Of a DNA stretch of 64,000 bases, positions 1 to 64,000 are shown piece by piece. A model generated the notes under the pieces. The model did no database searches. It saw nothing but the letters and a program-made list of their open reading frames with translations, and was not told the DNA's origin. The position numbers were made by a program, and so were the translations under genes. The stretch comes from Promethearchaeia archaeon (GTDB lineage Archaea; Asgardarchaeota; Lokiarchaeia; Sigyniarchaeales; SOKP01): assembly GCA_046483985.1 (NCBI GenBank), contig JAWOCD010000057.1, positions 64,001 to 128,000 of the forward strand. The letters are read 5' to 3'. Positions within the stretch are counted from its first letter, which is position 1. Each line of letters opens with the position of its first letter.

Positions 1-306
1 AGATTAAAGAATTTCGATTTGTTAAGTAATATAGTCTCACGCATCTACCGAAATCTTGAAATATTAGATTTTTCAAAGGATATGAATTATGATTTAATCA
101 GTGAAATTTTTTACTCATGTGAGAGTCTAAAACTGATAAATTGTATAGAAACCGAGGAAATGATCAAACATCTTGCAAAATATTTATTTCCAGATGTCGT
201 CATAAGAGAGGTATTACAAACCGAAAAGGATTTTACAGAGCAGAAAAAAAGTACTAAATTTCGTCATTTAAAGATTAATAAAATAACAGGCGAAACAATC
301 TATTAA
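1..306 (+). CDS. 3' part of a hypothetical protein (runs off the window start), possibly mobile-element associated
   Basis: Frame is open from position 1 to TAA at 304-306; immediately followed by an imperfect hairpin (311-336) and a tnpB remnant. Confidence 0.45.
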   Translation, partial: RLKNFDLLSNIVSRIYRNLEILDFSKDMNYDLISEIFYSCESLKLINCIETEEMIKHLAKYLFPDVVIREVLQTEKDFTEQKKSTKFRHLKINKITGETIY

Positions 307-322
307 TAAAGTTCATGGTCTT

Positions 323-606
323 TTAGTCCGTGAATTGCTCTGTATTGGATGGAACTTCTTTACCTTTATCAAAAAAGGATTGTCTCCTGTAATAATTAGC
401 CAAGTTCCAAATAGCACTACTCCGAACTAAAAGTTCCTTAAGAATCGGTTATTGTTGGTTTGTAGGTTTCAATTCTAAGGTATCAATCCGAAGCAGTGTA
501 TAATTATAAGGGAGATATTGACTAATTTAAAAATATGGTCTTAAGATATTTAGTGAATTGAACGGAAAATTCATCTCCATCCTAAAGGATGGAGTTCTCT
601 TCTGCT
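323..606 (-). mobile_element. IS200/IS605-family remnant: end hairpin plus truncated, stop-containing tnpB 5' fragment
   Basis: Hairpin CTCCATCCT-AA-AGGATGGAG at 575-594 in an AATTCATC..CTAAAG context; minus frame 496->323 reads LLRIDTLELKPTNQQ*PILKELLVRSSAIWNLANYYRRQSFFDKGKEVPS, which resembles TnpB N-termini. Confidence 0.7.
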
Positions 607-714
607 TTTTTGATAAACTTCTTCTTCTTCTTTTTAAGGATCAAAATCTTAAGTTAATCCATATTTAGTATACTTAATTATGTTAAGTAAAAACTGATGA
701 GTATCGAATAAATT

Positions 715-2196
715 ATGAAAAAATTAGAAGAAAGTTTTGAAATTACTTATAAAGATAAGCGCGCTGAGATTAAAGACTTAGAAGAGACGAAAGAAAGATT
801 ACAAAAACTCATTGGAGAACAGAACGTTTCAACTAAGGAAGTAGATTTACTTGCTTATACCCAAGATACTACTCTTATAACCCTTAATTGGCTCATGGAA
901 GGAAAATTGGCGGGGCTACCAGCAATAGTTACTTGGCCCGAGACTACAGAACATATTTCGGATATTCTCAAATATTGTAGTGAGAAGGAGATACCGATAG
1001 TACCCTATGCTGAAGGAAGTGGAGTTGTTGGGGGAGCAATCCCAGTAAGGGGTGGAATTATCTTGGATATGAAGAAATTCAATCAAATACTTGAGATTAA
1101 TGATAAAAATCTCTCCGTAACCGTTCAGACCGGTATAAATGGGATGAACCTTGAACGAGCACTAAGGGCAAAAGGATACACCTCAGGACATATACCCCAA
1201 TCCCTATATACCTCTTCCGTAGGCGGATATATTGCTCATAGGGCCGCTGGTCAGTTCAGTACAAAATATGGAAAGATTGAGGACATGGTAATGGGTATGG
1301 AAATTGTCTTACCAGAAGGAGATATCATCAATTTTAAAACAATGGTAGCCGCTTCTACCGGTCCTCAATTAGATAAAGTATTTATCGGTGGAGAAGGAAC
1401 GCTCGGAGTAGTAACCGAAGCAACCCTAAAAATCTGGCCTTACCCCGAGAAGCGTGCATTTGTATCTTATTCTTTTCCCACATTAGACGATTCTTTGGAG
1501 GCAACCCGTAACATCTTAAGAAAACACGTATACCCCGCCGTAATAAGGATATATGACGATAAAGAAACCAAGAGACATTTTGGAAGGGCAAAAAATGATG
1601 TTATGGTTGTTTTTGTCTGTGAAGGAGACTCTAAATTAGTGAATTTAGAAGAGGAAATAACCCGAGAGGTATGTGAGGAGAATAACGGATATGATGAAGG
1701 GGAAGAACCAGTAGAACATTGGTTTGAAACTCGATTTAATGTCAAAGAAACGTCGATGTTTCCTCCTTATAAAATGATTGCAGATACTATTGAGGTTGCT
1801 GTGATGTGGGACAAGGCATCGGAACTCTATGATAAGGTAATTGAATCTACGAGTAATGTGAAGGGAAATCTGTTGATTTCCGCTCATATTTCTCACTTTT
1901 ATCCAAATGGAGTAGGATATTATTTTACCTTTGGAGGGATCCCCCCAGATGATAAAAGTGGATTTGATTTTTATAAAGAATGCTGGGATGCCACAGTAGA
2001 AGCAGTTGAAGATGTTGGCGGATCGTTCGGACATCATCATGGCGTTGGAATAAACCGATCTCATTGGATGCACAAAGAATGGGGGAAAGGTTTTGAAACT
2101 CTAAAAAAATTTAAAAAATTATTAGATCCAAAAAATATACTTAATCCAGGTAAAATATATGAACCCACGTGGGAAGAACAACGAGGTGATAAATAA
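715..2196 (+). CDS. FAD-binding oxidoreductase, alkyl-dihydroxyacetonephosphate synthase (AGPS)-like / GlcD family
   Basis: GSGVVGG FAD loop, GHIPQS..SSVGG, GEGTLGVVTEA, HHHGVG, LDPKNILNPGK. Confidence 0.85.
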   Translation: MKKLEESFEITYKDKRAEIKDLEETKERLQKLIGEQNVSTKEVDLLAYTQDTTLITLNWLMEGKLAGLPAIVTWPETTEHISDILKYCSEKEIPIVPYAEGSGVVGGAIPVRGGIILDMKKFNQILEINDKNLSVTVQTGINGMNLERALRAKGYTSGHIPQSLYTSSVGGYIAHRAAGQFSTKYGKIEDMVMGMEIVLPEGDIINFKTMVAASTGPQLDKVFIGGEGTLGVVTEATLKIWPYPEKRAFVSYSFPTLDDSLEATRNILRKHVYPAVIRIYDDKETKRHFGRAKNDVMVVFVCEGDSKLVNLEEEITREVCEENNGYDEGEEPVEHWFETRFNVKETSMFPPYKMIADTIEVAVMWDKASELYDKVIESTSNVKGNLLISAHISHFYPNGVGYYFTFGGIPPDDKSGFDFYKECWDATVEAVEDVGGSFGHHHGVGINRSHWMHKEWGKGFETLKKFKKLLDPKNILNPGKIYEPTWEEQRGDK

Positions 2197-3474
2197 ATGG
2201 GAATATTCAAGAAAATCAAAAAATATAAATGGATGGTACCCGTAATTGCGAAGGCTGATCGCGATATAAGAAGGAAATTGTTTAAAAACTTCAGAAAGAA
2301 AAAGGAAAATTTTTACCCAGAAGAAGATGTTCACGCTGACGTGAAAAATTTGATTAATTGTATGTTATGTCCTAATATGTGCCGATTTGACTGCGGGTCC
2401 TTACAAGCAGCATGTTCTGAAACAATGAGTCCGGCTTATAAAAGCCGAATAGGATATTATTTGACAACTGGACAAATTGATCCCAGTAATCCGGAAAACC
2501 AGGAATTTGTTGATCTGATGTATATGTGTTCCAACGAAGAAAACTGCAAAATTTGGTGTCCGTTTGACTTTTCGGTGGTTTCCCTATTGGAAACTGTACG
2601 AGAGGACCTTAATGAACAGGAATTAATGCCAGATTACATAAAGCCCATTATCGAAAGTCTAAAAGAATATGATACCCCAGAAAAGGAAAATATATATATG
2701 ACCTATAAGGAAAAGGGGATTGAAAACATCGAAACAGACGGTAATGATGACGTATTCTATTATATTGGGTGTGAAATGATGAAGTATCCCAATGTGGTAA
2801 ATGCAAACATTAAGATTTTAAAAAAGGCAGGGATTAAATTTTCTACAAATTTAGAAAGAAAAATATGCTGTGGGAGTCCCGCATTTAACATTAGAGATAT
2901 GAATACCGCAGTTGATTTTGCAGAAAGAAATAAAGAATTGATTAAAGATACTGGAGCAGATATTGTAGTGTCTGATTGTCCTGGTTGTATAGAAACTCTC
3001 ACCAAAAAATATGATGAACAAGGAGTAAAAATCCGGAGAACCGATATTTATCACATTGTCAAGTACGTAAGCAATCTCTTAGATGAGGGAAAAATCAAAT
3101 TTGAAAAAGAAATCCCTGAAGAATACAGTAAGATCGTCTATCATGACCCGTGTCTGTTGGCCCGGAATCAAAACGACACAGATTCTGTAAGAAATATTAT
3201 TGAGCACATTCCAGGACTCGAACTGGTCGAACCCATCTATAATAAGAAAGATACGCATTGTTGTGGATGGTCTGGTACTCTTCATTGGGCGGATAGAGAG
3301 ATCTCTACCAAGGAAGCAGAAAATCGAGTAGATGAACTAAAAGATACAAGAGCAAAGAAAATTGTCACCGCATGTCCTCAATGTGAGATCGGACTGAATT
3401 ATGGAGTACGAGAAGAAGATAAAGATTCCTTACAAATTATGGATATCTCTGAATTGATAGCAAAAGTAATATAA
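2197..3474 (+). CDS. Fe-S oxidoreductase with two CCG domains (GlpC/GlcF/HdrD-like)
   Basis: CMLCPNMC..C; CCG motifs (ICCGSP, HCCGWSG); YHDPC; ACPQC; abuts the upstream gene. Confidence 0.85.
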   Translation: MGIFKKIKKYKWMVPVIAKADRDIRRKLFKNFRKKKENFYPEEDVHADVKNLINCMLCPNMCRFDCGSLQAACSETMSPAYKSRIGYYLTTGQIDPSNPENQEFVDLMYMCSNEENCKIWCPFDFSVVSLLETVREDLNEQELMPDYIKPIIESLKEYDTPEKENIYMTYKEKGIENIETDGNDDVFYYIGCEMMKYPNVVNANIKILKKAGIKFSTNLERKICCGSPAFNIRDMNTAVDFAERNKELIKDTGADIVVSDCPGCIETLTKKYDEQGVKIRRTDIYHIVKYVSNLLDEGKIKFEKEIPEEYSKIVYHDPCLLARNQNDTDSVRNIIEHIPGLELVEPIYNKKDTHCCGWSGTLHWADREISTKEAENRVDELKDTRAKKIVTACPQCEIGLNYGVREEDKDSLQIMDISELIAKVI

Positions 3475-3498
3475 TAACTAAAAAAGAAGTGATATTAA

Positions 3499-5052
3499 AT
3501 GGCAACAAAATCGTATATTCTCACCTTAGATATAGGGACAACGAACATAAAGGCCTTTCTCTTCGATAAGAAGGGGGAAATATTCGATTCCGCGAAAAGG
3601 CGTCCGGAATATATCTTAGATGAGCCTGGCAAAGTTGAGCAAGATCCGCAAGAGATTTGGAGATTTAGTAAAGAAACGATACAAGAGGTTATTGCTTCAA
3701 ATAATTTGACCTCCAAAGATATTGAAAGCATAGCGATCTCGACTCAAAGGGCCAGTTTTTGTATGTGGGATAAAGATTCGGGAGAATTACTCACCAATAT
3801 CATCACTTGGCAAGATAAACGAGCAGCTGCCTTTGCTGAGAAGATGACAAACAGTCTCTTATTTAAGTTTGTTCGCGGATTGACCAAATTCATTTCCTTT
3901 TTGTCCAGTAATCCCAAATGGATAACGGCTTCCATGCTGGAATTTAATTCTGATCACGCTTCGGCACGAACAGGATATATCCTAAAGAATAACCCAGAGC
4001 TGAAGGAAAAGGTAAGAGACCCATCCAATAATATTGCATGGGGCACTATTGACACATGGATACTCTGGAATCTAACAGAAGGGAGGATCCATGCAACGGA
4101 TTATTCGAATGCCTCTTCCACGGGACTACTGGATCCCTTTTCTCTGGGTTGGAATGATTTAGCGCTTAAGGCTTTTGAAATTCCCACTCATATCTTACCA
4201 GAGGTCAGGGAGACGAGAGGAAATTTTGGAGAAACCAGTCTCATAGACGGTGACCCCATTCCAATTAGATCGGTTATCGCCGATCAACAAGCAAGTCTCT
4301 TCGGCCAAGGATGTTTTAATTTCGGCGATATGAAAGTGACCAATGGAACTGGTTCCTTTGTCGATATAAATACCGGAAATAAACCATTTGCGTCGAGGAG
4401 AAAATTATACCCCTTAGTTGCCTGGGTTGTTAATGGAAAAGCTTATTATATGTTAGAAGGATTAAGCCATAATACCGGCAATATCATCGATTGGATTCAA
4501 AATGAGTTGGAATTATATGACGATCCCGCTGAAACAGAGAAAATGGCTTTATCTGTGGACTCAACAAATGGAGTATACTTTTTACCCACATTTACCAGTG
4601 GAATTAGTTTTCCCTATTGGGACCCAAGCGCTAGAGGAAATATATTTGGTATTTCGTTAGACACCAAGAAGGAGCACATAGTTAGAGCAGTTTTAGAAGG
4701 TATTGGTTTCCGGATTAAAGATTTTGTGGAAGGAATTAAAGAAGATACAGGAATTAGAGTAAATGAAATAAAAACAGACGGAGGAGTCTCACAGAATAGG
4801 TTCCTTTTACAATTTATGAGTGATATTTTGGGTACTACAGTAAAACATTCCAGTCAACCAGAAACAACAGCTCTCGGTGCAGCGTTTATGGCGGGACTTG
4901 AATCAGGCTTTTGGGCATCGAAAGAAGAGATACTTAACATAAATACCTTTGAAGAGGTATATTACCCTAAAATGAGCGAGGAAAAGCGAAATGAGAAATA
5001 TTCTTCCTGGAAAGATATTATCGCGCGTTCTCTGGACTATAATAATGTATAA
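3499..5052 (+). CDS. FGGY carbohydrate kinase, glycerol kinase 5 (GK5)-like
   Basis: DIGTT, WQDKRA, GTIDTW, TDYSNASSTGL, DQQASLFG, DGGVSQN; carries a GK5-type insertion after WQDxR. Confidence 0.9.
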   Translation: MATKSYILTLDIGTTNIKAFLFDKKGEIFDSAKRRPEYILDEPGKVEQDPQEIWRFSKETIQEVIASNNLTSKDIESIAISTQRASFCMWDKDSGELLTNIITWQDKRAAAFAEKMTNSLLFKFVRGLTKFISFLSSNPKWITASMLEFNSDHASARTGYILKNNPELKEKVRDPSNNIAWGTIDTWILWNLTEGRIHATDYSNASSTGLLDPFSLGWNDLALKAFEIPTHILPEVRETRGNFGETSLIDGDPIPIRSVIADQQASLFGQGCFNFGDMKVTNGTGSFVDINTGNKPFASRRKLYPLVAWVVNGKAYYMLEGLSHNTGNIIDWIQNELELYDDPAETEKMALSVDSTNGVYFLPTFTSGISFPYWDPSARGNIFGISLDTKKEHIVRAVLEGIGFRIKDFVEGIKEDTGIRVNEIKTDGGVSQNRFLLQFMSDILGTTVKHSSQPETTALGAAFMAGLESGFWASKEEILNINTFEEVYYPKMSEEKRNEKYSSWKDIIARSLDYNNV

Positions 5053-5215
5053 ATAACTTATTTTTTTATAATCTTTCTCTTTTTTTAAATTTCTAATTTC
5101 ATTTATGAAACTTTAATAACTTGAGATCTCTTTTAAATACGTTTTTGAAAAAATATATGAGAGATTAATAATTTTCTAAATCAACATAATTAACAATTTG
5201 ATAAATGGTTAAACA

Positions 5216-6052
5216 ATGCCTTTTTTCGAAAATGTAGAGGGTTACAGACTATATTTTGAGGATATCAACCCAGAAAACGCGAAAGAAGGCACTATCGTCC
5301 TTATTCATGGGTTTGCATCATCCGCTTCATTCTTTAAGGAACAAATCGAAGTATTGAAGAAGTATTATCGGATAATCGCATTTGATGCCTTGGGACATGG
5401 AAGAAGCGAACATCCGCCTGAAAGTCTCGACAACTTGAAAAAGAACCTAAGAGATGATATTATTAGAGATTTAGAAGATCTCTTAAAACATTTAAATGTA
5501 AAAGGAAAAATAGGACTAATTGGACATTCCATGGTTGGCGGAATGACCGCTCAATTTATCTGCATGAAACATCCCGAGAAAGTAAAGTTCTTAATTTTAT
5601 TGAATTCGGGGTATATCATCATTGACAATACCATCCGGAACATTTTCTATAATCTTTTGCCTTATTTTATCAGAATGAATTTTCTTGAAGTCGTGGCTAA
5701 TTCCATAGAAAATGTAATAGATAACACTATTCCTTATATAAAAACGGCATTAGCAGAATCATATGATGAATTTCACCCTTCAAATGATAAACTTACAATG
5801 TTAATTGAAGAGCAGATCTTCAGTATGATCAAGGAGATCAAAGAATATGACCCGAAGATTATAAAATGCCCCACCTTGATAATAGGGGGAAGACTAGATA
5901 ATTTTGCTCCAGAACAGATGTCTGAAAGACTTCATGAAATGATCCCCCATTCCAAACTTCAGATAATCGATATGGCTGGACACTTTGCACCCGCCCAGAG
6001 AAAATCACGCGTTAATGAGTTAATATGTGATTTTATTAGGGATATAGAATAA
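5216..6052 (+). CDS. Alpha/beta hydrolase
   Basis: LIHGF, DALGHGRS, GHSMVGG nucleophile elbow, GRLD, AGH. Confidence 0.85.
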   Translation: MPFFENVEGYRLYFEDINPENAKEGTIVLIHGFASSASFFKEQIEVLKKYYRIIAFDALGHGRSEHPPESLDNLKKNLRDDIIRDLEDLLKHLNVKGKIGLIGHSMVGGMTAQFICMKHPEKVKFLILLNSGYIIIDNTIRNIFYNLLPYFIRMNFLEVVANSIENVIDNTIPYIKTALAESYDEFHPSNDKLTMLIEEQIFSMIKEIKEYDPKIIKCPTLIIGGRLDNFAPEQMSERLHEMIPHSKLQIIDMAGHFAPAQRKSRVNELICDFIRDIE

Positions 6053-6089
6053 CTTTTTTTAGAAAATTAAATTTCTTGCTAAACTTAAA

Positions 6090-6473
6090 ATGTCAGAGAA
6101 AAAGAGAATAAAATTTAAATTCGATAAAGATACCAGTATGTCATTTTTCAAAAAGAGAGTAAGGAAATTTGTGGATGAGCGAGGATGGAACGAATATCAT
6201 AACCCTAAAAATTTAATTCAAGCGATGCAAATTGAAGCAGCAGAACTATCAGAATTATTTCTATTCAATGAGAAAAATTATGAGGAAATTATAAACGATA
6301 AACACTTGATGGAAGATATTAGCGATGAAGTTGCCGATGTTTTCATATATTTAATCAGTTTCGTTAATTCTCTTGATATCGATTTAACCCGTGCTTTTCT
6401 GCAAAAGATGAAAAAAAACAAAGAAAAATACGATTTAGAAGAATTTAATGAAGGAAAATACTATAAAAAATAA
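6090..6473 (+). CDS. MazG-like nucleotide pyrophosphohydrolase (dCTPase/DCTPP1-like)
   Basis: FVDERGW..YHNPKNL, EAAELSE, DEVADV, KMKKNKEKY. Confidence 0.85.
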   Translation: MSEKKRIKFKFDKDTSMSFFKKRVRKFVDERGWNEYHNPKNLIQAMQIEAAELSELFLFNEKNYEEIINDKHLMEDISDEVADVFIYLISFVNSLDIDLTRAFLQKMKKNKEKYDLEEFNEGKYYKK

Positions 6474-6567
6474 ATATTTATTCATAAATCCGCGATTTGA
6501 AAATATTGTTAGAAAATTAATAAATTCAAATGAAATTAATTAATAAAAATGGCTCATTAATATCATT

Positions 6568-7545
6568 ATGGTTGTAAATAACGCCGAAGATTTGATTAAA
6601 CAGCAATTTGAGAATACCTTAAAAGAAACGAATTTTGAGGGACTGGGAAAGCTATATCGAGGTAAGGTAAGGGATAATTATATTAAAGAAGATAACCGAA
6701 TCATTATTGCTAGCGATCGCCTTTCCTCATTTGACCGTGTCATCACCACAATTCCCTTTAAAGGGCAGATGCTAAACCAGATTTCTGCATTCTGGTTTGA
6801 CAAAACAAGTCATATAGTCAAAAATCATTTAATTGATGTACCCGATCCAAATGTATCAGTGGTTCATCAGTGTGAAACCATCCCAGTGGAAATGGTCGTA
6901 AGAGCATATATTACGGGTTCAATGTGGCGAGCATATAAAAAAGGAAAACCAACTTCAGGGATAATGCCTCCCGAAGGAATGCAAAAAAATCAAAAACTTG
7001 ATGAGATCATTGTTACCCCATCAACTAAAGCAGAGTCTGGTCACGATATTTATCTCCCTAAAGAGGAAATTATTGAGCGAGAGATGGTCGATGAAGAAAT
7101 CTATGAAAAGATGGAAGAGGCTACAGTGAGCTTGTTTAAGTTCGGTCAAGATTTCTGCAAGAAAAATGGACTTATCTTAGTTGATACGAAATATGAATTT
7201 GGGCTGCTTGACGGCGAATTAATTGTAATTGATGAGATTCACACACAAGATTCTTCAAGGTTCTGGCTTGCCGAATCTTATGAAGAACGATTTAATGCAG
7301 GAGAAGAACCAGAAATTCTTGATAAAGAAATATTTCGCGGCTGGTTAATGGACACCTATCCCGACATCTTTCCACATATTAAAAAGGATCAAGAGATTCC
7401 GCCCATTTCAGATAATATTAAAATAGAATTAGCAAAGCGATACATGAGAAGTTATGAACGCTTGACTGGAAAGGAATTCGAGCCAGTAGTGGGAGCTGTT
7501 ACGGAGCGAATTCAGAAAAATCTGAAAGAAAAAAATTATTTATAA
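6568..7545 (+). CDS. purC: SAICAR synthase
   Basis: GKVRDNY, SDRLSSFD, PVEMVVRAYITGS, LVDTKYEFG, DEIHTQDSSRFW, DKE. Confidence 0.95.
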   Translation: MVVNNAEDLIKQQFENTLKETNFEGLGKLYRGKVRDNYIKEDNRIIIASDRLSSFDRVITTIPFKGQMLNQISAFWFDKTSHIVKNHLIDVPDPNVSVVHQCETIPVEMVVRAYITGSMWRAYKKGKPTSGIMPPEGMQKNQKLDEIIVTPSTKAESGHDIYLPKEEIIEREMVDEEIYEKMEEATVSLFKFGQDFCKKNGLILVDTKYEFGLLDGELIVIDEIHTQDSSRFWLAESYEERFNAGEEPEILDKEIFRGWLMDTYPDIFPHIKKDQEIPPISDNIKIELAKRYMRSYERLTGKEFEPVVGAVTERIQKNLKEKNYL

Positions 7546-7589
7546 AAATAGAAAAAACTTAAATACTTCCTTACTCAATTTTTTTTTAT

Positions 7590-7811
7590 ATGTCGCTCGT
7601 AATTATTCTTTTGTTTATTAATTTCTCCTCTCTAACGCTGGGATTTCTTTTTATTTTAATGGAAACTATAAATCCCAATGAGAGAGAAGAAAGCACACAA
7701 GATCAGGAAAGCGAGGAAGAAAAGCCAAACTTTCCTCCATATTGTCAATATAGTTTAGGATTTAGCTTCTTGGCAATGATTATCTTATCAATTATGAGTC
7801 TGTTCGCTTGA
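7590..7811 (+). CDS. Small two-TM hypothetical membrane protein
   Basis: Two hydrophobic segments flanking an acidic loop; its stop codon lies inside an IS end motif. Confidence 0.5.
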   Translation: MSLVIILLFINFSSLTLGFLFILMETINPNEREESTQDQESEEEKPNFPPYCQYSLGFSFLAMIILSIMSLFA

Positions 7812-7955
7812 ACTACCCTAACCCTTAAGGGCGTGGATTCGTAATTAATCGAGAATTGCTGACCTAACATCAACTTTCCATCCTCTACAAACACATTCAC
7901 CATAGTCCTTACGGTAGAATCATCGTTTTTAATAACCTACTCTTAAATATTAGGT
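7809..7955 (-). mobile_element. IS200/IS605 right-end remnant with a degenerate TnpB reRNA/omegaRNA-like segment
   Basis: Minus strand: decayed N-I-L-R-V-G-like tnpB tail, then TACCGTAAGGACTATGGTGAATGTGTTTGTAGAGGATGG...GAATCCACGCCCTTAAGGGTTAGGGTAGTTCA, the typical layout of tnpB 3' ends. Confidence 0.65.
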
Positions 7956-8387
7956 GTTATATGAGATAATAAACCCCTTTAATTTACTCTTTAAAAGATA
8001 TTCTATCTCTTCTTTAAGAGTAGAGCTGCTTTCACATAAGCGTCTTCATCAATGAAATCTCTGCTTGGCGTTGAGAGGATCTTCTAATTTTACTTGGACT
8101 TTTTCTTTTTTATCTTTACGCTGACTTCTGTGTCAAAAGAGTATTTAGCACTGGGGAAGGCAGAAACAAGAAAATCATCAATATTTCCAGAGGGCTAAAA
8201 AAAAAGAAAATTTTTAAAAGTATATTATCAGATTTCTAAAAGACAATTCATAGGGTCGTGAGGCTTTACAAATATTGGATATTGACATGCAATATTATTT
8301 ATTGCTAAATAAATTAATTAAAATGTAGCAAATCTTTTTTTATTACATCTATAGATGGAAAATTAATGGTAATATAAGTTAGCTAAG

Positions 8388-8651
8388 ATGGATTATATAG
8401 TAGAAATAGTATTGGAAAATAAACCTCAAGCAAGAGATCCCGTAGGACAAACAATCCAAAAGGATTTAATTGCCAAAAAGGGGTATGAGATGATCTCAAA
8501 TGTGCGATCTGGACAATATTTAAGGATAAAGGTTAAAGCAGAAGATAAAGATAAGGCTAAACAAATTGTTGAAGATATGTGTAATGATCTACGTATTTTT
8601 AATCCCGTTACTCAAAATTTAAATATTCTTAATGTAAGAAAACAAGATTAA
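8388..8651 (+). CDS. purS: FGAM synthase subunit PurS
   Basis: DPVGQTI, NPV motifs; first gene of purS-purQ-purL. Confidence 0.93.
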   Translation: MDYIVEIVLENKPQARDPVGQTIQKDLIAKKGYEMISNVRSGQYLRIKVKAEDKDKAKQIVEDMCNDLRIFNPVTQNLNILNVRKQD

Positions 8652-8654
8652 AAG

Positions 8655-9368
8655 ATGACAATTAAAGTAGCTGTTATTCAATTCCCCGGCTCAAATTGCG
8701 ATCGAGATACTGTTTATGTGTTAAATAATGTAATACAGGATGTGGAAGCATCTCTTATATGGCATGCCGAGTTTGAAGAATCGGAATTTGATGCGGTTGT
8801 AATGCCAGGTGGATTTTCTTTCGGAGATTATTTACGCTCCGGAATTATTGCTGCACATAGCCCCGCAATGGACGAAGCTCGTATCATGCTAAAGGATGGA
8901 CGTCCAATTATCGGGATATGTAATGGATTCCAAATTCTGACAGAGGCTCAATTTCTTCCCGGTGCCCTTCTCCAGAATGACTCATTAAGATTCATCTGTA
9001 AGTGGCTCAATATCAAGGTCAAGAATAATAAGACTGCGTTTACCAATAAAATGGATCTTAATGATGTAATAGATATTCCCATTGCTCACGGAGAAGGTCG
9101 ATATTATACAGATAAACTAAAAGAGCTGGAAGAGAATAATCAAATTGTATTTCAATATAGTGATTCAACGGGAGAAACGGGAGAAAAATCAAATCCAAAT
9201 GGTTCCCTAAATAACATTGCGGGAGTATGCAATTTAGAAGGAAATTGTTTGGGATTAATGCCGCATCCAGAACGAGCTTCCGAATCCATATTAAGTCCAA
9301 AAGGTACCACACATGGCAAATTATTTTTTGAATCTATGATAAACTTTATCAAGCAAGGAGGTGTCTAG
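8655..9368 (+). CDS. purQ: FGAM synthase glutaminase subunit PurQ
   Basis: FPGSNCD, PGGFSFGDYLR, GICNGFQIL, AHGEG, MPHPER. Confidence 0.97.
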   Translation: MTIKVAVIQFPGSNCDRDTVYVLNNVIQDVEASLIWHAEFEESEFDAVVMPGGFSFGDYLRSGIIAAHSPAMDEARIMLKDGRPIIGICNGFQILTEAQFLPGALLQNDSLRFICKWLNIKVKNNKTAFTNKMDLNDVIDIPIAHGEGRYYTDKLKELEENNQIVFQYSDSTGETGEKSNPNGSLNNIAGVCNLEGNCLGLMPHPERASESILSPKGTTHGKLFFESMINFIKQGGV

Positions 9369-11613
9369 AGTGCCGAAAGTAGAAAGTGATGGAGATAAAT
9401 TAGAAGTCGATTTAAAGGAAGATGAAATAGAGCAGATTAAAGATTCTCTAAATCGAGAGCCAAGCCTTACGGAATGGGGGATGTTTGATGTTATGCATTC
9501 CGAACACTGCTCCTACAAGTCCTCTCGCCCTAAATTTAAATATTTTGAAAACGCAGAAGAGAATTATGATTATGTATTGGCAGGTCCCGGACAAGATGCT
9601 GGAGTAATCAATATCGGGGATGGCTATTGTTTGGCCTTTCGAATTGAATCCCATAATCATCCCTCCGCAATAGAACCATATCATGGAGCAGCGACCGGAA
9701 TTGGCGGAATTATTAGAGATATATTATGCATGGGAGTTCGTCCCATCGCTTTATTAGATCCATTGCGCTTTGGGTCTCTTAAAAATAATCCCCATTCGCA
9801 GTGGCTCTTTAAATACGTCGTAAAGGGGATTGCAGATTACGGAAACTGTACTGGCATCCCCACCATTAATGGAGAAGTGGAATTCGATGAAAGTTTCGAG
9901 AATAATTGTTTAGTGAATGTAGGATGCATTGGGATCGGTACGGTTAATGATTTTGAGCATGCGCCCAGTAAAGCCGTCAATCCTGGGGATTATGTTGTCC
10001 TAATGGGAGGAGCCACGGGAAGGGACGGTATACATGGCGTAACCTTTGCCTCACGGACTTTAACTGAGATGTCGGAGGCAGATAGACCAGCGGTGCAAAT
10101 TGGAGACCCTTTCACGAAAAAGTTGATTATTGAAGCAACTTTAGAAGCGATAAAATCCGGATATGTCAGAGGGCTAAAGGACTTAGGGGGTGGAGGTCTT
10201 TCATGTGCATTAAGTGAGCTGACGGGAGACGGAGGGACGGGGGCGGAGATCGACATGAATAAGATATTCACTCGTGAACCGGGAATGAATTCGTTTGAGA
10301 TAATGTTGTCTGAATCTCAAGAACGTATGGCATTTATTGTAAAACCAGAAGGGCTAGAAACGGTATTAAACATTTTTCAGAAATACGAAATGAATCATGC
10401 AGTTATTGGCCGCACCGATGATTCGCAGATTTTAAAAGTATTCAATAAGGATGAATTAGTCGTTAGTTTACCTGCGAAAGCTCTTTCAGATGCTCCTACC
10501 GTGGACAGGGAGGAAAAACGACCTCAAGGATTAGATGGATTATTAAATCAAAAAACTCCAGAGTTTGATCTAGGATTCGATGAGATTATACACAAACTTA
10601 TCAGTTCTGAGAACATTTGTAGTAAAGAATGGATATACCGGCAATATGATCATGAAGTCGGAGTACGTTCGGTGGTGAAATGCGGAGATGGAGATTCAGG
10701 AGTTTTGCGTGTATTGAATACCGATAAATATATTGCTGCTAATGTCTCTGCAAATTCAAAACATTGTTTTCTAGATCCCTTCAATGGTGCTAAAGGAAAT
10801 TTAGTGGAAGCTTGCGGAAATATCATAGCAAATGGGGCAAAACCGATGGCAATGGTAAATTGCTGTAATTTTGGGAATCCTGAAATTCCAGAGTCATATT
10901 GGTATTTCTCCCAAGCGGTGCAGGGGATGGGAGAATTTTGTAAAAAAATGCGAATCCCCATCATAGGAGGGAACGTATCCTTTTACAATGAAGATGAAGC
11001 AACCCAAACGGCAATAAAACCCACCCCCATGATCATGATGGTGGGACTAATTGAGGGGCAAGAAAATATTATTACGTTACCATTTAAAACTGCTGGACAC
11101 GATATATTAATGATTGGGGAAACAAGAGCAGAGTTAGGGGGGTCCGAGTTTCATAACATATTATTCGATATGGATGGTGGAAATCCCCCGAAAGTGAGTG
11201 AAGAAGAGATAAAAAGGCGTTGGAAATTACTGTTTGACCTCTATAGAAAGGGCTATGTATACGCCAATCATGATATAAGTAAAGGCGGCATTATGATTAC
11301 CATTTCAGAGATGTGTTTTCATAATAACCTTGGTGCTGCTTTAGATTTCACGGATCTTTATGAGGGAATGGAAAATTATGACTTTCTATTCAGTGAAACA
11401 GCCGGCAGATTTATCATTGAGACCAAACCAGAGGATTATTTAGAGATTAAGGAAAAGGCGAAAGAATACGGGGTTCAAGTTACGAAATTAGGAACAATTC
11501 TTTCCGATCCGAGGGTCGATGTCAAAGGATTAAAAAATAACAATTTTGTCCTTGATGTGAACAAACTTCGGGACAAACATAATACCACCATTCCCGATTA
11601 TATGGAAATCTAA
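9361..11613 (+). CDS. purL: FGAM synthase subunit PurL
   Basis: SEHCSYKSS, ESHNHPSAIEPY, GRDGIHG, DLGGGG, SESQERM, QYDHEV. Confidence 0.97.
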   Translation: MSRVPKVESDGDKLEVDLKEDEIEQIKDSLNREPSLTEWGMFDVMHSEHCSYKSSRPKFKYFENAEENYDYVLAGPGQDAGVINIGDGYCLAFRIESHNHPSAIEPYHGAATGIGGIIRDILCMGVRPIALLDPLRFGSLKNNPHSQWLFKYVVKGIADYGNCTGIPTINGEVEFDESFENNCLVNVGCIGIGTVNDFEHAPSKAVNPGDYVVLMGGATGRDGIHGVTFASRTLTEMSEADRPAVQIGDPFTKKLIIEATLEAIKSGYVRGLKDLGGGGLSCALSELTGDGGTGAEIDMNKIFTREPGMNSFEIMLSESQERMAFIVKPEGLETVLNIFQKYEMNHAVIGRTDDSQILKVFNKDELVVSLPAKALSDAPTVDREEKRPQGLDGLLNQKTPEFDLGFDEIIHKLISSENICSKEWIYRQYDHEVGVRSVVKCGDGDSGVLRVLNTDKYIAANVSANSKHCFLDPFNGAKGNLVEACGNIIANGAKPMAMVNCCNFGNPEIPESYWYFSQAVQGMGEFCKKMRIPIIGGNVSFYNEDEATQTAIKPTPMIMMVGLIEGQENIITLPFKTAGHDILMIGETRAELGGSEFHNILFDMDGGNPPKVSEEEIKRRWKLLFDLYRKGYVYANHDISKGGIMITISEMCFHNNLGAALDFTDLYEGMENYDFLFSETAGRFIIETKPEDYLEIKEKAKEYGVQVTKLGTILSDPRVDVKGLKNNNFVLDVNKLRDKHNTTIPDYMEI

Positions 11614-11634
11614 AAAGAGATAACAGGAATTTTT

Positions 11635-13035
11635 TTACTCTTTCCCGTTCCAACAATAAGTACACAAATTCTTTTTATCGAGTCCTATAGCATCCAGCAT
11701 ATCGTCGAGCTTCTGATATTTTAAAGAAGTTAAATGTAAACCCTTGCGGATTTCTTCAACCATTGCTTTATATTCTTCCGATTCAGTTTCCGTATATCGG
11801 GAAGGGTCCTCAATATTCTCACCGTTTAACTTCTTAATTGCTCTTCTTGCCGCAAGATCTAGTTCTGAACGAGAACGCGAAAAGTTAAGGTATTTACAGT
11901 TATATACTAACGGAGGGCATGCAGGTCGCATATGCACTTCTTCTGCTCCCGCTTTGAAAAGTTTTCTCACCTTCCGCCTTAATTGCGTTCCGCGGACTAT
12001 CGAATCTTCGCAAAACAACAAACGCTTATTCTTGATTAAATCATTAATTGAGATTAGTTTCATTTCCGCCACACGATTTCTGATAGATTGATCTTGCGGC
12101 ATAAAACTTCGAGGCCATGTCGGAGTGTATTTAACATACGGTCTTGTGAAAGGAATATTTTTTTCATGTGCATATCCTAATCCATGGGCAGTTCCAGAAT
12201 CGGGAATTCCAGCCACCAAATCAATTTCAATATCATCTCTTTTTGCCAGAGAAGATCCGCATCGATATCTTACTTTCTCTACATTAATACCTTCATAACT
12301 TGACGCCGGATATCCATAATATATCCATAAAAATGAACAGATCTTCAAATTCTCAGGGTTAGGAGGGACTTTTTGTTCGATGCCTTCCTTATTTATAAAT
12401 AACACTTCGCCTGGTCCCAAATACTTTTCAACTTCATAACCAAGATTCGGAAAGGCACATGTTTCCAAAGTAGCGGCATAAGACCCAAACTTTTTTCCGA
12501 TAACAAGAGGAGTTCTTCCATATTTATCACGTGCGACATAAAGGCCATTATCTGTTAGGATTAAAAGAGAAATAGAACCGTCAATCATCTTTTGAATTTT
12601 CTCAATTCCCGCGCTAAAGGTATCTTCTTGACTGATAATGGTTGCCACTAATTCTGTAGGATTAATCTTTCCTCCGTGCATTTCTGAGAAATGAGACCCA
12701 TTTTGTAACGCAAACTCTGTTAATTCCGGGATATTGTTAATCTTTCCAACCGTTACCAAAGCGAACACTCCTAAATGAGAATTAATTATCAACGGTTGAT
12801 CATCATAATCGCTAATAACCCCAATTCCTCTATCTCCGTGCATTTTACTTATATCTTTTTCGAACTTTGACCGAAATTGACTGGTTGTTATATCCTTGAT
12901 GAATCTTTGAAATCCTCCAGAGTTTTTGACTGCCAAACCTCCTCTTATTGTTCCCAAATGAGAATGGTAATCTGTTCCATAAAAGAGATCAGCAACGCAA
13001 TCGGAATTAGAAAGAACACCAAAAATTCCTCCCAA
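11635..13035 (-). CDS. purF: Amidophosphoribosyltransferase (variant with N-terminal Gly instead of Cys)
   Basis: RDKYGRTPL, PDSG, EDSIVRGT PRPP loop, LCTYCW; TTG start after a GGTGA SD. Confidence 0.9.
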   Translation of the reverse strand: MGGIFGVLSNSDCVADLFYGTDYHSHLGTIRGGLAVKNSGGFQRFIKDITTSQFRSKFEKDISKMHGDRGIGVISDYDDQPLIINSHLGVFALVTVGKINNIPELTEFALQNGSHFSEMHGGKINPTELVATIISQEDTFSAGIEKIQKMIDGSISLLILTDNGLYVARDKYGRTPLVIGKKFGSYAATLETCAFPNLGYEVEKYLGPGEVLFINKEGIEQKVPPNPENLKICSFLWIYYGYPASSYEGINVEKVRYRCGSSLAKRDDIEIDLVAGIPDSGTAHGLGYAHEKNIPFTRPYVKYTPTWPRSFMPQDQSIRNRVAEMKLISINDLIKNKRLLFCEDSIVRGTQLRRKVRKLFKAGAEEVHMRPACPPLVYNCKYLNFSRSRSELDLAARRAIKKLNGENIEDPSRYTETESEEYKAMVEEIRKGLHLTSLKYQKLDDMLDAIGLDKKNLCTYCWNGKE

Positions 13036-13301
13036 TTTATGCTTTCACCATTTTAATTCTAATCTATTTTTGATAATCGAACATCCTTTGGAAGAATTAA
13101 TATTAATCTCTTAAAAAATTCAATTATTAACCATCTAAGATCTTATCTATCTTCAGTTGATGAAACTTCTTATGAGTTCCTTATTCACATATAAGGTTTC
13201 CTCTTTAAAATATCCGATAATAATGAAAATATAAATGAAAATTATTTATATATATGATTTTTTTAATTATTTAGGATCATTAAAAATTTGGTGATATTTT
13301 T

Positions 13302-13487
13302 TTGAGAGCGCGTACTTGTTTAAAATGCCATGAATATTTAGTGTTACATCCCAGCAATCCAAAAAGCAAAGAGAATGCGAATAGGTTTGAAAAGAAACAT
13401 CGAGGGCATAACTTGGTTACGCTTCAATTAGACGAGATTGATAAGGGGAAATACACAAGTTTTGGAGAGAGTGATAAGAAACCTTAA
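13302..13487 (+). CDS. Small putative Zn-binding protein (CxxC...HxxH)
   Basis: CLKC...HRGH; GGTGA SD upstream of TTG. Confidence 0.7.
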   Translation: MRARTCLKCHEYLVLHPSNPKSKENANRFEKKHRGHNLVTLQLDEIDKGKYTSFGESDKKP

Positions 13488-13569
13488 TATCTATTTCTTT
13501 TTTTCATTATATTATACAAAATCCTATTGGCCTCTTCTTAAAGAAAAAGAAAAAATTTATTTTTAAAGA

Positions 13570-14511
13570 TTATTCACGACGCATTTTAAGTTTGTACCTC
13601 CTATACATAAAGGCTATGGAAAAGACTCCGATTACTATACCCAACAGTATCCACGTGAATATTTGATGAGAATTATTTTGTGAAATCCGATAAATTAAGC
13701 CCTCATCTTCTCCGAGAATCTCTATTTGCGAGTAAGAACCATCACTAGCATAATTTACATTAACAGTATATGATTTTTCGCCATTTCTCTCTATAATAAG
13801 AGAATTCTCATCTGTTGTCGTATTTTCACATTCTAATGAATCTACTAATTCAGTGAGATAACTGCTTATAGGGCTTGGGAAATATTGTCCTTTAAGGATC
13901 AATTGCCAGATAAAATCATCCCCGGTAAGATTTGGGAAAGTTACCTCGTAAGAACTATTCATTTCATCACTCCATTGGTGATAAATATCAAGGCCTGTTT
14001 TATACCTCTCAGCATTTTTAAACACATAAAGGATATAGTTCGGTCTATCGGCATCCACTTCGAAATCATCTTCTGTAAAAGACCAAAGTGATTGATATAT
14101 CTTCCAACTTTCAATTGTGGTATTATAAGCATCATTTATGGTAGAACGATTAACTCCTTCCTCTTTCAATGAAGAGAGAGAAGCAAGACTATTCTCTGGG
14201 ATATAAAGTCCCGTTAGCATTTCATAGACGTTGGTTTCATTATCATACCATCCTAAGTTTATATTTTTAGCCTTCGCATTTTTTTTATTAGCGTCCCCTC
14301 CAAAAAAGTCGTCTGGGGTTAGGGTACTCTCAATTACTTCTTCCCATTCGTTTTTATCATAATCTTCTACAATATAGGTATCAGTTCCTTTATAAAAAGA
14401 AGCACTATAGGTCTTTGCTGTGACAAAGCCACCAATGAATAGGGATAGAGAAGTAAGTAAGGTTAACATCATTAAAAATCCAAGATTTTTAGATTTCATT
14501 GTATTTTTCAC
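13570..14511 (-). CDS. Secreted, C-terminally membrane-anchored hypothetical protein
   Basis: N-terminal signal peptide, C-terminal TM plus basic tail; GGTGA SD; 3 nt downstream of the ABC permease. Confidence 0.8.
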   Translation of the reverse strand: MKNTMKSKNLGFLMMLTLLTSLSLFIGGFVTAKTYSASFYKGTDTYIVEDYDKNEWEEVIESTLTPDDFFGGDANKKNAKAKNINLGWYDNETNVYEMLTGLYIPENSLASLSSLKEEGVNRSTINDAYNTTIESWKIYQSLWSFTEDDFEVDADRPNYILYVFKNAERYKTGLDIYHQWSDEMNSSYEVTFPNLTGDDFIWQLILKGQYFPSPISSYLTELVDSLECENTTTDENSLIIERNGEKSYTVNVNYASDGSYSQIEILGEDEGLIYRISQNNSHQIFTWILLGIVIGVFSIAFMYRRYKLKMRRE

Positions 14512-14514
14512 CTT

Positions 14515-15348
14515 TTATAATTGTCGTTTTTTAAATAGGTAAGCTGCCAGCAAAAAACTTGCAGCCATATATAATAATAATACTATGATTCCACCTTCGA
14601 TAGATGGATGTAACCACTGCCTAAATTTAAAACCTTGTACTTCGAAATCTGTATATCTTCCCGACTTGGAATCAGGAAAATCCTTTGTTATTACACCAGT
14701 TATTAAACGGCTTACAAATTCTAATGAATACAGAGGTTCAAAATCAGGGAGAGCAAGCGTGACAATTGAATCCACGATGCTAAAGCCAATTAATAAGATT
14801 AATATGGTGGCCACGGTTGTCATTAATGAGGTCTTTAAGAAAGAACTAAAAAGCGTAACAAAAGCACTCACTGCTAATAGGTATAGAACAGCTATAGCGA
14901 AGGATTGAAATAATTTAAAATAGATGGGAAGACCATAGAAATACATTGTTGTTAAGGCGGTTAAACCATAGTAAAATCCAATAACAACGATATTTAGGGT
15001 TAAGTTTCCCAGATATTTTCCAATTATGAGTTTAAACTTATTAATTTTGGGAAAGACGATATACCCTGTTTTTTCATGATATTCTGAGCAGATAATTCCT
15101 CCGAAAAAGAAACAGATACTAAAAATCAAGATTAAATTAATGAATCCTAAGGTGTCATTCATATAATTAATTTGTGAGGGGGAGAGTGTATTTTCCGGAA
15201 TTAATAAATACGGCAAGGTTCCCAGTAAAAACGCAATTAAAGATATGATAATAATAAAGATAATGAATTTCTTCCAATTCCTCTTCAATTCAAAAACGTA
15301 GGTATGATAAATCGGTCTAATTTCCGATAAGATTCCTGTGATTTCCAT
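14515..15348 (-). CDS. ABC-2 type transporter permease
   Basis: Six TM segments, EYHEKTG motif; coupled to the ATPase gene. Confidence 0.88.
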   Translation of the reverse strand: MEITGILSEIRPIYHTYVFELKRNWKKFIIFIIIISLIAFLLGTLPYLLIPENTLSPSQINYMNDTLGFINLILIFSICFFFGGIICSEYHEKTGYIVFPKINKFKLIIGKYLGNLTLNIVVIGFYYGLTALTTMYFYGLPIYFKLFQSFAIAVLYLLAVSAFVTLFSSFLKTSLMTTVATILILLIGFSIVDSIVTLALPDFEPLYSLEFVSRLITGVITKDFPDSKSGRYTDFEVQGFKFRQWLHPSIEGGIIVLLLYMAASFLLAAYLFKKRQL

Positions 15349-16397
15349 TATTTTTGACCTCCCTTTTGTGTAGGTGGTATATCCTTTATTTTTTCTGAAT
15401 AGATTTGCTCTAATTGGCTGGTTCGTGGGGCTGTAAATAAAGTTACAGTAAACTTTGATTCGAATTCTTTTATGAGGATTTTTAATATTTCCGCTTTGGA
15501 TTTCTCTTTGCCATCATAATATATCTTGAATGCCTTCTGTTTGGGATTATATTTCACGGGTAATTTAGAAATATTTGGATCTAAATCATTGTCTAAATAT
15601 GGTTTTAATCTCTTGGTAAGAGCATCAATTAAGGGACTTAATTTATCTGGAGGGATTGGATTTAAAAGTTCACAATTTAACTCATTAGTCTTCAATGTTT
15701 TCTCTAGATTACTTATTGTGTCAAATGCGATAATTTTACCGCGATTAAGAAGAGCAACTTTATCACATACCTCAGAGATTTCATATAACATATGAGAGGC
15801 AACAAATATTGTCTTTCCTTGATCTTGGAGATATCTAAGGAACTTGCGGACTTCAATCCGTGCCTTAGGATCTAATCCCGTCTGCGGTTCATCTAAAATA
15901 ATGATTCGTGGATCATGAATAATGGCTTGTATGATCCCTAATTTCTGAGTCATTCCCTTACTGTAATTCTCGACTTTTTCGTATTTCCATTCGGATAACT
16001 GAAACAGATCCATTAATTCATTAATATGTTCATCGATCTTTTCTTTTGGGAACTCTTGTAATTTTGCAAAATATTTAAGCAATTGATATGCCGTCATATC
16101 CTCGTAAAAAGATGGAATGTCAATTAAAAAACCACGTTTTACCAAGTCTTGCGTCGTCCCATTTAATTCTTGCAATTCGCCTGTTTTATCTCGTATTAAA
16201 ATTCTTCCCTTATTTGGTCTCAATAATTGAGCTATCATCTTAATTGTCGTTGTTTTCCCAGCACCGTTAGGGCCTACCAATCCAATAGTTTCTCCTTCAT
16301 GGACTTCGAGATTTACACCGTCAACTGCGACTAATTCACCGAATCTTTTCGTTAAGTCTTCCAATTTTAGAACTGTTTTAGTTTTAGTCTTAGACAT
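15348..16397 (-). CDS. ABC transporter ATP-binding protein
   Basis: GPNGAGKTT, YSKGM, LDEPQTGLDP, SH. Confidence 0.95.
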   Translation of the reverse strand: MSKTKTKTVLKLEDLTKRFGELVAVDGVNLEVHEGETIGLVGPNGAGKTTTIKMIAQLLRPNKGRILIRDKTGELQELNGTTQDLVKRGFLIDIPSFYEDMTAYQLLKYFAKLQEFPKEKIDEHINELMDLFQLSEWKYEKVENYSKGMTQKLGIIQAIIHDPRIIILDEPQTGLDPKARIEVRKFLRYLQDQGKTIFVASHMLYEISEVCDKVALLNRGKIIAFDTISNLEKTLKTNELNCELLNPIPPDKLSPLIDALTKRLKPYLDNDLDPNISKLPVKYNPKQKAFKIYYDGKEKSKAEILKILIKEFESKFTVTLFTAPRTSQLEQIYSEKIKDIPPTQKGGQK

Positions 16398-16492
16398 TTT
16401 TATAACAATTTTGAATAAAATTTGGGTTAATTTTAAAGTTTTTACTTAAAATAATAAAGTTGAATAAAAATGGATCAGAAAAAGTTAAGCGA

Positions 16493-17026
16493 TCAGAGAA
16501 CCTCTTTTTTATAAAAAAGGAGTTCTTCCACACAAACATCATTTTCAGCATCGTTCTCGAGGTAATTGATCTCTATCTTCTTAATCTCGTCTCCGATTAA
16601 CTCCCTAAAAGCAACTTCAAAATACCCTTTGTTAATCCTGCAAAAGGCTTTACCGTATTGGAGCTTTTTCCTGTCCTTGAACGGATCTCGGAGAAAACAC
16701 TTATTACCTATAATAATTCTTGTCTTCACAGAGTCCTCCTCGATTTTTCTTATTTGAACTGAATAAAATGCCGTTAATTCCTGAAGAAGAATCTGTATTG
16801 CTTCCTCGATTTCAAATTCGTCTTTTCCAGATTCTTTCTTTATTCTGTTTGCTATAATTTGTCCAGGACCCGATCCCGTTTGATACAGCATAGATAAGAG
16901 GCTATTCCTTCCGAAAATATCATATATCTTCTCTACCATAGATTCCGCAATAATTTCAAAACCTTTCATCGAATTGATGTTTTTTGGATCATTTTCTATC
17001 CTTCTATTCAATTCTTCTTTATCCAA
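16493..17026 (-). CDS. V4R/HNOB-like small-ligand-binding domain protein
   Basis: LYQTGSGPG helix, C..C..C pattern (KCF, FCRINKGY, VCV). Confidence 0.55.
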   Translation of the reverse strand: MDKEELNRRIENDPKNINSMKGFEIIAESMVEKIYDIFGRNSLLSMLYQTGSGPGQIIANRIKKESGKDEFEIEEAIQILLQELTAFYSVQIRKIEEDSVKTRIIIGNKCFLRDPFKDRKKLQYGKAFCRINKGYFEVAFRELIGDEIKKIEINYLENDAENDVCVEELLFYKKEVL

Positions 17027-17151
17027 ATTAAAATCCCCTACAAATATAAAATTATATAATTAGATTTTGTATTGGGTATTAATTAAGTTTTATTTTCCCC
17101 ATCAATAACCATTTAATTTTTTGATATATTTTATTAAATTACTAAATAGAT

Positions 17152-19197
17152 TTGATGATCATGAAAAAGCTGATTAATTCTCATCAAAAAGAAATAGAAA
17201 GCCTCATGAAAGAAATATTAATAGGTGAGATGACTAAAAAAGAATTTTTTGTTAGGTTGAGAGAAACGGATACCACCTTCCAGAAGTTGACAGATTCAAA
17301 TGATGAGAAAATTAAAAGACTTTTTTTTGATTTAACTACTTTTTCAGGAAAGCGCTTTAACTTTAAAGAGTTCTGTAAGATTATAGAAAAATTAGCGGAG
17401 TGGAATAAAAGCTATCGGCAAAATTACCGTGCTGTTCGAATGTTTAAAAATATGATCCTTACCAAGCCCAAAGGGGCGGGAAAAAATTATCCGATTCTTA
17501 CCGTCGAGGATTTGATTAAGAAACTAAATATTTTCAATGGACTTAAATATTTTGATGAGGTAACGCCATATAAAATTGTAAAAGTGGCCTCACATGATTT
17601 TTCTAAGTATAAATTAAGCGAACGAAAATATGAAAAGATAATTCATCTCATTCTGAAAAAGAAATTTTTACAGAACCATGGAAAACTGCTAAACAAGATT
17701 GGTAACGCTTATGTAGAGAGAAAATCGTACGAAAAAGGAATTAACTTCTTTAAAAAGGCATTAATCATTAATGAGCAAAAAGAAAGTATTGAGGGGATTG
17801 TTTTTACAATGGTCAATATCGGCGATGCGCATATGGAGCAGGAGAATTATCAAAGAGCATTAAAAACCTATGAAAAAGCACTTGAAATCGGAAACTTAGA
17901 GGAGAATAATCCAGGAGCTGCATTAGCAAATGAACGGTTAGGGAAATTACATTATCTTCAAAAAAATTATGAGGAAGGCATTAAGTATTATAAAAAATCC
18001 CTCTCCTTAGATAAACACACCGAAAATTGGAAAAAATTAGCATCCACTACACATAAAATTGGAAATATTTTTGATAAAATAAAAAAATATAAGAAGGCCG
18101 TCAATGCATACAAACAATCTATTGAATACAATAAAAAAACTGATGATTTCAAAAAAATTTCCATTACATCCAGCAAAATAGGAAAAATTTATCTCAAACA
18201 AAGGAAACATAAAAAAGCTATAAAATATTTTAAGCAATCTTTGGAGTTTATTTTAGACCAGGAGAATTGGACGCAAGCCGCTATTTCATCCAATAAACTA
18301 GCAAAAGTTTATCTAAAGGTTAATGATAAGAAAAAATCTATCAAGTATCTCAATGATTCCATAAAATATAATGAGAAAACTGAGAATTGGAAAGAAATGG
18401 CAATTGCAACCATTAAGATCGCCAATCTTTATATAGAAGAGCAAGATTTTGAGAATGCAATCAAATATTTCAAACAAACTGTTGAGTTCGATATAAAAAA
18501 TAAGAATTACGATGAAATCGCTCTCACATCAACCAGAATAGGGAATTTATTGCTAAAGTTGAATAAAAAAGAAATGGCAATTGAGTACTTCAAAAAATCC
18601 GTAAAATTTAATGAAATGTATAATAATTGGAAGGAAATCGCCTATACATACAAGCGTATCGGTGATATTTACTATATGCTAAGAGATCTGGAGAATGATA
18701 TCAAATATTATAAAAAATCCAAAAAGATATATCTAAAAATCAAAAAATGGAAAAGCGCTGCTCGCATCAGTTCTAAATTAGGGAGATTCTATTTAAAGAT
18801 GGATAAAGTCAAACTTGCACTCAAGTCTGCCATCGAAACTCTTCATTATAACCTAAAATATGGAGATTGGAAACCTCAGCATGAAGAAATAGTGGGAAAG
18901 GGAGAAAAATTATTTGAACAAGGAAAACTTCCAGAAGCATTACAAGAATATGAAAAAATTGATTTAAAGGAGTACCAGGATATCCCCTATCGACAAGGAA
19001 AATACTTTCTCCGTGCCTACGAAGTAATTGGAGATGTCCTTGCAAGCCAATACCGGTACCAGATTGCTCGCGTTTATTTGAATAAAGCAATGGATTGCTG
19101 TGAATTAATTGAAAACGAGAAGTTCTGGGGTATTTTAACCAATAAATTGAAGGTGCTGAATCTGAAAGACCGAAGTTATCAACTCAAAACTGAATAA
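17152..19197 (+). CDS. Tetratricopeptide repeat protein
   Basis: About 10 ~40-aa repeats of the form (K)IG.IY.....Y..AI.YFK.S. Confidence 0.9.
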   Translation: MMIMKKLINSHQKEIESLMKEILIGEMTKKEFFVRLRETDTTFQKLTDSNDEKIKRLFFDLTTFSGKRFNFKEFCKIIEKLAEWNKSYRQNYRAVRMFKNMILTKPKGAGKNYPILTVEDLIKKLNIFNGLKYFDEVTPYKIVKVASHDFSKYKLSERKYEKIIHLILKKKFLQNHGKLLNKIGNAYVERKSYEKGINFFKKALIINEQKESIEGIVFTMVNIGDAHMEQENYQRALKTYEKALEIGNLEENNPGAALANERLGKLHYLQKNYEEGIKYYKKSLSLDKHTENWKKLASTTHKIGNIFDKIKKYKKAVNAYKQSIEYNKKTDDFKKISITSSKIGKIYLKQRKHKKAIKYFKQSLEFILDQENWTQAAISSNKLAKVYLKVNDKKKSIKYLNDSIKYNEKTENWKEMAIATIKIANLYIEEQDFENAIKYFKQTVEFDIKNKNYDEIALTSTRIGNLLLKLNKKEMAIEYFKKSVKFNEMYNNWKEIAYTYKRIGDIYYMLRDLENDIKYYKKSKKIYLKIKKWKSAARISSKLGRFYLKMDKVKLALKSAIETLHYNLKYGDWKPQHEEIVGKGEKLFEQGKLPEALQEYEKIDLKEYQDIPYRQGKYFLRAYEVIGDVLASQYRYQIARVYLNKAMDCCELIENEKFWGILTNKLKVLNLKDRSYQLKTE

Positions 19198-19240
19198 TAC
19201 CAAAAACCAAATATAAAAATGTTTGTATGTATAATATACG

Positions 19241-19280
19241 AAATTCATCCCCACCCTAAAGGGATGGGGACTTCTTTCGC
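19241..19280. mobile_element. Isolated IS200/IS605-type end hairpin
   Basis: AATTCATCCCCACCCTAAAGGGATGGGGACTTCTT, near-identical in layout to 568-606. Confidence 0.65.
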
Positions 19281-19405
19281 AGATCGTTAACAAAACTTAG
19301 GGAGTAATATTTCTATAATATAACCATATATAGACAAAAATTTTCTACTTTTATATAACCTAATAAAATAGAATTAAAAAAATACATTAGAGATGAAATA
19401 TATCA

Positions 19406-19564
19406 ATGAAATTAGTCACCGTACATTTACCCGAACAATATATAAGCGGGATTGAGGAATTAGTTGGTCAAAACTTTTATCCAAATCGATCCGAAGCGAT
19501 ACGTGTCGCTATCCGTGATCTCCTCAAAAGTGAGCTTAGTTCTCTCTTACGTAGAGATGAATAA
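19406..19564 (+). CDS. Ribbon-helix-helix transcription regulator, CdrS/CopG-like (52 aa; not in ORF track)
   Basis: MKLVTVHLPEQYISGIEELVGQNFYPNRSEAIRVAIRDLLKSELSSLLRRDE*; YPNRSEAIR signature. Confidence 0.9.
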   Translation: MKLVTVHLPEQYISGIEELVGQNFYPNRSEAIRVAIRDLLKSELSSLLRRDE

Positions 19565-19792
19565 TTAAACTATTTTTTCTTATCTCCTTTTTTACTTTAT
19601 TTTTATAAAATCTTCTTAAAGATAATTCTTATTTTAATCTTTTTTTGGTTCACTAGAACCTTTTTTTCGTTAGATATGCACGAGTCGAAGGATTGGATCT
19701 TTAGAATATTATCTGGATATTACTTAGGTATATTATCCTTAGATGTGTGAAGTAATATATACTATTAAAAATAAAAAAATGAGATGATATGA

Positions 19793-19948
19793 TTGAAACT
19801 TATAACTTTACACGTTCCTGAGCAATATATTTCCGGAATAGAGACTTTGGTAAATGAAAAAATGTATCCCAATCGATCTGAAGCCATCCGTGTTGCAATC
19901 AGGGATTTATTAAAAAATGAGCTTACATTCTTGAGGAGTTCGGAATAA
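19793..19948 (+). CDS. Second ribbon-helix-helix regulator, CdrS/CopG-like paralog (51 aa; not in ORF track)
   Basis: TTG start; MKLITLHVPEQYISGIETLVNEKMYPNRSEAIRVAIRDLLKNELTFLRSSE*. Confidence 0.88.
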   Translation: MKLITLHVPEQYISGIETLVNEKMYPNRSEAIRVAIRDLLKNELTFLRSSE

Positions 19949-20066
19949 TCCAGAATACATTAAATTTTATCAGAGAAACAACGTTATTCTTACCTTACCG
20001 GAATTTGGATAAAGAGATTTTAGGAGAGAGCAATTAATTTTTTTTCCAATCCTTCTTTTTATATTT

Positions 20067-20927
20067 ATGATGTCATTCTCCCATATGGATTTCAAGTATA
20101 TCGATGCGCATACCCACTTTTTCCCTCCCAAAATCTTCAAAGCAATCTGGAAATTCTTTGAAATGAAAGATCACCAAGGGAATATAAGAGGATGGCCCAT
20201 AGAGTATAAACTGGGAATAAAGGACTTGGTTCAATTTTTGAAAGAAGAAAATGTGGAAGCTTATACCACCTATAATTATGCGCATAAAAAGGGAGTGGCC
20301 AAGTTCATAAATAAATGGACGGTCAATTTCGTTAAAGAACATCCAAATAGTATCCCGTTCGGGTGCGTGTGGCCAGACGATGAGGATAAGCAGGATTATG
20401 TGGAGAACTTACTCACCAAGCATAAGTTCAAAGGAATAAAAATCCAGCCCCTTGTCCAAAATTTTTATCCGTATGACCCGCGAATGGATGATGTCTATCA
20501 ATTAATTCTTGAGCATGAGAAATGGCTTACTATTCATGCGGGAACAGCCCCATATAGAAACAAATATGTAGGATTCGAATCCTTTGAAAAATTCATCGAG
20601 AAATATCCCAATATGCAAGTCATCGTCGCCCATATGGGTGCATTTGAATATAAAAAATTCCTTCGGCTCTTAGATCATTACGACAATCTCTATTTGGACA
20701 GCGCCATGGTCTTTATTCCCAATAATATCTTCCCCGAGCGGAAAGTCAAAAGACCAGACCCCAACCTATTACTCTCCTATCAGGACCGTATTCTTTTTGG
20801 AAGCGATTTCCCCAATATTCCTTATAAGTTTGAACAATCCAGCAAAGGATTTTTAGAGATGGAACTTCCACGAGACTTTTATGAAGATATTTTCTATAAT
20901 AATGCCAAGAGGCTGTTCGATCTGTAA
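20067..20927 (+). CDS. Amidohydrolase_2 family metal-dependent hydrolase
   Basis: IDAHTH, IHAG, AHMG, LFGSDFP. Confidence 0.9.
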   Translation: MMSFSHMDFKYIDAHTHFFPPKIFKAIWKFFEMKDHQGNIRGWPIEYKLGIKDLVQFLKEENVEAYTTYNYAHKKGVAKFINKWTVNFVKEHPNSIPFGCVWPDDEDKQDYVENLLTKHKFKGIKIQPLVQNFYPYDPRMDDVYQLILEHEKWLTIHAGTAPYRNKYVGFESFEKFIEKYPNMQVIVAHMGAFEYKKFLRLLDHYDNLYLDSAMVFIPNNIFPERKVKRPDPNLLLSYQDRILFGSDFPNIPYKFEQSSKGFLEMELPRDFYEDIFYNNAKRLFDL

Positions 20928-20971
20928 ATTCTAGTGGCAAAAAATAATAAGATAATAAGAGAGCAAAATTT

Positions 20972-21745
20972 TTACAAGAGAGAGAGGCTTAATGCCATAA
21001 TAAACATGCCAAATACTATCCCTATCATGGATGCTGATTCATTTCCAAAGCAATGGGAAACCGGTAATAACTCATCGATCGAGACGTAAACCATAATCCC
21101 TCCCACCATAGCAAGTAAGGCACTCAGAAACAATTCATTAATCATAGGAAGGAAAAACAGCCCGAAAATTAAGGCCCCTAACGGCTCTGACATTCCCGAG
21201 AAAAATGACATATAGAATGCTTTCTTTTTTTGGGGTTGATCACCTACACAACTAGGAACTGCTACTGCAATTCCCTCTGGAATGTTGTGCAAGGCAATAG
21301 CAATAGCTAAGACAATACCAATTTCCACATTATTGATAGTTCCGACCAACGTTGCAATGCCTTCAGGGAAGTTATGGATAAAAATACCCAAAAAGATGAA
21401 AACAGAGGTTTTTTCCATCCGTTTAGAAAAATTGGAATCACATTCCTCTTTGAAAAAGTTTTCGTCAACATGATATTTATGCGATAATCCTATATCTATT
21501 ACAAACATAATGCCCATACCGAGCAAAAAAAATAATGCGCCAATCAAAATCCCGTATACATCTATTGCTTCTTGAAGAAGCTCCGCAAAGGAAATAAAAA
21601 TCATGACTCCCGCCGAAAATCCCATAATAAATGATAAAAAGCGAACACTCGGTTTTTTTATAAATAAAGAGATGAGACCCCCTATTGCCGTGGACAGTCC
21701 CGCCAAGAATGACAATAACAAGGCGATAAGAAAAACGTCAAACAT
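20972..21745 (-). CDS. zupT: ZIP family divalent metal transporter
   Basis: HNFPEG, ALHNIPEG, SEPLGA, DELLP. Confidence 0.9.
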   Translation of the reverse strand: MFDVFLIALLLSFLAGLSTAIGGLISLFIKKPSVRFLSFIMGFSAGVMIFISFAELLQEAIDVYGILIGALFFLLGMGIMFVIDIGLSHKYHVDENFFKEECDSNFSKRMEKTSVFIFLGIFIHNFPEGIATLVGTINNVEIGIVLAIAIALHNIPEGIAVAVPSCVGDQPQKKKAFYMSFFSGMSEPLGALIFGLFFLPMINELFLSALLAMVGGIMVYVSIDELLPVSHCFGNESASMIGIVFGMFIMALSLSLL

Positions 21746-22275
21746 CTTAATTTTATATCTTTTCCGAGGTAATTAAAGTTAATTATTTTAAAGTTGATAA
21801 GTGAACAATCCCATTAAAAGTTTCATCTTCTATTTCTTCACTTGAAAGACTAAGATTTTTAAAAATATCAATACAAGCTTCTTTTCTCTTTGATATGGTT
21901 CATATTCTCATAATATAGTACTTAATAGATCAGTAATTTATTATAGATCTTTTTTAATAGGATTCGTACCCAGTAATATGGTATCAGATGGGGCGCCCGT
22001 CTTTAATAGAATCTATTTGGAAAAGAAACACATTCAATAACGATATTATCAGGATAAAATTGCCAAAGTATGTGAAGATTAAAGTTTTTTTGTTGTATTG
22101 CCTCCATAGCGGGAAAAACAATAATCGCTTTTCTTGCCATGTCTTATACGCTAAAAAAAATATAATCGGAAGCAATACCAACACTCATAATGTAGTTAAT
22201 AAATGTTTTATTCGATTAAAGAAGAAATTTAATAAGAATTTAATTATTTAAAATTCTTAATTGTGGTAAGCATAG

Positions 22276-23283
22276 ATGAGAGAAGTTACAGACAAGGATA
22301 AACTATTCTTTTTTTCAAATCATTGGGACACTCTTGATGGACTCTGGATCATAGAGACAGAAAATAGAATGGGATTTGATCGGGCGCTCCAGGTTGATCT
22401 CGCCGTCTGGGGTCGGCTGCTGAGAAAGATTATTAAGCGTGTAAAAAAACATCTAAATCTAAAGCAAAACAGTATTAAAAACCTAATACGGGTCCTCAGC
22501 TTTCGTTGGGCTGTGGAAGGATGGGATTTTGACCTACTAGACAACGGAACGATTAAAATCAATAAATGTCCCTATAATGAAAGCATGAAGCGCAATCCGG
22601 ACCGGCATGATAAAATCATCCCAATCTGCAAGGAGATGTGCATTCCATTCTATAAAGAAGTCGTTAACCACTACAATTCCAAGATTACGCTTAAACGGAA
22701 GTTTTTTCAAGGGTTAGATGATTCAACATACTGTGATTTTCAATTTTATCAAGATGGTGTAAAATATAAGCCTACAGAAAAGACAATTATGGATGAACTC
22801 GATGACGATGACAAATTATATTATTTTGAGAAAAACTTTTTTACTATGGACGACCTCTGGATTAGAGAGGTCGAAAATGAAACAGATTGGGCCACCGCAT
22901 TGGAAATTGATATTAAAGTATGGCAAAGATTATATAAAACCGCCTTCCGTCGAGTGGCACGTTATTTAGATCTTGAATCTAACACTCTTTATGATTTAAT
23001 CGAAATCCTTTCATTTTTGTGGGGTTGTGAGGGATATAAGTATAAAATCATCAAGAATACTGAAAAAGAAGCAATCATTCACATCACAGAATGTCCCTAT
23101 GAGGTTTCTATGCGCAGAAATCCGAATAGACATAACAAGCTCGAAGATATTTGCAAGAAGAGTTGCGTTCCTTTCTATGAACCTGCTCTTAAAAAATTTA
23201 ACCCAAAGATTACTTTGACAAAAACGAAATTCATCGAAACGGGTGATTCCGTCTGCAATTTTCATTTTCAAGTGGAGGAGTAG
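22276..23283 (+). CDS. Protein of two tandem DUF6125-like domains
   Basis: Internal duplication: DKLFFF..TLDGLWI..CPY..RNPDRH..C..C / DKLYYF..TMDDLWI..CPY..RNPNRH..C..C. Confidence 0.75.
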   Translation: MREVTDKDKLFFFSNHWDTLDGLWIIETENRMGFDRALQVDLAVWGRLLRKIIKRVKKHLNLKQNSIKNLIRVLSFRWAVEGWDFDLLDNGTIKINKCPYNESMKRNPDRHDKIIPICKEMCIPFYKEVVNHYNSKITLKRKFFQGLDDSTYCDFQFYQDGVKYKPTEKTIMDELDDDDKLYYFEKNFFTMDDLWIREVENETDWATALEIDIKVWQRLYKTAFRRVARYLDLESNTLYDLIEILSFLWGCEGYKYKIIKNTEKEAIIHITECPYEVSMRRNPNRHNKLEDICKKSCVPFYEPALKKFNPKITLTKTKFIETGDSVCNFHFQVEE

Positions 23284-23290
23284 TGAATCA

Positions 23291-23749
23291 ATGGACTCTT
23301 TAGACTCTGATAAGTGGGATGTTCTCGATTATCTGAAATTACTTCCAGGGATCATTTTTGCTGGTCTTATTTTCTACTTATCCTCCTTGGAAAATCCAGT
23401 TCCCTCACAGGCTGCGGAAACAATAGACTTTTTCGATGTAAATACCGTTCTCCATATTGCGGAATATGCTGTGTTTAGTTTCTTGTTGGCATTTGGATTA
23501 TCTTCAAAGTTAGAGTATTATAAAATTACGATCATTGGGATTTTATACGCTTTTTCCGATGAGGTTCACCAGTATTTTGTTCCCACTCGCTTTTTTGATA
23601 TTTTTGACATTCTTGCCGACGGAATAGGCGTGGTTATTGGAATTCTCGGATATTTAATTTTCTTAATGCTGCTGAAAGGATTAAAGCAGATGAATAAAAA
23701 TATCGAAAATAAAAAGAAAAAAAAAGAACAAAGATCGGATTCGGCTTGA
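23291..23749 (+). CDS. VanZ family membrane protein
   Basis: HIAEYAVF, DEVHQYFVPTR, DILAD; ATG at 23291 preferred over the overlapping upstream start. Confidence 0.85.
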   Translation: MDSLDSDKWDVLDYLKLLPGIIFAGLIFYLSSLENPVPSQAAETIDFFDVNTVLHIAEYAVFSFLLAFGLSSKLEYYKITIIGILYAFSDEVHQYFVPTRFFDIFDILADGIGVVIGILGYLIFLMLLKGLKQMNKNIENKKKKKEQRSDSA

Positions 23750-23769
23750 ACTACTCACGCCTAAAGGGG
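23747..23769 (-). mobile_element. Truncated IS200/IS605 right-end motif
   Basis: Minus strand CCCCTTTAGGCGTGAGTAGTTCA, homologous to 7809-7840. Confidence 0.55.
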
Positions 23770-24117
23770 TTATCCATCTAAAAGAGTAAGAAATTTCTCA
23801 ATATTTTCTTTATGGCTTTCTTTTTTCTCTTTGGGAACATCAGAGAGATCACTCACACTTTTTATTAAATTTTTCCGAAGTAATTTTTGCAATGTGGTTT
23901 TAATCAGATTAGTCCTTAGGTCAATTCGGTTTTGAGTCACCATGCCTTTAATCACAGCATATTCATTTTTGGAAATAAAGCCTAACTTGTTTAACAACTG
24001 ATAATAGTTAAGGTCTGCATCTTGGTTATCGAAATTCTTTCGGTTTAAGATTCTTCTCGGTTTGACCACTTCATACTCCTCTAAATTGGTTAAATTTTGC
24101 ATTTCATACGACTCCAA
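23770..24117 (-). CDS. Hypothetical protein, possibly a gene fragment
   Basis: 115-aa ORF with TTG start ending at an IS end motif; upstream DNA looks decayed. Confidence 0.4.
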   Translation of the reverse strand: MESYEMQNLTNLEEYEVVKPRRILNRKNFDNQDADLNYYQLLNKLGFISKNEYAVIKGMVTQNRIDLRTNLIKTTLQKLLRKNLIKSVSDLSDVPKEKKESHKENIEKFLTLLDG

Positions 24118-24664
24118 TTTCTGTATAATTAATCATATTTTTGAATAGTATTTCTTCTTTTTTAGATGAGTATAATATTTGGATGAATACAGGAGAACAA
24201 AATGGAATGAAGTGATTATTAAGAACCTCGGAAAATGTCCAAGAATTTTTTAATTTCGTTACCAGCAGATTTTTCTAAAGAAGAAGAGGCATTTTTCCTA
24301 ACAATAAGTAGCCCAATCGTTTTACTCCCTTAAGTTAAAAAGATAATGAACGAACAATCTAAGTTTATTATTCTTCGGAAAAGGAAAAAAAGTCGTTATG
24401 AACCTTTTTGAGATGTTAATGCTGAGAGGATTAATGCTCTTATCATCTCCGCCTCGCTCTTGTTTAAGAATTAATTTTGCATTTGCAATCTTAAACCTAT
24501 GTTCTACTGTAAGAGAGATTTTAATATGTTGCTCATTAACTCTTGGTTTTTATTGAACGAATTGCATTAACTATTGCGAACTAAAATCTATCCGTTTGTT
24601 TAAACTCGTTCATAGCAATTTTTATTTTTTCAAAAATAAAACGAATTTCGTATTTAGATTTATT

Positions 24665-25825
24665 CTATTCTAAGTCTAGAGGATATTTCCCATACTTTTT
24701 TCCGGCATCGATCATCCATTCAAGATTTTGGACGGAGATTTCGGGGTGAAAATTGGCCGGTGAGAGCATCCCACCTCCATCAGGACCGAGGGCTTTCACC
24801 GCCGCTTTAACAGCATCTTCCACTTCTTGCTTTTCAGCATCAAATAAAATATGGCGAGTATCAATATTACCAGAGAGACATAATTTATCTCCGATCTTTT
24901 TCTTCACATCATAAGGATCCACGATGGGGGGTTCTAAGCATTGTAAACCATCAAATCCTGATTCTACAATAAAATCCAAAAGATCTGAGATATCTCCATC
25001 TGTATGTAGGATATATTTGCCGCCCCAGTCGTGAATTGCCTCGGCAACTTCCTGATAGCGAGGTAGCAAATATTTTTCGAAATATTTGGGATTGATCATT
25101 GGGCCTCCTTGATGTGCGATATCTCCTCCCTCTAAAAAGATTTTTGCCCCGCAGTCCGCGTATGCCTCAAAGGTTTTCAACACATAATCGGTTGTAAAAC
25201 GGAAGCGCTCTTCAATTAATTCTGGATCATTTTTCAGGGCACGGGCAAAATTTGCCATACCCATTCCTTGCCATACTGGAGGAAAGATTGATGTAAGTGC
25301 ATTTTGCGCAACTATACAAATATCATCCTTAATATCTCTGCATTTTCTTTGGACTCCTTTATAAAACTTTTTGGCCTTCTTATATTCTTCATCTAAGTCT
25401 GGCTTTGGAAAATTTTCCCAATCTTCACGATCTTTAATAGATCCTCCATAATAGTCGGGATAGGGATTTCCATCGATATTTTTTAGTTTATATCTTTTTC
25501 CGAAAATATCCGTCATCTCCTCCTTATTTTCTAAAACAAAAGGAATATATTGGACACCCACCCCATCAAATCCTAATTTGTGAGCCGCCCGAACACATTT
25601 TGCGAAAACTGAGATTTCAATTTCATTAAAAATTCCATTAATCTTGTCAATCCATCTATCTGGATAATTTTCAGACATCTGGTCGAAAATATCGAACACA
25701 TCTCGCTCAGGGGTGCCTAAGATTTTATCTGCTACATTTCCATCAATATTGATTGTATGAATCGGCATTCTATCTGGTTTTTCCAGAGAAATGGCCGTCC
25801 ACATTCGTTCAAAACTTTTATTCAT
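24665..25825 (-). CDS. Uroporphyrinogen decarboxylase / MtaA-like methyltransferase family protein
   Basis: KPDRMP, GDIAHQGGPMINP, HTDG, GNID. Confidence 0.85.
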   Translation of the reverse strand: MNKSFERMWTAISLEKPDRMPIHTINIDGNVADKILGTPERDVFDIFDQMSENYPDRWIDKINGIFNEIEISVFAKCVRAAHKLGFDGVGVQYIPFVLENKEEMTDIFGKRYKLKNIDGNPYPDYYGGSIKDREDWENFPKPDLDEEYKKAKKFYKGVQRKCRDIKDDICIVAQNALTSIFPPVWQGMGMANFARALKNDPELIEERFRFTTDYVLKTFEAYADCGAKIFLEGGDIAHQGGPMINPKYFEKYLLPRYQEVAEAIHDWGGKYILHTDGDISDLLDFIVESGFDGLQCLEPPIVDPYDVKKKIGDKLCLSGNIDTRHILFDAEKQEVEDAVKAAVKALGPDGGGMLSPANFHPEISVQNLEWMIDAGKKYGKYPLDLE

Positions 25826-25913
25826 CTTATATTATTCTAGTCATTCCAAGAAAATAACTATTTCCTAGAATATCTAAATTTTTATATCCTAATTTATTAT
25901 TAAATAGTGAAAA

Positions 25914-26414
25914 ATGACTCGCAAGGAAGAACAAAGGGATAAAGAAGATTATCATGGTGTTGCACCTATTTCTCATATCGTAAAAAGAATGAAAAAGGAA
26001 TACGATAAGGACCCTAAAAATTGGAGAGTAGTAGGGTTCAAGGACGAGAAGGGGAATGATGACACCTTTATCACTAAAAAACCAAATACATACTGGTTAA
26101 AGTCAAAGCAATTATCTCCCTTTTCTTCATTATCTATGGGTTCTGTAGTGAGAAATATTGACAGAGATATTGATGAAGAGATTGGCAATAAAATGAGCAA
26201 AAAAGATATGATCCGCTTATTTGGGATGGCGGTACCCGTAAAAAAGGATAAAAATATTATTGCATCAGGAATTGAAAAATATTCCGAAACCCATGGCGGA
26301 CATATCAGAAAAATAATTAATGAACGGAAGCCTAATGTCGGTCCTCAATTAACAAAACGGATTGAGGAAAAGTTCACAAGAAAACATCCTCAACGAAAAA
26401 ATCTGTACTTATAA
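25914..26414 (+). CDS. Hypothetical basic protein
   Basis: 166-aa ORF with host-like composition. Confidence 0.7.
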   Translation: MTRKEEQRDKEDYHGVAPISHIVKRMKKEYDKDPKNWRVVGFKDEKGNDDTFITKKPNTYWLKSKQLSPFSSLSMGSVVRNIDRDIDEEIGNKMSKKDMIRLFGMAVPVKKDKNIIASGIEKYSETHGGHIRKIINERKPNVGPQLTKRIEEKFTRKHPQRKNLYL

Positions 26415-26441
26415 AAAGAGTAAGAAAAGAGAAATAAAATT

Positions 26442-26858
26442 TTATACTTTTTCTTTTAGAACATCTAATCCATCCTTGCTTTTCACTATTTGGAGATGTT
26501 CTGAATACTTTTCACTATTTTGGATTAATTCTTCGACTACCGCTTTCATTTTCGCAGGACCGGGTTTTCCTTCGATTTTGGAGTCAAATTGTTTAAAATC
26601 TATAACTTTAAAGTCTTTGACGTAATAAGGGAGCCCCTTAGTGAGTTCTTCAAATAAAAGTTGATATGCAAAGGATGCGCTTTTTTCTCCTCGTTTTAGT
26701 GGATCATCCTCGGCCGGTGTATAGACCACTTCAGTCCATCGGTTACCATCGTCATCAGCAGGTACTAATCCATAAATATAATCTTCAGTATAAATCCATA
26801 TCGGCTGTATAGCCTTGTCAAAAGATGTTTCAACAATTTTTAAAAATTCTTCGCTCAT
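26442..26858 (-). CDS. Hypothetical protein
   Basis: 138-aa ORF with host-like composition. Confidence 0.75.
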   Translation of the reverse strand: MSEEFLKIVETSFDKAIQPIWIYTEDYIYGLVPADDDGNRWTEVVYTPAEDDPLKRGEKSASFAYQLLFEELTKGLPYYVKDFKVIDFKQFDSKIEGKPGPAKMKAVVEELIQNSEKYSEHLQIVKSKDGLDVLKEKV

Positions 26859-26987
26859 TATAATATTTCATTCTTTTTTTATCTATATTAAATTAAAATT
26901 AATACATTAAGTAATAATGCAAAAAAATTTTAAAACTCTTTTGATAAATAGAATTTATATTTATAACCGAAAATTTGGATAATTAAA

Positions 26988-27764
26988 ATGAGACATTTAG
27001 ATTATAAGACACTTACAGAGAATATACAAGATTGGATTAGGGAATATACAGAAAAAGCTGGAAGTGAAGGAATTGTAGTGGGATTAAGCGGAGGGATAGA
27101 TAGTTCCGTAACTGCTGCACTTTCAGTCCGCGCAATTGGAAAAAATAATGTGCTAGGATTTAGTCTTCCATGCAATTCCATGCCTAAAGATTATGAGGAT
27201 GCAAAATTAATCGCTGAATTTTTGGATATTGATTTCCGTGTCGTTGATCTTTCCTCTATATATGATGAATGTAAAGATATCTTTCTTCCAAAACTCCAAG
27301 TGGAAAAGAATATTAAAATAGCTAAAGCAAACATTAAACCTCGGTTACGTATGGTAACTCTCTATTTTTTTGGTCAAGCAGAGGGAAATTATTTGATCGG
27401 CGGGACTGGAAACCGAACCGAGATTGCGATAGGTTATTTTACTAAATATGGAGATGGAGGTGTTGATATTGAACCACTTGGCACTTTGTATAAAAGCGAG
27501 GTATATGAAGTCGCACAAATATTAGATGTTCCCAAAAAGATTATAAATAGGGCTCCTTCTGCAGGTCTATGGAAAGAACAAACTGACGAGGGAGAGATTG
27601 GAATTACTTATGATGAGTTAGATGAAATTCTTTACAGAATAGATTCTAATTTATCATTAGATGAACTTAACCAAAAGAATGTAAAAAAAGTTAAAAAAAT
27701 GTTGAACTCTTCAGAACATAAAAAAAAAATGCCCCCCGTATATAAAATAAAACAAGGAGATTAA
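26988..27764 (+). CDS. nadE: NH3-dependent NAD+ synthetase
   Basis: GLSGGIDS, NIKPRLRM, GYFTKYGDGG, PSAGLW..QTDE. Confidence 0.96.
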   Translation: MRHLDYKTLTENIQDWIREYTEKAGSEGIVVGLSGGIDSSVTAALSVRAIGKNNVLGFSLPCNSMPKDYEDAKLIAEFLDIDFRVVDLSSIYDECKDIFLPKLQVEKNIKIAKANIKPRLRMVTLYFFGQAEGNYLIGGTGNRTEIAIGYFTKYGDGGVDIEPLGTLYKSEVYEVAQILDVPKKIINRAPSAGLWKEQTDEGEIGITYDELDEILYRIDSNLSLDELNQKNVKKVKKMLNSSEHKKKMPPVYKIKQGD

Positions 27765-29290
27765 ATATTAGAGATAATCTTCCGAATGCTCGTAATTCTC
27801 TGGGAAATTTCGTCTAATTTATATTTCAACTCATCTCCCTTATTTTTAAACTCAAAATCGTCAACGGACCCTTTCTTATAGGATTTTTCTAATTCCTTAT
27901 AATTTTTTTCGAGAGAATATCGCCGACCTTCTAATGCAATTAATTCTTGGTACAAGGATTCTTTATCTTTAGGTAAATCCTCCTCGGAAAATGAAGCCTC
28001 CCTTTTTCTTGCCCCGGCTTGAGATTCATCGAATCCAAATATTGGTTTAGTTTTAATTTTTCCTCCTCCCGGAGCTTCCCCTCTTTTCCGTTTTCTGCCT
28101 CCTCTTTTTCGAGGAGGGGGGGCATTTTTAGATACTGGTTGCACGTTTTTCTCCGGATCTTTTTTACGTTTGGGTTTTTTTTTTGATCTGCCTACTGAGG
28201 AGAAAACATTAAAAAGATCATCACTTTTGGCTTGTTCTTCCTCTTCTGTATCGGAAACTTCTACTACTTTTACGGGTGAAATTTTAGGCTTTTTTTTCGC
28301 TCCTGGTGAGACCTTTGGTTTTTCAGTAGAAGCTGGCGAAATTTTGGGCTTTTCTTGAGTCACAGGGGATATCTTCTGTTTCTGTTGAGCTTCAGGTTTA
28401 GTTTTTGTTTTTTCGGTGGACCCAGGAGATACCTTCGGTTTCTGAGGAGATACAGGTGAAATTTTGGGCTTCTCCTTCACTTGTGGTGTAGTTTGCTCTT
28501 TCGGTTTTGGCTTCTCCTTCGGTTCCGGCTGCTTTTGCGGTTGTACTTTCACTTGTGGTGTAGTTTGCTCTTTCGGTTTTGGCTTCCCTTTCGGTTCCGG
28601 CTGCTTTTTAGATTCTTGTTTCTTTTCGGATTTTTTCTCCGGACCACCAATATGAGGTATTTTAATCTCTGGAGGGGGTAATTTCGACTTTTTTTTAGAT
28701 TTTTTCGCTTTTGGTTTCACTCTTTCGGATTTTTCTTCCTTTTTTGGCTCTTTTTTTGCTTTCGGCTCTTCTTGTAACTTTTTTTCCTTCTCTTTTAACT
28801 CTTCCTTTAAATTTTCGATTTTACTTTTTAATCCTTCAATTGTGCCTTTAAATTCTTCGGATACTTGGGCAACGATTTGATCTATGTCAATATTCTGGGC
28901 GATTTCACCCTTTTCGGAAACCTCAGCGGATTTAGCTGCTTCCTTTTCAAATGCTTCCTCAATTGCTTTTTCTTTCTCCTTTGTGGGTTTTGCTTCAGTT
29001 TGTTTCTTACCTTGAGCTAACTCTACAACACGTTCAATATTATCTGATAATCCTTCAACTTCATTAAACCATAACTCTAGTGTATCCCAATTTTCTAATT
29101 TATCCAAAGCTGTCTCTATAGGATTTTTAAGTTCGCTATTTTTATTGAATTTTTCTAGCTCTTTGAATTTTTTAATCAATTTTTCCCTTGCCTCGATCTC
29201 ATCATCAGGCGTAGGTTCTTCATCACGTAAAAAAATTAAAATCTCTTTTATCTCTTGTATCGTTGAATTAAATTTTTCTTCATTACTCAT
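27761..29290 (-). CDS. Coiled-coil protein with a long Lys/Pro-rich disordered linker
   Basis: Helical N- and C-termini; six KPK[IV]SP-type repeats; duplicated KQPEPK..EQTTPQVK. Confidence 0.8.
   Translation of the reverse strand: MSNEEKFNSTIQEIKEILIFLRDEEPTPDDEIEAREKLIKKFKELEKFNKNSELKNPIETALDKLENWDTLELWFNEVEGLSDNIERVVELAQGKKQTEAKPTKEKEKAIEEAFEKEAAKSAEVSEKGEIAQNIDIDQIVAQVSEEFKGTIEGLKSKIENLKEELKEKEKKLQEEPKAKKEPKKEEKSERVKPKAKKSKKKSKLPPPEIKIPHIGGPEKKSEKKQESKKQPEPKGKPKPKEQTTPQVKVQPQKQPEPKEKPKPKEQTTPQVKEKPKISPVSPQKPKVSPGSTEKTKTKPEAQQKQKISPVTQEKPKISPASTEKPKVSPGAKKKPKISPVKVVEVSDTEEEEQAKSDDLFNVFSSVGRSKKKPKRKKDPEKNVQPVSKNAPPPRKRGGRKRKRGEAPGGGKIKTKPIFGFDESQAGARKREASFSEEDLPKDKESLYQELIALEGRRYSLEKNYKELEKSYKKGSVDDFEFKNKGDELKYKLDEISQRITSIRKIISNI
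28476..28608. repeat. Near-perfect ~61-bp direct repeat, period 72 bp, inside the CDS
   Basis: TTCACTTGTGGTGTAGTTTGCTCTTTCGGTTTTGGCTT...GGTTCCGGCTGCTTTT at 28476 and 28548. Confidence 0.9.
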
Positions 29291-29462
29291 ATCAGATCAT
29301 TCAATAAACATTATCTTATGTATCTTATTTCTCTTAAGTTAATATTATAATTGTAGTAATATAATTTTATTTATTCTAAGATAATTATGACTAAAATGAC
29401 TGTTAGAGTCTGTTAATCTTTGTTAATAAAGAAAAAGATATTTTATTAGTTATTTTGAGAAA

Positions 29463-29852
29463 TTATACTCGACGACCGCGATGTCCACCTTTTCGGCGAC
29501 AATGATCGTGAGATTTTGGTGTGACTTCTTCAATTCTTCCTATTTGAAGGCCAGCACGTGCTAATGCTCTAATGCATGCTTGTGCTCCTGGACCCGGAGC
29601 TTGTGACTTATTCCCTCCTGGAGCCCTAACTTTAATATGAATTGAATTAATCCCGATTGATTTTAACGTATCTGCTACTCGGAAACCACATTGCATGGCT
29701 GCATATGGATTTGATTCTTCACGATCCGCTTTTACAACCATTCCACCACTACATTTAGCGAACGTCTCAGCGCCACTTAAATCTGTAGCAGTGACAATCG
29801 TGTTGTTGTAAGAACTCATAATGTGCACAATACTCCATTTCTGACTACTCAT
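29463..29852 (-). CDS. rps11: 30S ribosomal protein uS11
   Basis: [37 protein letters not shown]. Confidence 0.97.
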
Positions 29853-29907
29853 TTTTAATCAACTCTTTTTCTGAAAGTATAATTTTTATTAAGAATATTA
29901 TGATAAT

Positions 29908-30399
29908 TTAAGACGTAACAAAGGGTGAATTAGGGGCAAAGGCAATAGATTCTTCCTCCGCTTTTTTGACTAAATAAGAGGGGGAATTAACTTTTTTTCC
30001 ACCTACTTGAACATGACCATGAACTACAAACTGACGGGCTTGATATACGGTTTTTGCTAACCCTTTTTCGTAGACTAGAGTTTGCAGACGTCGTTTCAAA
30101 ACATCTTCCACAGTTAAACGGAGCACATCTTCAAATTCTGCATCAGCACCTAAAATACCAAGCCGATTGAGTTTTTTAATTAGTGTTTGCTGTACATCTC
30201 TTGCTTGTTCTTCTGGTAATGCTCGTGAGGAGCGGGCTTGATCCCTCCATCTACCTAAAATACTACGCGTTTTCCAGAATTCTTTTTTATTACGCAAGCC
30301 ATATTTACCTATAAACTCTAATTCTTCATAAATTCTATTCTTATTAAAGGGTTGGTTCGGTTTCGCGTACTTTTTCTTTAGTTTTCGTGGGTCTCCCAT
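29908..30399 (-). CDS. rps4: 30S ribosomal protein uS4
   Basis: [30 protein letters not shown]. Confidence 0.97.
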
Positions 30400-30428
30400 A
30401 ATCTTATAACCTATTTATTAAATTTTAA

Positions 30429-30947
30429 TTATTCCTTTTCTTTTTTTTCTTTCTTTCTCTCTTTTTTCGCCTTTTCTCTCAACTTAGAACGTACAACACC
30501 GATGACAAGGCCCCCTCTTCCTGTACTCTTGGTGCGCTGTCCCCGGACTTTTAATCCTAACTCATGGCGAATCCCCTTATAACTTCTCATCTTTTTCATT
30601 CTTTCAATATCGCGCTTCACAGTTATTTCCAGTCTGTTTCCAATAATATGTTTGTCCTCACCATCTTTTAGATCCTTACGACGATTAACTAAGTAATAAG
30701 GAATTCCAGACTCGACAGGGTTTAAGATGATTTCTTCGATTTTCTTCAAATCTTTTTCGGGGATTACCCCAATCCGAGTTTGTGGATCAAGATTCATAAC
30801 ACGAAGAACTGCTTGCGAAAATCTTCTGCCAATTCCTTTAATTTTCGAGAGTCCGTATAATGCAGTATGATTTCCGTTAAGCCTGGTTCTTAACTTTCGA
30901 AGGAACACTTCTTGTCGATAATTTTGGGGCCTGATCGGTTGCGTCAT
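30429..30947 (-). CDS. rps13: 30S ribosomal protein uS13
   Basis: IKGIGRR, NRRKD, YKGIRHELGLKVRGQRTKSTGR. Confidence 0.97.
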   Translation of the reverse strand: MTQPIRPQNYRQEVFLRKLRTRLNGNHTALYGLSKIKGIGRRFSQAVLRVMNLDPQTRIGVIPEKDLKKIEEIILNPVESGIPYYLVNRRKDLKDGEDKHIIGNRLEITVKRDIERMKKMRSYKGIRHELGLKVRGQRTKSTGRGGLVIGVVRSKLREKAKKERKKEKKEKE

Positions 30948-31149
30948 ATAAACACATTTAATAATATCTTAATTTTATAACTTTAAATGTTTAAAATGTA
31001 AAAATCAATATTAATTTTTTGGTTGTATTTGGGAAATTGGATAGATGACTTACTTCTTGTTCAATTCTTCTATGAAGAGCACTAAATTTTTTCAATTTTA
31101 GAAAAAAAGTATCAAATCACAAACCAAAAAGGTCATTGATAAAAGACAG

Positions 31150-32655
31150 TTAGTAAGATGGGGCACGTGCATTACTCTCATTCTTCTCGTTTATAGCTTT
31201 ACGACAGTCTTTACGCTTAAAACCTGCAATTTTTTTTAAGAGGGGTAATCCCGGTTTTACATGGTCTAATGGTTTAGATTCAATAAGATCATTTTCGAGT
31301 AAGGCATTATAGAGTTGCCTTCCCTTGGGAGTTCTAATTAATACAGCATTCCAACCCGATGGTGCGCCAATTGATCCAATTGAAATATCGGCTGATTCCG
31401 ATGTCAAATCAAAACAGACTTCACAATCTTCTCGAGCAAGGGCAGAGATCTCATTTATTGCGATCTTATGTTCTTCTCCATCTCGGGTGTACACGAAAAA
31501 TTTTCCCTTATTAATATCCGTTTTCGTCACATTATGCACATCAACATCGAGCTTCTCGCATATTTTCAAAAATCCCTCTTCGTAGGGAAATGATTCCATA
31601 CAAAAGATACCTATTCGATATATAACATTGTTTATTGTTGGGATACCAATATTATATAAGTTTGATTTAAGAAGAGCTTGCATTTGACAAGGAACACCTA
31701 TCGCTGCAATCCTCGCATCTTTTAGATTCTCTTTATTTAAAAGGGATAAGTTGGGATTATTAACGTATTTAGTCCCAGCCGCTGCGATGAGATCTTCTTC
31801 ATTTTGAAGGATCTTCGGTTCTGGGCACCATAATCTTTCACTCATGGTAGCACCGAGTGCATAATCGATTTTCTCATTGTTTAATAAATAATAAATGCTG
31901 GTTGTAGAAATTCCGCCATCTTGGCAAACCTCTTTAATCTTGTCTACTTTTGTTTGGGCACAGTATGCTTCCATGAAGGGGCCAATATTACCATAATCCT
32001 TAATTTCTCTTGAATCTGATTGCTTTAGGTTTAGGATATCAACCGGCAAATAAGAACGAGGACATACAAAATAGCATAATCCACACCGGACACACATATC
32101 ATCATCTATCTCTCCAAATCCATTTTCGATAGAAATACAATCCATTGGACATATTCCCGCACATAGTCCACAACCGCTACAAGTCTCTGAATCAAAAATC
32201 ACTTTTACGGGTTCGTATATCGATTTCAATTCGGAAATGTCATCATCATTAATTTTGATCTTTATTTCCTTAAGTAATTTTTCTGATTGAGTGTTCTCTT
32301 CCCTCTTTCTCTTTTCAAATTTATAATCTACATCAATTAAGTTTTCTTGATTGAGAAGTTCTAAATATCCGAGGGTCTTACGCAGAGGGATAGAGTACTT
32401 TTCAGAAAATTTTGTTAATTCATTCAAGCCATTAGTTTGATTACTATTTAAGAATTCTAAAAGAGAATATTTCTGTTCTTCTTCATCAAACATCTTAAAA
32501 AATATTTTCTCATATTCCGACTCACTATAAACTCCCGCATCCAAAATTTCTTGTTTTGCATCTATTAATGCTCTCACCCTGTATGATTCCAGAGCATCTG
32601 CAACTCGCTTCAAATACTCTTTTGTGATTTTATTTTCTAGTTTTTGATTACTCAT
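31150..32655 (-). CDS. Coenzyme F420 hydrogenase/dehydrogenase beta-subunit (FrhB-like) with a 2x[4Fe-4S] ferredoxin domain and an N-terminal extension
   Basis: CSGCGLCAGICP, CVRCGLCYFVCP, QDGG, AAGTKY, GVPCQ, IGIFCMESF, CEVC.D...ADISIG. Confidence 0.9.
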   Translation of the reverse strand: MSNQKLENKITKEYLKRVADALESYRVRALIDAKQEILDAGVYSESEYEKIFFKMFDEEEQKYSLLEFLNSNQTNGLNELTKFSEKYSIPLRKTLGYLELLNQENLIDVDYKFEKRKREENTQSEKLLKEIKIKINDDDISELKSIYEPVKVIFDSETCSGCGLCAGICPMDCISIENGFGEIDDDMCVRCGLCYFVCPRSYLPVDILNLKQSDSREIKDYGNIGPFMEAYCAQTKVDKIKEVCQDGGISTTSIYYLLNNEKIDYALGATMSERLWCPEPKILQNEEDLIAAAGTKYVNNPNLSLLNKENLKDARIAAIGVPCQMQALLKSNLYNIGIPTINNVIYRIGIFCMESFPYEEGFLKICEKLDVDVHNVTKTDINKGKFFVYTRDGEEHKIAINEISALAREDCEVCFDLTSESADISIGSIGAPSGWNAVLIRTPKGRQLYNALLENDLIESKPLDHVKPGLPLLKKIAGFKRKDCRKAINEKNESNARAPSY

Positions 32656-32701
32656 AATCCTTCGAAATTTTCTTTTGTTAATTCTTTAAAAAATTAAAAA
32701 T

Positions 32702-32775
32702 ATCCGAATAAACCCAGGCCATGGGTCAGTTTCCATTCAACTATAATTTATTTGAACGGATCATCCTACATCGGA
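32702..32775 (-). promoter_or_regulatory. Candidate SECIS element in the 3' UTR of mvhD
   Basis: Immediately after the stop: UCCGAUGUAGG-AUGA-UCCGUUCAA-(AUAAAUUAUAG)-UUGAAUGGA-AACUGA-CCCAUGGCCUGGG-UUUAUUCGGA; 9-bp stem with A-rich loop, preceded by AUGA and closed by a lower helix. Confidence 0.7.
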
Positions 32776-33201
32776 TTAGTTATTTGTGCCTAATAGAGGA
32801 GGTAATGCTTCTATTTTTTTGGTAATATCGTCCACGGAATTAGTAAACTTTTCAACATCTGCCGCACTGCAAAAGTATTGCTGGAGACGATCTTTAGAGA
32901 TTCCTACATGGTCAAGGATCTGTTTCAGAACCTTCACATGGGAATAAGTGTTAATATTTCCTTGGCCAAATTCACATTCTCCTTCTTCTCAGCCAATAAT
33001 TGCTACGCCATCAGCACCGTTTAAAAAGCATTTCATAATAAGATGAATTCCAATTCGTCCCGTACATCGCACGCGTATTAGATGAACCTTAGTAGAATAT
33101 GATGTCCTTGTAGTTCCCGTTAAATCCGCAGCAGAATATCCTCATTTTTCACATCCAAAGGCAATAATTCTTTTCTCATCGACATTGTTAGATTCGTTCA
33201 T
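32776..33201 (-). CDS. mvhD: Selenoprotein MvhD/VhuD (hydrogenase delta, [2Fe-2S]), 141 aa, Sec at codons 20 and 71 (not in ORF track)
   Basis: MNESNNVDEKRIIAFGCEK-U-GYSAADLTG...IRVRCTGRI...GADGVAIIG-U-EEGECEF..GN; TGA at 33142-33144 and 32989-32991 fall on conserved Cys positions; GGTGA SD. Confidence 0.93.
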
Positions 33202-33220
33202 ATCTTCTCACCTAGTCTGT

Positions 33221-35215
33221 TTAATTTTCTGCTATTTTCTGTTTTTCTCCAAGGTATTTTAATTCCCCAGTAATCCCCTTGATCTCCTTCTCAAATTGTT
33301 TATCTCTAAAATATTTAATACTAATTGCCCGTGCTGGACAAGAAGTCACACATACACCACAACCTTTACATTTTAATTGATTCACATGGGCAATCCCATC
33401 TTCATCCACGGAAATTGCTTCAAAATTACAAACTTTCTCACAACGATGACATCCCATACATAGATCCTCAGCTATTTCCGCTATAATAAGTTCTTGACTA
33501 ATTGTATCATTAGAGAGTAGTCGTGCAGCTTTACTAGCTGCTGCAAGTGCAGTCGAAACGGAATATGGAATATTTTTGGGCCCTGCCGCGCAGCCAGCAA
33601 TATAGATTCCCATATTTTTCGTTTCTTGTGGTTTTAAGCATCCATGTACTTCAGAAAGAAAATCGTTGGGTCCCGTTGAGAGTCCCATTACCTTGGTTAT
33701 CTCTTCGGTTCCTTTTGAAGGAATAATTCCCGTTGATAAGACGACTAAATCGAAGTCATCGTGGGTTACCTCATCCAGAAGAGTATTATCATAAAACAAT
33801 TTCATAGTCCCGTCATCATTCATTTTAATATCTCCGGGCTTTCCTTTTATGAAATTGACCCCGGTTTCCCGAATTTTTCTGTAATACTCCTCATTACCCT
33901 TATCTGGTGATCTGATATCAATATAGAATATAAATACTTCCATATCAGGGTACTCTTGCTTTAACAACTGCGCATTTTTAAGCGCAACGTTACAGCACAC
34001 TCCAGAGCAATAGGGGTTCCCTCTTAGAGTTCTTGATCCCACGCATTGTATCATCGCAACTTTTTCAGGAACTTTTCCATCTGAAATTCGATGGACATGC
34101 CCTCCCGTTGGTCCAATGGGACTTAACATCCGCTCTAACTCTATCTGAGTTATTACATCGGGATAATAGCCATAGTTATATTCATTACTTTCCCAAATAG
34201 GATACTCGTCCCATCCAGTTGCCACTACTACTGAACCTACTGTAATGTCCAAATATTCTGCTTCTTGCTCAAAATCTATTGCCTCAGCAGGGCAATTTCT
34301 TTGACACGATTTACATTCAATGCACATATCCCGATCGATAAGCGCTAATTTCGGAACTGCTTGTGGAAATGGAACATAAATTGCTCTTCTTTCACCAATC
34401 CCTCTGTCAAACTCGTTAGGTACCCGGATTGGACATTTGGTAGTACATAAGCCACAGCCTGTACATTTATCAGTATCTACATATCTAGGGTTTTTCCGAA
34501 TCTTTACCTGATAATCCCCAGTAATTCCACTAAATTCAACAACCTCACTATACGTGAGAAGTTCGATATTTGGATGTTTTGAAGTATTCACCATTATCGG
34601 GGCTAAAACTCATATCCCACAATCATCGGTTGGGAAAATGCGATCTAATTGCGCCATTTTCCCCCCTATTGTAGGCTCTTTCTCTACTAAATAGACTTGT
34701 ATTCCTTCACTAGCTAAGTCTAGAGCAGCATTCATTCCAGCTATTCCAGCGCCAACAACGAGTACTGAATTTGTAATTGAAATCTCTTTTCTCGGGACAT
34801 CTTCTAATTCTCGTGCCCGATTGATCCCCGCGAGAACTAACCGTTTCGCTTTTTCGGTAGCTTTTTCCTTATCTCCTTGGTGAACAAAGGAGCATTGCTC
34901 TCGTAAATTAACCATCTGGAAATAATAGGGACTTAATCCCGCCTCTACCAAAACTGACCGATAGGTCGGTTCATGAATTTTGGGGGTACAAGCAGCCACC
35001 ACGACTCTATTTAAATCAAGCTCCAGAATATCATTTTTGATCATCTCTTGACCGGGATCTGAACACGTAAAGTCATTAGTTCTTGCCACGACAACGTCTG
35101 GAAGGGGTTCAACGAAATCACTCACAGCATCACAATCTACAGATGCACCAATGTTAACTCCTCAGCGACACACATAAACGCCAATTCTAATATCTTTGGT
35201 CTGATTTTCAGACAT
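33221..35215 (-). CDS. hdrA: Selenoprotein heterodisulfide reductase subunit A, 664 aa, Sec at codons 18 and 202 (ORF track splits it)
   Basis: MSENQTKDIRIGVYVCR-U-GVNIG (canonical VCHCG); FPTDDCGI-U-VLAP (canonical DCxxC); TGA at 35162-35164 and 34610-34612 are in one continuous frame with 34594->33221; GAGIAG FAD motif and ferredoxin motifs. Confidence 0.95.
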
Positions 35216-35587
35216 TTAATCCACCTTTTAGAGAACCACCATTCAATAATTTGATGTATACTTTTTATTTTCTCATATAAATTATAATAATAAATCTTAG
35301 TAAATAGAGAAATAATAGGAAAAATAAATAAATTTTGTTTAAGAAGCATAAGGTCTAATGCCTTCTCTTATAATTTGTTTAGTTCGGATGATTAGTTCCC
35401 AGATATTATTAAAATTCGAAAAAAAAGGCTAAAATTTATAGTAAATTTGTAAAAATATTTACGGAAATTGTTAGAAGTAAAAAACATCCATGTTAAACAT
35501 TTTACATATTTTTGTCCTATAAAAAATTGGAAAAAAGAGAGAATAACATTTAAAAATCTTTTTTTTAAACCGATAATTTTTTTAATT

Positions 35588-35920
35588 ATGTCTGAAAATG
35601 AAGAAAAAGAACCCACTCAAGAAGAGAAATTTGTTCAAAATTTTATGGAAACGGAGGGATTAAAAGGGCGTTCTACAGAAAACAAGATAAACGAAATTGT
35701 TGAAGATGTCGGATTAGATGAAGAGACAGTTAAGGAAAAATTTCTTCAGTTTAAAGAAAAGGAACATTTTGCCAATCAAATTATGGAGGAAGTGGGATTA
35801 AGGGGAAAGGTAAAACGCCTAAAAGTAATGAAAATTATGGACAAGGTGGGTTGGAATAAGAAAAAAATTAAAACTGCCCTTCAACGATCAACCATCGCCT
35901 CTCGAATTAACCATGAATAG
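35588..35920 (+). CDS. Hypothetical protein with an internal two-fold repeat
   Basis: ATG at 35588 preferred; FVQNFMETEGLKG..IVEDVGLD / FANQIMEEVGLRG..IMDKVGWN. Confidence 0.75.
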   Translation: MSENEEKEPTQEEKFVQNFMETEGLKGRSTENKINEIVEDVGLDEETVKEKFLQFKEKEHFANQIMEEVGLRGKVKRLKVMKIMDKVGWNKKKIKTALQRSTIASRINHE

Positions 35921-36030
35921 TTAACTAATTCTCACCGAGTTAAGAAATCCTAAAACAATTTATTTTCAATCCAAAAATAAATTAAAAACAATTGTTTATA
36001 ATAGAATAATTAAAAATTTGGACAGTTACA

Positions 36031-37323
36031 ATGCTCGATATAGAGTTATTTAGAGAAGATTTAGAAAGGATAATAGAATCCGAGAGAAATAGGTTTAAAG
36101 ATCCCTCAAATGCACGAAAAGTCCTCGAATATGATAAAAAATGGCGAGATGTTTTGGAAGAACTTCAAGAGTTACGGCATAGAAGAAACAAAATTTCGGA
36201 ATCAATCGGGGAGTTAAAAAAGGCAGGTAAGGATAAAGAAGCCAAAGATGCAATTGAGAAATCAAAAGATTACAAAGCAAAAATTGAAAAATTAGAAGCC
36301 TTAAAAGATCAATATCACGAAAAGAGAGAAGAATTCCGGTATGTAGTTGGAAATATACTCCACGATTCAGTACCTATTGCAGAAACTGAGGAAGACAATG
36401 AAATCGTAAGAATTGTAGGTGATAAAACCGAGTTTAGTTTTGATCCTCTTTCACATGTTGATCTGGTTGAACTTATCAACGGAGCTGATACTGAAAAAGC
36501 TTCCAGAGTCGTGGGCTCAAGATTTTATTACCTAAAAAACGATCTTGTATCACTCAACATCGCATTAATGAAATTTGCCTTGGAGCACTTAATAGAAAAG
36601 GGATTTACACCGATGTGGACACCTTTTTTTGTAAAGCATGAGGTGATCAAAGCAGCTGCTGAGCTCGCTGATTTTGAAGAACAATTGTATAAGATTGAGG
36701 GAGAAGATCTATATCTGATTGCAACTTCCGAACAGACCATAGCTGCTTACCATTATGACGAGATTATCAATCCTGATGAGTTACCGTTGAAATATGCAGG
36801 GGTATCATCATGTTTTAGAAGAGAAGCGGGATCTCATGGAAGAGATACCTTAGGTATATTCAGAGTTCATCAATTTGAAAAAATTGAACAATATATTTTC
36901 TGCAAACCAGGAAATTCATGGGAGTATCATGAAGAATTAATAAAGAATGCAGAAGAATTATATAAAAAACTGGGGCTCCCATACCGAATTGTTAATATTG
37001 CTTCCGGTGATTTAAATGATAACGCTTCCAAAAAATATGATTTGGAAGCATGGTTCCCCGGATCAAATGTATATAGAGAACTTGTTTCTTGCAGTAATTG
37101 TTTAGATTATCAAGCAAGAAAATTAAAGATACGGATGGGATTGGTGGGGGCAAAAGAGGAAAAAGAAACTCTTCATACGTTAAACTCGACCGCAATTGCA
37201 ACCGAACGGACGTTATGCTGCTTGCTCGAAAACTATCAAAACGAAGATCATTCTATAGAAATCCCAAAAGTACTCCAGAAATATTTAAACGGCAAAAAAA
37301 TTATTAAACCTATGAATAATTAA
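36031..37323 (+). CDS. serS: Serine--tRNA ligase
   Basis: LIATSEQ, FRREAGSHG.DT.GIFRVHQF.K.EQ, ELVSCSNC.DYQ, HTLNST. Confidence 0.97.
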   Translation: MLDIELFREDLERIIESERNRFKDPSNARKVLEYDKKWRDVLEELQELRHRRNKISESIGELKKAGKDKEAKDAIEKSKDYKAKIEKLEALKDQYHEKREEFRYVVGNILHDSVPIAETEEDNEIVRIVGDKTEFSFDPLSHVDLVELINGADTEKASRVVGSRFYYLKNDLVSLNIALMKFALEHLIEKGFTPMWTPFFVKHEVIKAAAELADFEEQLYKIEGEDLYLIATSEQTIAAYHYDEIINPDELPLKYAGVSSCFRREAGSHGRDTLGIFRVHQFEKIEQYIFCKPGNSWEYHEELIKNAEELYKKLGLPYRIVNIASGDLNDNASKKYDLEAWFPGSNVYRELVSCSNCLDYQARKLKIRMGLVGAKEEKETLHTLNSTAIATERTLCCLLENYQNEDHSIEIPKVLQKYLNGKKIIKPMNN

Positions 37324-37338
37324 GATGTGATAATATAT

Positions 37339-38586
37339 ATGGTTGAAGTCAATTTAAAGAATTTTAAGGAATTTTATCAAAATAAGCTTAACGATATTTA
37401 TTACAAAGAAAAGAAGAAAACGGGTAAAATTCTTTCTAATATTGAAGAAAATTTGAAAAAAATTAAGTTGTGTATGGACCATTTTATCGAAGCTGGACAA
37501 GGAAAGGTAAGTAGTAAGGCAAAAAGATCTCTAAATCTTTTTACCAGCAGAGTTAAGGGAAGTATCGATGAGATCGAGATACCCAATGAAGAGAATATGA
37601 ACTATGAAAATTTGATGAGATTAATGAGTTCTTTAAAAAGCTTGTTTGCTGACGTGAGTGAAATTGCACGTAAATCTTTGCCTAAATTTAAGTCAGAAGT
37701 ACAATCAGAGATTAAAGAATTAAATTATTTAACGAGGAAATTGGGAAAGTATCAAGGTGTATTAGATAAGTTCTTACGAAAAAAATACGCGGGCGGAAAA
37801 TTAAGCCTAAAAGACGCCGAAGATTTAATGAAAAAAATACCGAAATTGTATTCATTAAAAGAAAATATTGAAAATGCAAAACGCGATCTGATCGAATTTG
37901 AAGAAGAATATGAAAAATATAATAGCAAAGCAGAGAAGCTAAAAGCCCAATTAGTTGAGTTAGAAAAGAGCAAACTATTCAAAAAATTAAAGAAAAGAAA
38001 GAAGCAAATCTTTAAACTGAAGCTTAAAATTAAAGATCAATTACATTTTAAAAAGGCATTGAAGAAACTAAAATTCGAAATAAATAAGGGGGATATTCCC
38101 ATATCTGGAGTCAGTGAACGGGAGATAGATAATTTCTTGAAAAACCCAGTAAGAAATCTCGTCAACCAAAGTAAGGACTTAAGAGAGTTTTCTAGCTTAC
38201 TAGTTCAAGTACGGCATGTGTTAGAAGAGAATTTGCTGAATATAAAAAATGAAACGAAGGAAAAGACAATTGAGCAAATCAATAAATTTTTCGAGGTTAA
38301 AAAGATTCATGATGATGTTAAGAAATTACGCAATCTAAAACAAGAGGTTAAAGATATTAAAAAAGAAATAAAGGATGTGGGATTGGGCGATAAAGTGGAA
38401 AAGCTAAAAGATGAAATCTCTCACAATTCTGTTAAATTAGAAAGAGCCGAAAATAAGCTAGATCGAAAGAAGAAAGATTATTTACGATATTTAGCAAGAT
38501 TAAAGAAAGAGCGGAAGATATTTCAAAAGTCGATTGAACAAGTCATAGAAGAACCCATAAAAATTTCAATTACCTTCTCATTTTAA
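37339..38586 (+). CDS. Lys-rich coiled-coil hypothetical protein
   Basis: Long heptad-like K/E/L pattern; ATG at 37339. Confidence 0.75.
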   Translation: MVEVNLKNFKEFYQNKLNDIYYKEKKKTGKILSNIEENLKKIKLCMDHFIEAGQGKVSSKAKRSLNLFTSRVKGSIDEIEIPNEENMNYENLMRLMSSLKSLFADVSEIARKSLPKFKSEVQSEIKELNYLTRKLGKYQGVLDKFLRKKYAGGKLSLKDAEDLMKKIPKLYSLKENIENAKRDLIEFEEEYEKYNSKAEKLKAQLVELEKSKLFKKLKKRKKQIFKLKLKIKDQLHFKKALKKLKFEINKGDIPISGVSEREIDNFLKNPVRNLVNQSKDLREFSSLLVQVRHVLEENLLNIKNETKEKTIEQINKFFEVKKIHDDVKKLRNLKQEVKDIKKEIKDVGLGDKVEKLKDEISHNSVKLERAENKLDRKKKDYLRYLARLKKERKIFQKSIEQVIEEPIKISITFSF

Positions 38587-38610
38587 TTTAGCGTTCTAAT
38601 CCCTCATTTG

Positions 38611-39360
38611 TTACTGCTTCTGCTTATAAAGAAATTCCCGATTATTTAAGTTTTCGTTTTTACAAATTTTCTGATCCAAATTATGCTCCAAGAAGCGAAA
38701 AGTATAAGAATCGGTTAAATTAAACACCTTTAGATATTCAAAGGTTAATATTAGGTCATCCTTTATATCTACATCAAAACTTGCTCGTAGGGAATCATAG
38801 AGAACGAAACGGTCCACTTCTTGCTGGTTTGCAGTTTTATAATGAGCAACTAAAGAAGGGTCCGAAGGATCGTCAAATTGTGAACTAATTATATCCACGG
38901 GTCGTCTTCCTAAGACGGAAATACCTGCTGAATTAAGAGCTGGCGAGATTACCACTTGATTTTTTTTCAAGATTGAATTTAGAGCAAGAAGATTTTCTTG
39001 AGTTATTAAAGGTAAATCCAAAAAAACCACAAGAGATGCCCCCGCATTGAAGCGATTTATTGCAATCTCATCCATTTCCATGAAAATTGCATCAAAGTTT
39101 TTAGAATTCTGAGACCGTTCCTCTTTAAGAGCAATAAGATCATATATTTCTGCTAATTTTAAAATTCGCTCATCAGGAGAATAAACCACTTTTGCTCTAA
39201 AGGCATCAAGGGAAGTTACCTTTTCTGCTAAATCCTTAAAAAGAGCTCTTGTAAAATCTTGACGTTGTTCGGGTGTAAAGCACTCAGTTAACCGAGATTT
39301 ACTTTTACTTAGGTCTGCAACGGGAATAAATAGAATAGTCAATCTTAGAGCACCTTTCAC
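38611..39360 (-). CDS. cofC: 2-phospho-L-lactate/PEP guanylyltransferase (F420 biosynthesis), CofC-like
   Basis: IPV.....KSRL, DLPLI, FDVD...DL. Confidence 0.75.
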   Translation of the reverse strand: MKGALRLTILFIPVADLSKSKSRLTECFTPEQRQDFTRALFKDLAEKVTSLDAFRAKVVYSPDERILKLAEIYDLIALKEERSQNSKNFDAIFMEMDEIAINRFNAGASLVVFLDLPLITQENLLALNSILKKNQVVISPALNSAGISVLGRRPVDIISSQFDDPSDPSLVAHYKTANQQEVDRFVLYDSLRASFDVDIKDDLILTFEYLKVFNLTDSYTFRFLEHNLDQKICKNENLNNREFLYKQKQ

Positions 39361-39426
39361 TCTTTTATTTATAAAAGCTCACATAATTTAATAAATTACA
39401 GTAAATAGCTTATTAGGAAGAAAACC

Positions 39427-39996
39427 TCATTCAATATTACCTAAGATTTCCATAGACAACCATTTGAAAGCCTCATCCACATGTTTGTTGTCCTTTGCAG
39501 AAGACTCAAAAGATTTTACACCGTATTTTTCTGTAACCTCTTGAATCTCCGATTTAGACACTTCCCGTTGATCTTTAAGATCTAACTTATTTCCTACAAT
39601 TATAAACGGGATATCTCCGCTTAATTCCCGCATTTTCGAAATCCAAAAATCTAACTCTTCGAAACTTTCCTTATCTGAAAGGTCAAATACCACCATTGCC
39701 CCGAGCGCTTGGAGAAAATAATATTCTGTGACGAAAAGTTTATCCGATTGCCCTCCCAGATCCCAAAAATAAAGACGAAATCCCTTTTCGATAATTTCTT
39801 CTTTTAATTCCTTATCTATGTTAAAATCATTGCTTTCCTTCAAAAGGGGTTTAAGATTCATCTCCTTAATGAGAAAATTGGCTCCAATTGTTTGATCATA
39901 CTCATCACTGAACTGATCATCAACAAAACGGGCGAGGAGAGAGGTTTTTCCCACTGCTGGTGAACCTAAAATTATAACTTTTCCTCTATAACTCAT
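39427..39996 (-). CDS. Rab-like small GTPase
   Basis: GSPAVGKT, TIGANF, WDLGGQ, GNKLD, SAK. Confidence 0.92.
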   Translation of the reverse strand: MSYRGKVIILGSPAVGKTSLLARFVDDQFSDEYDQTIGANFLIKEMNLKPLLKESNDFNIDKELKEEIIEKGFRLYFWDLGGQSDKLFVTEYYFLQALGAMVVFDLSDKESFEELDFWISKMRELSGDIPFIIVGNKLDLKDQREVSKSEIQEVTEKYGVKSFESSAKDNKHVDEAFKWLSMEILGNIE

Positions 39997-40057
39997 TTTT
40001 ACAAGTTCCTAATTATACAATTTTAAATTAAAATTTTATATTTATTATATTTACTTT

Positions 40058-40894
40058 TTATTCCTTTTTTTGCTTGAGTACAGCTTCTTTTGTTTCGGTA
40101 GATATAAAATGTCTAAACAAATGCTCATATCCTTTGACTTGTTTGGACCTTCCGTTTTCTAACCACAAACCAGAAGTATATTCGGGGGCTTCTTTAACAT
40201 TGTCCAATGTTGTAAGGAGAAAATCATTGTCGGCAATTAATAGACCAAAAGGAAGCACGGTATCCCCTACGATATTGTGAATTTCAATATTTACCTTGAG
40301 TAACTTTTTAATTTCCTCCTTTAAGTCTTCGAAATATTTTAGTGCAAGAATAATACGGATATCCTCTCCGAGATTAAATTTTTTATTCCATAATTCCTTG
40401 GTAATCCATTCATAGCCTCCAAATTCTTCAATTATTAAATCGGGGGTAATGATAAAGAAAATCCTTGATTCGGCTTTTTCAATTAAATCAGTTATTTTTT
40501 TCCTTAGCTTTTTCCGAGTATCAATTGCCCATACTTGTGCATCTTCTCGAATTTCTTTTTCATCTTCCATTTTTTTTATGACTTTTTCTAAAAGTATCGT
40601 TTCATCTATTTTTTTCTTATATCGGTCTCTAATTGATTTAAAGATGCGCTCTATTGGGATAGCTTGATAGCGTGCGCCTCGTTTCACAGGTTCCTTTCGG
40701 ATATATCCTTTTTTAATCAGTCGTTTAAGAGAATCATAAACGCGTGCTCTATCTACTCCCGAATACTTTGCAATATCCGCAGGCGAAAGTATTTTATATT
40801 TACAGAGAGTAAGCAAGCATTTTGAGTCATTTTTAGTAAATCCTAACTTCTGTAATTTATGTGTTATGTCAGAATCATTCAAATCTGGTTCCAC
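40058..40894 (-). CDS. TrmB family transcription regulator
   Basis: LQKLGFT, IAKYSGVDRARVYDSLKRL..KG, then a C-terminal effector domain. Confidence 0.88.
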   Translation of the reverse strand: MEPDLNDSDITHKLQKLGFTKNDSKCLLTLCKYKILSPADIAKYSGVDRARVYDSLKRLIKKGYIRKEPVKRGARYQAIPIERIFKSIRDRYKKKIDETILLEKVIKKMEDEKEIREDAQVWAIDTRKKLRKKITDLIEKAESRIFFIITPDLIIEEFGGYEWITKELWNKKFNLGEDIRIILALKYFEDLKEEIKKLLKVNIEIHNIVGDTVLPFGLLIADNDFLLTTLDNVKEAPEYTSGLWLENGRSKQVKGYEHLFRHFISTETKEAVLKQKKE

Positions 40895-41477
40895 ATCGGT
40901 TTCAGAATCTAAAATAGAAAGTTAAACCCCTTTTTGATTTTTAATACTGTACTATACATAATCTTGAAATTACTATTTTAATTTTAGTATACCTTAGAAT
41001 TTAAATATATAGATTGATTACCTTACCATCAATTCTTTTTGAATTTAATTTAAGATTATACGAATTGTAATGATTATCTTTCCATATTGCTAACAAAATG
41101 AGAATAATTTGATTCGATTAATACATACCACTTGTCTTTTTAACATTTTTTTTATGATTTTTGCTGAGGGTATTTGGAAAAATCTTATTAGATTTTATGG
41201 GTAAATAATAGACATTTTTTATTGAATCATTAATAAAATTGCTAATAAAAAAATATGGTTTTTATATTAATAGTTAATTAAATATTGGATCTTATATTTT
41301 GTCGGTTAGATAGATATTCCAATCAGATATTTCAATTTTTATTTTTCGATTGATCAGATTACCTTAAATTAAAAACTGAATCATAAGATTTAAATATCTG
41401 TAAATCCAATATTTATTTAAATATTATAAAATCTTTTATAAAATTTTAAAAATAATGTGGAGGAATGAATTTTAAAA

Positions 41478-41687
41478 ATGGCTAAAGGTGGTTATATAGC
41501 AAAGGCTCCAATCCGAAGATTAATGAAACGTGAAGGTGCGGACCTTGTAGCGGCAGATGCCTTAGATAGATTAATTGAATTTCTTGAGAATACCGCTGCA
41601 GATGTTACAAAAGACGCTATAGATGTTACCCAAGCGGACAAAAGGAAAAGAATTACGTCTGACGATATTAGAGAAGCAACCCGATAA
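41478..41687 (+). CDS. Archaeal histone (HMf-like)
   Basis: APIRRLMK..GA..V..DA, KRKRITSDDI; GGAGG SD. Confidence 0.93.
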   Translation: MAKGGYIAKAPIRRLMKREGADLVAADALDRLIEFLENTAADVTKDAIDVTQADKRKRITSDDIREATR

Positions 41688-41785
41688 TTCTAGTATTTCA
41701 TTACCAAAAAAATCTATCTAAATTTCTTTTTTATTTTTTTATATCTCTCTTTTTGATTCCCTTTCAAGGCTATAAGTTTGATTAT

Positions 41786-42307
41786 CTATTCAAAATTGTT
41801 GAAAAATTCAGGATTTAAATAATCATCGATGTTCTCTTTCATTTTTTTCAATACCGAATCCAACCCCTCAACGACGATTCGGGATTTTCCCACGATATCA
41901 ATATATCCCAACTCTGCACCATACCGGGGCACTACGTGAAAATGCAAATGCCGTATACTTCCACCCGCATTCCTCCCTTGATTGATACCGATATTATATC
42001 CCTTCGGGGAATAAAGATCATTCAGCATCATTTGTACCCCTTGAATTGCTCGAAGAATTCTTAAACTTTCCGCTTTCGTCATATCTATAAGTTCGGTGCG
42101 GTGTGCATTCGGCACCACCATAGAGTGAGCCGGATTATAGGGATAAAGATTCAGAGAGATAAAAATCAAGTCATCTTGGTAATATTTTAACGATTTTACT
42201 GCCTCATTATCATCTCTGACAGCGCATAGAACGCAGTCGACATCGGGACGGTTTTTCCCTTGGACATAGTCCAATTTTCCAAGAGCCCTTAACCATTTTT
42301 TAAACAT
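41786..42307 (-). CDS. HIT family hydrolase
   Basis: CVLC, NLYPYNPAH, GINQG..AGGSI.HLHFHVVPR. Confidence 0.92.
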   Translation of the reverse strand: MFKKWLRALGKLDYVQGKNRPDVDCVLCAVRDDNEAVKSLKYYQDDLIFISLNLYPYNPAHSMVVPNAHRTELIDMTKAESLRILRAIQGVQMMLNDLYSPKGYNIGINQGRNAGGSIRHLHFHVVPRYGAELGYIDIVGKSRIVVEGLDSVLKKMKENIDDYLNPEFFNNFE

Positions 42308-42361
42308 ACTTTAATCTCAATTGGTTTCTTTTCATAAGATTAATTTTTTTTATTATATACG

Positions 42362-42907
42362 TTAGGTGTATAAGGAAAACCCAGGTCCTGACGAGAATTT
42401 TTTGTCTTTGGCCATTTCACCAGGTTTAATATCTCCAGAGCAATATTCCATAAGTAAAATATTACTGTAGGCGGCAACGTTAAATACCTTACGAATCGCT
42501 TGAAAGAATCGATCTTTTGCGATTTCCCCATTTTTATCTATGAAAATCTGGTCTGAAATTTTATATCGGTTATTTTCCATGTCAATATTGAAAAACATAT
42601 TCTTAAAGAAGAAGAATTTTCGTAATTCCATAAAAAAATTCATCTTTGCATCATCTGTAGAATTTAGAGCTTTAATATGTGGTTTAGAAATCTGCGTGCC
42701 AAGTTCAATATAGATCGCATCTTTTGCTTTTGGTTTGAAGACTGCTATATTCTTGCCCACAGGTCGTCCAGAGGGATCAGTTATGGGCGGAAATTTAAAT
42801 CGAAAGCCAAAATCTAGTTTCTTTTGGTTTTTTATCTTCTTAATAGCAAAATCTTCATCCATTAAGTAGTTTCTAATGAGTGTTTGAACCTTTTCATTCG
42901 ATGACAT
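42362..42907 (-). CDS. DUF2299-like hypothetical protein
   Basis: Conserved archaeal pattern (I..YL..E, IS..H...L, IF.D......FF.AI). Confidence 0.6.
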   Translation of the reverse strand: MSSNEKVQTLIRNYLMDEDFAIKKIKNQKKLDFGFRFKFPPITDPSGRPVGKNIAVFKPKAKDAIYIELGTQISKPHIKALNSTDDAKMNFFMELRKFFFFKNMFFNIDMENNRYKISDQIFIDKNGEIAKDRFFQAIRKVFNVAAYSNILLMEYCSGDIKPGEMAKDKKFSSGPGFSLYT

Positions 42908-43288
42908 AATATCTTATAATTAATTTAACTAAATTAATCTTCTCCAATCGTTTATGAAGTGAGAATTCACGAGAGAAAAATAAAAAATAAAAAGTTAAAT
43001 TAGAGATCAGTTATTAGATTTGAAGATAAGTTCAAGAAATCGATAGAAATCTTTTCGTATTTCATAACCGTTAATTATATCAGTACTTGACTAAAAAATT
43101 ACTTCTTTTTATTGCTTTATTTGAGCGTTATTATGTATTTCTTGATCTTGTACGTCTTAGATTGGACAGTGGGAGTTATTCTCTTTATATACTTTATAAT
43201 CCGAAGGAGCAAATATACGGTTATTAATATTTATTATCTATTATACCGTTGCTAAGGTTTATTATCTATTACATCCCCTCCTTGTAAT

Positions 43289-43311
43289 TGAACTACCACG
43301 CCATTAATGGT
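43289..43311 (-). mobile_element. Degenerate IS200/IS605 right-end motif
   Basis: TGAACTACCACGCCATTAATGG, resembling 7809 and 23747. Confidence 0.4.
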
Positions 43312-43368
43312 AAATACACATTTAAAAAAGGATGAAAAGAATAAGATAAGATGGATATATAGATTAGA

Positions 43369-43725
43369 TTAGTATTTTCCTTTTGGCCTGGGTTGAGGGT
43401 CTACTCCAGCGTCTTCCAGTTTTTGAATATTTTTCTCTAATTCATCTTTAGGGGTGCAATAAAGAACCTCCAAACTATCCACATCAATAAACATTTTTCC
43501 AACAATACCTAACCCCATAAGTTGGTTATCTTTCCCCACAAAGGTATTATCAATGCCCATTTGAATGGCTTCTTGCCCATCGTTAATTTGAACTATTTTT
43601 GGTTGACAAGCGGTATATCCACTCCCCCGGTTGTTCATAAGGAACTTCATTAAGGCATAATCCAACTCATCGGAAATTTCCACATCATCATCAATAACCT
43701 TAACTACATTTGGAGAATCTGACAT
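43369..43725 (-). CDS. Hypothetical protein
   Basis: 118-aa ORF with host-like composition. Confidence 0.75.
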   Translation of the reverse strand: MSDSPNVVKVIDDDVEISDELDYALMKFLMNNRGSGYTACQPKIVQINDGQEAIQMGIDNTFVGKDNQLMGLGIVGKMFIDVDSLEVLYCTPKDELEKNIQKLEDAGVDPQPRPKGKY

Positions 43726-43812
43726 ATTAAAAATAATGATTTTTCATAAAATTAAATCTTATGTTTTTCAGATTAATTAAGCAAAAAAAAGAGAATAAAA
43801 AGCGAGGATTAA

Positions 43813-44076
43813 TTATTCTTCTTTATTAATCCTTACTTGATCCACGCTATGTAATGAGCAATTTAACTGGTTTAATGCATCTGTTATTTTTTCTAAGGAA
43901 ATCTCTTCTGTTCCACCTACTTTGATAAAGAGAGATGTTGTTTTCTGATCTATCTCATCAACTTTAATGCGAACATGATTGACTCCTTTGAGTTCAATTA
44001 AGGATCTTGCTAATACATCAGAATTCGGCTGGTGGGGTTTTAAGACATCTAAATTATAAGTGATGTTCATTTTCAT
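43813..44076 (-). CDS. DUF211 family protein
   Basis: LDVLKPHQP, EIDQKT, SLHSVDQV. Confidence 0.85.
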   Translation of the reverse strand: MKMNITYNLDVLKPHQPNSDVLARSLIELKGVNHVRIKVDEIDQKTTSLFIKVGGTEEISLEKITDALNQLNCSLHSVDQVRINKEE

Positions 44077-44151
44077 TTTATATGTTCATTTACTCTTGTA
44101 GATTATATAAAAATTTCTCATTTAAAAAATTATTATTTCTCGGATTTAGAT

Positions 44152-44841
44152 TTATAATAATTCTATTAAAACCGAGATGAGACGTTGAGGGATGTCATGC
44201 TCTTCAATAACATAATCAGCTTGCAAAAAGGTCTTTTTTTTAGTGAATTTCGATATCTTAGTATTAATTGCAATTGAGATTGCTCCGGCATTCTGTGCAC
44301 CTTCAATATCACGACTAGTATCTCCAAGTACAACAATCTCAGAAGGTTCAACTTCTAACTTACTGCAGATAGTTAACAAGTGGTCTGGGTGTGGTTTAGC
44401 GTTTTTAATATTATCACGACCCACGATTACATTAAAATATCTAATTAGCCCAGCTTGTTCCAGGGAAACTTGAGCATTTTGCCGGGTATTGAAAGTATAA
44501 ATGGCTTGTTTAAGATGATTATTATGAGCAAACTTAAGGACATGCTCAATTCCATCTACTTTTGTGGCATCGAGTGCAGCTTCATATTCTATTGCTATAA
44601 CAGCCTTGTCTACTTTCTCGATTACCTTTTGAATATAATCATCGTCTTTCCCTTGCACGCGTAAAATCTCCCTCGATTTTTGGATATTTTCTAGAATGCT
44701 TTTCTTTATGGTAAGATCTTCTTTGGGAATGCCGTGTTTTTTTAAAATCTTTATTGCGGCTTTTCGAGCGCGGATAAAATCGATTTTAAAATGGATAAGT
44801 GTTCCATCCAGATCCCAAACTAATGCTCTAATGTCTGCCAT
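44152..44841 (-). CDS. HAD-superfamily phosphatase
   Basis: WDLDGTL, KPHPD, GDTSRDI. Confidence 0.92.
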   Translation of the reverse strand: MADIRALVWDLDGTLIHFKIDFIRARKAAIKILKKHGIPKEDLTIKKSILENIQKSREILRVQGKDDDYIQKVIEKVDKAVIAIEYEAALDATKVDGIEHVLKFAHNNHLKQAIYTFNTRQNAQVSLEQAGLIRYFNVIVGRDNIKNAKPHPDHLLTICSKLEVEPSEIVVLGDTSRDIEGAQNAGAISIAINTKISKFTKKKTFLQADYVIEEHDIPQRLISVLIELL

Positions 44842-44853
44842 AGTTTATTCGAT

Positions 44854-45447
44854 TCAATCATAGGTTAAATCGGAATAGATTGGTCCTTTTGGAGTCAACT
44901 TTGATTTTTTCAATTTAACCTTATCCATGGTAAAAGGGCCGAATTCATAGGTTCTTTTATCTTTAACTGCTTGTTTTAAATCATCAAACTTATCATAATC
45001 TATCCGTTTTTTCTTCAATCGTGCAATAGTGAGATGAGGTTTATAATCCCGATAGTTATCTTTTTTAATTTTCAACTGTGAATTGAGAGAATTCTCAATG
45101 GTGTCTTTTACTTCCTGTAAGAATTCCATGTCCCCATTTACCCTAAGCCAAATTATGCCGTAGTTTCGGAATTGACCAGTTCCCTCGACTTTATAGGTAA
45201 GTTCTTGGCCTCGGAATAGTTTTTCATTCACTTTACTTTCCAAGATTCGATAAATTTTAGGAGCTGTTGACTCTCTGATGTTACCGAGAAATTTAACGGT
45301 GAGGTGTAAGTTTTGGGGTTCAATCGGTTTTAAACCCTGCTGAATTCCCTCCAATTTATTTTGAAAAGAGATAATATTTTGCTTGGTTGCCTTATCTTCT
45401 AAATCAATCGAAATGAAAGAGCGAATCGTCATTTTTATTAAACACAC
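44854..45447 (-). CDS. thpR: RNA 2',3'-cyclic phosphodiesterase (2H family)
   Basis: RSFISI, HLTVKFLG, PHLTIAR, SKLTPKGPIY. Confidence 0.92.
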   Translation of the reverse strand: MCLIKMTIRSFISIDLEDKATKQNIISFQNKLEGIQQGLKPIEPQNLHLTVKFLGNIRESTAPKIYRILESKVNEKLFRGQELTYKVEGTGQFRNYGIIWLRVNGDMEFLQEVKDTIENSLNSQLKIKKDNYRDYKPHLTIARLKKKRIDYDKFDDLKQAVKDKRTYEFGPFTMDKVKLKKSKLTPKGPIYSDLTYD

Positions 45448-45459
45448 TTATATTTTAAA

Positions 45460-46599
45460 TTAATTTTTTGTTTTCCAATAATCTTTAATTTTCCATTCCT
45501 TTTTAGCTAATTGGTTGCGATGAGGCTTTATAATATTTATGTCCTTTAAATCTTCAAGATTTGATGATTCTAATAGAGAAATGATGTCGTTTAAAAAAAT
45601 AATGTCCATTTGGCCGCGAGTATCGGCATCGGCAGAAGCATTATGAGGCATTAAAATAATTCGTCTCTCTGGATTCTCCTTCTTAATTTTTTTTATTCGA
45701 TTCAAAATTTCCGAAGCAACCGGCTCTTCGGGATATACATCAAACGAAAGGTTAATTTGGATCTCCTTATTCTCTATAAGGGTTAATAAATCGTCAAAAT
45801 CAAGAATCCCTCCTCTGGCAGTGTTAACCAACAGCGCATTTTTTTTCATTAACTTCAAGAGATCGGCATCAATTAGGTTTTCAGTAGACTTATTTAACGG
45901 AATGTGCAAGGAAACCACATCCGCCTCTTGGAAAATACTATCTAGTTCCTCTCGAAAATCTAAATTAGAATACTGCTCTTCCATGTTAAAGCGTCTTTTG
46001 ATATCATAATATATTATACGCAGACCCCAAGGATGAAGTCTTTTAACCAATTCCGTGCCAATCTCTCCCAACCCAACAATACCAATAGTCTTGTTATCGA
46101 TTACGGATGATAAATTTTGATCCAAATCCCATTTATCATCCGGAGTCCAGTTTCCATTCCATACATATGCCTGCAGATCAATTAAATTCCTCAGATTTGC
46201 CATAATAAGTGCAATAGTATAATCAGCGACCGTTTTATGTAATACTCCAGGCGTGTGAGTAATAAGGATATCTTCTTTTTCTGGTCTTTCGATATGATTG
46301 AACCCGGCTGTTGAAGTGGCAACCGCAAAGACATCTGATTTTTTAAGCCATTGTGCCTTGATAGGATGGCTTAAATGACAGCCCACTATGTGTGGATTAA
46401 AATTCTCTATATCTCCTTTAATTTGCCCTGAAAGGGGAAATCGGCCATCGAAAACCTTAACATTTGCCAATTCATCCAAATTCTGCCACAGATTTTGTAT
46501 TTTCTTCCTAATTTTTACATTAATTTGTTCGTTTGCACCAAGTTCGTCGGGAGTAAACACATCTGAGGTAAAATAGACACGGGGTTTATTGGAACTCAT
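45460..46599 (-). CDS. D-isomer-specific 2-hydroxyacid dehydrogenase
   Basis: GLGEIG, HIPL, NTARG, DVYPEEP, PHNAS. Confidence 0.9.
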   Translation of the reverse strand: MSSNKPRVYFTSDVFTPDELGANEQINVKIRKKIQNLWQNLDELANVKVFDGRFPLSGQIKGDIENFNPHIVGCHLSHPIKAQWLKKSDVFAVATSTAGFNHIERPEKEDILITHTPGVLHKTVADYTIALIMANLRNLIDLQAYVWNGNWTPDDKWDLDQNLSSVIDNKTIGIVGLGEIGTELVKRLHPWGLRIIYYDIKRRFNMEEQYSNLDFREELDSIFQEADVVSLHIPLNKSTENLIDADLLKLMKKNALLVNTARGGILDFDDLLTLIENKEIQINLSFDVYPEEPVASEILNRIKKIKKENPERRIILMPHNASADADTRGQMDIIFLNDIISLLESSNLEDLKDINIIKPHRNQLAKKEWKIKDYWKTKN

Positions 46600-46728
46600 A
46601 TTACAATCTAAAGAAGGATGGTTATATTAATTTTATTCTTTTAAAATCTTGATAATTCTCGAAATAAAGAATTATAAACAATTATATTTATTTAAAATTA
46701 AATAGTTGGAAATAAAAGGTATAACCCT

Positions 46729-47541
46729 ATGACCCGTCCGTTATGGTTTGTCAAGCTTATTGAGATTTTCTTCCCGTATGTTAAAAAAATCGCCAAGCTA
46801 ACGCGCATTCCCATTTTAAAATATCTACTTGACATCTCTCTGTTCAAGGGAGATGACATTATCTATCTACCAAAAGATAATACCATCGACACAGATGAGG
46901 ATGTTCAAATACCAGACAATATGGTGTTACCTTCGGATATTGTGAAATATTTCATAAAACGGACCGGTTATCATTGGATCATGAATTTTTGCATTTGTAG
47001 ACGGTCAATGCAATGTGAAAATTATCCCATTAATTATGGTTGTCTCTTCTTAGGGAAGGGAATACTCGAAATTAATCCAAAGTTAGGGCGACGAGTCACC
47101 GAGCAAGAGGCATTGAATTACGTTGATAAATGTAGGAAGGAAGGTTTAGTTCATATGATCGGTCGAAACAGATTAGATGCTCAATGGCTCGGTGTACAAA
47201 AGGGTAAACGGTTATTAAGTATTTGTAATTGTTGTGAATGCTGCTGTCTATGGAGAATCACTCCGAGACTTCACCCTTCTCTTGGAAGGAATATCAAAAA
47301 GATGTCCGGAGTAAGAGTTCGCGTTACTAATAAGTGTGTTGGTTGCGGCACTTGCAGCGAGGTCTGTTTTGTAAATGCGATAAAAATTAAAAAAAATAAA
47401 GCAATAATTACAGAGGGATGCCGAGGATGTGGACGATGCGTAGAGATTTGCCCTCAAAGGGCTATTCAATTATCCATCTCAAATACAGACTATTTTAATT
47501 CCACGGTTAATGAAATTGACGAGCTTGTTAACCTAAAATAA
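46729..47541 (+). CDS. Cys-rich 4Fe-4S ferredoxin-domain protein
   Basis: CICR, CNCCECCC, CVGCGTC..VC, CRGCGRC..CP. Confidence 0.88.
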   Translation: MTRPLWFVKLIEIFFPYVKKIAKLTRIPILKYLLDISLFKGDDIIYLPKDNTIDTDEDVQIPDNMVLPSDIVKYFIKRTGYHWIMNFCICRRSMQCENYPINYGCLFLGKGILEINPKLGRRVTEQEALNYVDKCRKEGLVHMIGRNRLDAQWLGVQKGKRLLSICNCCECCCLWRITPRLHPSLGRNIKKMSGVRVRVTNKCVGCGTCSEVCFVNAIKIKKNKAIITEGCRGCGRCVEICPQRAIQLSISNTDYFNSTVNEIDELVNLK

Positions 47542-47600
47542 TGCAGAGAGAATGGAAAAAAAGCAGATTTTGGAAGGTCTAAAAGATGAGATAAAAAGTT

Positions 47601-49064
47601 TTAAGAGTCCTGTGTTTCGTCATTATTCCGCCAATAATAGTTTTCTTTCTTAAGGTTATGCACACGTGTCCTTTTCTTTACAGCAGATGCCGCTTGGACG
47701 ACTTCCTTTATACTATGAAAAACGGGAATATTTGCCAGTTCCAGAGATTGAATAATCAATGAATATTTCTCTACATAGGGAACAAAGCAGATTACCGGTT
47801 TTTTATGCATGCTTACAATGTTTGAGATTCTTCTTCCGACTTGGAATGAAATATTTGGAGGATACGGAAGCAAGAGGAGTAAAATGCATTCTATTCGTTC
47901 GATTTTAGATAAGTATTCCAGTAAATTTTCAATATCTTTATCCAATACCGACCCCGTCAAATCAATTGGATTATTAAATGCAGCAATTTTTCTAGCTGTT
48001 GGATTCATCTGAGCCTTCATAGCCTTACGCTCTTCTTCGGTAAATTCTACCGCATGTAACCCGTACTTCTCTATTAGGTCTGCACATATAACCCCATGTC
48101 CACCTGAAACGGAAAGGATTACCACATTTCCATATTTTATTATGTCTTCATCGAATGGTCTTTTCTTTTGGGAGAGAACATCATAGACTTTTAGAGTTGT
48201 AAGCAACTCACCTTCAGAATGAGGTTGAATCACTAAATTTTGTTGTAAGGCGGCAGATAGGATTTTATAGTTTCCCGCCAAACTCCCCGTGTGTGACTGC
48301 GTAGCAACCCGCCCTTGTTCGGTTACTCCGCCAAAGAAACTTATGACCGTATCGGGTGACTTTCTTGCCAACTCTAAGAATCTTCGTGCTCTATTTTCCT
48401 TAAAACCTTCTAAATAGAAGGCGATATTTTTGGTGTCTGGATCCTTTGTACTGAAATAGTCCAAAAGCATACTTTCATCTACTACTGCTCTATTTCCTAT
48501 CGATACCGCAGTACTAACACCGATATTCCGCTCCTCGAATTTCACAAAGAATTGATCGACTAAAAATCCGCCCGATTGACTTATTAGAGCAACTGAACCT
48601 TTCGGAGGACGGGTAATTCTTTCAGTGGGAAGAAATACAGTATCAATTAGGGGTGGTTTATACACACCAATACAATTCGGTCCTAAGACTGCCAAGTCAT
48701 TATCAAATGCGATTTTCTCCAGTTTATTTTGAAGTTCTATCCCCTTTCCACCGACTTCTGCAAATCCCCCACCTATAATGATAGCGGACGGGATACCTAT
48801 ATCAACTGCTTGTTGGATATAATCTAATGTATCTTCAGGACCCAATGCAATTGCTAAGACATCAGGGACTTCTGGTAAGTCCTCGAGACTCTTGTATAAC
48901 TTTATCCCTTCAATTTCCCCACCATCTGGATATACTCCATAAACTTTTACCTTCATTTCAAATTCATTCTTCAACAAAATAATCCTTCCAGGAGATAACG
49001 GATTACTTTTCGAAATACCTACAACAGCCATCGATTCCGGTCGAAATAATCTCTCTAAATCCAT
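47601..49064 (-). CDS. Acyl-CoA synthetase (NDP-forming) alpha-subunit-like
   Basis: GGGFAE, LGPNCIG, SQSGG, SHTGSLAG phospho-His, NPIDLTG. Confidence 0.9.
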   Translation of the reverse strand: MDLERLFRPESMAVVGISKSNPLSPGRIILLKNEFEMKVKVYGVYPDGGEIEGIKLYKSLEDLPEVPDVLAIALGPEDTLDYIQQAVDIGIPSAIIIGGGFAEVGGKGIELQNKLEKIAFDNDLAVLGPNCIGVYKPPLIDTVFLPTERITRPPKGSVALISQSGGFLVDQFFVKFEERNIGVSTAVSIGNRAVVDESMLLDYFSTKDPDTKNIAFYLEGFKENRARRFLELARKSPDTVISFFGGVTEQGRVATQSHTGSLAGNYKILSAALQQNLVIQPHSEGELLTTLKVYDVLSQKKRPFDEDIIKYGNVVILSVSGGHGVICADLIEKYGLHAVEFTEEERKAMKAQMNPTARKIAAFNNPIDLTGSVLDKDIENLLEYLSKIERIECILLLLLPYPPNISFQVGRRISNIVSMHKKPVICFVPYVEKYSLIIQSLELANIPVFHSIKEVVQAASAVKKRTRVHNLKKENYYWRNNDETQDS

Positions 49065-49331
49065 TTTTCTATCTTACCTACTTTTTATAAATGAAGTTCT
49101 CTTTATAAAAAAAGCGAAAACCTTTTTTCATTTCTTTATTATTAATCATTTCATTGGTTATAAGGGGAATACCACTCCTACCCTTCGAGTACAAAATTTT
49201 ATCTCGTTTCCGGGTAAAAATCTATTTTAATATCCTTCGTAAATTTCCCAAATTTGATCAAAATAATAACCACGATATTTAATATATTTCAACGGAAGCA
49301 GATACTTTAATTAATCTAATCCAACTTCAAC

Positions 49332-49367
49332 TTCATTACGGCGCCCTAAAGGACGACACTTTCTCGC
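49332..49367. mobile_element. Degenerate IS200/IS605-type end hairpin
   Basis: TTCATTACGGCGCCCTAAAGGACGACACTTTCTCGC resembles 568-606 and 19241-19280. Confidence 0.4.
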
Positions 49368-49533
49368 ACTCTAATGGTAAATGATAGACAAATCCAAGAA
49401 TTTCAAGAAACAGCAGAAATTAAGAGTATAGATGAATATTACAACAAATTACTTACAATAAAATAATAATAAAAAAAATAGAAAAATAAAAGATTTACTT
49501 CACATAAATTTTATCTGCGAACATGGGGTTACC

Positions 49534-50604
49534 TTAAAACTCATATCCACATTTCTTGCAGACGTGCTTCTTAGCGTACATAGGGATATGGCCTACATAA
49601 GAGAGAACTTTAGATTTGTCTTCGACAGTCTTTAGATTATCTCCCACAGCTCCGCACATCGGACATTGAACTCTCTCCTCGGATTCAAATCCTCCTTCAC
49701 CAACATCTGGGGGTTTCAACTCATTCAATTCTTCGGTAACTTCGGCAAGACTCTCTTGGGTAGTTTCAAGCTCTTCAGTGAGTTCTCCAATTTTTGCATC
49801 TTTTTCACCGAGTAATTCATTCAGATCATTAACTTTAGATTTTAATTCACTATTTTTTTCTTCCAAGGAGGACTTCTCACTTTTTACACTTTCTAACTCA
49901 GATGCTTTCGATTCAGCGGATTCCAACTCCCCTTCTAATTCAGAAATTCTCGAATTAGCCGTCTGTAATTGATCCTCTAACTCAGATGCTTTCGATTCAG
50001 CGGATTCCAACTCCCCTTCTAATTCAGAAATTCTCGAATTAGCCGTCTGTAATTGATCCTCCAACTCAGATGCTTTCGATTCAGCGGATTCCAACTCCCC
50101 TTCTAATTCAGAAATTCTCGAATTAGCCGTCTGTAATTGATCCTCTAACTCAGATGCTTTCGATTCAGCGGATTCCAACTCCCCTTCTAATTCAGAAGAT
50201 TTAGATTCTGTTTTGGCCAATTTTTGTTCTAATTCCGCAAGTTTTTGATTAGATTCTTCTGATAATTGTTGTAATGTCTGTTCCTTCTCTTGGAGGGAGG
50301 ATTCTAATTCAGAAATCTTATTATTTGCTTCACTAAGTTGTTGATTTAAATTAGAAATCTCTGCTTGGTCTTTTTGTTTTGTCGTCTCAAGTTCTTCTCG
50401 TGTATTACCCAATTTTGTTTTAGCTTCTTCAAGCTCTTGGTTAGTTGAGGTTAACTCTCCACTAGTCGAGCTGAGTTCATTTTTAGTTTCAGTTAGTTGT
50501 CTCTCAAGATCATTAACTTTGGCTCGAAGATCCAATAAAAATTTCCCTTCAATCTTTTGCTTCTTGTCTGGGGACTCTTCTGCTTTAGTCCAGTCAATAC
50601 TCAT
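49534..50604 (-). CDS. Long acidic coiled-coil protein with 28-aa repeats and a C-terminal zinc ribbon
   Basis: Heptads throughout; CPMCG...CKKCGYEF at the C-terminus. Confidence 0.88.
   Translation of the reverse strand: MSIDWTKAEESPDKKQKIEGKFLLDLRAKVNDLERQLTETKNELSSTSGELTSTNQELEEAKTKLGNTREELETTKQKDQAEISNLNQQLSEANNKISELESSLQEKEQTLQQLSEESNQKLAELEQKLAKTESKSSELEGELESAESKASELEDQLQTANSRISELEGELESAESKASELEDQLQTANSRISELEGELESAESKASELEDQLQTANSRISELEGELESAESKASELESVKSEKSSLEEKNSELKSKVNDLNELLGEKDAKIGELTEELETTQESLAEVTEELNELKPPDVGEGGFESEERVQCPMCGAVGDNLKTVEDKSKVLSYVGHIPMYAKKHVCKKCGYEF
49892..50197. repeat. 84-bp tandem repeat, ~3.6 near-identical copies
   Basis: Units start at 49893, 49977, 50061, 50145; encode SELEGELESAESKASELEDQLQTANSRI. 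Confidence 0.97.
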
Positions 50605-50733
50605 GCTTTTTATTCACTATAAGTTTTTTTAAGATTTACATTTATATATTTATATAGATAATATTATTTTTATTATTTTTTTAACTAAAATATAATATTA
50701 TAGGTTTTTAACCTTTTTCAGTTAGAAAAAGTC

Positions 50734-50897
50734 TGGATATATCGGGACAAGCCCGACGGATCCTCAGAGGATCGCTGACTAGATCGCGGTAAACGGCACA
50801 TGGTACACACCGACAACTTATACATAAGCAGTCCGCAGTTGCGCTCTGGTTATGTTACGGGCAGCATCTAGGTTTGCGTCAAGCCGAATTAAATCCA
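50734..50897 (-). ncRNA. Candidate structured non-coding RNA, family unassigned
   Basis: About 83/164 G+C within very AT-rich flanks; nested helices; G-U pairs favour the minus strand; followed by a U-tract. Confidence 0.65.
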
Positions 50898-50939
50898 TAG
50901 GTCTACATATTATAATTATCTCAAGAAAGGGATTCTCTT

Positions 50940-51752
50940 ATGAATGAAGACTCGCAAGAAAAATTGGAATATCTCACCAGTTCGGGGGTATACCGGACAT
51001 TCCATAGTGGTATGATAGTCTTAGAATTTTATTTTGGGATGATTGTGGTTATTCTCTCCAATTTATGGTATTGGAATTACTTATATTATTATTTCACGGG
51101 AAATTTAATATATCCTATGGAAATTATTGGCGGATTATGGTTCGAGATTATTATATTTATCTTATTACCTTTAAATATCTATGGAAATCTTTTTTTGTTT
51201 GGCATTTCGGTAATAATTTTTTCAGCAATGATATTTAAGATAATTAATCGAATCTATCCCCCACAAGAGGGAATTTTTATAAAGGGAAGTAAGGAGTGGA
51301 AGGCAATGCATCTTAGATACTGGACGGTTTATTTTCCTATATGGGTTGCCCGCGCACTACCCTTGCCATGGGCAGATATTCTCTGTTATCGGCTTTTGGG
51401 AATAAAGATAGGGAAGAACGTGGTATCTTATGAGGGGTATATTGATCCTTTATGGGTTGAAATCGGAGACCATACTATGACCTCCCTTCACATCTGTATT
51501 TTTTCACATCTGTTATACCACGATAAGGTATTTATAAAGAAAATAAAAATAGGAAAAAACTGTATAATTGGGCCTCATACTATCGTAATGCCTGGAACTA
51601 CTATTGAGGAAGAGGCAGTTTTGGGAGCAAATAGTTTTACCTCACCAGATCAATTTTTAAAGTCAGAATTAATTCATGTGGGAACCCCGGTAAATACGAG
51701 CATGTCCTTCCAGAGCGTGGAAGATACCCGAAAAAAAATTAAAAAAACTTAA
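50940..51752 (+). CDS. Membrane protein with a left-handed beta-helix (acyltransferase-like) domain
   Basis: N-terminal TMs; LGIKIGKNV, IKIGKNCIIG...VMPG hexapeptide repeats. Confidence 0.82.
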   Translation: MNEDSQEKLEYLTSSGVYRTFHSGMIVLEFYFGMIVVILSNLWYWNYLYYYFTGNLIYPMEIIGGLWFEIIIFILLPLNIYGNLFLFGISVIIFSAMIFKIINRIYPPQEGIFIKGSKEWKAMHLRYWTVYFPIWVARALPLPWADILCYRLLGIKIGKNVVSYEGYIDPLWVEIGDHTMTSLHICIFSHLLYHDKVFIKKIKIGKNCIIGPHTIVMPGTTIEEEAVLGANSFTSPDQFLKSELIHVGTPVNTSMSFQSVEDTRKKIKKT

Positions 51753-51798
51753 AGGAATTAAAACCTATTTTAGATTTTCTACGAAAAAGTGATGATAA

Positions 51799-52560
51799 AT
51801 GTTTCAGCCAGCAAGTTTGAAAGGTGATTCCCCGACACCAATAGATGAAAAAATCCGAAAAAAATATCTTTTCATATATTTTATTATCATCCTAATGAGT
51901 CTGATCCCCTCTGTTCTCTTCGAATATTACTATTTCATTCTACTATGGAAACCTGATTTACGGATTTATTTTTTTCTTTTATCTCCATTGAATATCATTT
52001 CTGTAATTTATATATTGCAATGCAGTGCCCTTATTATTTCCAAGATCGCCTTAACTCTCTGTAATTTACTCCATTATCCTAAAGAAGGAGTCTTTGAACG
52101 GAATATAAAAGATAAAGATTACTTATTTTGGAATATCCGAAATATAATTAAGAAATGGCCATTATATATAAGCGCAACAAATCCGTTCCCTTGGTTAAAA
52201 AACCGGTTTACCTTAAGATTCTTTGGAGTCAAAATTGGAAAAAATTGTATCTGTGATAATGCATGGATCTCTTCTGAATTTATAGAAGTCGGAAATAATG
52301 TAATCATCGGGATGGGGTCCACGATTTTAAGTTTTGGAATGGATCATAACAAATTTTTTTTGAGGAAAATCACTATCGAAGATAATGTGACAATTGGAGC
52401 TAAATGCGTTATTCTACCTGGTGCCCATCTTCAAGAAAATGTTAAGGTCTCCGCCCATTCCTACGTAAATTTTGAACAAAACTTACGTGAAAATGGGATT
52501 TATAAAGGACATCCAGTAGAGCTTAAAAAAGAAGATCATACAGGTGAAGTTAATGAATAA
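51799..52560 (+). CDS. Paralogous membrane LbH acyltransferase-like protein
   Basis: TMs, P.EG.F motif shared with the upstream gene, FGVKIGKNC, IEDNVTIGAKCVILPG. Confidence 0.82.
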   Translation: MFQPASLKGDSPTPIDEKIRKKYLFIYFIIILMSLIPSVLFEYYYFILLWKPDLRIYFFLLSPLNIISVIYILQCSALIISKIALTLCNLLHYPKEGVFERNIKDKDYLFWNIRNIIKKWPLYISATNPFPWLKNRFTLRFFGVKIGKNCICDNAWISSEFIEVGNNVIIGMGSTILSFGMDHNKFFLRKITIEDNVTIGAKCVILPGAHLQENVKVSAHSYVNFEQNLRENGIYKGHPVELKKEDHTGEVNE

Positions 52561-54145
52561 TACAAAAATTAAATTGGATTCAAAAATAAAGTCTGTTAAG
52601 AAGAAAAAAATCGTTTTATTGTCGGATACTCATATTGAACGACATAATTCCGCATTTAATTTGCATGCATTTAATGAAGGAATTAAAAAATTAAATAAAA
52701 TAAAGGACGTTGATTTATATCTTCATCTCGGTGATATTACCCATAATGGAACTTTAATCGAGTATGAATATGCTCAAGAACAAATAAATAAATTAGAACT
52801 TTTACCTACCTCTCCCTTACGATTTGTTATAGGAAACCATGATGCAAAGAATGTAGGTTATCTACTTTTTGAGGAATTCTTTGGAAATGGAAAAAGACAT
52901 TTTGAATATGAAAAAGAAGATATCTATATCATTGGAATTGATTCCACCAAACCTGATTTACCAGGAGGTGTCATCCATCACGACACAATTGATGCTGTGA
53001 GAAGAAGATTGGAACAGAGAAGAGATAAATTGCGGATTGTATGTTTCCATCATCAACTCCTTCCAATCCCCAATACAGGAAGAGAAAGGTCCGCCATAGA
53101 TGATTCGGGTAATATGCTGAAGATGCTCCTCGACCAAGAGGCAGATATCGTGATAAATGGCCATAGGCATTCCTCGAATTTATATTCTCTGAACAGCCCC
53201 CAAAAGAATTTTCACATACTCAATGCAGGAACCTTTTCTTGCAATAAGACCCGATACCGCGAACAATTTACTTATAATGTAATAGAAATTAAAGATCATC
53301 ATCTTAATTTCAAAGTGAGACCCATCTTAGAGCAGGGGATTAAGAAAGAGATTAAAAGAGATATTAAGAGATATCGCCTAAGAAAAGTAGATGAGGAGGA
53401 AGAACCTTACTTTAAACTCATCCAAATCACAAATACATTTATTACTGAGGATTCAAACGACAGCACTTTAAATTTTCTTAATGCAATAGATAAAATAAAT
53501 GGAATGGAAAATATAGATCTTGTAATTCATAACGGCAATCTCACGGGTAATAGTTTCAAAGAGGAATTCAAAACAGCCGCAAAATATATAGAGGACATTA
53601 AGGCTCCGTTTATAGCCTCTCCAGGATATTCAGATTCGAAACCTCCCGCGTGGGTTTATTGGAAAAATTATATCGGAGACCTCAACCCTATTTTTGAAAC
53701 GGAAAACTTTTATTTTCAAGGGATCAATTCGACCACGCAAGATTCAAAAGCAGGATTTATTGGCCGCAAGAAGATGAGAAAGTTGATGAATCAAGTACTT
53801 AACTACGGATACGATAAAATATATGCCGTGGGTTTTTATCATAGTCTAATCCCAACTCCTTTAAGTGTTTGGAGAAGTGAATTAATGGATGCGGGGGATG
53901 TTCTCTCTCAGTTTGCGCGCTCTCAAATAGCCTTAGTTTTTAATGGGTCTCCAAGTATTTCATTTAATGTAAAAATTGGAAACTCTATATTTTCAAATGG
54001 GGGAAACATCATGGGTGAACACTTTTCCCCCGTATTTAATGAAATAGAGATATATGAGGATGGTTTGGTCCGGCTAATTGAGCATAATATAGCAAAAGAT
54101 GAAAGTTCGATCATTGGAAAATATAGCATTCAGATTCCAGAATAA
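52544..54145 (+). CDS. Tandem metallophosphoesterase (first domain intact, second degenerate)
   Basis: SDTH, GDITH, GNHD, HH, GHRH in domain 1; the corresponding motifs are eroded in domain 2. Confidence 0.88.
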   Translation: MKLMNNTKIKLDSKIKSVKKKKIVLLSDTHIERHNSAFNLHAFNEGIKKLNKIKDVDLYLHLGDITHNGTLIEYEYAQEQINKLELLPTSPLRFVIGNHDAKNVGYLLFEEFFGNGKRHFEYEKEDIYIIGIDSTKPDLPGGVIHHDTIDAVRRRLEQRRDKLRIVCFHHQLLPIPNTGRERSAIDDSGNMLKMLLDQEADIVINGHRHSSNLYSLNSPQKNFHILNAGTFSCNKTRYREQFTYNVIEIKDHHLNFKVRPILEQGIKKEIKRDIKRYRLRKVDEEEEPYFKLIQITNTFITEDSNDSTLNFLNAIDKINGMENIDLVIHNGNLTGNSFKEEFKTAAKYIEDIKAPFIASPGYSDSKPPAWVYWKNYIGDLNPIFETENFYFQGINSTTQDSKAGFIGRKKMRKLMNQVLNYGYDKIYAVGFYHSLIPTPLSVWRSELMDAGDVLSQFARSQIALVFNGSPSISFNVKIGNSIFSNGGNIMGEHFSPVFNEIEIYEDGLVRLIEHNIAKDESSIIGKYSIQIPE

Positions 54146-54156
54146 TAAAATAATCT

Positions 54157-55392
54157 ATGGGAAAAATTAATATGAAAAAACCTCAACTATTAGACCTATA
54201 TAATCTCATTCTTATTCGTTATTCTGACGAGATCTGGTTAAAATCGATGAAGGTCAAAATGAGAATGATAAACCAATTGATGCAGAATATAAAAAACCAG
54301 TTAGAAGATGCCCAAATCAAATATCATAAGTACCAAGCCAGTAAGGACAACTCCCGGATTTTCTTCTTTTTTAAAAATCAAGACATTCCCGAGGCAGTGA
54401 AAGTCTTAAATCAAGTATTTGGCATATATTCATTCAGTCCTGCGCTCCGAACATCTGATAAAATAAAAAACATAATTGAGAGAAGTCTTGAAGTAGGTGA
54501 AAAAATTCTCGAAAAAGGAGACTCGTTTGCCTTAAAAGTAAAACGTTCAGGAGTCCATGATTATACGTCCCAAGATGTTGCCAGAATCGTGGGAAAAAAA
54601 GTATTGGATAATTTTCCTCATTTAGATTTGAAAGTGAATCTCTCGGAACCGGATAAAATAATCTATATCGAAGTACGAGATGATTTTAGCTACGTATTTA
54701 CTGAAATCATAGAAAGTGATTGGAGCGGATTACCCATTATGGCAAGAAAAAAAATGTTGGTCATGGACATTGGAAGGATAAATGATCTCTTAGCGGCTCT
54801 CTTATTGGCTAAAAGAGGAGGAAAATTATTTTTCTTACACTTTTCTATTCATTCTGATTCAACCAACCGAAATGTAAACCTTAAAAACCTCAAAATCTTA
54901 AGAGAATTCTTTCCATTTCCAGAGTTGCATATTTATCGTATAAACTTAATTGAAATATTACAAACTACTTTTGAAAAAATTCAATATCCAAAATATACCT
55001 GTGCTCTTTGTAGAGTAATACGTTTTAATCTCATAGAAAAATTTAAAAGAAAAATGGGGAGAGAAGAGGTCGGAAATATCCGGGTTATAATAGACGGATT
55101 AAGTCTGAATAATGACACATACTGTGCTGATTTTGTTGATCTGCAAACACTTGGCTTAAGTTCGGAATTTGTGGATCTCCCCATTTTTACTCCGCTAATC
55201 GGACTACATAAAGAAGATATTGGAGAACTTCTTTCAAAAATCCCCAAAAAGTTAAAACGATTTGAGTATTGTCAGTTGAAACCGAAAGATCAAGAGTTTA
55301 ATACAGAAGAAGTACAAAAACTTTATAATAAATTAGATTTAGATAAATCTCTCACAAATCTATTAGAGGATATTGAAATAATCGTGCTATGA
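54157..55392 (+). CDS. THUMP-domain ThiI-like protein with a degenerate PP-loop
   Basis: ILIRYSDEIWLKS, VFGIYSFSP, SFALKVKRSG.H, VNLSEPD..IYIEVR, CALCR; no SGGxDS. Confidence 0.8.
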   Translation: MGKINMKKPQLLDLYNLILIRYSDEIWLKSMKVKMRMINQLMQNIKNQLEDAQIKYHKYQASKDNSRIFFFFKNQDIPEAVKVLNQVFGIYSFSPALRTSDKIKNIIERSLEVGEKILEKGDSFALKVKRSGVHDYTSQDVARIVGKKVLDNFPHLDLKVNLSEPDKIIYIEVRDDFSYVFTEIIESDWSGLPIMARKKMLVMDIGRINDLLAALLLAKRGGKLFFLHFSIHSDSTNRNVNLKNLKILREFFPFPELHIYRINLIEILQTTFEKIQYPKYTCALCRVIRFNLIEKFKRKMGREEVGNIRVIIDGLSLNNDTYCADFVDLQTLGLSSEFVDLPIFTPLIGLHKEDIGELLSKIPKKLKRFEYCQLKPKDQEFNTEEVQKLYNKLDLDKSLTNLLEDIEIIVL

Positions 55393-55503
55393 AATAAAAA
55401 AGAATAAATTTTCTCTTTTATGGTCTATAAGAATCAATTTTTTAAGGAGATCCATATTTTAAATATAAGAAGTTATCGAAAAACTCATATATGTGTAAAA
55501 AAC

Positions 55504-55782
55504 ATGGCAGAAATAACATTAAATTTATTAAATATTTTTTCCCTCAAAACCGGTGAAAAAAAACTTAAGTATAAGGGGAAAAGAGTAAAGGACATCGTAA
55601 AAAAGTTTGTAAAAGAATATGGAAATGAATTAGATGACAAATGGCTCGGGAGATGGAATAAACTCTCCAAGGATATACTAATTTTGCTAAACGGAAAAAA
55701 TGTAGAAGAATTAAAAGGGTATAAGACAAAACTTAGTGAAGGCGATGAACTCTACTTTTCGGTGCCGCTTTCTGGAGGATAA
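55504..55782 (+). CDS. MoaD/ThiS/SAMP ubiquitin-like sulfur carrier
   Basis: ILLNGKN, L.EGDEL, C-terminal PLSGG; ATG at 55504 preferred. Confidence 0.9.
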   Translation: MAEITLNLLNIFSLKTGEKKLKYKGKRVKDIVKKFVKEYGNELDDKWLGRWNKLSKDILILLNGKNVEELKGYKTKLSEGDELYFSVPLSGG

Positions 55783-56352
55783 AACTCCATTCATAGTCTT
55801 AAAACTTAACTTCCGATGTAGGTAAAAGTTTTCTTACATCAATTACCGATCCTTAGCAAGATTTTAGGGCATATCCAACCGTATGTAACCGCAGATAATT
55901 GACTGTTGAATCTTAAATTAGTTTAGTTCCTCAAGCCCTCCTCAAGATTATTTTCCTCCTTCTTTTTTTCTTCAACCGTGGGTATAACATCGATATCAAA
56001 GTAATCCCATTCTAAGTTGAGGAGATTCAAGATCCTTATCAATAGTCTACCTACACAATATAAAAGAACTCTTCCACGGAGGGATTCGACATAATCAGGA
56101 GAAATTAGGAGGAAAGAAACAATTGGATAACAAACCTAAGATATACTATAGGTAAAATAAGTATTATGAACATTTATAAATCCTAAATGATTAGAAACTT
56201 ATAGATCTTAAACTTTGGAAGTTAAGTGAAAAATACTAATCAAATCAATAATTTAAAAAATGAAGATTGCTATTTTTTTATCAACAAAAATTATAATATG
56301 ATCTTGAATATTAGTAGAATCAACTAACAATAAATAAAAGATTGGAAATAAA

Positions 56353-57288
56353 ATGCCAAAAAAGATCTCTTTTTTAGGTCTAGATGCCGCGGGTAAGACC
56401 TCAATTATTACAGCAATTCAACAAAGGTTTGGGTTCGAAGAAGATGTTTCCAAATTAAAACCCACCAGAAGAATCGCGCGGGATTCATTTAAGTTTTTAG
56501 GAATTGATTTTATACGTGGTGATTTTGGAGGGCAAAAAAAATATAGAACCGATTATTTAGAACATCCCGATAAGTACCTCGGTGGAACAGATTTAGTCTT
56601 TTATGTTATTGATATTCAAGATAATGAGCGTTATATTGAATCAATGAATTATCTTGATAAAATCCTCCTATATTTAAAGGAACAGCAAATATATCCTCCT
56701 ATTACCATAATGTTTCATAAATTAGATCCCGACATTGCAGATGATGCCGAATTAAACCGAAGAATTTTGGTCTTAAAACAATCTTTAACGAAATATAGCC
56801 GGGATTTCGACCTATTATTTTTCGAAACCTCCATCTATGATATTAAGTCCATAATGGATTGTTTTTCAACATCCTTATCGTTATTGTTCGATAATTTAGA
56901 AATGGTATCCAATTTACTAATGGAAATAGGAAAGAATTACGATACGCTTCTGATTGCCTTATTCGATTCGAAGGGGATCACTATTGGTGAATATTATCAA
57001 CCCCATTTGCAGATAAAGGAGAAGGTTAAAATTTTCGATGTGTATCTCGAAGTTCAGAAAAGAATTATGGAACAAAATAAGAAGATATACGAGTTTGCGG
57101 ACCAATTTGAGAACGGAGAACGGTTTTCTGGGGTAGTGGAAGTTTTAACCTACGATGGATTTGATTTTTATCTCTTGTTTATCATTGAGGAGAACCAGAA
57201 AAATTTAAAGGACACCATCAACCTATTAGATAAAATAGAAGCGGCACGTGAGCAAATTGAAAATTTAATCCTTCAAGTAATTCAATAG
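56353..57288 (+). CDS. Rag/Gtr-like (Arf-related) GTPase with a C-terminal roadblock/longin-like domain
   Basis: GLDAAGKTS, PT, DFGGQ, HKLD, TSIYD; C-terminal alpha/beta domain (IALFDSKGITIGEY). Confidence 0.85.
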   Translation: MPKKISFLGLDAAGKTSIITAIQQRFGFEEDVSKLKPTRRIARDSFKFLGIDFIRGDFGGQKKYRTDYLEHPDKYLGGTDLVFYVIDIQDNERYIESMNYLDKILLYLKEQQIYPPITIMFHKLDPDIADDAELNRRILVLKQSLTKYSRDFDLLFFETSIYDIKSIMDCFSTSLSLLFDNLEMVSNLLMEIGKNYDTLLIALFDSKGITIGEYYQPHLQIKEKVKIFDVYLEVQKRIMEQNKKIYEFADQFENGERFSGVVEVLTYDGFDFYLLFIIEENQKNLKDTINLLDKIEAAREQIENLILQVIQ

Positions 57289-57300
57289 CTAGGACCTCTT

Positions 57301-58383
57301 TTATATATCAAATTCTTGACCAAAACCCTCTAACTCGTCCATCGTGGGGGGCTTTTGTTTTGTAATTTTATAGATGGCGGAATAGGTGGCTAATTTCCCG
57401 CACTCTTTTAAGATCTTTTTGAGGGAATTTACCTTTTTTTCCTCCAACAATTGATCAAGTTCAGCGTGATCCTCTACGAACTGGTAAAGTTTGGTTATAA
57501 ATCCCGCAGCATAACAATCACCTGCCCCAGTCCTGTCCACCACAGCATCTACCTCTATTCCTTCATAATGGATCTTAAAATCATCTGTTAAAATATAAGA
57601 ACCCTCTTTTCCAGCGGTATATACTCGGATCTTGGCATACTTATTGAATATGGCGTCCACCTCTTCTACAGAAATTTTCTTATCTAAGATAAAATAGGCA
57701 TCTCTTAGATTAAGAAAAAAAATATGGTATCGTCTGTTGATAAGGCGATTTAATTTATCGATGCTTCTAATTTTCTGGGTTTCTATATTAAAAGCAGTAA
57801 TTAATCCTTGATCTGCGGCTTTTTCAAAGATATTAATAAACTTTTTCGCAATAGGAGTAGAAAAAATTATTTTCCCGTTAGTAAAAATATCGGCTTTTAA
57901 ATCAACGCTTTGAAAGTTCATCTGATTCTTTAGATTAGGAGCGAGGTGAATTTTAGTGGTAAAATCTGATTTGATTATGGTACTAACTGGGGTAATCTCA
58001 TCAATCTTATAAATGTCGTCGGTATCGATCCCTAACTCTTCTAACTCAGGGTACATCCATTCCGAGCCTCTCCCCACAACTGAGACTAATTTTGTGGGAA
58101 CACCTAAATTCGCTAAAAACTCACTCGAATTATTTCCATTTCCCCCGCGCTTGAAGTAGCTGTTACCGATTATCTTCTTTGGAGTGTCCTCAAATCCTTT
58201 CTTCACCAGACGGGTTAAGACCTTTTTACTAAAATCATCGGGATTATATCTAAAGAAGGTTCTTAACCGATCAACGATTTTACTTACCAGATTTTCGTAA
58301 AAATCCGATTCATAATATAGGTCTTGATGGAGTTCCCCGACCACAACTACTCTATCCTTCAAAATCTTACCACTCTCTTCCAA
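57301..58383 (-). CDS. PfkB family carbohydrate kinase
   Basis: GGNGNN, DRTGAGDCYAAGF; true start is a TTG at 58383 or 58362 because the listed start lies inside the tRNA. Confidence 0.88.
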   Translation of the reverse strand: MEESGKILKDRVVVVGELHQDLYYESDFYENLVSKIVDRLRTFFRYNPDDFSKKVLTRLVKKGFEDTPKKIIGNSYFKRGGNGNNSSEFLANLGVPTKLVSVVGRGSEWMYPELEELGIDTDDIYKIDEITPVSTIIKSDFTTKIHLAPNLKNQMNFQSVDLKADIFTNGKIIFSTPIAKKFINIFEKAADQGLITAFNIETQKIRSIDKLNRLINRRYHIFFLNLRDAYFILDKKISVEEVDAIFNKYAKIRVYTAGKEGSYILTDDFKIHYEGIEVDAVVDRTGAGDCYAAGFITKLYQFVEDHAELDQLLEEKKVNSLKKILKECGKLATYSAIYKITKQKPPTMDELEGFGQEFDI

Positions 58384-58394
58384 TCTTAAAAAAG

Positions 58395-58476
58395 CGGCGA
58401 CGGAGGGATTTGAACCCACGAGCGCTTACGCGCACTGGCTCTCGAAGCCAGCGTCTTACCACTAGGCTACGTCGCC
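58395..58476 (-). tRNA. tRNA-Ser(CGA), no intron, CCA not encoded
   Basis: GGCGACG acceptor stem, CTGGC-TTCGAGA-GCCAG anticodon arm, long variable arm GCGCGTAAGCGC, GGTTCAAATCC, discriminator G. Confidence 0.95.
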
Positions 58477-58628
58477 ATTAGATTACATTGCCAAATTTCG
58501 GCTAAAATGCCAAACTTTTTACTTCTAAAAAAAATAAATAAACCTTGGTTCAATATCTATTTAAATTAAGAATAAAAAATATAAATTTTTTACGAGTTTA
58601 AAATTACTAGAAATTGATTTAGAGGTAA

Positions 58629-59690
58629 TTTAAAATCAACTCACCCACCTATAAACAACTGCCAAGTGCTTGTGGATTAAGTACTTTCTTGATGCTAATT
58701 AATCCAGAAAGATATCCGAAAATTAAAAGTTATTTAAATTCTTTATACGAAAAAATTAACTTCTTGGTTCCACGGTTCTCCTTGAAATTTGATTTATTAA
58801 AAGAATTTAAGTGGTCCATTGCTCTAAATTATATATTGTTGAAAGTACTTGACGGAAATCCCCTTTCGAAATTTTTAGAGAATAAAATGGGAGACACCTA
58901 CGTAAACTATAAAATCGTCTCTACGAATAAGTTAAACAATGAAAATAATAATATCGTAAGAAGTCTTCCCTCTTCCTTTTCGAACCTCTATTTTTCTTTT
59001 TTTGAAAGTTACAAGGTCAATCCCTATATAATGAGACAAAATCTACAATTTTTTCGAACCGATTTAGAACTCAAAGTCTTGTTTTATCTTTTTGGCGGGA
59101 AACCAGTTCAGTATAACAATGAACTAGTAGATATAACAGGAGGATTATATTTTGAAAGAAAGGATTTTAAATTCAGAACGGATACAGCTGAGAAAAAGTT
59201 AGGATTAATAGAAAAGCATCTGAATAGAGACTCAGAGAGATTACATTTTCCTATTGCTGCAAATTTTGAAAATCACTGGGTTGCAATCAATTCAATTGAA
59301 GGAGATAGAATAAGTTTTAACGATCCGGCAGTGGGTAAAAAACGTTGGGGTAAAATTAGTAAACGAATCCCAGAATCGTACCGATTTTATTTCTTTAAAT
59401 ATAATCCAGAGTCAATAGAACTTTTCAAGCCAAAATATCAGACCTATATAAACTCAGAAGTGGAAGAAGAGTTAAGGAAGGTCAAAACATTTACTAAACG
59501 TTTAGTATCACCGGCAGATCAAGAATTAGAATTAGATCAAGATATTATACCTGATAAGGTGATGAATGACGAAGGGGTAGAAAACGAAGAGGAAATAGAA
59601 GAACCAGAACTACCGAAAACAGGAGACGCATTTATGAAGGATTTAAAGAAACGGGTTAAGGAATCCTTTACAGATTATTCTGATTTATGA
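58629..59690 (+). CDS. C39-like (papain-fold) cysteine peptidase with an acidic tail; start codon non-canonical or mutated
   Basis: In-frame extension FKINSPTYKQLPSACGLSTF upstream of the listed TTG aligns with the paralog; HWVAI, NDP. Confidence 0.7.
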   Translation, partial: FKINSPTYKQLPSACGLSTFLMLINPERYPKIKSYLNSLYEKINFLVPRFSLKFDLLKEFKWSIALNYILLKVLDGNPLSKFLENKMGDTYVNYKIVSTNKLNNENNNIVRSLPSSFSNLYFSFFESYKVNPYIMRQNLQFFRTDLELKVLFYLFGGKPVQYNNELVDITGGLYFERKDFKFRTDTAEKKLGLIEKHLNRDSERLHFPIAANFENHWVAINSIEGDRISFNDPAVGKKRWGKISKRIPESYRFYFFKYNPESIELFKPKYQTYINSEVEEELRKVKTFTKRLVSPADQELELDQDIIPDKVMNDEGVENEEEIEEPELPKTGDAFMKDLKKRVKESFTDYSDL

Positions 59691-59705
59691 AATCCTTAGC
59701 GGAGT

Positions 59706-60536
59706 ATGATGAAATTGAATTCACTTCCCTTATATTCTCAGTTGACTAACTGCTGTGGGCTATCGACCTTTTTAATGCTGCTGAATCCCAGAGAGAATAT
59801 CAAATACAAGAATTTTTTAGAAGACCTTTACGAAAAGATCCAGTTTTTAATGCCCCAAGAGAAAAAAGAATTTCGCTGGTCAGTGGTTTTAGACTATTTA
59901 CTGTTAAAAACCTTGGGAGATAATAGGCTCACTCTCTATCTGGAGGAAAAACTAAACGAGACATTTATTAATTATCGGGCAATTATGAATTTTGAATTGA
60001 AAAAACTCATTAAGAGACCCTTTAGGAAGGTGAAAAGATCAAAAAAATTCTTTGAGGAAAATAAAGTCAATCCTTTTATCCTTCGTAAAAGTTTGTACAA
60101 AATGAGGACTGACATGGACTTAAAAATCCTGTTCTCGCTTTTCGGCGGGGATTTTTATCCTCAGCAACAACAAAATTATGATGGAACGGGTTCTCTTTAT
60201 TTTACGCCCCATGATTTCGAGGAAACAAAAAAATACAAAGAGAAATTAAGGATTATGGAAAGCCATCTCGAGACTTTAAATTCTGGTATCCCTTGCATCG
60301 CTCTGAATATGGGTTTTCATTGGGTTGCGATTACAGAGGTCAACTCCAAAAATACCCTTATTAAATATAATAACCCTCTAGGAGGGAAAGGGTTAACACG
60401 TAAAATTACAAAGTTTCTTTCGGAGGAGTATAGATTTTATCTTTTTTCCCACAAACCAAATGATGCATTCATTTTGAAGGATAAAATAAAGGAATTCCTC
60501 TTTAGGGAATTACAAAACCGAGACAAGAAGGATTAA
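59706..60536 (+). CDS. C39-like cysteine peptidase paralog
   Basis: YSQLTNCCGLSTFLMLLNP, HWVAI, YNNP; colinear with the upstream gene. Confidence 0.75.
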   Translation: MMKLNSLPLYSQLTNCCGLSTFLMLLNPRENIKYKNFLEDLYEKIQFLMPQEKKEFRWSVVLDYLLLKTLGDNRLTLYLEEKLNETFINYRAIMNFELKKLIKRPFRKVKRSKKFFEENKVNPFILRKSLYKMRTDMDLKILFSLFGGDFYPQQQQNYDGTGSLYFTPHDFEETKKYKEKLRIMESHLETLNSGIPCIALNMGFHWVAITEVNSKNTLIKYNNPLGGKGLTRKITKFLSEEYRFYLFSHKPNDAFILKDKIKEFLFRELQNRDKKD

Positions 60537-60581
60537 TTTCTAAAGACCCTAAAAGGGCAAATATTTGATGAGAGAGAAAAA

Positions 60582-60887
60582 TTAAGAAGTAGGTTTATAG
60601 ATCTTCATTGTTAAATCGGGATCTACTACTTTAATAAGGCCTTCACTTTCATACTTTCTCAAGAGATCCTTAATAGTAGACACACGAATATCGAACTCCA
60701 TGGCAACGTCGGTTGCGGTAACGACTTTATTTTTGGAAGTGACATATTCTTTAATTTCATCTTCTATTCCGGGAGGGACAAACGCATCGCGTTCAATAAC
60801 CTCCACTCTTTTCGTTCTGCCGTATTTCCTTCTAAGACTCAAGGTATCCCGACGAACCAATACTTTATCTTCTTTACTTTCTGGCAT
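60582..60887 (-). CDS. rps25e: Ribosomal protein eS25
   Basis: ATG at 60887; KVVTATDVAMEFDIRVSTIKDLLRKYESEGLIKVV...IY winged helix. Confidence 0.8.
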   Translation of the reverse strand: MPESKEDKVLVRRDTLSLRRKYGRTKRVEVIERDAFVPPGIEDEIKEYVTSKNKVVTATDVAMEFDIRVSTIKDLLRKYESEGLIKVVDPDLTMKIYKPTS

Positions 60888-60969
60888 AGTGATATAAATG
60901 GTTAATTGTTTATAAAATAATAAATTACTGCTACTTGAGATAATAAAAGAAAGAAATAAAATAAAATTT

Positions 60970-61596
60970 ATGAATGACGAATTTGAATTTAGGGTAAAAA
61001 CGCAGAGACCGGAGGAAAAATACAAATCCGTAGTGGACTACTTTAAAGGAGAAACTCTTCATAATTATGCAACTTCAAAAAGTTTAATGCGAATCCAAGA
61101 GCGTATAACAAAAAGAGCACTGGAGTTGTTAGGTATTGAAAATGAAGCATTAGTTTTGGATGCAGGGTGTGGAGCAGGGTTCTCCTCAGTCTATCTTAAG
61201 GAAAAGGGCTATAAGGTGGTCTCCCTTGACCTTATTAAAGAATTTCTTTATTTTTATAATCTTAAGGAGATTAATCCTTTAGCAGGAGATATGTGCAAAT
61301 TACCGTTTAAGCCAGAAAGTTTAGATGCAATTATATCGATTTCGGCGCTTCAATGGATATATAGAAATCTCAAAAGTGAAAAAGGATTAAGTAATTTAGT
61401 GAGCTTAATTAAAGCATTTTACAAGTCTCTTAAACCTGATGGTAAAGTCATTTTCCAGTTTTATCCCAAGAGTTCCACTCTCATGGATCATATTAGTTCG
61501 ATCATAAAAAATAACTCTGATTTTACAGGCAAATATATAATTGATAATCCTGATTCGCCCAAGAAACGAAAAATTTATCTCATTCTTAAAAAATGA
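60970..61596 (+). CDS. Bud23/WBSCR22-like class I SAM-dependent methyltransferase
   Basis: RPE, IQ..IT.RALELL, LDAGCG.G.S, PF...S.DA.ISISALQW, QFYP, IID.P.S.K..KIYLIL. Confidence 0.85.
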   Translation: MNDEFEFRVKTQRPEEKYKSVVDYFKGETLHNYATSKSLMRIQERITKRALELLGIENEALVLDAGCGAGFSSVYLKEKGYKVVSLDLIKEFLYFYNLKEINPLAGDMCKLPFKPESLDAIISISALQWIYRNLKSEKGLSNLVSLIKAFYKSLKPDGKVIFQFYPKSSTLMDHISSIIKNNSDFTGKYIIDNPDSPKKRKIYLILKK

Positions 61597-62040
61597 GAAC
61601 AAAAATTTAGCTGGATTTAGTAAGCCAGAACCATTGAAACAAAAATTTACCTTAACCTTTAACGAAACAAAAGCATTAGGAATTGACCAGCTTTTGATTG
61701 AAATTAAAGCCACCAGAACTAACTTTACTACAGTAGAAAAGAACTTTCTTTGTTGATGACAATGAGCGTTCTATTCTCATTAATAATTAATCTTTAAGAG
61801 AACGAATACAATCTGACGGATATAATTGAAGGTTATTATGAATGGCGGTAGTTTACTGTTAAAGGATGAGAAATTCATTCTCAACTTCAATACGAGCAGT
61901 CAATTTCCGAAAAATTTTTTACGACATATTAACAACTAAAAGGCCCGAAAAAATTAAATTTTTGATCAAAACATTTACTAATTACAAAATATATATATCT
62001 AATGTCGTATAAAATTAAATCAAAAATAGGTAAAATAATT

Positions 62041-64000
62041 ATGAAAAGAATAAAGAACACAAAATTTCAAATAGCATTCTTATGTTTTTTTCTGAGTTTA
62101 TTGATGTCGGGTGCGGTTTTGATGGTTTCGGTTGATAGCTCATCCCCTTTATCCGAACAAGAGAAGGAAACCGAAAATGTAGCTTCCGATGAAAAGAAAG
62201 ACTCTGATTTTGCTAACTCACTTCAGAGTGCGAATAGCAGTCACCCAGATCCATGGTGGGATAATAATTGGCAGTATAGAGTTCCGATAGATATAAATTC
62301 AACGAGTGAAGAAAATTTAACTGATTATCAAGTCCGAATTGACATTAATCTTACAGAATGGATTGATGCGGAATATTTAAATGAAACTGGAAGCGATATC
62401 CGCTTTACAGATGTGTCGGGTCAAGAAGAGCTGGATTTTTGGATAGAAAATTCGAATCTGACGGATGGGAACAGCACAATATGGGTAAATATACCTTCCT
62501 TAACTGAGAATACAGAAATTTATATGTATATGGGAAATCCAGATGCGATTTCTAAGTCAAATGGAATAAATACATTTATCCTTTTTGAAAATTTTGAAAA
62601 CTATGATGATCAAGATGGAGAAATACCTGAAAATTGGACAGATTACGGAGCCGGTGAGGTGGAACTTGATACAGAAGAAAACGCAGATGAAAATAGAGTG
62701 TTGAAAAAAACTAGTAATAACGATCCAAATGGGGGATACAGAATTTTTTCTGAAGAGATTTCTGATTTTGAAGTTACCTTGAAAACGAATAGAATTAATG
62801 ATGATGGAGGAGGTATAAATCGATATGCTATAGAAGACGGTCAGTATGATGGTTATGGTCCGCTTATAGATAATTTTTATGGATCCGCTGATTTTGCAAT
62901 AGAGCAAAGAAACGAGGGTTCTCCTTCTGCCGACTATTTAGAAAGTGAAACTATATCAGATCCGGAGCCAGAAGATGAAACGTGGTATATTTTGAAATAT
63001 AGGAAATATGGTGATACTCTTGAGGCAGAAGTATATAATAAAACTGGGGAACTTAATAAATCTCTTTCGGTTGAGGATGATGCTCATTCTGGACCGTTCG
63101 ACAGATTTGTAATCCATGGAGGGTGGGAATATTGGACAGATGACATTATTATAAGAAAATACACCCCAGATGAGCCAGAAGTATCTATAGGTGATCTACA
63201 ATATTCAGAACTTCATATTACTTGTTTCGATATTGATGGTAGAAGAGTAGAAGGAGCAGAGGTACATATCACAAATTCCTCCCAGCCATCCCTCAATCGA
63301 AATGAAAGTACAGATGAAAATGGAGAAATCTTTTTCGTTAATATACCAACGGGAATATATAATATAACGGTAAATTATACCTTGGAGGATAATTCAAACT
63401 CAAAAACCGAAACGGTCTATTATTTAGAAGGTTATGAGAAAAAAGAACATGAACTGGAACTTTATGTAAACTTATGGACAATTGATTTCGAAGTCGACGA
63501 TGCGGATGGAGAACCCTTCGATTTTGGATACGTAAATATAAGTGCCAATGGAAATAGCGAGGTCTTAACTAAGATGGACTTGGATTCGGATGGCACGGGA
63601 CAGTTTATATGGAATGCTTCAAAAGAATTTTATAATTATTCGGTCTATTACCATAACACCGATTATAGCCCAAAAGATACTTATTTATACAGCGGGACGG
63701 TTTACCGGAATGAGACCTCTAAGACATATGCTGTAAATCAAACTGCAAAACATAGTAGTGGTAATACCTATTACGTTGAAGAGGATAATATATATCTTTA
63801 TGATAAAGAAGAATATTCGGGGCCTGACGAAATTGTTGAAATAAGACTTGACTGCTGGGAGATGACCGATAATCTTTCAGAAATTAAAATAAGATATTCG
63901 GATACGGATTATATAACCGAATATGAGGATGAAACGTCGGTAAACATAACTTATAGAGCATTTGAAGATGGTGAATCACTTTATCAAATTCAGGGATTAA
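62041..64000 (+). CDS. Large secreted/surface glycoprotein with DUF2341 domain (runs off the window end)
   Basis: Signal peptide MKRIKNTKFQIAFLCFFLSLL; WWDNNWQYRVPIDI, DYQVRI, SDIRFTD, LDFWIE, IWVNIP, YMYMGNP; many N-x-S/T sequons. Confidence 0.88.
   Translation, partial: MKRIKNTKFQIAFLCFFLSLLMSGAVLMVSVDSSSPLSEQEKETENVASDEKKDSDFANSLQSANSSHPDPWWDNNWQYRVPIDINSTSEENLTDYQVRIDINLTEWIDAEYLNETGSDIRFTDVSGQEELDFWIENSNLTDGNSTIWVNIPSLTENTEIYMYMGNPDAISKSNGINTFILFENFENYDDQDGEIPENWTDYGAGEVELDTEENADENRVLKKTSNNDPNGGYRIFSEEISDFEVTLKTNRINDDGGGINRYAIEDGQYDGYGPLIDNFYGSADFAIEQRNEGSPSADYLESETISDPEPEDETWYILKYRKYGDTLEAEVYNKTGELNKSLSVEDDAHSGPFDRFVIHGGWEYWTDDIIIRKYTPDEPEVSIGDLQYSELHITCFDIDGRRVEGAEVHITNSSQPSLNRNESTDENGEIFFVNIPTGIYNITVNYTLEDNSNSKTETVYYLEGYEKKEHELELYVNLWTIDFEVDDADGEPFDFGYVNISANGNSEVLTKMDLDSDGTGQFIWNASKEFYNYSVYYHNTDYSPKDTYLYSGTVYRNETSKTYAVNQTAKHSSGNTYYVEEDNIYLYDKEEYSGPDEIVEIRLDCWEMTDNLSEIKIRYSDTDYITEYEDETSVNITYRAFEDGESLYQIQGL

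Follow-up and report, generated by a model that had tools for sequence, protein, structure and literature searches.

A probable selenoprotein hdrA-mvhD gene pair with four in-frame UGA codons and a single 3' SECIS element in a Promethearchaeia genome

Lokiarchaeota are known for HdrA proteins with several Sec residues, for HdrA-VhuD tandems and for a SECIS shared by the two genes (Mariotti et al. 2016, PMC4989117), and such selenoproteins were later surveyed in Asgard MAGs (Huang et al. 2024, PMC11227280). The 2016 text gives five possible Sec positions in Lokiarchaeota HdrA and reports that SBP2 was not found in these archaea. The lokiSECIS is described in the two texts by an AUGA, a 9-bp stem, an 11-nt A-rich loop ending with G, and GA or AA on the 3' side. 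The AUGA_AA subtype, which has AA and not GA, is reported for Lokiarchaeial hdrA/frhD (PMC11227280).

The locus described here belongs to a Promethearchaeia archaeon, an Asgard archaeon of the Lokiarchaeia type, and lies in a 64-kb stretch of DNA, the whole of which was analysed and is called the window below (Table 1). It very probably holds intact hdrA and mvhD selenoprotein genes with one 3' SECIS, all four UGAs being decoded as Sec, and would encode a bifurcation module.

Table 1. Coordinates of the features of the hdrA-mvhD locus in the window
Feature	Position	Strand	Description
hdrA	33221..35215	-	664 codons; ATG 35215 to TAA 33221; predicted Sec at codons 18 and 202
UGA codon 18, hdrA	35162..35164	-	context VCR-U-GVN; N-terminal CxU site; ~2.4 kb upstream of SECIS
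UGA codon 202, hdrA	34610..34612	-	context DCGI-U-VLAP; canonical HdrA Sec site
hdrA-mvhD spacer	33202..33220	-	19 nt; GGTGA ribosome-binding-like motif
mvhD/vhuD	32776..33201	-	141 codons; ATG 33201 to TAA 32776; [2Fe-2S] electron-transfer subunit; predicted Sec at codons 20 and 71
UGA codon 20, mvhD	33142..33144	-	context GCEK-U-GY; first X of 9sfi_K, Cys in 5odc_D
UGA codon 71, mvhD	32989..32991	-	context IIG-U-EEGEC; second X of 9sfi_K, Cys in 5odc_D
Whole SECIS element	32702..32776	-	pattern match, MFE fold, covariation, covariance model
SECIS lower helix	32771-32776 paired with 32702-32707	-	
SECIS core AUGA	32761-32764	-	directly 5' of helix II
SECIS helix II	32752-32760 with 32732-32740	-	9 bp
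SECIS apical loop AUAAAUUAUAG	32741-32751	-	11 nt; A-rich start, last base G
SECIS AA	32730-32731	-	directly 3' of helix II
SECIS side hairpin	32711-32727	-	between helix II and lower helix
Two U-runs (U5 AA U6)	32688..32700	-	just 3' of SECIS; sequence only
frhB/fdhB-like gene	31150..32655	-	501 codons, no UGA; two [4Fe-4S] motifs and FrhB N-/C-terminal domains

The two genes and their UGA codons

A preliminary description of this DNA had read hdrA as one frame broken by two TGAs only, and had pointed to a second gene, also with two TGAs, that was missing from the ORF track. Translation of the minus strand bears out both statements: TGA is the sole interruption of the hdrA frame, at codons 18 and 202, and occurs at codons 20 and 71 of mvhD. 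Automated annotation had been expected to call these genes pseudogenes; the standard ORF list contains hdrA and mvhD as fragments only, and gene callers split both genes.

The read-through HdrA aligns with the solved HdrA 5odc_A in one collinear stretch spanning both TGAs (residues 8-648 of 664, E 2e-215). It also matches 9sfi_A of M. maripaludis (E 4e-215), 8rvu_a and 7bkb_A in the PDB comparison. The N-terminal Fe-S, TrxR-like FAD, inserted ferredoxin and C-terminal ferredoxin domains are all present, and Pfam places Fer4 at about 245-317 and 579-632 and a dinucleotide-binding motif (Pyr_redox) at 150-188. The alignment with 5odc_A reveals no frameshift or further stop in hdrA and shows conservation of the catalytic motifs. 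E356 and K409, residues of solved HdrA tied to flavin-based bifurcation (PMC12054007), lie opposite ELER and ALKN, and Cys residues stand opposite C386, C399, C403 and C404 of the cluster motif CX12CX3CC.

In the same way, MvhD matches Pfam FlpD (PF02662; E 5e-40) over model positions 1-122 of 123, NCBIfam VhuD with 133 bits, and the PDB chains 9sfi_K (E 8e-30) and 5odc_D (about E 1e-29). Its five conserved Cys/Sec positions (C17, U20, C46, U71 and C76) correspond to Cys or X of 5odc_D and 9sfi_K, the X positions of the 9sfi chains being taken as Sec. Since the 5odc_A alignment crosses the TGAs, MvhD matches FlpD and the TGA columns are kept in dozens of genomes, these read-through frames are not due to chance.

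Aligning the products with HdrA and MvhD, as had been proposed, puts all four TGA positions on Cys/Sec columns, three of them being the X sites of M. maripaludis HdrA/VhuD. Codon 18 of hdrA aligns with Cys13 of 5odc_A, also Cys in 9sfi_A, and codon 202 with Cys197 of 5odc_A and X197 of 9sfi_A. Among 82 homologues compared by stop-to-stop alignment, the codon 18 column has U in 66, C in 14, a gap in 2 and nothing else (U in 22 of 25 sequences of a wider phylum sample), while the codon 202 column has U in 69 and C in 13; in the phylum-wide sample too, both columns contain U or C only. Orthologues of hdrA with 69-82% identity and at least two TGAs are listed in most genomes of the same family.

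These counts bear on the idea that hdrA and mvhD are pseudogenes, or that the TGAs arose through errors of assembly or sequencing, an idea invited by the splitting of both genes by automated callers. The same two hdrA TGAs recur in 66-69 of the 82 homologues, from independent assemblies, and never fall in other columns of the orthologue group. Decayed flanking frames and sense codons other than Cys/Sec in relatives were looked for and none was seen; together with the undisturbed frame and the conserved motifs, this makes decay or error hardly conceivable.

The preliminary description had also singled out the Sec at the N-terminal CxC site as worthy of comparison. This site turns out not to be unusual: of the 80 homologues that cover the column, 66 have U there, as does each of the four Sec-HdrA paralogues in this genome, and Lokiarchaeota HdrA with several Sec were published in 2016 (PMC4989117). 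The N-terminal CxU is, from the aligned sequences, the commonest second Sec site of HdrA and no rarity.

The four positions had, moreover, been described as conserved Fe-S-ligating Cys. That they are Cys/Sec columns holds for all four, whereas the ligand role is documented for codon 202 only, its equivalent Cys197 being an Fe-S ligand of solved HdrA (PMC9012536); ligation is plausible at codon 18 of hdrA and codons 20 and 71 of mvhD. For the codon 202 site, a 2026 cryo-EM paper (PMC13518236) instead proposes a Cys-Sec redox pair.

A tentative and rather doubtful extension is that the HdrA Sec sites cluster on the [4Fe-4S] of the N-terminal domain, in the low-potential branch. Codon 202 would be the ligand from the partner protomer (Cys197), positions 18, 51 and 76, three of the four well-conserved N-terminal Cys, would be candidates for the other ligands, and the MvhD Sec would occupy homologous positions of a related fold. 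MvhD and the HdrA N-terminal domain gave no significant BLASTP match (E 27), and hhalign gave a weak one (probability 29-31%, E about 6e-4), whose register, with U20 of MvhD on U18 of HdrA, C46 on C51 and U71 on C76, may be taken as a lead and not as a result. The 4-Sec HdrA paralogues have Sec at 18, 51, 76 and 202. If selenium does ligate the cluster, two of its ligands would be Se in this HdrA and selenium alone would ligate it in the 4-Sec paralogues, a picture that would fit a SECIS with three arms working at a distance of 2.4 kb and past a cistron boundary.

The SECIS element and the decoding of UGA

The lokiSECIS starts 11 nt past the mvhD stop. The strands of helix II are UCCGUUCAA and UUGAAUGGA, with one G-U pair, and the MFE fold has a z of -2.1. 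Applied to 52 loci, picked regardless of RNA structure, RNAalifold recovers helix II together with the side hairpin, and each of the 12 predicted pairs shows compensatory changes. The three-helix structure is 90.8% paired across the loci, a value reached by 0 of 500 shuffles, and helix II is 95% paired, with compensatory changes at all nine pairs. AUGA is invariant in the 52 orthologous loci, and AA 3' of helix II is common to most orthologues. From its sequence and predicted fold, which display all the published lokiSECIS features, the element is assigned to the AUGA_AA subtype.

A covariance model (R1) gives this element 59.8 bits (E 2.5e-11), its only significant match in the window. An element stands at the equivalent position in the four Sec hdrA-mvhD pairs of this genome. 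A crude regex census found 34 matches versus 7 in the reversed sequence, and 150 of 8420 candidates were scored in the genome-wide R1 search. A permissive Rfam scan of 31000-36000 returned two chance snoRNA-like matches and no SECIS family, SECIS_1 included, so Rfam cannot be used to call SECIS here.

The Sec machinery, whose presence was to be checked, is complete in this genome. The tRNA-Sec (61 bits; anticodon TCA according to ARAGORN) adjoins the SepSecS gene (390 bits), and the SelD gene has one in-frame TGA, so that SelD itself would contain Sec. The candidates for archaeal SelB (best PDB match 4ac9, E 2e-78; 235 bits versus an NCBIfam cut-off of 242) and PSTK (top match TIGR03574; 158 bits versus 290) score under the NCBIfam cut-offs, yet these are their best matches and the identities are probable.

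Could the UGAs be read without Sec-tRNA, by near-cognate Cys or Trp read-through or by general reassignment? As Cys is the alternative residue at each of the columns, Cys-inserting read-through would yield a working protein. However, UGA terminates 244 of the 1581 long frames of the genome (about 15%) and is therefore not globally reassigned, the genome retains a full pathway for Sec as well as a SECIS that covaries, and the equivalent M. maripaludis positions are X, taken as Sec, in solved proteins. Decoding without Sec-tRNA is thus very unlikely; a global reassignment is rejected on the use of UGA as an ordinary stop, and pseudogenes and sequencing errors are rejected on the recurring TGAs.

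The reading of all four UGAs as Sec, advanced in the preliminary description, is supported by the Cys/Sec columns, the Sec machinery and the putative lokiSECIS 3' of mvhD. The two genes would most likely be on one mRNA with a single eukaryote-like SECIS (lokiSECIS, AUGA_AA) at its 3' end. Sec-tRNA(Sec), made by SerRS, PSTK and SepSecS with selenophosphate from SelD, would be delivered by archaeal SelB/EFSec to all four UGAs. Those of mvhD lie 227 and 380 nt 5' of the SECIS, and those of hdrA lie beyond the cistron boundary, about 1.85 and 2.4 kb 5' of it. The pair would yield HdrA, the flavin-based electron-bifurcating subunit, and MvhD, its [2Fe-2S] adaptor. Sec insertion, the service of both cistrons by one SECIS, their co-transcription and the physiological donor and acceptor are what we infer from these observations.

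The reach of the SECIS is the point at which another arrangement could be considered, in which it serves mvhD only and the hdrA UGAs depend on an unrecognised signal, a separate transcript isoform or another SECIS acting in trans. A single SECIS acting over 1.85-2.4 kb, past an intervening stop and restart, has no experimental precedent; in the text of PMC4989117 such action is an inference, drawn from the absence of other motifs. Against the alternative arrangement, the window contains no second R1 element, the runner-up with filters off (15.7 bits, E 0.27) lying outside the operon. The hdrA-mvhD spacer gives no covariance-model match and, with 19 nt, is too short to hold a SECIS. No bacterial-type hairpin follows any of the UGAs, the 70 nt past each folding no better than shuffles (z -1.35 to +1.58), and Rfam finds nothing. 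Furthermore, all four pairs in this genome, like the orthologous loci examined, keep the tight hdrA-mvhD-SECIS order. A SECIS confined to mvhD is accordingly improbable, and one SECIS for both cistrons remains the preferred reading.

The frhB-like neighbour

The frhB-like protein matches Pfam FrhB_FdhB_N/C and Fer4, the NCBIfam FrhB subfamily (259 bits) and FrhB of PDB entry 3zfs_C (E 2e-55). Of 65 orthologous loci, 58, with this one counted, have a close homologue (47-61% identity) in the equivalent position, and the hdrA-mvhD-SECIS-frhB-like layout is found in about 58 related Promethearchaeia loci. From these matches, the protein is likely an F420- or flavin-linked electron-input subunit. 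Together with HdrA-MvhD, it would probably constitute a module for F420- or flavin-linked electron input and for bifurcation. The U-runs 3' of the SECIS are a possible archaeal termination signal; given these runs and the AT-rich spacer, the frhB-like gene could be co-transcribed with hdrA-mvhD or not.

Significance and comparison with known systems

Automated gene calling fragments these central redox genes systematically in Asgard MAGs, and metabolic reconstructions of the archaea most closely related to eukaryotes are distorted as a result. The locus would also be a further well-documented example for the idea that one eukaryote-like SECIS recodes UGAs kilobases away and in two cistrons. 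Earlier publications already cover the arrangement, HdrA with several Sec and this type of SECIS (PMC4989117, PMC11227280), so that this knowledge is unchanged; the small additions are a phylum-wide tally of HdrA Sec positions, the conservation of the lower helix and side hairpin in this group of SECIS elements, and that of an frhB-like gene in third place.

Nothing essential differs from the Lokiarchaeota HdrA.n-VhuD.n pairs as these two texts describe them. Those pairs likewise combine a multi-Sec HdrA, always including the canonical site near residue 200 and ending in UAA, with a two-Sec VhuD that follows directly on the same strand, separated from HdrA by a very short spacer, and have a single SECIS, 3' of VhuD only. 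The lower helix, the side hairpin and the frhB-like third gene, conserved here, receive no mention in the portions of the two texts considered. Compared with eukaryotic type I SECIS, the element has a shorter helix II (9 bp) and an extra side hairpin, and would belong to a polycistronic archaeal mRNA.

The Methanococcales HdrA(Sec197) and VhuD (two Sec), known from the M. maripaludis Hdr-Vhu-Fwd structure (PDB 9sfi; PMC13518236), are orthologous and share three Sec positions with the pair described here (HdrA 197 and both of VhuD). At the N-terminal CxC position, however, HdrA of the methanogen has Cys and not the Sec predicted here, and the methanococcal genes use a euryarchaeal SECIS with a GAA_A bulge, unlike the lokiSECIS. 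Furthermore, Methanococcales HdrA works alongside HdrBC and the Vhu hydrogenase in a methanogenic CoM-S-S-CoB reductase system, whereas neither hdrBC nor mvhAG is adjacent to hdrA-mvhD here.

The best-scoring named family is Methanosarcina HdrA2, an HdrA-MvhD fusion of the F420H2-dependent HdrA2B2C2 (NCBIfam NF040770). HdrA scores 860 bits, below the curated cut-off of 1100, and 610 bits with the NCBIfam HdrA model, whose cut-off of 1400, the named equivalog threshold, is not reached either; the models contain MvhD as a fused part or are specific to methanogens. Such scores argue against a CoM-S-S-CoB reductase orthologue and not against the HdrA fold family. As HdrA covers model positions 1-642 of NF040770 and MvhD 645-772, hdrA-mvhD is a split form of the HdrA2 architecture. 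It differs from HdrA2 in consisting of two genes, not one, with four predicted Sec sites in place of Cys and hdrB2C2 not adjacent. An F420-type input is nevertheless plausible because of the FrhB-like neighbour and of the cofH/cofC-like genes found in addition to it.

Two UGA-interrupted frames and their reading

The standard ORF list contains hdrA and mvhD as fragments only. Re-translation of both frames bore out the coordinates and sequence contexts of the preliminary description, which had read four in-frame UGA codons across the two genes as selenocysteine (Sec) (see table). Residues 8-648 of HdrA give one continuous alignment (E 2e-215) with 5odc_A, the Methanothermococcus thermolithotrophicus crystal structure, and three further solved HdrAs also align as one stretch. 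Pfam finds ferredoxin domains, inserted and C-terminal, besides the FAD-binding motif, and the alignment with 5odc_A indicates that the Cys of the C386/C399/C403/C404 cluster are kept, as are the residues aligned to E356 and K409, named as important for bifurcation (PMC12054007). The shorter of the two frames encodes MvhD/VhuD, which matches Pfam FlpD (E 5e-40) and the chains 9sfi_K and 5odc_D (~1e-29). For both proteins, the top NCBIfam model is the Methanosarcina HdrA2, with a score below the curated cut-off. As HdrA covers positions 1-642 of this model and MvhD positions 645-772, the pair is a split form of the HdrA2 architecture, which is a natural HdrA-MvhD fusion in Methanosarcina whereas two separate genes are found here.

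Features of the hdrA-mvhD locus and lokiSECIS-like hairpins elsewhere in the same genome (C-numbers: contigs)
Feature	Position	Strand	Description
hdrA	ATG 35215 to TAA 33221	-	single 664-codon frame; TGA at codons 18 and 202 as sole breaks
hdrA UGA codon 18	35162-35164	-	VCR-U-GVN
hdrA UGA codon 202	34610-34612	-	DCGI-U-VLAP
mvhD	ATG 33201 to TAA 32776	-	141-codon frame; starts 19 bases past hdrA
mvhD UGA codon 20		-	CEK-U-GY (translation)
mvhD UGA codon 71		-	IIG-U-EEGEC (translation)
SECIS, whole element	32702-32776	-	AUGA core starts 11 bases past mvhD stop
frhB/fdhB-like gene	31150-32655	-	501 residues, two [4Fe-4S] motifs, no UGA; downstream of SECIS
lokiSECIS-like hairpins	C37:48101-48133, C95:49135-49167, C97:43833-43865, C101:22429-22461, C107:2040-2072		crude pattern scan

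The Sec reading of the four UGAs is supported with high confidence by their alignment to Cys/Sec columns, by the Sec machinery and by the SECIS element. Codon 202 is aligned with Cys197 of 5odc_A and with X of 9sfi_A from M. maripaludis, whose HdrA has Sec197 (PMC13518236, taken to be the publication of structure 9sfi). The two MvhD UGAs coincide exactly with two X positions of 9sfi_K, and the codon-18 column holds Cys in every solved HdrA aligned. In 82 homologous HdrA frames from other genomes, no residue other than Sec and Cys occurs at codon 18 (U 66, C 14, two gaps) or at codon 202 (U 69, C 13). A phylum scan of 301 genomes for HdrA orthologues gave matches in 68 of the 68 genomes of the window's own family, most of them having orthologues at 69-82% identity with at least two TGAs listed. 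UGA terminates 244 of 1581 long stop-to-stop frames of the genome and is thus still in use as a stop. At each of the four Sec codons the next base is G (UGAG; 35162-35165, 34609-34612, 33141-33144 and 32988-32991, minus strand).

All five components of the Sec machinery that had been proposed as a check were located in the genome. The tRNA-Sec scores 61 bits, with the gathering score at 47, and ARAGORN calls it SeC with anticodon TCA; SepSecS (390 bits) follows ~240 bases downstream. The nearest solved relative of a 470-residue GTPase encoded ~4 kb off is the archaeal SelB 4ac9 (E 2e-78), the next being the eukaryotic eEFSec. TIGR03574 is the top family for PSTK, and the SelD gene has an in-frame TGA of its own. 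SelB, tRNA-Sec and SepSecS lie within ~7 kb (C17:62200-69200). Seryl-tRNA synthetase is the enzyme that charges tRNA-Sec; its gene (36031-37323, plus strand) lies divergently ~800 bases upstream of hdrA, which may be a coincidence.

The SECIS element behind mvhD

The core of the element (32730-32764) reads AUGA, UCCGUUCAA, loop AUAAAUUAUAG, UUGAAUGGA, AA. It shows every lokiSECIS feature listed by Mariotti et al. (AUGA; a stem of 9 bp; a loop of 11 nt, A-rich at the start with G at the end; then GA or AA), and shares its AUGA_AA form with the subtype that Huang et al. 2024 reported for Lokiarchaeial hdrA/frhD (PMC11227280). To avoid circularity, 130-nt windows from 52 orthologous loci were anchored by tblastn solely on the MvhD C-terminus. 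RNAalifold predicts helix II together with another small hairpin, with compensatory changes in 12 of 12 pairs. The alignment fits a three-helix structure (lower helix UCCGA.../...UCGGA, helix II, side hairpin), 90.8% paired against 26-69% in slid controls, and none of 500 shuffles matches any of five measures. The SECIS of this orthologue group has three arms (alignment columns 43-118): a lower helix conserved in sequence encloses the AUGA hairpin and the small GC-rich one, whose pairs covary. The available text of the two Asgard SECIS papers mentions only an upper stem, a core, a loop and a lower stem of generic kind.

The whole window was searched, filters off, with R1, a covariance model built on the 47-nt core; this gave a single significant match (32724-32770, E 2.5e-11, 59.8 bits), and the runner-up (15.7 bits) is outside the operon. 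No recoding signal was recognised in the 19-nt hdrA-mvhD spacer, the 70-nt stretches behind the four UGAs do not fold better than shuffled sequence and no SECIS family was matched in an Rfam scan of 31000-36000, so that, as published for Loki, the sole recognisable signal is the one after mvhD. This SECIS would serve both cistrons, here as in the literature; the mvhD UGAs are 227 and 380 nt away from it, those of hdrA ~1.85 and 2.4 kb. A crude pattern scan of the genome also found five more lokiSECIS-like hairpins with loop A[UC]AAA...

Fe-S ligands and Sec positions in Asgard HdrAs

The preliminary description regarded all four positions as Fe-S ligands. For codon 202 the literature supports this: in the HdrABC-MvhADG crystal structure, Cys197 of one HdrA is a ligand of its partner's N-terminal [4Fe-4S] cluster (PMC9012536). 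The 2026 cryo-EM study of M. maripaludis instead reports density that links Sec197 with a cysteine, and a Cys-Sec redox relay is proposed there (PMC13518236). For codon 18 and both MvhD sites, no ligand statement was found in the literature. Five Cys/Sec are conserved in MvhD (17, 20, 46, 71, 76) for a four-ligand [2Fe-2S] cluster, so at least one of its Sec would be a ligand, provided that all ligands are Cys/Sec. Neither C108 nor C28 of the HdrA N-terminal domain is kept in 9sfi_A or 8rvu_a; the candidates for three ligand slots would then be 16, 18, 51 and 76. In a weak profile alignment (probability ~29%), MvhD U20 falls on HdrA U18 and MvhD U71 on HdrA C76; as a lead, this suggests that within each of the two related domains Sec may cluster round one Fe-S site.

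Among 25 Asgard HdrAs, Sec occurs at position 18 in 22, 202 in 24, 76 in 7, 51 in 3, 304 in 2, 407 in 2, 408 in 1 and 622 in 1, and at position 16 in none. Three paralogues combine 18, 51 and 76, all of them Cys positions of the N-terminal domain, with 202 (Cys197). Paralogues with three to five Sec are found in other Asgard genomes (HdrA sequences L126-L132, L141, L142) and in the present one (C85:91191-93122); one further combination among them is a CC-to-UU pair at 407/408 together with Sec at 622, in the final ferredoxin motif. The only TGA off Cys columns inside the aligned region of the 25 sequences, at a conserved Leu column (position 165) of L130 (G129:C125), could reflect a genuine defect or an error of assembly.

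Gene neighbourhood and published Loki-type loci

The closest relatives are MAGs under the label Promethearchaeia or Promethearchaeota (Loki-type Asgard), in agreement with the taxon assigned initially. The genome carries four hdrA-mvhD Sec pairs (the present one, a second on the same contig, and one each on contigs C85 and C42), besides Cys-only and fused HdrA paralogues. Each pair has an HdrA with N-terminal CxU and the canonical Sec, an MvhD with two Sec, and a SECIS at the same place whose stem differs in sequence but is compensated.

Neither hdrBC nor mvhAG is adjacent to hdrA-mvhD. The nearest solved relative of the FrhB/FdhB-like protein is FrhB 3zfs_C (2e-55), and 58 of 65 orthologous loci, the present one counted, have a close homologue (47-61% identity), which suggests an F420- or flavin-linked input subunit of HdrA-MvhD. 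Its N-terminal ~150 residues have no assigned domain; U-runs and an AT-rich spacer lie between SECIS and gene. An F420-type cofactor is plausible in the host, given cofH in the genome (458 bits, above cut-off) and a CofC-like guanylyltransferase gene of F420-biosynthesis type in the window (38611-39996, minus strand). The latter lies beside a gene for a Ras-family small GTPase, a family typical of Asgard genomes. Neither Pfam nor NCBIfam has a match for the two long ORFs 27761-29290 (minus strand, 509 residues) and 37327-38586 (plus strand, 419 residues). ANME and methanogen HdrA clusters with FrhB/FdhB homologues were proposed to encode F420-linked bifurcating or confurcating complexes, and HdrA-MvhD-FrhB-like is probably such a module.

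Mariotti et al. 2016 describe a multi-Sec HdrA in which the canonical site near residue 200 is always included, a VhuD with two Sec always just downstream of HdrA, an HdrA whose stop is always UAA or UAG, and one lokiSECIS, after VhuD only, for up to six UGAs over ~2 kb; Huang et al. 2024 count 1439 Asgard selenoproteins, HdrA and FrhD/VhuD being the most numerous. The present locus is one more instance of this published arrangement, with little new. The N-terminal Sec, compared with known HdrA selenoproteins as suggested earlier, differs from methanogen selenoprotein HdrA, which has Cys at that site; as the commonest second Sec site in our tallies, it is very probably among the five positions reported in 2016, against eight Cys/Sec positions counted here. 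The additions are modest: for this SECIS group a conserved lower helix and side hairpin, the frhB-like gene conserved in third place, and a map of where Sec occurs.

Follow-up and report, generated by a model that had tools for sequence, protein, structure and literature searches.

TnpB nucleases are typically 300–450 aa long (PMC10691335), and those characterised from IS607 elements have 330–433 aa (PMC11061315). In the IS607 elements ISFba1 and ISXfa1, the omega RNA or reRNA is encoded on the tnpB strand, overlaps the 3′ end of that gene and ends at the right end of the element, and a serine recombinase gene, tnpA, is located upstream (PMC11061315, PMC10711439). A pseudoknot that joins guide-flanking nucleotides of the TnpB reRNA to an apical loop is conserved in IS200/605, IS607 and Fanzor2, and is required for activity (PMC10711439). 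The ISFba1 reRNA contains two pseudoknots (PMC11061315). The omega RNA of ISDra2 TnpB, an IS200/IS605 system with a Y1 transposase, is a guide RNA from the 3′ end that has a pseudoknot near the guide boundary. Standalone mobilised omega RNAs are also known, which lack an adjacent nuclease gene, are present in many copies per genome, co-occur with compatible effectors and act in trans (PMC10691335).

We analysed a 64-kb stretch of an Asgard (Lokiarchaeota-like) genome (positions 64001–128000 of contig C32 in genome G000; hereafter, the window). Its minus-strand segment 50715–50889 is, with high probability, the solo, 5′-truncated right end of an extinct IS607-like family, made up of the end of a nuclease ORF and an omega RNA/reRNA scaffold, and is most likely immobile and functionless. 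The RNA of this family resembles those of ISFba1 and ISXfa1 in its same-strand overlap with the 3′ end of tnpB, in its end at the right end, in its length of about 170–190 nt with several stem-loops, in its pseudoknot between guide-adjacent nucleotides and an apical loop, and in the tnpA serine recombinase gene upstream. However, neither its sequence nor covariance models link it to the RAGATH-18 core or another Rfam family, and the partner nuclease in its relatives has 722–798 aa, as opposed to the 330–433 aa of the ISFba1/ISXfa1 type. The resemblance to the ISDra2 RNA is likewise one of 3′ origin and pseudoknot position, whereas the RNA sequences are unrelated, the ISDra2 nuclease is much smaller and its transposase is of the Y1 type. 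Unlike intact IS607 elements, the window copy has no nuclease gene, tnpA or left end. A scaffold without an adjacent nuclease gene and in many copies per genome recalls the standalone omega RNAs, but the genome studied here, unlike the hosts of those RNAs, has no compatible effector or transposase left, and the window copy has no left end. The RNA family is new to Rfam but of the known omega RNA/reRNA kind, and does not constitute a new class of RNA.

The relic lies between two divergent genes, at 49534–50604 on the minus strand and 50940–51752 on the plus strand. In 100-nt windows, the spacer at 50700–50899 has 46–55% GC, versus 11–18% in the flanking spacer on the side of the minus-strand gene, which encodes a coiled-coil protein. 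The only ORFs inside this island are spurious ones of 31–35 aa. An earlier note on this DNA had correctly recognised the GC island between divergent genes and its AT-rich flanks, and had regarded it as a highly structured RNA of no known family. The lack of a known family also holds: in the 64-kb window, the sole Rfam match at the gathering threshold is a tRNA-Ser away from the island, a permissive scan (E ≤ 10) of 50600–51000 gave three chance-level matches to unrelated families, and ARAGORN found no tRNA or tmRNA at the site. For the minus strand, the minimum free energy is −48.5 kcal/mol, which corresponds to a z-score of −0.62, and shuffled sequences fold equally well in 46 of 200 cases; the plus strand has a z-score of −0.93. 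Given that these z-scores are near chance on both strands, a claim of high structure cannot rest on single-sequence folding, which does not go beyond what is expected for the composition.

When the element was used to search its own genome (128 contigs, 97% complete), a first search gave 16 matches, and more sensitive searches with blastn and nhmmer gave about 22 copies with 71–93% identity. Seven of the copies are full-length, and the rest are missing 5′ sequence to varying extents. One 3′ boundary, immediately past a U-run and a block of 7 nt, is common to all of the approximately 22 copies, and similarity ends 0–2 nt past the last helix strand both in these copies and in those of genome G003. 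The copies adjoin unrelated genes, with their 3′ ends typically close to a gene start or end (the nearest at about 0–110 nt). A gene on the same strand occurs downstream of about 13 of the 22 copies, and the distance is 34–110 nt in 8 of these. Since their mutual identity is no higher than stated above, the copies must be old. The earlier note had envisaged an undescribed RNA element and had itself named many dispersed copies as an observation against this idea; with about 22 copies, the idea is no longer tenable.

Loss at the 3′ edge never exceeds a few nucleotides in the own-genome copies, and interior or 5′ sequence has been lost in most of them. In G003, remnants of the C-terminus and right end form the largest class, with 4 of 7. 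The proximity of right ends to the boundaries of host genes may explain why the 3′ edge is kept while the interior is deleted. We also considered whether the 5′-truncated copies originated by retro-copying, and rejected this origin because there is no common 3′ flank of guide length and because six of the “truncated” copies are internal deletions that keep the left end.

A DNA-level search of 60 genomes of the same taxonomic family gave no match. We built a covariance model, R1, from the seven full-length own-genome copies, and this model has matches in six other genomes of the family. The upstream DNA was examined at four loci in four of these six genomes. At all four, the R1 match extends over the stop codon of an intact, same-strand ORF, with 746, 722, 798 and 786 aa (L056:319–2559, L057:205–2373, L058:235–2631 and L059:262–2622, respectively, each on the minus strand). 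The ORFs encode nucleases of the TnpB superfamily. PF07282 scores above its cutoff in all four, their PDB sequence matches are to Cas12f/TnpB, and NF040570 (guided_TnpB) matches each of them, only in the last 170–330 residues and below the model cutoff. They have intact RuvC I, II and III motifs and a zinc ribbon, and about 420 aa are predicted to form a helical REC region. For one of the proteins, P0006, an AlphaFold model (pLDDT 84.6, from a 22-sequence alignment) places helices of about 420 aa in total and then a beta-barrel between an N-terminal strand and a RuvC-TNB-RuvC region. The top ranks in a Foldseek search with this model are Cas12f, ISFba1 TnpB-reRNA, ISDra2 TnpB-omegaRNA (PDB 8H1J) and other Cas12 structures. 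Database homologues of the large protein are called “transposase [Candidatus Lokiarchaeota]” or are unnamed.

In genome G015, an IS607-type serine recombinase of 202 aa, with a MerR helix-turn-helix and a resolvase domain (PF00239), is encoded 73 nt upstream of the nuclease ORF (L058:2705–3313, minus strand). Given this tnpA of MerR-plus-resolvase architecture directly upstream of the nuclease gene, the element is IS607-like. A search of the four intact loci with Rfam at E ≤ 1 gave nothing relevant, with RAGATH-18 and other IS-associated motifs included among the models.

The intact element, as seen in these Lokiarchaeota-type relatives, consists of a left end, a serine recombinase tnpA, a gene for a TnpB-type nuclease of 722–798 aa and a scaffold of ~170 nt, which begins within the final codons of that gene and ends exactly at the right end. 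By analogy with characterised TnpB systems, the nuclease would form a complex with the scaffold RNA, and ~16–20 nt of flank transcribed after the last helix would act as a guide. This guide would direct cleavage of the unoccupied target site, and so promote homing and transposon retention (PMC10691335, PMC10711439, PMC11061315). The window copy has kept only the last ~22 codons, the stop and the scaffold, and has lost the left end, tnpA and tnpB. Its GC-richness and hairpins would then be an inheritance from its past as a guide RNA.

The remnant of the nuclease gene can be read directly in the window copy. The last 22 codons and the TAA stop of a TnpB-like gene occupy 50818–50886 on the minus strand, as is also evident from alignment to the C-termini of the intact proteins P0003–P0006. 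Read in frame from 50886 to 50818, this part encodes RLDANLDAARNI...TAYV, followed by the stop, and includes the RuvC-III motif LDANLDAARNI (50851–50883, minus strand). The in-frame family consensus, RLDADLNAARNI, corresponds to the RuvC-III motif that ends TnpB/Cas12 proteins. A sibling copy on contig C16 extends upstream into a decayed TNB zinc-ribbon/RuvC region, which has a PF07282 match and one stop codon; in tblastn comparisons, this remnant is 37–40% identical to the intact relatives over about 130 aa. The copy on C64 has an internally deleted version of the coding remnant, and the copy on C21 appears, by eye, to retain upstream coding traces. There is no intact ORF upstream of any own-genome copy. 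At the level of sequence, the 5′ third of the element is the decayed end of a TnpB-like ORF.

The limits of the relic, 50715–50889 on the minus strand, are based on R1 and on homology to the 21 other copies (blastn, nhmmer). R1 scores the window copy at 180.7 bits over its full length (model positions 1–177), which ranks it among the best-preserved scaffolds. The earlier note had outlined the same island at 50734–50897, and these limits differ from those set by the covariance model. Its 3′ limit at 50734 omits the U-run and the last helix strand at 50719–50725. Given that this strand lies beyond it, the U-run is an internal linker and not a terminus.

We used MAFFT to align the 3′ domains of 22 copies, drawn from seven genomes, without structure fitting (alignment A3), and two helices are prominent in the result. 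A 5-bp hairpin, S1 (50770–50785, minus strand), has the consensus GAUCG/CGAUC and the variants GACCG/CGGUC, GACCU/AGGUC and GACUG/CAGUC. In this alignment, 95.4% of its cells are paired and 3 of its 5 pairs change on both sides. The apical loop of S1 (50775–50781, minus strand) is, judging from helix pairing across copies, the 5′ strand of a pseudoknot. The 3′ strand (50719–50725, minus strand) reads CUAACUG in the window copy, with the consensus CUGACUG, and it marks the right-end boundary, in that similarity among copies stops 0–2 nt later. This 7-bp pairing of loop and end is CAGUCAG/CUGACUG in G000, and CCGUUGC/GCAACGG or CAGUUAC/GUAACUG elsewhere; 92.8% of its cells are paired, and 4 of its 7 pairs change on both sides. 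Taken jointly, the two helices have 93.9% of their cells paired, with changes on both sides in 7 of 12 pairs. None of 500 shuffles reached their covariation score, and slid controls are 21–42% paired. The geometry is that of an H-type pseudoknot, with 1 nt, the 7-nt loop strand, no spacer and a connecting segment of ~45 nt that contains another hairpin, H3. This covarying pseudoknot matches the guide-adjacent hallmark of TnpB omega RNAs and reRNAs. The earlier note had correctly placed a structured RNA on the minus strand.

Directly 5′ of the pseudoknot hairpin is a hairpin, H2 (CGGUGUGU/AUGUGCCG; 50794–50812, minus strand), with 84–86% of cells paired in the seven full-length own-genome copies and one-sided changes only; a hairpin is seen by eye at the same position in the relatives. 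H3 (50735–50763, minus strand) is a long hairpin closed by GGA/UCC; in the own-genome copies, its pairing amounts to 78.6% of cells. For most relatives, predictions put an H3-like hairpin with a GG(A)/(U)CC closure at this position, although with differing sequences. Between H3 and the last helix strand is a linker of AGA and the U-run (50726–50734, minus strand), whose columns in A3 are nearly invariant across genera. The flank at 50699–50718 (minus strand) would, by analogy with characterised systems, serve as the guide in an RNA that was transcribed and bound.

Parts of the fold that the earlier note had drawn are retained in this structure. H2 was among its hairpins and is compatible with the family, and its GCGG/CCGC junction is compatible with the own-genome copies, in which there are two compensatory changes. 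Its UCGGG/CCCGA hairpin also fits the family, but is only the inner part of the longer H3. Its terminal helix and long arm are specific to the window copy: the terminal helix (50890–50897 with 50734–50741) has its 5′ strand in unique flank, just outside the part common to the seven full-length copies, and the inner part of the long arm is paired in only 60% of cells in these copies. The GAUCCU/AGGAUC hairpin competes with the covariation-supported one.

In the seven full-length own-genome copies, 83.0% of cells are paired, versus 82.0% in column shuffles, and 65 of 500 shuffles are as high. In this test, which covers only seven close copies, the present structure (83%) and the earlier one (79%) are both close to the shuffles and are not distinguished from each other. 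Pairing that is no better than in shuffles fits neutral decay from structured ancestors, and not ongoing selection. The window copy itself has a 2-nt deletion in S1, with the loss of one hairpin pair and of the 1-nt spacer, and a C·A mismatch in the middle of the pseudoknot helix.

We found little of the rest of the element in the own genome. A tblastn search with the four large proteins gave only the C-terminal remnant of ~130 aa on C16. The longest ORF with a TNB domain, on C97, has at least 409 aa, is located at a contig end and belongs to a different, abundant family; R1 matches in this genome are confined to copies of the relic's family. The only IS607-type tnpA is a 54-aa N-terminal remnant with a stop codon (C71:10898–11059), inside a left-end copy. 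The left end was recognised from the mutual resemblance of sequences upstream of several “5′-truncated” copies. A block common to nine loci occurs 0–280 nt upstream of six right ends, and alone at C59, C71 and C117. Six mini-elements of 100–380 nt keep both ends (C114:14655–15036, C64:16758–17086, C101:20531–20905, C115:20974–21089, C53:2674–2773 and C60:1136–1474), so many apparent truncations are internal deletions. By eye and without statistics, left and right ends have an imperfect CYGATATRT..CYAGA repeat in common. There is no left end within 400 nt of the window copy, and searches with a 27-mer (up to 3 mismatches) and with blastn using the C114 mini-element detected none anywhere in the 64-kb window. 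As far as the assembled sequence goes, the family is extinct in this host, with only decayed remnants of the nuclease (C16) and the recombinase (C71). The result that no intact nuclease is present holds for the 128-contig assembly, and an unassembled intact copy is possible. With lesions in both of its pseudoknot helices, and with neither the cognate nuclease nor the recombinase intact in the genome, the window copy is most likely a fossil without a present function. Because its scaffold is nearly full-length (180.7 bits), it could nonetheless have residual activity with a nuclease in trans.

Such activity leads to the question of whether the relic was exapted, i.e., is still transcribed and either guides a nuclease in trans or affects the coiled-coil gene. 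The documented standalone omega RNAs that act in trans (PMC10691335) provide a precedent, the scaffold is nearly complete, and the many copies upstream of a same-strand gene (about 13 of 22, with 8 at 34–110 nt) could suggest regulation. However, the neighbours of the copies are unrelated genes, the own genome has no intact cognate nuclease, its only near-intact TnpB (the C97 type) is of another family, and pairing in the own copies is no better than in column shuffles (83.0% vs 82.0%). With damage in both pseudoknot helices of the window copy as well, we consider exaptation improbable. More improbable is that the window copy is a MITE-like, stand-alone omega cassette that a recombinase could still move in trans. 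The six siblings in which both ends lie within 100–380 nt (C114, C64, C101, C115, C53 and C60) have the form expected of such cassettes, but the window copy lacks a left end, both within 400 nt and in the 64-kb window, the only tnpA in the genome is the 54-aa remnant with a stop codon, and copies that are 71–93% identical are old.

The least credible reading, to which we attach hardly any weight, is the original one of the earlier note: an undescribed, stand-alone structural RNA or a cis-regulatory leader of the coiled-coil gene. A GC island in an AT-rich spacer that matches nothing in Rfam is what might be expected in this case. Yet the fold z-score is only −0.6, and the sequence is multi-copy and continuous with a nuclease ORF remnant. 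The unrelated neighbours of its approximately 22 copies contradict both a leader and a stable RNA of its own, as does the position of the element in the relatives, which is at the 3′ end of TnpB-type genes at all four loci followed upstream. A decayed right end of an IS607-like element is the reading that we prefer.

Reading the locus as such a right end removes a false lead, in that the best-looking “new ncRNA” of the window is very probably a transposon fossil, and it adds an omega RNA family that is supported by covariation and absent from Rfam. As this case illustrates, a GC island in a spacer of an AT-rich Asgard genome can be what is left of a dead guide-RNA scaffold.

The intact large IS607-type TnpBs found in the relatives (722–798 aa) are about twice the size of the characterised IS607 TnpBs and far exceed the 300–450 aa usual for TnpBs. 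Of 300 genomes sampled from the phylum, 8 encode the N-terminal 480 aa, and these 8 belong to one Asgard order. Tentatively, these proteins might represent an IS607-borne, Cas12-sized TnpB lineage, to which the relic would also belong, that still uses a transposon omega RNA with the classical pseudoknot and that, in the sampled genomes, is limited to this one order; if uncharacterised, it would be an independent expansion. Should this conjecture be true, the expansion of TnpB to the size of Cas12 or Fanzor would be seen while the gene is still part of a transposon, and in those archaea that are most closely related to eukaryotes. The proteins are of possible interest for the TnpB-to-Cas12/Fanzor transition and as new RNA-guided nucleases.

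We now note properties of the surroundings of the relic. The coiled-coil gene (49534–50604) starts 110 nt downstream of it and encodes a 356-aa protein that contains near-exact repeats of 28 residues and, at its C-terminus, a CxxC..CxxC zinc ribbon. On the other side, 51 nt separate the relic from the start codon of the plus-strand gene (50940–51752), whose 270-aa product is hydrophobic in its N-terminal half and carries a hexapeptide-repeat (LbH acyltransferase-like) domain at the C-terminus. Public runs with near-identical sequence include salt-lake metatranscriptomes, and we compared contigs of three metatranscriptome runs and one DNA run with 49500–52000. Contigs from RNA libraries (at least 99% identity) span the parts 49590–49897 and 50213–50598 of the coiled-coil gene. 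The region 50599–51151 is uncovered in every run, including the DNA run, so contig coverage carries no information on expression.

The C97-type TnpB family (C97:3–1229, minus strand; at least 409 aa) is unrelated to that of the relic and much more recent, with scattered copies that are 80–100% identical. Its copies often occur at contig ends (C74, C76, C68, C116, C96, C9, C59 and C4 among them), and the family therefore probably breaks the assembly. At C23:28120–28266 in G000, a right-end relic of the omega RNA family is followed within 3 nt by a C97-type tnpB fragment, an arrangement that suggests nested or repeated insertion at one spot.
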